From assembly GCF_001194135.2 (NCBI RefSeq), contig NC_068995.1:27593986-27630706 (forward strand): a stretch of 36,721 nucleotides of DNA, read 5' to 3'. Below the pieces are notes generated by a model that worked only from the letters and a program-made list of their open reading frames with translations, did no database searches and was not told the DNA's origin. The position numbers and the translations under genes were made by a program. Source of the DNA: Octopus bimaculoides. Its lineage: Eukaryota. Positions within the stretch are counted from its first letter, which is position 1. The number at the start of each line of letters is the position of its first letter. Below are positions 1-36,721 of this stretch, piece by piece.

Positions 1-120
1 AGAAACTCTGCCAGATCAGATTGGAGCCTGGTGTAGCCATCTGATTCACCAGTCCTCAGTCAAATTGTCCAACCCTTGCTAGCATGGAAAGCGGACGTTA
101 AACGATGATGATGATGATGA
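1..120 (+). mobile_element. 3' end of RTE-like LINE family A with (GAT)n tail
   Basis: Near-identical to 6742-6858 and similar to 25541-25665, which terminate RT-coding remnants. Ends in gatgatgatgatgatga. Confidence 0.85.
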
Positions 121-282
121 TTTATATATATGCCCTTATATAAATTAATTAATATATACGTATAATATATATATAAATATATATATATAAATAAATATAT
201 ATATATATTTATAAATATGCCCTTATATAAATTAATTAATATATATGTATAATATATATAAATATATATATAAATAAATATA

Positions 283-366
<84 letters not shown>
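121..366. repeat. (TA)n microsatellite with two imperfect ~88-bp AT-rich tandem units
   Basis: atgcccttatataaattaattaatatata occurs twice (~130 and ~218), followed by pure (TA)n. Confidence 0.9.
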
Positions 367-369
<3 letters not shown>

Positions 370-739
370 TTCATCTTGTCTGAAGTGAATAAATATATAA
401 TGGAACTGTGATTATGTATATCAGAAAAAATATATATAAGCCAAAACAATTTCTTAGCCTTTTATGGTTGTTATTATTAATTATATAATATTATGTAATG
501 TTATATATCATATTCATAAATAATTTTATTGTCAATAGAATATCTCTATATTTATCTTTATATACATATATGTATGTGTGTGTGTATACATACATGCGTG
601 CATGCATGCGCACACACATACATACACACACAGGTCTTAATAAGCTAGAAAACAGACAGGAGCCTACCCACTCCAAGTACATGGCCTTGTTCGATTTGTA
701 GGAAAGGTGTAGGCACAAATTCTATACAGTATACCTAGT

Positions 740-1345
740 GTATGCTATAGACACACAAGAGGTCAGTGCAATAAGGAGAATGTTATCAGATAATGCAGTG
801 TTCATTTGTGGAAAATGCACAAGAGCCATAAAAACAACAGACACTTAGGAAATTAATTTTCTCAAATTTTCCAGAGGCTCTTTAGAGATGGTGGATAATT
901 TCTGCTAATTAGTAGGGAGGGAGGATCTATGGAGAGTGTAATAGCTAAAATAGAATGGAGAAAATTCAGAGAGCATTTACCTTTGTTGGCAACCAAAGGT
1001 TTCTCTCTCCACATAAACAGAAGATTGTATGTCGTAAGTATACGAACAACAATTTTAAATGGTAGTGAAATGTTAGCTCTGAATGCAAAGACTAGAGAGG
1101 AATGAGGCTAGTATGTTCCACTGAATGCATAATATAAGTACATGTGCAACAGAGTGCTAGTGTACTGAGAGAGAAGTTAACCATAAGAGGAATTAGATGC
1201 AGTGTGGAAGAGAGACGACTGCATTGGTTTGGTCATATAATGCAGATGTATTGCTGAGAGCTCCATAAAGAAATGCCAATCTCTCAAAGTGGATAGAATT
1301 TGTGGAAGAGAGAGACTCAGGAAGACATGAAACAAGATAAATAAT
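740..1345 (+). mobile_element. Decayed RTE family A fragment (C-terminal RT/thumb region)
   Basis: Aligns by eye with 5460-6090 and 24500-25130 (e.g. gagagacgactgcattggt..ggtcat, gagaggaatgaggctagtatg). Contains many stops. Confidence 0.75.
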
Positions 1346-1370
1346 GTCAGAGATTAGGTTGACTCGGTAA

Positions 1371-2503
1371 ATGAAAAGGCATGCTGTAATCATTGCCTTA
1401 AAAGTGCAACATAGTGATACAGACTCAGCTCACTTCTTGAAAGTTGCCTGACCTTCGTTGTCAAAGTTTGAAAGAAGCTGTAAGCTGCTGATGGGAATCT
1501 AACATCAGCAGCTGAATGCAAAACGTATGCACAGGGTCCTAATACCATCAGAACACATAACTTTGTACAAAAAGTCCAAGAAATAATTGATATAAAATCC
1601 TGGAAAGTCAATCAGAGCCATTGCAAAGGACCTCAAGGTTTCAGAATGCACCATCAGAAGAGTTGTACATGAGGACATACAAGTTGTATGTGATGTGGAG
1701 GGATCAGTTTATATCAAATGTGACAAAAGAGAATCATTTGGTCCATACGAAGTGCTTGCTAAACAAGTTAAAACATGAAGAAACTGGAACACTTCAATCA
1801 GGACCAAAAGGTAAATAAACCAAGGGAATGACAGATGGCTATGCAGAGACCCAAATGAGGTTCCAATGATCATGCATAACCATCTGTCATTCAGTATACC
1901 ATCACAGTTGTGGGAGGTGTTCCCAGCAACTGTGACATTTCTAGGAGTTGTCAGTAACAAAGGAGATGTCATGCCTCCTCACTTTTTCTCACTGGAGTTG
2001 AGAGTCAATGCTGTTGTCTATACAGAGGTGTTGGAGAAGTTGTAAGGCCCTGAGTACGCAATGCAAGATTGTACATTTTCCAACAAGACTGTGCCATTTC
2101 ATAAGGCTGAGACAACCCATGTGTGGATGTATGCCAATCTCTATGATCATGTTCTCCCAGGCACAAAGCCTCCAAGCTCACCAGACCTCAATCCATTGGA
2201 CTATTATGTAAGAGGCATAGTCAAGAGAGAGGTCAATCAACACCCCCATAACACTATACAATCTCTCAAGTCCCCCATAACCAGCACTATGTCAAAAATT
2301 GATAGAGATCATCTGATTCAGATATGTCAATGCTTCCAACCTCATATTGAAGCAGCTAACAGTAGATTCATTGAATAGGTTTGATAAAGGGATTCTCAAG
2401 ATTATTTGTACCAATTTGTTTTCAAATATACCTTTTCTTTGATGAGCTATGTGTCTTTTTCTAAATTCATACAAATGAGCTCAAAAATCTGATGCATCTT
2501 GTA
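1371..2503 (+). mobile_element. Decayed mariner-like maT (DD37D) transposon
   Basis: Starts MKRHAVIIALK at 1371. FQQD (~2078-2089) lies 37 residues from the last D of SPDLNPLDYY after repairing one frameshift. Ends GFIE-like RFIE* at 2378, with a TIR-like ...gcatcttgta at 2503. Confidence 0.8.
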
Positions 2504-2565
2504 CAACAGTGATTAGCATACACTGAAGATCCAAATGTGAGTATTAAGAATGATAATTGTAAATC

Positions 2566-2700
2566 ATTCTTTTATTCATTTACTTGTTTCAGTCATTTGA
2601 CTGCAGCCATGCTGGGGTACCGCCTTTAGTTGAGCAAATCAGTCCCAGGACTTATTGTTTGTAAGCCAAGAACTTATTCTATCAATCTCTTATGCAACCT
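2566..2700 (-). mobile_element. tRNA-derived SINE, 3' part
   Basis: tacttgtttcagtcatttgactgcagccatgctgg... is shared with 7176, 16631 and the reverse complement of 9460-9680. Confidence 0.8.
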
Positions 2701-2740
2701 ATGATCTATTCCTAAGAATGCTCCAACTTAGGATAATTTG

Positions 2741-3247
2741 GCATTCTTTTGTTTAAAGTATCATATATGTCAAAATGGACAACTCACACACACACCCATT
2801 GACTTTCATGTCCAAGAGTTGAATAGTGAAACACTCCACACACACACATTCATAAATGTGATCATGTTTGCATGCATACACACACACATATATACATACA
2901 TAGAAAAAGATGTATGTATATGTATTTATGCATGTATGCACATATGCAAGATATATGGGTGTATGTATGTGTGTGTGTTTGTATGCAAGCATGTTCAGCT
3001 TTGTGCACGTGTCTGAACATACGTGCAAGTGTGTTTCACTTGTCAACTCATGGCTATGAAAGTCAATGGGTGTATGCGAGCACATGCAAGCATGTGTTTC
3101 ACTTTTCACCTCCCTCATAGACTTGAAAGGCAAATGTCGGCTTCAACAGGACATGAAAACATAAGTAAATAAATAAAAATTCTTTACGGAAATTACTGAA
3201 CAATCAGCTGTCCATTTTGACGTATGATACTTTAACCAAAAGAATGC
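2741..3247. mobile_element. Non-autonomous MITE with ~40-bp TIRs and a second internal inverted repeat
   Basis: gcattcttttgtttaaagtatcata..tgtcaaaatggaca (2741-2781) is the reverse complement of 3209-3247. The inner pair cacccattgactttcat / atgaaagtcaatgggtg flanks a CA/TA core. Confidence 0.8.
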
Positions 3248-3910
3248 TGATAATGTTTATGTACAAGATATAGAATATTGTCTTTTACAAAATAAATATA
3301 GCATTAAAAAACAAACATTACAAACTATAAATTACAGTAAGTGCAGTATTCTCTGTAAAGACACTTTCCAAAGGCATTTTAAATTTATTATTCCTATGTT
3401 TTTTAACTTTCAATTACCTAGTATGTATTCTGTACTTAGATTGCTACTTTCCATAATGTTACTTGGCTTCTTTTAATAACTCACATGAATGGGATTTATT
3501 CTTAGTGACAATTCAAATTCAAACATTTTATGTTAGCTGAGGTTAACGTCTTCTATGAATATCTTTTATCTGTGAGACACTGAATGAAAGTCAAATCTGA
3601 GTTCATAAATCAGCCAAACCACAATGCAGTTAGTTCATTGGTAGTAACTATTTTGCATATTCTCTACATGAATCTAACTCAGTATGTTCATCAAATGAGG
3701 TTTCTATATTAAAAGCATTTTCTTACCATAGTCTTAAAATGAACAGAAATGAGTCCATTAATCATGCATAAGGTTTTAGAAGGGAAGGTTAATTTCATTA
3801 GCTTTCACTAGAATTTTAAGCACTTATCAATAATCTTTAGAAGCAAAAACTTTTAAGATATGTCTGCAGATATGTATAATCAACTGAAATAAGTATTTAG
3901 TTCTCTATTT

Positions 3911-3957
3911 CCAGTCCATGCCAATATGGACAACAGACATTAAATCATGATGATGAT
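3911..3957 (+). mobile_element. Extremely 5'-truncated RTE family A tail
   Basis: ccatgccaatatggacaacagacattaaatcatgatgatgat matches the tail at 25616-25665. Confidence 0.6.
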
Positions 3958-4989
3958 TATTTCTCTTTCAACCAAAATAGGATTTCTTGGGGAAAAATAC
4001 TTGCACAACTTTATATAATAAATGGAAACAACATTGTTTGCTATTTACCACAGTCCAAGATACCTTCTACCCAACCACCTTTTCTCAAAGAATTAAAGGA
4101 TGAAAAGTCACCAAATGTAAAACTAATCAAATATATAATCAATATACTTAAATCAACTGAGATTTCTCAATGATAAACAGTTCCTGAATATTCTGTACTA
4201 CTTACATAATGCAAATCTATGTTATTCCTTAGCAAATAAGTTGTTGCTGGTCATATTGTCAATAATCTCATTCTGAGTGATTCGAACTTTGTTACATATG
4301 ATGCTGATTTTATATAATTTTTGTGAAAGATCTACATGTTCTTGTACAAAACAATGACGCAAAAAGTGGGCTATTATGCATCTAAATTCCTTTCATGCAA
4401 CAACAATGGAGAATTTCTTTCTTAAGAATAATATGTTCAGTAAACCTCTTTGCATTATTGTAATATCAATCCCATGTATTGTTCTTCAAAATTGTTACCA
4501 AAAACTCAAATCCTTCAAACAGAGGAAATAACTTTTAATTTTTGAGGTTTGTTAGGATTGGAACTTTTATATTTAAATAAACCCTAGTTTCAAACCTATA
4601 CATGCCTAACAAGTTCCATTTAATCTTCCTCTAATCAGTCTCTTAAAGTTTGATTACTTTAAGTAGGTAAGTGTTTCAAGTAATGACACCATAGCTTATT
4701 CAAACCTATCTGGTAGCAGAATCAATTCACTGACAAGTGGAAAGCAACATAAAGGAAAGGAATTTTAGCAAATATTTAAGGCAAACTCATTTACTTGCTG
4801 AAATCTCAGCATCAAAATTTTCAAAACTAATCTGATATAAATCAGCAGATTTTCACAATCACAGTTTGACAGTTATAATCACAAGTTGAATGTTACAACA
4901 GTCTTCATTTCTGCAACACTACAATATTTCTGTAGCACTACAATATTTCATTCATAGTTACAACCCTAATTCCAAACATCTTACACCTT

Positions 4990-6858
4990 TGACAAAGATA
5001 AACCTCTGTACCTGCTCCATTATCTGGTGGTCAATGAGGAAACTGGGGATAGATGAGTAGTTAGTGAGAGCTGTGTAAGCCATGTATAGGGACACTGTCA
5101 GTAAGGTGAGGGTTGGCAACAAGTACAGTGAAGAATTCCGGGTAGAGGTGGGGGGTCCACCAAGGTTCAGTCCTCAGCCCCCTCCTATTTATCATAGTCC
5201 TCCAAGCAATAACACAGGAATTCAAGACGGGATGCCCCTGGGAGCTCCTCTATGCTGATGACCTTGCCCTAATTGCTGAGTCACTATCAGAACTAGAGAA
5301 GTTTCAGGTGTGGAAGCAAGGACTAGAATCGAAGGGCCTTAGAGTCAACCTAGCTAAAACCAAAGTTCTAATAAGTAGGAAGGTAGACAAGACACAAACC
5401 CCTGCTCAATCTGCAGAAAATGCGTAGGTAGAAACTCCGTAAGATGTACCCAGTGTAAGCTATGGACACATAAGAGGTGCAGCAATATCAATAGGAAGGC
5501 TAACTAGCAAGATAGTTTTTGTATGTGGCTCAGGAGCAATAAACACTGAGAATGTGCAGAATACAACCTTTACCACACTCCAGGGAGAAAAACTAGAATT
5601 AGTTGATAGCTTCCGCTACCTAGGTGACCAAGTTTGTAGCGGGGGAGGGTGCGCTGAAAGTTTGCTGCTAGAATAAGAATAGCCTGGGCAAAGTTTAGAG
5701 AGCTCTTACCTTGCTGGTGACAAAGGGTCTCTTGCTCAGAGTAAAAGGCAGACTGTATGACGCATGTGTATGAACAGCCATGCTACATGGCAGTGAAACA
5801 TGGGCCGTGACTGCTGAGGACATGCGTAAGCTCACAAGAAACAAAGCCAGTATGCTCTGGTGGATGTGTAATGTCAGTGTGCATACTCGACAGTGTGTAA
5901 GTACCTTGAGAGAAAAGTTAGACCTAAGAAGCATCAGTTGTGGTGTGCTAGAGAGACAACTGCATTGGTGTGGACATGTGTGGAAAGAAGGGATAAGGAT
6001 AGCTGTGTGAAAAAGGGCCACACCCTAGCAGTTGAGGGAACCTGTGGAAGAGGTAGACCCAAGAAGACCTGGGACGAGGTGGTGAAGCACAACCTTCGAA
6101 CTTTAGGCCTCACCGAGGCAATGACTAGTGACCGGGACCTTTGGAAATATGCAGTACGTGAGAAGACCCGGCAAGCCAAGTGAGAGCATAAGCTGGGACC
6201 TCTGCCAGATGTGTGGCCTGCTCACTTATCCATATCTTTACTTCATTGGACACTAAACTCTGCTTGCGAAGACCTGTTGAGGCAAGTGAATTTGAAATCT
6301 GAAATTGAACCGAATCCAACAACTGGCACCCATGCCAACCTCTCTTTCATTGGACACTAAACTCTGCTTGTGAAGAAATGTTGGGGCAAGTGAAATCAAA
6401 ATTGAACTATATCCAATGACTGGCACCGCGCCAGTGGAGCACTAACAGTACTGTCTAAGCGTGTTCATTGCCAGAGCAGCTGCCTGGCTTCCGTGCCAGT
6501 GGCCCGTAAATAGCACCATTTGAGTGTAATCATTACGAGCGCCACCTTTCAGCACTTGTGCTAGTGGCACGCTGGAAAATCATTCGAGCGAAGTCGTTGC
6601 CAGTGCCGCTGGACTGGCTCCTGTGCAGGTGGCACGTAAAATACACCTTTGGAACGAGACCGTTGCCAGTACTGTAGGTGGTACGTAAAAGCACCCACTA
6701 CACTCTCGGAGTGGTTGGCGTTAGGAAGGGCATCCAGCTGTAGAAACTCTGCCAGATCAGATTGGAGCCTGGTGCAGCCTTCTGACTTGCCAGTCCTCAG
6801 TCAAATCGTCCAACCCATGCTAGCATGGAAAGAGGACATTAAACGATGATGATGATGA
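4990..6858 (+). mobile_element. RTE-like LINE family A, 5'-truncated, with RT remnant, long repetitive 3' UTR and (GAT)n tail
   Basis: ELLYADDL motif at ~5245-5265; LHGSETWAVTAED; GRGRPKKTWDEVV. Frameshifts and stops are present. Confidence 0.9.
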
Positions 6859-7175
6859 AGGTCATAATCACAATTCCACTTCTAAATAGTTAATGGTTCT
6901 TCTAGGATGTAATTGTTTCCATTTCAACAAACATTCATGGACTAAATCATTTTTCAAAAGCAACTATAACTACAAAATTATTTGCATATGTGTATCCCTG
7001 CATAATGGTTACCTCAAATTACAGGATTTGGTGCTTGTGTAAATTTTAAAGTATGATCATTAATTTCAGGATATGATCTGTTATTTCACCCTTACAAAAA
7101 TTTGGATTAATTTTAACAAATTCAAACTACATTTTCTTCTTAGCCAAAATGCACATTTTTAGCTAAGAGCAAACT

Positions 7176-8040
7176 ATTCTTTTATTCTTTTACATGTCTC
7201 GGTCAGTTGACTGCAGCCATGCTGGAGAACTGCCTTAAAGGGTTTTAGTCAAACAAATACACCCCAGGACTTATTTTTTAAAGCCTAGTACTTATTCTAT
7301 TGGTGTCTTTTGCTGAATCACTAGGTTGCAGGGACGTAAACACACCAACACCAGTTGTCAAGCAGTGATGGAGAGACAAACATAGACACAAAGACACACA
7401 CACACATTTATGACAAGCTTCTTTCAATTTCCGTCTACAAAATCCACTTGGCTATAGAAGACATTTGGCTTGCAGATTTTAAAATTATTTTTTTTAAACT
7501 AAACAGTTTGAAACTTCGTATACTAGTGTAATTTCTCATGGCTTACTTTCAGCATTTTTGACAAAATTTCATATGTTATTTTGTGTTAAAGTTGTTGTAT
7601 TTGGGTAATTTTAACCAATCAACTACGTGTATTCAACTGAAGAGACTTACTGCTGTTTGCGATAGTAACTGAAGTGCAACAACTTCCAGGTCATCTCTAC
7701 TAAATATATTTTCCAAACACACCAAATAATCCACACATGGTTGAAAAATACATTTACTAAAGACGACCTGGAAGTTGTTGCTTTTCAATTACTATCGCAA
7801 ACAGCAGTAGGTTTCTTCAGCTAAATACATGCCGTTGATTGGTTAAAATTACCCAAATACGACACTTCTAAAATACGACCAGTATATGAAGTTTCAAACT
7901 GTTTAGTTTTTAAAATAATTTTAGAATCTGTGAGCCAAACTGAAGAGATCCAACATTTGTCCAAGGCACCATGCAGTGGGACTGAACCCAAAACCATGTG
8001 ATTGGGAAGCAAGCTTCTTACCACAGTCACACCTGCACCT
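7176..8040 (-). mobile_element. Near full-length tRNA-derived SINE interrupted by a MITE
   Basis: Tail at 7176-7460. The head at 7960-8040 reads (reverse complement) aggtgcaggtgtgactgtggtaagaagcttgcttcccaatcacatggttttgggttcagtccc, with tRNA-like A/B boxes followed by ccttggacaaatgt. Confidence 0.85.
7468..7951. mobile_element. Foldback (palindromic) MITE
   Basis: Arms pair over most of the length, e.g. aaactaaacagtttgaaacttcgtatact / agtatatgaagtttcaaactgtttagttt and caacaacttccaggtc / gacctggaagttgttg. Flanked by ACATTTG on both sides. Confidence 0.9.
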
Positions 8041-8369
8041 ATAGTTGATAATTTTAAAAACTATAATAACAATATACACACATGTATATGGATCACTATA
8101 AAGATTTACAGAGTGCATCAGAATTTTTCAGTGAATTTTTGTGTGCATGTATATTTTCTTGTGTTATAATGAGTATCTATCTATATAAATCAACTTTCAC
8201 CAACCAAACCCACCAACTCATTTATGATCTACAACAGCAACAATGGAGATTGACTTCAAATGAAACACCAATAATTGACAAGAACAATATGACCATCAAC
8301 AATACTTCCACCATCACCACCAGGTCTAACAATCCAGATATGGCCATTAGAACAAAGAAATAAGCCTGG

Positions 8370-9390
8370 AAGAACTAGATCATGTAGCGAGGATGGGGGC
8401 TAGAAGACAAGTTTACTTAGCGTGGGGAAAAGCAGAAAGGAGGAAGTTTGCCAGTGTTCTGTGGTGTGAAGACTAAAGGCTTGAAATGTTTTGGATTGCA
8501 AGACAGTGTGTCAGAGAATATTGTGATGTGGTAGGAGAGAAATGTGTCCATATAGATGACGGCTCACTTGTAGTTAGTGATTCTGCAAAAGAGACTTGGA
8601 AGTGACAGTATGAAAGGTTGCTAAATGTAGAGAATGCATTAGAGAAAGAGAGCCTGCCTAATGTGGATCCAACAGAGGGGCCAGCAATCCAAATTGACAG
8701 TAGCTTAGTAGATACGAAGCTATTAAGGATATAAAGACAGGAAAAGCTTCTGGTCCATCAGGAATTACCACTGAGATGCTTAAAATATTTGGTAGAGTGG
8801 AATATGACCTGGTCATCCATATAATTAATCAGGTTGTCCATGAGGAAGTCATACCCAATGATTGGTGTCAACTGCTACAAAGATGAGTGATGCCTTAGAC
8901 AGAAATAATTATAGAGGCATCAAATTACTGGACCAGGTGATGAAAGTTGCAGAAAAGGGTCATAGGAAGAAAGTTAGCATAGATGAGATAGAGTTTAGAT
9001 TTGTGCCAGGGAGAAGCACCACCGATGAGACAACTGCAGAAGAAATACTTGACCAAAAATAAACCTTTGTATTTAGCTTTTGTGGAAATGGAGAAAGCCA
9101 TTGATAGGGTCCCCCATTCCCTTATCTGGTGGGTAATGTGAAGCTAGGGATAGATGAGTTGTTGGTGAGAGCTGTGCAAGCCATGTACAGGGATACTGTC
9201 AGTAGAGTGAGCGCTGCCAATAAGTATAGCAAGGAGTTTAGTATACAAGTAGAAATCTACCAGGGATCAGTTCTTAGCACCCCCTTGTTTATCATAGTCT
9301 TCAAAGCTATAACTGAGAAATTTAAGACTGGCTGCCCTTGGGAACTCCTCTATTACTGAATCACTACCAGAACTAGAGATATTTCAAGTA
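8370..9390 (+). mobile_element. RTE family A internal fragment (RT N-terminal half)
   Basis: DALDRNNYRGIKLLDQVMKV, FRFVPGRSTTD, YQGSVLSTPLF, GCPWELLY. Parallels 23250-24300. Confidence 0.9.
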
Positions 9391-9459
9391 TGAAAGCACA
9401 GACTGTGTGTGTGCATGTATGCATGTATATATGTGTATGTATATATATATATATATGTG

Positions 9460-9680
9460 TGTGTGTGTATGTATTTCTGTGTCTGTGCTTGTGCCCCTAT
9501 CATAGCTTGACAACCGATGTTGGTGTGCTTATTATGTCCCCGTTACTTAGCGGTTTGGCAAAAGAAACCGATAGAGTAGGTACTAGGCTTACAAAGAATA
9601 AGTCTTGGGTTCAATTTGTTCAACTAAAGGTGGTACTTCAGCATGGCCACGGTCAAATGACTGAAACAAGTAAAAGAATA
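9460..9680 (+). mobile_element. tRNA-derived SINE, 3' half
   Basis: Reverse complement of the 7176-7420 block. Ends ...gactgaaacaagtaaaagaata. Confidence 0.85.
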
Positions 9681-9799
9681 TATTACCAAAACAAAGTTTG
9701 CAACATCTACAGTACAATCAAACATGACAACATAGAGAAGTTAAGTAAACAAGATGCCATTCCTTTAACTGCTTAGACCTTAATTTTTCATAGATTGAA

Positions 9800-11000
9800 A
9801 ACTTTACTGAGTAATAAAGGCCAGTTTTAAAGGTTTAAGAAGCATTTAAATTTACTCAACATAATAATGACTGGTGAAGCTGCTACAAATTATCCTGAGC
9901 AACTAGAAAAAAATCATTGCTGAAGAGCAATACATAACATATAATGTTGATGAAACTGCATTTTTCTAAAAGAGCATGCTTGCTAGACCTTTTATTTCTT
10001 AAGAAAGAAAATCAAAACTATGATATAAAAGCTTCCAAAAGTTGCCTGATTCTTCTGGAAGGAAATGCTGCTGCTGATATGAAATTATTGTCCTTACTCA
10101 TGTACCAATCCAAAAATCCAACAGCTTTCAAGGAGTATTGCAAAGTTTAATCTGATTTCAAATAAGAAGGCATGAATGACTGACTAAGAACCTTTTCAAA
10201 CAGTGGTTTACAAACATTATTTGTCCTACTGTAGAAAGATGCAGTACCAAACATAATATTTTCAACAAAACATTGCTCCCTTTAGATGAAATACCAAGCC
10301 ACCGAATGAAATTAAATGAACTTTCTGATAGCGCAAACGCAGATAACATCCCCAAGAATATTTCTTTGCTCCAGCCAATGGATCAAGGTGTGGGAGCTAA
10401 TTTCAAGGCATATTATCTGAGAACTTTAACTTAAAACCTACAGTTACAGACTTCTGGAAGAAGTTCACCATAAAGGATGCTGTGGATAATATATTTGAGT
10501 CATATGATAAAGTGAAACCCTCAACTTTGAAAGGCGTTTGAAAAAATATATGGCCAGGATGTCTCTCTGAGTTTACAAGTTTTCCATGGAAAGATAGTGT
10601 GACACATGCAAATGATGTAGAGTTTGAAAAAAACATAGATGATAATGTGGTTGATTTACTAGTGGCCCAAAGAGAATGTCTGATGAAAAGCTGATGCCAT
10701 TAGAACAGCAAGCTGAGAAGAGATTCCACCAACTCCACTTCCATTGACTGCAAAGAATATTGCTAAAAGGCTGGCACTTATACAAGAAGGTCAGCAAGTA
10801 TTTACTGATAATGACTCTATAATCTTGAAAAAATTACGAATAATTTACAAGCTCATTTCTTACAGTAAGTTGTATAAAGAGATGATGTGCCATAAACATC
10901 AAACAACTTTGGATAGGTTTTCCCTTCAAGTAGATGTTGATGAATTAAAAGACAGAAGACACTGCTCCTCATCCTGCCATCACTCCTCAAACAATAAACA
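9800..11000 (+). mobile_element. Decayed pogo/Tigger-like (CENP-B/DDE_1) transposase
   Basis: cagccaatggatcaaggtgtgggagctaatttcaaggcatattat encodes QPMDQGVGANFKAYY (~10372-10416), followed by FWKKFTIKDAVDNI and STLKGV*KNIWP. These are diagnostic pogo/Tigger motifs. Confidence 0.8.
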
Positions 11001-11689
11001 TGTTTTGGTCAGAACGTACCCTAATACCAGTTTTATTCCTTAAACATATCTCTCTTCAAATGTTTTTATGTATACATAGTATTGTGAATATTTAGAAATT
11101 GTTATTCTCATGCAGAATAGTAGTTATGGTACTTCAGTTTTTTTTTTGGAGGGGGGGGTCACTTTTTAACATTAAAATCGATGGGGGAAACTTAATTTTC
11201 TGTTATGGCAAGAATTTCTGCGACACATTACATCCGTAACGCATTTGTGTTTCAACAATAGGATTAACTAGTGTTCAGAATATTAGGCTACTTACAATCA
11301 TGAGGTATGAAGAGAATCCCTGTTAGGGAATTAATTTGTGCTTGCATATAAACATTTTCAGGGATTTGGGGTACCTAAAGTTGATCTTGTTTTAGCTGAT
11401 CATGACTAGCTGATGTTCAGAACTTGTGCTTTAATCTGAGCGAATGTTTGTGTTGTGTTTATACGCTTAAATTGATCCAGCTAATATATTTCACAGGTGT
11501 ACAGGGTCATTTTGTTGGAAATGACGTAATCAATTGATGAATATGATAAAAAAGTTACCAATATTTTGTAATTATCGACATCCACAATAACATGAAGCAG
11601 TTATCTCTCGTTTACATATAAAATTCATCATCTTACACCATTACTCCAATCTTTACAAAACGGTTCATTTAGAGAATTTATATTTATAC

Positions 11690-11935
11690 ATCCCATCCAT
11701 CTCCTCCACCCACTATTCTTGGAAAGGTCGTGGAGTCGTATCCTCAGGCACATCCTCCATAGGGTCCTATCAGAATCAGCCATCATTATACTTTCCGGCT
11801 GGATTCCCAAGCATGACCAACTGAAACTAGATATTATGCAGCCATTTCATTCTTGGTCTACCCCTAGGTCTCCTGCCGGTTGGCTCGGCTTGAAGAATCC
11901 GTTTTAGGATTCTTTCCAGCGACATTCTAATCACA
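11690..11935 (-). mobile_element. 3' remnant of a third RTE-like LINE
   Basis: The reverse strand encodes GRRPRGRPRMKW and DRTLWRMCL, typical of an RTE ORF C-terminus. Confidence 0.6.
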
Positions 11936-13651
11936 TCTATGTGTATAGTTTTATACTGTATCTTCCGATTAGAAGGCGACAATAGATCAAAAGAAACGAA
12001 AACAAAGTCGTTAAACGAAAAACAAACGTAACAAATGTTGTGAAATTAGCAACAAAATGTGTAGCCAAGAATTATTGAATAATTATTTTCTGTGGCTATC
12101 GAGATTAAAATGCCCTGATTTAAAAATTAAGTGTTCCATGCCTTGTTTAGCTCCTGAAATTCAAAGAAGGAAATTTAATAGTTTGGTCGGAAACTTAATT
12201 TGATCAAAATAACTTCATGAGACTAAGCCCAAAATAACGAGAAACAAAATTGATTAAAGTCATTTTTATAATACATTGCATGAGATGGAAAAAAAAACCC
12301 ACAGAGATTGAGAGGAACTAAAAATACTTCCTTAATACTTTTAAACCAGACTAAGAAAATCTTATCACAAGATAACCTTTTCAATGTACTATAAAAAATA
12401 TAATTTAATACTGAAATGAAAATCATTAACAAGAATGCTTTGATCTCCATGTATGTGGAAGTTACGAGTCATTGGATAAACATTTTCGTAGCCAGTTCAA
12501 TTTATGGAATGGTCACGGCCAAGTATATATGATAAAGCTGCAATGTAACGTAAATTTTACAAGAAGAAAATTTATAAATGTTTATAATGATCGTACTGCA
12601 TTTTCTTCGTTTGTCAATTGTAAGTGGTGTTGCTTTATCGTGTAATAACGGAAATCTAACTGCAATTCTCGAATACGAATCAAGTTTCAATTTATATAAA
12701 ATATGGTTTCTTTCATTTTTTTTTTTTAGTATCTTTAATTTACTGCATTTGACACCAGATCTTTGGTACTAGTATGCTTTTACACCTCACCCAACAGATT
12801 TGCTTTTCACCTAAACAATTCCGCTTTTTATACTTTCGTTTTATACCCACCTACCTGGTAAAATATTCTATGAAAATAATCATCAAATACATTCAAATCT
12901 AAAATTATCGTGAAGTTATTAATACCCATTTGAAATAAAATGGCAACATTATTCTTTAGCTATACAAATAAAATAAACTACCATGGAAATTCAGAATATT
13001 CGTCAAAGAAATTATGCAAATGATACAAACATAAATGTCACTAAAAACTCCTTACATATAGTTCGGTTCGAGGTTTAAAAGCGTGTTAAATTTTGTACCG
13101 TTATATTTATTGAAGCAAATAATTGCAGAAGACGAAATCGTTTATCTCTTAATGGATATCAAAATGTAAACTGTGAAACTGAAAATGAAATGACATACAT
13201 GAATGGTAACATACTGGGAAAGCGCCAATATCAGTTGAAATCATGTCATTATCCTTTATGAAAACTTCTAGTTCAAAGAAAGAAAAAATAAAATTTGAAA
13301 CTTTTTTTTTTTGGTGCACATACAATCTATTAAATTTGAATTTTTTTTTTCCAACTATAGGCATCGTATTATTTTAATAAGTTATGAAAATAAACATTGC
13401 AGAGAACTAACTAACGAGAAAGCCTCTATGCGATCGCTTGATTTGTTAGAAATAGTAGCCGATTTTCCCTCAAATTATGCCCTGCAATCTTGAAAATAAA
13501 GACAGGATTGGATAATGCAGTCCTAAATACTCATTAAAAAAAAACGAAATGATCATAGGTGGAACAGCTTTGATCGTTTGATCGGGGGGTGGGGGTAAAC
13601 TTGATGCTAACAATACATAACAAAAACATCGACAGAAAAATCCATATAAAT

Positions 13652-13657
13652 ACGTAC
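13652..13657 (-). other. 5' splice donor (AAG|GTACGT), phase 0
   Basis: Plus-strand tacgtacctt at 13651-13660 reads AAG|GTACGTA on the minus strand, exactly after codon 138 of the ORF. Confidence 0.75.
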
Positions 13658-14071
13658 CTTGACAAGATCTTTTTGATTATCCTTAAGAGTTGCTGAATCC
13701 ATTCCGGCTGGAAGTTCTTCCCTACTAGTTTCCAAACCAGAAGGGCTTGGATTAGAACTTGAAACCGAACCTTCATGATCGGGTGAGCCACTCGGTGCTA
13801 TAGTAGTTAGAGTTGTCGTACCACAAATGACACTAGCACCGCAACTAATATTTTGAATGGTGCTTCCAGTAATGCTAGAAGTAGCAGCACTATTTGGATT
13901 ACTAGTACTGTTACCACCAACAACACTTAAATTACTGCAATAACCAGCACCGCCACTGCTGTGACCGGCAAGCACTGTGCTTACTCCTGTGTAATCAGCT
14001 AACCTTTCTGCGGCAGCAGCATTTTCGCGGGATTTGCTTCCGTCTCGAGATTTTCCTTTTCTTGAACTCAT
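13658..14071 (-). CDS. First coding exon of an unidentified host gene (Ser/Thr/Gly-rich, likely disordered N-terminus)
   Basis: MSSRKGKSRDGSKSRENAAAAERL...EELPAGMDSATLKDNQKDLVK: 414 nt open, with higher GC than the flanks. The start context is ttaaacaATGA (A at -3). It ends at a strong donor and has no TE similarity. Confidence 0.8.
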
Positions 14072-15290
14072 TGTTTAAGTTTCATTCAGAATGAAGAAAC
14101 CAGAGGAATTAAAAAAAAAAAAATTAAGTAAGAAATAAAAATAGAATGACATCAATATGATAAAGATAGATAATTGAGTGATAAGTGTTTCAAATTTTAG
14201 TCGAGGAGATAGAGATGCCAACTTCAAGGAAAATCCGTTGGTATATGAGGAGCATACTTTAACACAGGGAATTACCACTTAACTTCAACTGTTGTAACTT
14301 TGAGATTAAATCATGAAAATGATTGCATTGCGCTGTTAAGAATAATGCATGTGATAAAAATACAAATACAAAAAACATTTTATATTTTATGCCAAATTTC
14401 ATGTCTTAGTTTTCCTCGGATATACACAATTTAATTTTGATGTGATATATAAAACTCAATACTGTTCGAATGCTCTCGTTATTCTTTTTACAAAATCACA
14501 CCTACATACAGAAAAATAAAGAAAAGTAGGTTCTCTTCAAAGACATGATAAAAATATTTCATGTAATTTTCGTAAGATATATTATCGATTTCTTTTAATC
14601 TCTGTACAGCTGTTTATGGGTTTTTTTCTGTATTAGGTACATACTCAAATTTCTTTCGATGTAGCGAAATCTGCATTTTTTTTTTTGTAACTGATGAAAA
14701 AAAAACAATCATTTAATAATTCTATGCATTTTTATATTTTATAATAGTTCTTGGTTCATTTTGTAAGTCTGTTTTCTTGTTTACTCTTTTGTTTATAGGG
14801 ATCCGGTTTCATAATGCTTATTAGACAGGTAGCTGTGTAGTGAAAATGCCACTATTATCCGCCTTCTCATTGATGATATGGTTGGTGACGATGGAAGCTG
14901 GACGTTAATTTAGTCTTTTAATTAATCGGCATTTTTAGTGACAATTATAATTCTGGGAACCGAAAATCAAAATTATATTATACGTAAGTCATAGTATTAG
15001 TGTCTGGTGAAGACCCTTCAGTATTGGGCTTTCCTACGTATTCTTTTCTTATACTTGATGGATAAGGATTCTCTGATCTGCCTGTCTGTCACTATAACGA
15101 GGCAATGACATATATTCACATCTTCCTTGTTCTGTTGTTGCCGTTATAAAGCGACTAGTGGGCATCCAACAAATGGTAAATTACATTCAAGCAGACATTT
15201 ATTTTCGCTGTTCTTATATAGACAATATGCATCTAAGAAAAGTAAATCTGTTGGAAATTACTAAAACATTAAGTAAAAGACAATACCATC

Positions 15291-15363
15291 CTTCCGTTCA
15301 GTCGGCCTTCTGCTGGTAATGCGCAGAATAGTAGTGCGCATGAGATTAAAGGAAGTGACGTCA
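15291..15363. promoter_or_regulatory. Core-promoter motif cluster: ETS site, two TGCGCA (NRF1-like) half sites and an overlapping ETS-CRE
   Basis: CTTCCG at 15291, TGCGCA at 15320, TGCGCATG at 15335 and GGAAGTGACGTCA at 15351-15363. The cluster lies 1.2-1.3 kb upstream of the ATG in a CpG-retaining zone. Confidence 0.6.
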
Positions 15364-16630
15364 AACACACTTGTTTAGCAGAGAGTTTGTAAAGTACGGA
15401 TGTATATATGGAATGAAATGGTTTTATTTCGATCATTTTATTGTTTACATAAAAATAATATTTATAGTGTGTATTTGTGAAAATATAACACGTAAATGCA
15501 ACACGATAAAAAACATATAAAAATAATTACAGGATTTTGTTTCATTAAAAAATATATCAACATAGAATTCGTTACATCCTATTAATTATGTTAGTAACTT
15601 ACAAAATTGGTGACAACACATTCGTGATAATTCGGTACTTTCTCATAAACGTTAGTGATGCAGAAGTTTGATACATAGTTATATTTTTCTGTAAATACGA
15701 CCAAACATTCACAAAAACTGTTAGTATAACACAAGTGGATACTTGAAATACGACTGAAGACGATTTCTTTTTTAAAGACCTAATATCTAGGGTTTTAAAT
15801 TATTAGTGGACAGAATGTGCACATAACACATTGACATAGTCCTAATCGGTGAAATAATATAATTTGTTGAAACTTGTAACGTTCTGAGTGTACAAATAGA
15901 TCAAAAGTTAGAATACACTTTATGCCGGGGGAAGAAAAGAAACTTAACGTTTCGGATGTTTATCCTTCTTCAGAGAGAAAGAAAAGATACAAGTCTCATT
16001 ACTACACAACAAAATTCCATGAGGTATTTTACACGCAAATGGAATTGTTATAGTGAAAGAAAAATATATGATAATCCTGTTCACAACAGCAAAAAAAATA
16101 TAATAATATGCTTTAATGAATTGCAACTAAGTTATTTGTAGCTTAATATTGACCAAATCAAAATTACTTCAAGAAGCAAAAAAAAGCTTCAAAAACAAAC
16201 ATGAATTTCTAGATTCTCTGCAGACATTCACTGGATCGCAAGTTGAGAAAATTAAGGGATGTGCAGGGATAACAACAATAGATTATTTAAATCACCTTCC
16301 TTTCCTTTTTTTCAATGCCTCTTGTTGTCTTAGTGACATCACAATTCAAAGTGATCAAACAGTACATGTTCTTAAAAAGATTGTGAGTGCATGTTTGAAA
16401 ATGGAATGTGAAAAAGCTCAAGTTCAATTTCACACAACCAAACTTGCTGTGAAAATTAGGGGTCTTTGACTGATCCAGAAAAATACAGTAGAAAACAGCA
16501 AATACAACTTCCCTTGTTGCATTTGTAATCTGTTACACCCTATTTGAAAAATTATATCAATATAATGCCAGGTAATGGAATAATATACTACACCAATGCA
16601 TAAAGGAATTTACAAGTGAAGTACATTGAT

Positions 16631-16810
16631 TTTTATCTTTTACTTGTTTCATTCATTTAACTGCAGCCATGCTGGGGAACTACCTTAAGAGTTTTTAAAG
16701 CTATCAGTCTCTTTTGCTGAACCATTAAGTTACAGGGACATAAATACACCAACAACGATTGACAAACAGTGATTAGAGACAAACACAAACACACACACAC
16801 ACACATAGAT
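16631..16810 (-). mobile_element. tRNA-derived SINE, 3' part
   Basis: tttacttgtttcattcatttaactgcagccatgctgggg...ctaagttacaggg-like block of the same family as 7176. Confidence 0.8.
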
Positions 16811-16815
16811 ATATA

Positions 16816-16856
<41 letters not shown>

Positions 16857-17478
16857 NNNNNNNNNNNNNNNNNNNNNNNNNNNNNNNNNNNNNNNNNNNN
16901 NNNNNNNNNNNNNNNNNNNNNNNNNNNNNNNNNNNNNNNNNNNNNNNNNNNNNNNNNNNNNNNNNNNNNNNNNNNNNNNNNNNNNNNNNNNNNNNNNNNN
17001 NNNNNNNNNNNNNNNNNNNNNNNNNNNNNNNNNNNNNNNNNNNNNNNNNNNNNNNNNNNNNNNNNNNNNNNNNNNNNNNNNNNNNNNNNNNNNNNNNNNN
17101 NNNNNNNNNNNNNNNNNNNNNNNNNNNNNNNNNNNNNNNNNNNNNNNNNNNNNNNNNNNNNNNNNNNNNNNNNNNNNNNNNNNNNNNNNNNNNNNNNNNN
17201 NNNNNNNNNNNNNNNNNNNNNNNNNNNNNNNNNNNNNNNNNNNNNNNNNNNNNNNNNNNNNNNNNNNNNNNNNNNNNNNNNNNNNNNNNNNNNNNNNNNN
17301 NNNNNNNNNNNNNNNNNNNNNNNNNNNNNNNNNNNNNNNNNNNNNNNNNNNNNNNNNNNNNNNNNNNNNNNNNNNNNNNNNNNNNNNNNNNNNNNNNNNN
17401 NNNNNNNNNNNNNNNNNNNNNNNNNNNNNNNNNNNNNNNNNNNNNNNNNNNNNNNNNNNNNNNNNNNNNNNNNNNNNA
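16857..17478. other. Assembly gap (N run)
   Basis: N characters. Other gaps lie at about 18353-18507, 19936-20474, 27513-28298, 31810-32458, 34520-34529 and 34791-34800. Confidence 1.
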
Positions 17479-18150
17479 TTAACATCCTGAAAGATTGCAT
17501 TTCCCTCTGGAAACAGTACCACAACCATAGGATGAATTTGATCAGATAAAATGCTTAAATAGTCTTGACTATTAAATCTGTCATGAAAGGAAACCATTGG
17601 GCCAGCGGATTTCCAAGATATAGCCCCTCCAACCAGATCATCACAGTTCCTCCTTCATGTTGGAAGAGGGCAGTCTGGGTCAAATGCTTCTTTTGGCTGT
17701 CTCCACACATATACTTAGCCAGTGGTCAGAAATAAGGTAAAGGATGACTCATCTGTGAAAATAACATACTTCCACTGCTCTAGGGACCAATTCTGTGGGT
17801 TTTTACTCCACTCTAAACACTTTGCAACATTTGTTTTTGAAAGCAATGGTTTTCTGATTGCAGCCCTATCATGAAATCCAGCTTTGTGCAGCTCCTGGCA
17901 AAAGGTTTTTGTGGAAACTGGGTTCTTGTGGTGGTCATTAGACTCTGCAGTAATATTGGGAGTTGTACTTTTGTGATCCTTTCTAACAATTCGTATAAGA
18001 GTCCAATGGTCCCTATCTGAAAGTTTTGGTTTTCTTCCAGAGTTTTGTTTCAACAAAGACTGTCATTACTTTCTTGATGCACCAAACATTTTGGCTGTTT
18101 TCATTATGCCTGCCATAAGAGCACCAACAATTTGACCTCTTTGAAGCAAT
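17479..18150 (-). mobile_element. Tc1-like transposase remnant (N-terminal HTH to second catalytic D), DD36E type
   Basis: FQRGQIVGA, NSGRKPKLSDRD, VIFTDESSFTLF, VYVWRQPKEAFDPDC and FPEGNAIFQD. Truncated by the gap. Confidence 0.9.
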
Positions 18151-18284
18151 TTTGGATGAATGGGTTTATCTTTTGGTATCTTGTGTCACTAAAGTGTAGG
18201 AAGTATGTTCTTTTTAAGGAGCATTTTTATGTAGATTTTTTTAACCTTCAGGGAGACCCCCTTCATGAAATTTCACAGTATAGG

Positions 18285-18351
18285 ATGTGGCCTCCTTGAG
18301 CACGGGGCCCAATTGGAAGCAATCAGTCCAATTGGCTTAAGGCTGGCCCTG
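18285..18351 (-). mobile_element. Probable terminus of a hAT-like non-autonomous element
   Basis: The reverse complement begins CAGGGCCAGCCTTAAG...GGGCCCC, resembling hAT MITE ends. The partner end is not visible. Confidence 0.35.
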
Positions 18352-18507
18352 TNNNNNNNNNNNNNNNNNNNNNNNNNNNNNNNNNNNNNNNNNNNNNNNN
18401 NNNNNNNNNNNNNNNNNNNNNNNNNNNNNNNNNNNNNNNNNNNNNNNNNNNNNNNNNNNNNNNNNNNNNNNNNNNNNNNNNNNNNNNNNNNNNNNNNNNN
18501 NNNNNNN

Positions 18508-18541
<34 letters not shown>

Positions 18542-18543
18542 AC

Positions 18544-18595
<52 letters not shown>

Positions 18596-18859
18596 GTATG
18601 TATATATGTATGCATGCATGTATGCGTGTGTGTATATATTTACATTAATATGTATATAGATTGAGTTACACTTTATCACCACTGACTAGCTGTTTGCTGT
18701 ATCATATATTTTGATTTCTATTAATTCCCTTGGGAATTCTTTAACCAACTATTTTGCTAAAATTGTTTATTTATTTTTTTAAATCTTAATTCTTTCTCTA
18801 AGACTTCAGATATTTTATTTGAAACCAAAGTCTTTTTCATGAGCCCTTTACATACTAGT

Positions 18860-18941
18860 ATGGGCCCTTGTATATGAACTCTAATGTCTTAGGAGCCCAC
18901 TTGCCATCAGGCAAGCTGGCAATCTGGCCAGTCCACCACTG
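18860..18941 (-). mobile_element. Probable terminus of a hAT-like element
   Basis: The reverse complement begins CAGTGGTGGACTGGCCAG, abutting TA repeats. The partner end is not visible. Confidence 0.3.
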
Positions 18942-18966
18942 TATACATATATATATACATATATAC

Positions 18967-19113
18967 AACAAGCTACTTTTGATTTCTGTCTAGTAAATCT
19001 ACTCACAAGGTTTTGGTAAACCTGAGGCTATACTAGAAGACACTTGCCCAAGGTGCCACGCAGTGATGCTAAACCCAGAACCTTGTGGTTGGGAAGCAAG
19101 TTTCTTACCACAA
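18967..19113 (-). mobile_element. tRNA-derived SINE, 5' head/core
   Basis: actcacaaggttttgg..gaggctatactagaagacacttgcccaaggtgccacgcagtg..aaccttgtggttgggaagcaag matches 7440-7460 joined to 7960-8030. Confidence 0.85.
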
Positions 19114-19703
19114 CCCATTTTTTTTTACCTGACCAAATATTTTTTCTAACTTGACTAGATAGACCTTATTTTCAAGCTACAAAAAGTTTATTTGTATTGT
19201 TTTAAAGTTGCAATAGTATATAATTTGCATTGACATCATGAAGAATACTTCTTTGCATTCTTTGATAACAAACAGTATACATTCCTTGCAGAAGCAGAAG
19301 CCATGTAAAATATATTTACATGCTGGCACAATTACACAAGAGCAGTTTAGAATCTGAACTTCTCATATATAATATTAGACTTGTGAAAAACCTCACAAAC
19401 AGAAAGTTGTAGTATTCAAGGAAAGTTGTAGCATTCAGAAAGTTGTAGTATTAAGAAAGTTGAAGTATTCAAGGAAAGTCATTATAAGGAATCCAAAACA
19501 GCAAAATAATTTATATATGTAAATGCATCTATCAATATACAGCTGTGTGGGTGTACTGAAACACACACGCTCTTGTATGTTTTAAATATATATATATATA
19601 TATATGTATAGTTGTATGCTGTTAACTTAATGTGACAGTCCCACGAAGGGAATAATACTACTGCTTTTAGCCCTAGGAAGCAGTACCACTTCCTGTCGGC
19701 CTT

Positions 19704-19935
19704 GGCACATTTCCTGTGTCCTTGTGTTTACAAGGGGGAGACAAGCACCTTCACTCAGCTAAGCCTGCATCCAGAGACTAGTTTCTGAGTCTTTGCTCAT
19801 CATCAGTCTGGAGTAGCATGGTCTGCTAGTTGGTGAAGATGAGCAAAAACTCAGAAACTAGTCTCTGGATGCAGGCTTCGCTGGGTGGAGGTGCTTGTCT
19901 CCCCCTTGTAAACATAAGGACACAAGAAATGTGTC
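19704..19935. repeat. 102-bp inverted repeat (8 mismatches) with a 28-nt spacer
   Basis: 19704-19805 is the reverse complement of 19834-19935. The right arm is cut by the gap. Confidence 0.95.
19770..19812 (-). ncRNA. Minimal type-I hammerhead ribozyme motif (HHR-1)
   Basis: The minus strand reads TCCAGA-CTGATGA-TGAG-CAAAGA-CTCA-GAAAC-TA-GTC-TCTGGA. This gives a 6-bp stem I, a complete catalytic core, a 4-bp stem II, a palindromic ACTAGT stem III and a GUC cleavage triplet. Confidence 0.85.
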
Positions 19936-20474
19936 NNNNNNNNNNNNNNNNNNNNNNNNNNNNNNNNNNNNNNNNNNNNNNNNNNNNNNNNNNNNNNNNN
20001 NNNNNNNNNNNNNNNNNNNNNNNNNNNNNNNNNNNNNNNNNNNNNNNNNNNNNNNNNNNNNNNNNNNNNNNNNNNNNNNNNNNNNNNNNNNNNNNNNNNN
20101 NNNNNNNNNNNNNNNNNNNNNNNNNNNNNNNNNNNNNNNNNNNNNNNNNNNNNNNNNNNNNNNNNNNNNNNNNNNNNNNNNNNNNNNNNNNNNNNNNNNN
20201 NNNNNNNNNNNNNNNNNNNNNNNNNNNNNNNNNNNNNNNNNNNNNNNNNNNNNNNNNNNNNNNNNNNNNNNNNNNNNNNNNNNNNNNNNNNNNNNNNNNN
20301 NNNNNNNNNNNNNNNNNNNNNNNNNNNNNNNNNNNNNNNNNNNNNNNNNNNNNNNNNNNNNNNNNNNNNNNNNNNNNNNNNNNNNNNNNNNNNNNNNNNN
20401 NNNNNNNNNNNNNNNNNNNNNNNNNNNNNNNNNNNNNNNNNNNNNNNNNNNNNNNNNNNNNNNNNNNNNNNNNN

Positions 20475-20504
<30 letters not shown>

Positions 20505-20506
<2 letters not shown>

Positions 20507-21795
20507 CTCTTTTACTTGTTTTACCCATGCGGATGTGCTCATGCTGCAGCACTACCATGGTCTTTCTGACTTCCTCAGTCTGGATGTTTCACATCACCAC
20601 ACCTGTATGCGCCTTTGTCCCAGTTGTTGGTACATTTGGTGTATAAAGGAATTTGATTCCACTGCCCTCATCTGTACCTTATGTCAGTCTGTTGGTTCAT
20701 GCGGTATTGTGGAGAGGAGAATGTCTAGTTCCTTTTTGAAGACATCTACTTCCACCTTATGCAAATTTCTTCATTTTTGTGGAAGGACATTGAAGAGCTG
20801 TGGGCCTTTGAACCCTAGACTATTGCAGTACCTGGTCCTGAAATTAGATGGAGTGGATGGTATTTTTGGTACAAATGGTGGCCAGTTCTGGCATTTGTAT
20901 AACACTCAATGCCAAAGTTAGATACTAGCCCTTCTAGGATTTTGCATATGTATATTGTTGCATTTCTCTCACACTTTAGCTCCAGGGAGTAAAGCTGTGC
21001 TTTTCTCAGCCTATCCCTGTAGCTCATCCGTTATACTGTTTCAATCTTTTTAATGTAGTGGCATTGGACTGCATCAAGCTCCACTATTAGTTTGGCACAA
21101 TGTGGTGACCATAACTGGGAGTAGTAGTCCAGGTGGCTGAGAACAAAGGTTCTCCACAGGGTCAACATAGTTTCTTGGTCTCTTGTCTTGAATGACCTCA
21201 GTATCCATCCTGCCAGCTGTCTGCACTTTATTGCCATCTTGCTAATGTACATATAAAATGATGTGTCATTGCACGCACAGATCCCCAAGTCTTTTAGTGC
21301 CTGTGACTCTGGGATTGTACTGCCTTCGGGTCCTGTATATGTAGATTGTACTGTATTTGTGAGTTGATAGTGCAGGGCTTGAAATTTCCCAGCATTAAAC
21401 TGCATGTTATTTCAGCCCACTTGTATATTGAATTTAGGTCCCACTTGTGATATCATCTTGGTTTTTTTTATTGCCTGTGATAATTTTGTACCATCGGCAT
21501 AGCTAGTGACAATGGCTGTTCAAGTGACTGTGAGTATGTCTAAGAGGGCTATTATGAACAGTAATTTCTCTAGAACAGTTTCCTGGGAAACACCACTTAG
21601 GATTTGAGTTTCAACAGAAAGGGTGCCATTGGCTGCAACTACCTGACTTCTGTTTTTAAGGAAGTCATGCAGCCACTCTCCCAGTTTACCAGCAATGCCA
21701 AGGTCTTGTAGCTTATAACTTATCATGCCATGATCTACCTTATGAAATGCCTTTGCAAAGTCAAGGTATTTCACACTGACATCTGAATGGTCAAG
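20505..21795 (-). mobile_element. CR1-like LINE, RT to 3' tail
   Basis: YLDFAKAFHKVDHG, MQFNAGKFQAL, LSHLDYYSQLWSP and SYRDRLRKAQLYSLE. The tail reads ...aaacaagtaaaagagt on the minus strand. Confidence 0.85.
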
Positions 21796-22106
21796 CAGCT
21801 GTTTCAAAATAGTGATGATGGTGTAGGATATCGACTCCTTACTTGTTTTTCCAAAATGCACCATAAATGTTCGATGATATTGAGATCTGGGGACTGTGGT
21901 GGCCAGATAAGATGTTCAACTTCACTAGAATGTTCCTTGTGCCATTCACTAAGAAATTTAGCTGTGTGAATTGGTGCATTATCATCCTGAAAGATTGCAT
22001 TTCCCTCTGGAAACAGTACCGCAACCATAGGATGAATTTGATCAGATAAAATGCTTAAATAGTCTTGACCATTAATTCTGCCATGAAGGGAAACCATTGG
22101 GCCAGA
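21796..22106 (-). mobile_element. Tc1-like transposase remnant, catalytic C-terminal part (DD36E)
   Basis: FQDDNAPIHTAKFLSEWHKEHSSEVEHLIWPPQSPDLNIIEHLW. 21983-22106 is highly similar to 17479-17603. Confidence 0.9.
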
Positions 22107-22270
22107 GGATAGTGGAGTTAGTTCAAAGGGATATATAATCCTGGCAGTTACTGTATTTCCTCTTAAATCAATTTTATATGCTGGGTAACTACAGTAAGCC
22201 TTTGGTGATACCCCAGTGAATCTTATTATTAACTCAGGTATCACTAAAGGTTTACTGTGATTAACCAGTG

Positions 22271-22308
<38 letters not shown>

Positions 22309-22339
22309 CAATGTATCATATATCCGAAAATGAAGCACA

Positions 22340-33838: not shown

Positions 33839-36650
33839 GAACGTATAATGACTCTACAGTTGCACTTGAAAGGTAGGCGGTTTGCTACTCTAATAAGTGC
33901 CTATGCACCTACTTTGATTAGCTGTGATGAAGATAAAACAATCTTTTATACCCAGCTGAGAGCCATATTTAGAAAAATCCCCAATTCTGATAAAATCATT
34001 CTACTGGGTTTTTTTAATGCCAGGGCTGGAACAGACTGGCAAACATGGAACTCTCTAGGATGTTTTGGAGTAGGGAAAATGAATAGCAATGGTCTCATGC
34101 TACTGGAGCTCTGCAAAGAACATGGATTTTACATAGCAAGCACTCATTTTATGCACAAAGGTGATTACACAACAACGTGGATGCATCCAAGGTCCAAAGT
34201 TTGGCATTGCTGGATTATGTCATCATCCGCAAGCGTGACATCTATGACATTTGTAATGTCAAGTCCTTTCATGGATCAGAATGCTGGACAGACCACAGTC
34301 TGGTGCGAGCAAAGTTCCGAATGATGATTAGAGTGAAAGAGAGAAGAGGACCAATCAGCATTCCTCGGTGTCTAAATGTCCACAAGGTATATGATGATGG
34401 GGTTAAGAAAGAGATTCAGACTCGCTTGTCCAGCATTGAAAATACTGCAGCATGGGAAGATTTTCGAGACCTGGTTCTTCAATGTGCAGCTGAAACACTG
34501 GGATATGTTAATGCTAGACNNNNNNNNNNAGCTGAAACACTGGGATATGTTAGTGCTAGACACAGAGACTAGTTTGATGAAAATGATGCTGAAGTTCAGC
34601 GACTATTGGTGGTAAAGCGCCATGCTCACAGTGTGTTGCTACACAGAGAACTAACTACTGTGCAGCAAAGTCTTGCACTTACCCACTATAGCAGTGTAAA
34701 ATCACTACTGCAGCGATCTCTCAGGAAGATGCAGAACACTTGGTGGGAGGATCTTGCTCATGATGTTCAGGCTGCTGCTGATGCAAATGANNNNNNNNNN
34801 TGCAGAACACTTGGTGGGAGGATCTTGCTCATGATGTTCAGGCTGCTGCTGATGCAAATGACAACAAGAAGCTTTACCATCTTATGAAGCGAACTTATGG
34901 ACCTAAGAGTTCCACATCAGCTCCTTTGCTTTCCAAGGAGACTTCCACTCTGTTTACTAAATCAACAGAAATCACAGGTCACTGGATCGAACACTTCTCT
35001 GAACTCCTAAACCATGAATCAGTTGTGGATGAAAAAGTGATTGATGCTATGCAACAAAGACCTATCATTGGCTCCTTAGACTCTTCGCCCTCAATAGATG
35101 AAGTAATGACATCAATAAGTAAATTGAATCTTGGTAGAGCGCCTGGAAAGGATGGAATTTGTGCTGAGGTCTTGCGATTTGGTGGTAATTACATCACACA
35201 GTCCCTTCATGAACTTATTAGTGCAGTCTGGAGGGATGGTGCAATCCATAAGGACTGGAAATATGCAATTATTATTCCTCTATATACAGGAAAAGGAGCC
35301 AGAACAAAGTGTGGTAACTACAGGGGTATTGCTCTACTACCAGCTGCTGGCAAGATTCTGGCAAATATTCTTCTTACCCGTCTGAAAGGGTGTCTCATAA
35401 ATGATGTCCTATCTGAATCTCAATGTGGCTTCCGATCTGGTAGAGGGACAATGGATATGATTTTCACAGCAAGACAGATGCAGGAGAAGTGCTATGAGCA
35501 GAATATGGATCTTGTCCAGGTATTCATTGATTTAACAAAGGCCTTTGATACAGTAAATAGGGCCTTTCTATGGAAAATACATGGCAGACTTGGATGTCTG
35601 GATCACTTTGTATCTATAATTAAATCATTTCATAATGGGATGGTGGCTTGGGTCAATGTTGGTGGTGGCATGGCGGGACCCATTCCTGTAGAGAATGGTG
35701 TCAAGTAGGGTGACATCCTTGCCCCAACTCTCTTTTCTTTGTGCTTTGATGCTACTTTTAATCAGGCTTTTGCTAAGGTTAGCTCTCTGGGAATATATGT
35801 CAGGTATCGATCTTCTGGCCGCCTCTTTAATTGTTGCCGATTTGCTGCCAATTCAAAGGTTCTCCAGTCTATTATTCATGACCTCCTTTATGCAGATGAC
35901 TGTGACTTAGTCACTCATACAGTGGATGACATGCAAATACTCATGAATTGCATTTCTGCTTCTTGCAAGGCATTTGGACTCAGCATTAGCCTGGACAAGA
36001 CTGTTGTAATGTTCCAGCCTGCACCAGGAAATCCACATGTGAAACCAGCTATCTTAGTTGAAGGAAAAATTGTGAAGGTAGTGGACAAGATTGTCTAACT
36101 GGGCAGCAGACTCAGCCGTTCTTGCTCCCTGGATGAGGAAATTTCTTTCAGGTTGCAAAGAGCAACTAATTCCTTCCAGTCTTTTTAGTCTCAAAAATTC
36201 CAGACACACAGGTCCTGAGGACAGCTGATATCTTGAGTATAGAGGTGATGGTGCACAAGCACCAGTTATGTTGGACTGGACACCTTATTAGAATGAAGTA
36301 TAGCAAGATTCCTAAGCAGATGCTGTATGGAGAACTTGTGAATGGAAGGAGACTCTGGCAGAAACCAAGGATTTGTGATATGCAGGACACTGACAAGGAG
36401 AACAATGCCTGTCATCGCCACAGATGGAGGGGGCAGGTAAAGTAGGGGATCAACAATTTTGAGAGAGCACGTATCTAGCATGAAGAACTTAAGCGAGCTG
36501 CGCAAAAGCTCAAACCTCGTATAGTGAATGGGGAAAGTTTGGTCTGCACTGTTTGCAGTCGTGTATGCTTGTCAAGAGCAGGGCTCATTAGCAACCAACA
36601 TAGCCACAAATGCAAAATATAAGTTAGTCCTAAAGCACACAATGTTCCTG
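33839..36650 (+). mobile_element. RTE family B (BovB-like) near full-length pseudo-ORF: AP endonuclease, RT, zinc finger
   Basis: Endonuclease: ERIMTL, LISAYAPT, DKIILLGxFNARxG, LDYVI, WTDH. RT: SQCGFRSGRGTMDM, FIDLTKAFDTVNR, GVK*GDILAPTLF, DLLYADD. Frameshifts and an internal deletion at ~36185 are present. Confidence 0.92.
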
Positions 36651-36681
36651 TATACATATATATGATATATATATATAATCC

Positions 36682-36721
<40 letters not shown>

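What the first reader, a model, noticed from the sequence alone, without database searches (positions are those of the whole stretch)
19770..19812. Intact minimal hammerhead ribozyme with a palindromic stem III (dimer type) and a non-canonical U10.1-A11.1 pair
Seen: every core nucleotide is present (CUGAUGA, GAAA, GUC), with a perfect 6-bp stem I and 4-bp stem II. The predicted cleavage is between 19776 and 19775 on the minus strand. Stem III is AC-UA-GU, a self-complementary ACUAGU. Known: such minimal hammerheads (newt satellite 2, Penelope-like elements) cleave as dimers. The stem II closing pair is U-A instead of the usual G-C. Within the aligned part of the motif (U4 onward), the inverted sister copy differs only at the variable N7 position and in loop II, as expected of a constrained RNA fold. 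No protein-coding remnant is visible nearby, so this may be a short non-autonomous ribozyme retroelement (retrozyme/mini-PLE-like) family (inference).
Basis: partly seen in the sequence, partly recalled or inferred. Interest (0 to 1): 0.85.

Follow-up and report, generated by a model that had tools for sequence, protein, structure and literature searches.

The report
Hammerhead ribozyme in octopus retroelement insertion
The sequence is a real hammerhead self-cleaving RNA motif, carried by a short non-coding mobile element that inserted, as two head-to-head truncated copies, into a TA microsatellite of the Octopus bimaculoides genome; it is a new example of a well-known kind and this copy is probably inert.

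Summary
Minus strand 19812-19770 reads UCCAGA-CUGAUGA-UGAG-CAAAGA-CUCA-GAAA-CUAGUC-UCUGGA, with cleavage after C 19776. Random sequence of the same composition gave 0 such motifs in 2000 windows.

It is not a "minimal" hammerhead. It has the canonical metazoan type-I layout: UAC bulge, 6-bp helix I, 4-bp helix II, CAAANA loop II and a palindromic helix III. A model built from 34 independent hammerheads of that layout scores it 39.6 bits. No Rfam hammerhead model reports it.

The U10.1-A11.1 pair is unusual: 60 G-C, 3 G-U and no U-A among 63 comparable natural hammerheads.

The window is Octopus bimaculoides. The orthologous O. sinensis site has an uninterrupted (TA)n/(TATG)n microsatellite where the window has 19619-20474. 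So the inverted repeat is a lineage-specific insertion of at most about 860 bp without an ORF. This matches Penelope-like-element and retrozyme behaviour.

The sister arm starts at U4 and cannot cleave. The arms show no extra conservation in the ribozyme (2/36 against 5/64 mismatches).

A second hammerhead family, with U3-A8 and A10.1-U11.1, sits in a (TA)n-flanked 345-nt element in O. vulgaris.

Verdict: a new member of a known kind, and this copy is probably dead on arrival. Self-cleavage and copy number are untested.

The parts
19770..19812 (-). Complete type-I hammerhead. Helix I 5' strand 19812-19807, core CUGAUGA 19806-19800, helix II with loop CAAAGA 19799-19786, GAAA 19785-19782, palindrome ACUAGU 19782-19777, C17 at 19776 (cleavage 19776|19775), helix I 3' strand 19775-19770.
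   Evidence: only descriptor hit; 0/2000 random windows at this stringency; 39.6 bits, E about 2e-8 with model R1.
19813..19822 (-). Sequence 5' of helix I (CCAUGCUAC). It contains the UAC (19815-19813) that occupies the position of the helix-I bulge in canonical metazoan type-I hammerheads. UGC (19818-19816) can pair with GCA (19768-19766) as a short distal helix I.
   Evidence: Same UAC position in the N79/Sm1 sequence printed in PMC12550524, in 63 metagenome hammerheads and in the O. vulgaris copy. The distal pairing is my reading of the sequence.
19620..19769 (-). Body of the left (minus-strand) copy, from downstream of the ribozyme to its 3' end. It abuts the (TA)n/(TATG)-like microsatellite.
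   Evidence: 19706-19769 is repeated in the right arm. 19620-19705 has no visible partner because the right arm runs into the assembly gap.
19806..19833 (.). Junction between the two arms. It holds the rest of the left copy's ribozyme and a small palindrome, TAGCA-TGGTC-TGCTA (19814-19828). This is where both copies are 5'-truncated.
19834..19935 (+). Right (plus-strand) inverted copy. A ribozyme remnant from U4 to the helix I 3' strand (19834-19869) lacks C3 and the helix I 5' strand. The body follows, up to the assembly gap.
   Evidence: (partial match to model positions 11-42, 14.9 bits).
19936..20474 (.). Assembly gap (539 N) inside the insertion. The rest of the right copy, and anything else inserted, is unknown.
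19583..19618 (.). Left target flank: (TA)n followed by TGTATAGTTGTATG. It is collinear with the O. sinensis microsatellite.
20475..20504 (.). Right target flank: (TG)n then TATACTC. Alignment to O. sinensis resumes at 20477.

Best explanation
The locus is a lineage-specific insertion in Octopus bimaculoides of a short, non-coding, hammerhead-bearing retroelement. The element is of the kind mobilised by Penelope-like elements (PLEs): either a non-LTR-retrozyme-like non-autonomous element or the 3'/pLTR end of a PLE.

Shown:
- The insertion landed in a (TA)n microsatellite.
- It consists of two head-to-head, 5'-truncated copies whose 3' ends face outward.

Inferred:
- Both copies arose in one insertion event. 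Either reverse transcription was primed on both cleaved target strands, as shown in vitro for the Anolis PLE PAc, or the cDNA snapped back at the small central palindrome.
- In the parent element the canonical type-I hammerhead processes multimeric transcripts. Helix III is only A15.1-U16.1 closed by the palindromic CUAG, so two ribozymes must pair ACUAGU with ACUAGU to form a 6-bp helix III. Each then cleaves after C17.
- The resulting unit-length RNA carries 5'-OH and 2',3'-cyclic phosphate ends. A host tRNA ligase can circularise it, and a PLE reverse transcriptase can copy it.
- At this locus the ribozyme is most likely a fossil. It has no tandem partner. The partner arm lacks C3 and half of helix I. 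Any read-through transcript would fold into a roughly 100-bp hairpin that buries the ribozyme. U10.1 removes the purine N7 of the A9/G10.1 metal site.
For: - Motif and chance.
- Canonical type-I membership: same UAC / 6 bp / 4 bp / CAAANA layout as N79/Sm1. Covariance model R1, built from 34 of them, ranks the window motif first in 93 kb of octopus DNA (39.6 bits).
- Species: the exon at 13607-14071(-) is 100% identical to O. bimaculoides XP_014768498.1.
- Insertion: window 19454-19605 aligns to L003 5247-5096 and window 20477-21706 to L003 5068-3827. O. sinensis has an unbroken (TA)n(TATG)n at the site.
- No ORF in the at most about 860 bp inserted.
- The neighbouring Tc1 and LINE remnants are shared with O. 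sinensis, so they predate the insertion.
- Inverted arms are 93% identical, JC distance 0.073. That is similar to the 6-10% flank divergence between the species.
- A second octopus element in O. vulgaris L004 has a hammerhead about 170 nt from a (TA)n-abutting 3' end.
- A divergent inverted hammerhead pair also occurs in an unrelated metagenome contig, L023.
- Literature: PLE insertions are 5'-truncated, often have an adjacent inverted truncated copy, carry hammerheads in pLTRs near the 3' end and prefer (TA)n (PMC8557442). PAc cleaves AT-rich DNA and extends both strands (PMC11167929). Canonical type-I hammerheads reside in non-LTR retrozymes, and weak-helix-III ones need dimers (PMC7229834). 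Retrozymes are PLE-derived and have dispersed monomers (bioRxiv 10.64898/2026.07.22.740005). PLEs are abundant and recently active in Octopus (PMC13282606).
- Hairpin sequestration: -179 kcal/mol.
- Intermolecular helix III: -6.2 kcal/mol.
Against: - No other copy of this exact family was found: none in the window, in 57 kb of O. sinensis and O. vulgaris DNA, in JGI metagenomes, or as pseudo-ORFs in the protein collections.
- No PLE RT/GIY-YIG ORF sharing this 3' end could be sought, so the link to PLE machinery rests on architecture and literature.
- Rfam hammerhead models report nothing, even at E <= 10 on 73 nt.
- The 193-nt unit is not unusually structured (z = -0.88), unlike typical retrozyme RNAs.
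- The MFE folds of the 136-nt and 216-nt contexts do not form the hammerhead.
- Insertion is not polarised against deletion by an outgroup.
- The gap of 539 N hides part of the insertion.
- Model R1's training set was collected with a pattern taken from this motif, so its E-value is optimistic.
Confidence: 0.75

Rival explanations
1. This locus is an active non-autonomous retrozyme. It is transcribed, self-cleaves as a dimer and yields unit-length or circular RNA that retrotransposes.
For: The core and helices are intact. The architecture is the canonical type-I one typical of retrozymes (PMC7229834). The palindromic helix III could dimerise in trans with transcripts of other copies. Axolotl HHR_Amex2 cleaves despite a U-U at the base of helix II.
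Against: There is one complete ribozyme, not a tandem array, so two cleavages cannot release a unit. The partner arm is inverted and lacks C3 and the helix I 5' strand. Read-through gives a -179 kcal/mol hairpin. The copy lacks whatever lies upstream of the ribozyme in a full unit. The ribozyme is no better conserved than the rest of the arms.
Confidence: 0.08
2. The functional unit is the inverted repeat itself. It is a hairpin-RNA gene, a source of siRNA, piRNA or miRNA-like small RNAs or an A-to-I editing substrate, and the hammerhead is an incidental passenger.
For: The hairpin is roughly 100 bp and 93% paired, at -179 kcal/mol. Sub-threshold matches to miRNA precursor models span 19760-19879.
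Against: The Rfam scores are 43-45 bits against gathering scores of 90-99. They only reflect the hairpin shape. The element is absent from O. sinensis, so there is no conservation. The arms have drifted 7% without compensatory changes. Inverted copies are a routine by-product of PLE-type insertion (PMC8557442).
Confidence: 0.07
3. It is the 5'-truncated 3' end of an autonomous Penelope-like element, not of a separate non-autonomous family. This is a variant of the best explanation rather than a true rival.
For: The hammerhead lies about 155 nt from the 3' end. The copies are 5'-truncated and inverted, and the target is (TA)n (PMC8557442). Thirty recently active Penelope families are reported in O. 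vulgaris.
Against: Metazoan PLE hammerheads are described as atypical or minimal: helix II of 7-8 bp, a bulged nucleotide after A9, and a short helix I (PMC4209133). This one has the canonical 6-bp and 4-bp layout that the same authors assign to retrozymes (PMC7229834). The O. vulgaris analogue is a complete 345-nt (TA)n-to-(TA)n element with no ORF.
Confidence: 0.3
4. It is a chance match or an assembly artefact.
For: The repeat borders an assembly gap. Rfam reports no hammerhead.
Against: 0/2000 random windows gave such a motif, and 0/600 random 90-kb sets did. Model R1 scores it 39.6 bits. Arms that differ at 7% are not a collapsed or duplicated assembly artefact.
Confidence: 0.02

Closest known systems
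Canonical metazoan type-I hammerheads of non-LTR retrozymes (newt/axolotl satellite 2 HHR_Amex1, Schistosoma Sm-alpha/Sm1, coral and mussel retrozymes; Cervera & de la Pena 2020, PMC7229834)
   Same: Type-I topology, 6-bp helix I preceded by UAC, 4-bp helix II, 6-nt CAAANA loop II, and a helix III reduced to one base pair plus a palindromic tetraloop as in HHR_Amex1. It resides in a short, AT-rich, non-coding repeat.
   Different: The 10.1-11.1 pair is U-A instead of G-C (0/63). The copy here is inverted and 5'-truncated rather than a head-to-tail array. The 193-nt unit is not unusually self-paired. RNA circles are untested.
Penelope-like elements and their pLTR hammerheads (Cervera & de la Pena 2014, PMC4209133; Craig et al. 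2021, PMC8557442; PAc, PMC11167929)
   Same: A hammerhead near the 3' end, 5'-truncated copies with an adjacent inverted copy, insertion into a (TA)n or AT-rich target, and a palindromic 15.x-16.x region.
   Different: The insertion has no RT/GIY-YIG ORF. The ribozyme lacks the PLE 'min-HHR' hallmarks (long helix II, extra nucleotide after A9, short helix I). The 'tail' signature cannot be assessed from one copy.
Second octopus hammerhead element (O. vulgaris OX597815.1, L004 5296-5640 minus strand)
   Same: Identical spacing from N3 to C17 (31 nt). It shares the UAC upstream, a 4-bp helix II with a 6-nt C-A-rich loop, a palindromic hexamer helix III, a W-W pair at 10.1-11.1, a body of about 170 nt ending at (TA)n, and no ORF.
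   Different: It has the U3-A8 core covariant, A10.1-U11.1, a 5-bp helix I and ACAUGU in helix III. It is a single direct copy with 140 nt upstream, and it is strongly self-paired (z = -5.45). Outside the ribozyme the similarity to the window element is not significant.

Membership tests
Hammerhead ribozyme, type I | Conserved core C3 U4 G5 A6 N7 G8 A9 / G12 A13 A14 / A15.1-U16.1 / H17 | tested here: met
   All positions are present on the minus strand 19806-19776.
Hammerhead ribozyme, type I | Three helices around the core, with helix I open-ended | tested here: met
   Helix I has 6 bp from the flanking strands. Helix II has 4 bp and a loop. Helix III is capped (A-U plus CUAG).
Hammerhead ribozyme, type I | G10.1-C11.1 pair at the base of helix II | tested here: not met
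   It is U10.1-A11.1 in both arms. In 63 comparable natural hammerheads the pair is G-C 60 times, G-U 3 times and U-A never. The O. vulgaris relative has A-U.
Hammerhead ribozyme, type I | Match to the curated Rfam hammerhead covariance models at gathering score | tested here: not met
   There were no hits at gathering thresholds. No hammerhead family was listed at E <= 10 on 341 nt or 73 nt.
Hammerhead ribozyme, type I | Self-cleavage 3' of H17 | not testable with these tools
   This needs in vitro transcription of monomer and dimer constructs.
Canonical metazoan type-I hammerhead (Sm1/newt/retrozyme class) | 6-bp helix I with a UAC-containing bulge, 4-bp helix II, CAAANA-type loop II (tertiary-contact elements) and a short palindromic helix III | tested here: met
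   The layout is the same as the N79/Sm1 sequence printed in PMC12550524. Model R1, built from 34 metagenome hammerheads of this layout, gives 39.6 bits over the full length. Caveat: the training set was fetched with a pattern derived from this motif.
Non-LTR retrozyme | Head-to-tail tandem repeats of about 170-400 bp, each with a type-I hammerhead | tested here: not met
   There is one complete ribozyme. The only other copy is inverted and truncated, and no tandem copy exists in the window. Dispersed monomers of retrozyme families are known, so the family may still qualify.
Non-LTR retrozyme | Non-coding, low GC, mobile | tested here: met
   No ORF. GC is about 0.43-0.45. The orthologous site in O. 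sinensis is empty.
Non-LTR retrozyme | Expressed as linear and circular unit-length RNA | not testable with these tools
   No transcriptome data were accessible.
Penelope-like element insertion | ORF with a telomerase-like RT and a GIY-YIG endonuclease | tested here: not met
   The insertion is at most about 860 bp, including the 539-N gap, and has no ORF. The nearby RVT_1 and DDE_3 remnants are shared with O. sinensis.
Penelope-like element insertion | 5'-truncated copies in partial tandem and/or with an adjacent inverted copy; hammerhead in the repeated terminal region | tested here: met
   The inverted arms are 19706-19805 and 19834-19933, with 3' ends outward and a hammerhead at the inner end.
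Penelope-like element insertion | Insertion into a (TA)n or AT-rich target | tested here: met
   O. sinensis has a continuous (TA)n(TATG)n at the site. The O. vulgaris element is also flanked by (TA)n.
Penelope-like element insertion | 30-40-bp 'tail' extension at one end; homology to an autonomous PLE of the same genome | not testable with these tools
   This needs many copies and the O. bimaculoides genome. Only one copy was available.
microRNA / hairpin-RNA gene | Match to a curated precursor model; conservation | tested here: not met
   The best scores are 43-45 bits against gathering scores of 90-99. The locus is absent from O. sinensis.

The most novel reading that the evidence does not exclude
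Octopus genomes may carry many families of short, (TA)n-targeting, hammerhead-bearing non-autonomous elements that PLEs mobilise. Their ribozymes would have replaced the near-universal G10.1-C11.1 pair by U-A or A-U, sometimes together with the U3-A8 core covariant, and would still cleave. Such elements could account for part of the very large 'unclassified SINE' fraction reported for octopus (893 recently active families in O. vulgaris, PMC13282606). Two full hammerheads in 90.6 kb of sampled octopus DNA would extrapolate to tens of thousands per genome.
Probability: 0.2. Interest if true: 0.5.

Novelty: new member of a known kind. Interest (0 to 1): 0.27.

Why it matters
Hammerheads in Penelope-like elements and retrozymes are well documented across metazoans, so this one changes no concept.

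It adds three modest things.
- It is a cephalopod example. None of the octopus repeat papers I could search mentions ribozymes.
- It is a clean before-and-after pair: an empty site in O. sinensis and a filled site in O. bimaculoides. This shows that such an element inserts into a (TA)n microsatellite as a head-to-head pair of truncated copies.
- Two octopus families have a non-G-C 10.1-11.1 pair. If they are active, they would be natural data on how far the A9/G10.1 metal site can vary.

If these elements are as frequent as the small sample suggests, they would be relevant to annotating the large unclassified repeat fraction of octopus genomes.

Tried and rejected
- Rfam at gathering thresholds on the whole window, and E-value mode on 341 nt and 73 nt, reported no hammerhead family. 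The only hits were sub-threshold miRNA-hairpin and C/D-box matches, driven by the inverted repeat and by UGAUGA. I rejected these as identities.
- I looked for other copies of the family in several ways. All were negative:
  - blastn within the window;
  - blastn against O. sinensis and O. vulgaris loci;
  - the exact 19-mer CTCAGAAACTAGTCTCTGG in JGI metagenomes;
  - a 68-aa pseudo-translation in the 5.8-billion-protein index;
  - a 50-aa pseudo-ORF against 1.84 billion representatives. Its only 'strong' hit, P0126, is a translated 68-bp minisatellite in an unrelated genome with no hammerhead, so it is spurious.
- I tested homology between the window element and the O. vulgaris element outside the ribozyme. 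The local alignment score was 21 against a shuffle mean of 18.4, p about 0.2. This is not significant, so I do not claim one family.
- I tested for an unusually stable fold of the 193-nt unit. z = -0.88, not significant.
- Exact look-ups of ten window ORFs and of the host exon found nothing on record. O. sinensis isoform X2 was not on record either. Isoform X1, found through the cluster listing, gave the orthologous locus.
- I looked for PLE ORFs next to canonical hammerheads in the metagenome loci. Only L024 has an RVT_1 ORF, upstream of a hammerhead with U-U at 10.1-11.1. The other ORFs are unrelated: IMPDH, DNA_pol_B_2 and a tyrosine recombinase.
- I searched the literature for quantitative effects of 10.1-11.1 substitutions. 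Nothing usable turned up in the open library.

Full report
**Observation.**
The minus strand from 19812 to 19770 reads UCCAGA CUGAUGA UGAG CAAAGA CUCA GAAA CUAGUC UCUGGA. Every hammerhead core position is present:
- Helix I is a perfect 6 bp formed by the two flanking strands, which makes this type-I topology.
- Helix II is 4 bp and starts with U10.1-A11.1.
- A15.1 to U16.1 is the palindrome ACUAGU.

A descriptor scan of both strands finds this as the only hammerhead in the window. In 2000 first-order Markov random windows of the same composition, two had any hit under relaxed rules. None had helix I >=6 bp together with helix II >=4 bp. The motif is real and not a chance match.

**What kind of hammerhead.**
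It is not the 'minimal' variant described for metazoan Penelope-like elements, which has a long helix II, an extra nucleotide after A9 and a short helix I (PMC4209133). It has the canonical metazoan layout instead:
- UAC sits immediately 5' of a 6-bp helix I.
- Helix II is 4 bp.
- Loop II is 6 nt and reads CAAAGA.
- Helix III is reduced to one pair closed by a palindromic tetraloop.

The engineered Schistosoma Sm1 derivative N79, as printed in PMC12550524, reads GGUAC AUCCAG CUGAUGA GUCC CAAAUA GGAC GAAAC. That is the same layout.

I scanned the metagenome collection with TAC-N6-CTGANGA-N4-CAAANA-N4-GAAAC. Of the 126 matches, 63 have a full helix II and at least 5 bp of helix I, and 56 of those have a palindromic A15.1-U16.1 segment.

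I built a covariance model from 34 of them. It ranks the window motif first in 93 kb of octopus DNA, at 39.6 bits and a rough E-value of 2e-8 over the full length. The fetching pattern was taken from this motif, so that E-value is optimistic. The test still shows that the architecture is a recurrent natural family and that the octopus motif fits all three helices.

Against this, the curated Rfam hammerhead models report nothing, even at E <= 10 on a 73-nt slice.

**The 10.1-11.1 pair.**
U-A is atypical. Among the 63 complete metagenome hammerheads the pair is G-C in 60 and G-U in 3. PMC4209133 calls G10.1-C11.1 highly conserved.

From general knowledge of the ribozyme, G10.1 N7 and the A9 phosphate form a divalent-metal site, so a pyrimidine at 10.1 should weaken catalysis. 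It need not abolish it. Axolotl HHR_Amex2 has a U-U mismatch at the base of helix II and still cleaves, better as a dimer (PMC7229834).

**Monomer or dimer.**
As a monomer the hammerhead fold without helix III has -8.8 kcal/mol, against an MFE of -10.6 for a competing fold. Helix III cannot close. Two copies can pair ACUAGU with ACUAGU, at -6.2 kcal/mol.

This is the HHR_Amex1/newt situation. There, monomers cleave poorly (6% in one hour) and dimers cleave well.

**The sister copy.**
The arms 19706-19805 and 19834-19933 are 93% complementary with 28 nt between them. The plus-strand copy begins at U4 and lacks C3 and the 5' strand of helix I, so it cannot be a ribozyme. Model R1 matches it only partially, at 14.9 bits.

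The two arms differ at 7 of 100 positions: 2 of 36 in the ribozyme part (N7 and loop II) and 5 of 64 outside it. Fisher's test gives p = 1.0.

The junction contains a small palindrome, TAGCA-TGGTC-TGCTA (19814-19828). Both copies are truncated at about the same point.

**Context and the decisive comparison.**
- The window is Octopus bimaculoides. The exon at 13607-14071(-) is 100% identical to XP_014768498.1 and 99% identical to O. sinensis LOC115220518.
- The O. sinensis locus (L003, CM016874.1) is collinear with window 1335-25067 at about 86-94% identity in the collinear blocks.
- Window 19454-19605 aligns to L003 5247-5096, and window 20477-21706 aligns to L003 5068-3827.
- Between these, O. 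sinensis has only an unbroken (TA)n(TATG)n microsatellite.
- So everything from about 19619 to 20474, which is both arms plus the 539-N gap, is present in O. bimaculoides and absent from O. sinensis.
- It has no ORF.
- The Tc1/mariner and LINE RT remnants within 2 kb are shared by both species, so they are unrelated to it.
- The arm-to-arm JC distance of 0.073 is comparable to the flank divergence between the species. This fits an insertion soon after the split.

There is no outgroup, so a precise deletion in O. sinensis is not formally excluded. Insertion of a ribozyme-bearing repeat into a microsatellite is far more plausible.

**Related elements.**
A random 20.7-kb O. vulgaris locus (L004) contains a second hammerhead at 5467-5512(-). 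It reads UAC-G-CUGCA UUGAUAA AGGG CAACAA CUCU GAAA CAUGUC UGCAG. It has the U3-A8 core covariant that PMC4209133 reports in Schistosoma, A10.1-U11.1, and the palindrome ACAUGU. R1 scores it 27.8 bits.

It lies in a 345-nt non-coding element flanked by (TA)n on both sides, and the element folds far better than shuffles (z = -5.45).

A stringent dimer-type descriptor finds these two motifs in 90.6 kb of octopus DNA and none in 600 random sets of that size. Outside the ribozyme the two elements are not significantly similar, so I treat them as separate families with the same architecture.

An unrelated metagenome contig (L023) shows the same divergent, head-to-head pair of hammerhead-bearing arms: 203 bp at 97.5% identity.

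**Mechanism (mostly inferred).**
The published behaviour of Penelope-like elements matches every structural feature here:
- Insertions are strongly 5'-truncated.
- An inverted truncated copy is often adjacent.
- Hammerheads lie near the 3' end.
- (TA)n is a preferred target (PMC8557442).
- The Anolis PLE protein cleaves AT-rich DNA and extends both strands (PMC11167929).

Canonical type-I hammerheads are assigned to non-LTR retrozymes (PMC7229834). A 2026 preprint derives retrozymes from PLE pLTRs and shows they leave dispersed monomers. PLEs are abundant and recently active in Octopus (PMC13282606).

I therefore read the locus as one PLE-type insertion event of a short hammerhead-bearing RNA. 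Either priming on both target strands or snap-back at the central palindrome copied it into two head-to-head truncated copies.

In the parent element the ribozyme would act as a dimer on multimeric transcripts. This would give unit-length RNA that can be circularised and reverse-transcribed.

Here it is most likely a fossil, for four reasons:
- It has no tandem partner.
- Its partner arm is dead.
- A read-through transcript folds into a -179 kcal/mol hairpin.
- U10.1 is predicted to weaken the ribozyme.

**Rivals.**
- An active retrozyme at this locus is unlikely for the reasons just given.
- A hairpin small-RNA gene is not excluded. It has no support beyond shape: Rfam miRNA scores are 43-45 bits against gathering scores of 90-99, and the locus is not conserved.
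- Whether the source was an autonomous PLE's 3' end or a separate non-autonomous family cannot be settled without the genome. The canonical ribozyme layout and the ORF-less O. vulgaris analogue favour the non-autonomous reading.
- Chance and assembly artefact are excluded by the statistics and by the 7% arm divergence.

**Limits.**
- No other copy of this exact family was found with the collections available.
- Self-cleavage, expression and copy number are untested.
- Part of the insertion lies in an assembly gap.

Noticed in passing
L004:5296-5640 (O. vulgaris OX597815.1, minus strand); ribozyme at 5467-5512: This is a second octopus hammerhead family. It has the U3-A8 core covariant, A10.1-U11.1 and the palindrome ACAUGU. 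It sits in a 345-nt non-coding element flanked by (TA)n on both sides that is strongly self-paired (z = -5.45).
   Followed up: partly
L003:24440-24560 (O. sinensis, minus strand, inside an intron of LOC115220518): Two adjacent units of about 65 nt each carry CUGAUGAG-ACCC-AAUAAG-GUUC-(G)AAA. Model R1 gives a marginal 16.6 bits (E about 0.05). It may be a decayed hammerhead repeat with G10.1-C11.1, or a chance match.
   Followed up: no
L023:1-615 (metagenome contig Ga0126343_10117488): Two canonical type-I hammerheads lie on opposite strands in 203-bp inverted arms (97.5% identical, about 209 nt apart) and point outward. The geometry is the same as in the window.
   Followed up: partly
L024 (metagenome contig C688J18823_10053840), minus strand: A 479-aa ORF with an RVT_1 domain is followed about 1.26 kb downstream by a hammerhead of the same layout. 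That hammerhead has U-U at 10.1-11.1 and the palindrome ACGCGU. It is possibly a Penelope-like element.
   Followed up: partly
window 31482-32738, and the 10-N gaps at 34520-34529 and 34791-34800: The same sequence appears on both sides of these assembly gaps. Examples are the ELHKSATCSSSLKLQNNYNGRRRY... string on either side of 31810-32458, and AETLGYV.AR on either side of 34520-34529. This looks like scaffolding or gap-closing redundancy rather than biology.
   Followed up: no
window 19401-19479: A minisatellite of 17-19-nt units (AGAAAGTTGTAGTATTCAAGGAAAGT) lies just left of the insertion. The overlapping alignments to L003 5222-5247 suggest a copy-number difference from O. sinensis.
   Followed up: no
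window 13607-14071 (-): This is the first coding exon of O. bimaculoides LOC106867943, an uncharacterised serine/threonine-rich protein. The hammerhead insertion lies about 5.7 kb upstream of its start codon.
   Followed up: partly
window 16773-18056 (-), 21031-22244 (-), 33146-36098 (+): The window holds Tc1/mariner remnants (HTH_Tnp_Tc3_2, DDE_3) and LINE-type RT remnants (RVT_1). Those flanking the insertion are shared with O. sinensis. The 34884-35708 RT is 86% identical to an O. vulgaris paralogue.
   Followed up: partly
window 19760-19879: In the 136-nt and 216-nt contexts, the MFE fold pairs the helix II region of the ribozyme (GAUGAGCAAAGACUCAG) with downstream CUGAGUGAAGGUGCUUGUC instead of forming the hammerhead. 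This could be a regulatory alternative fold or a coincidence.
   Followed up: no
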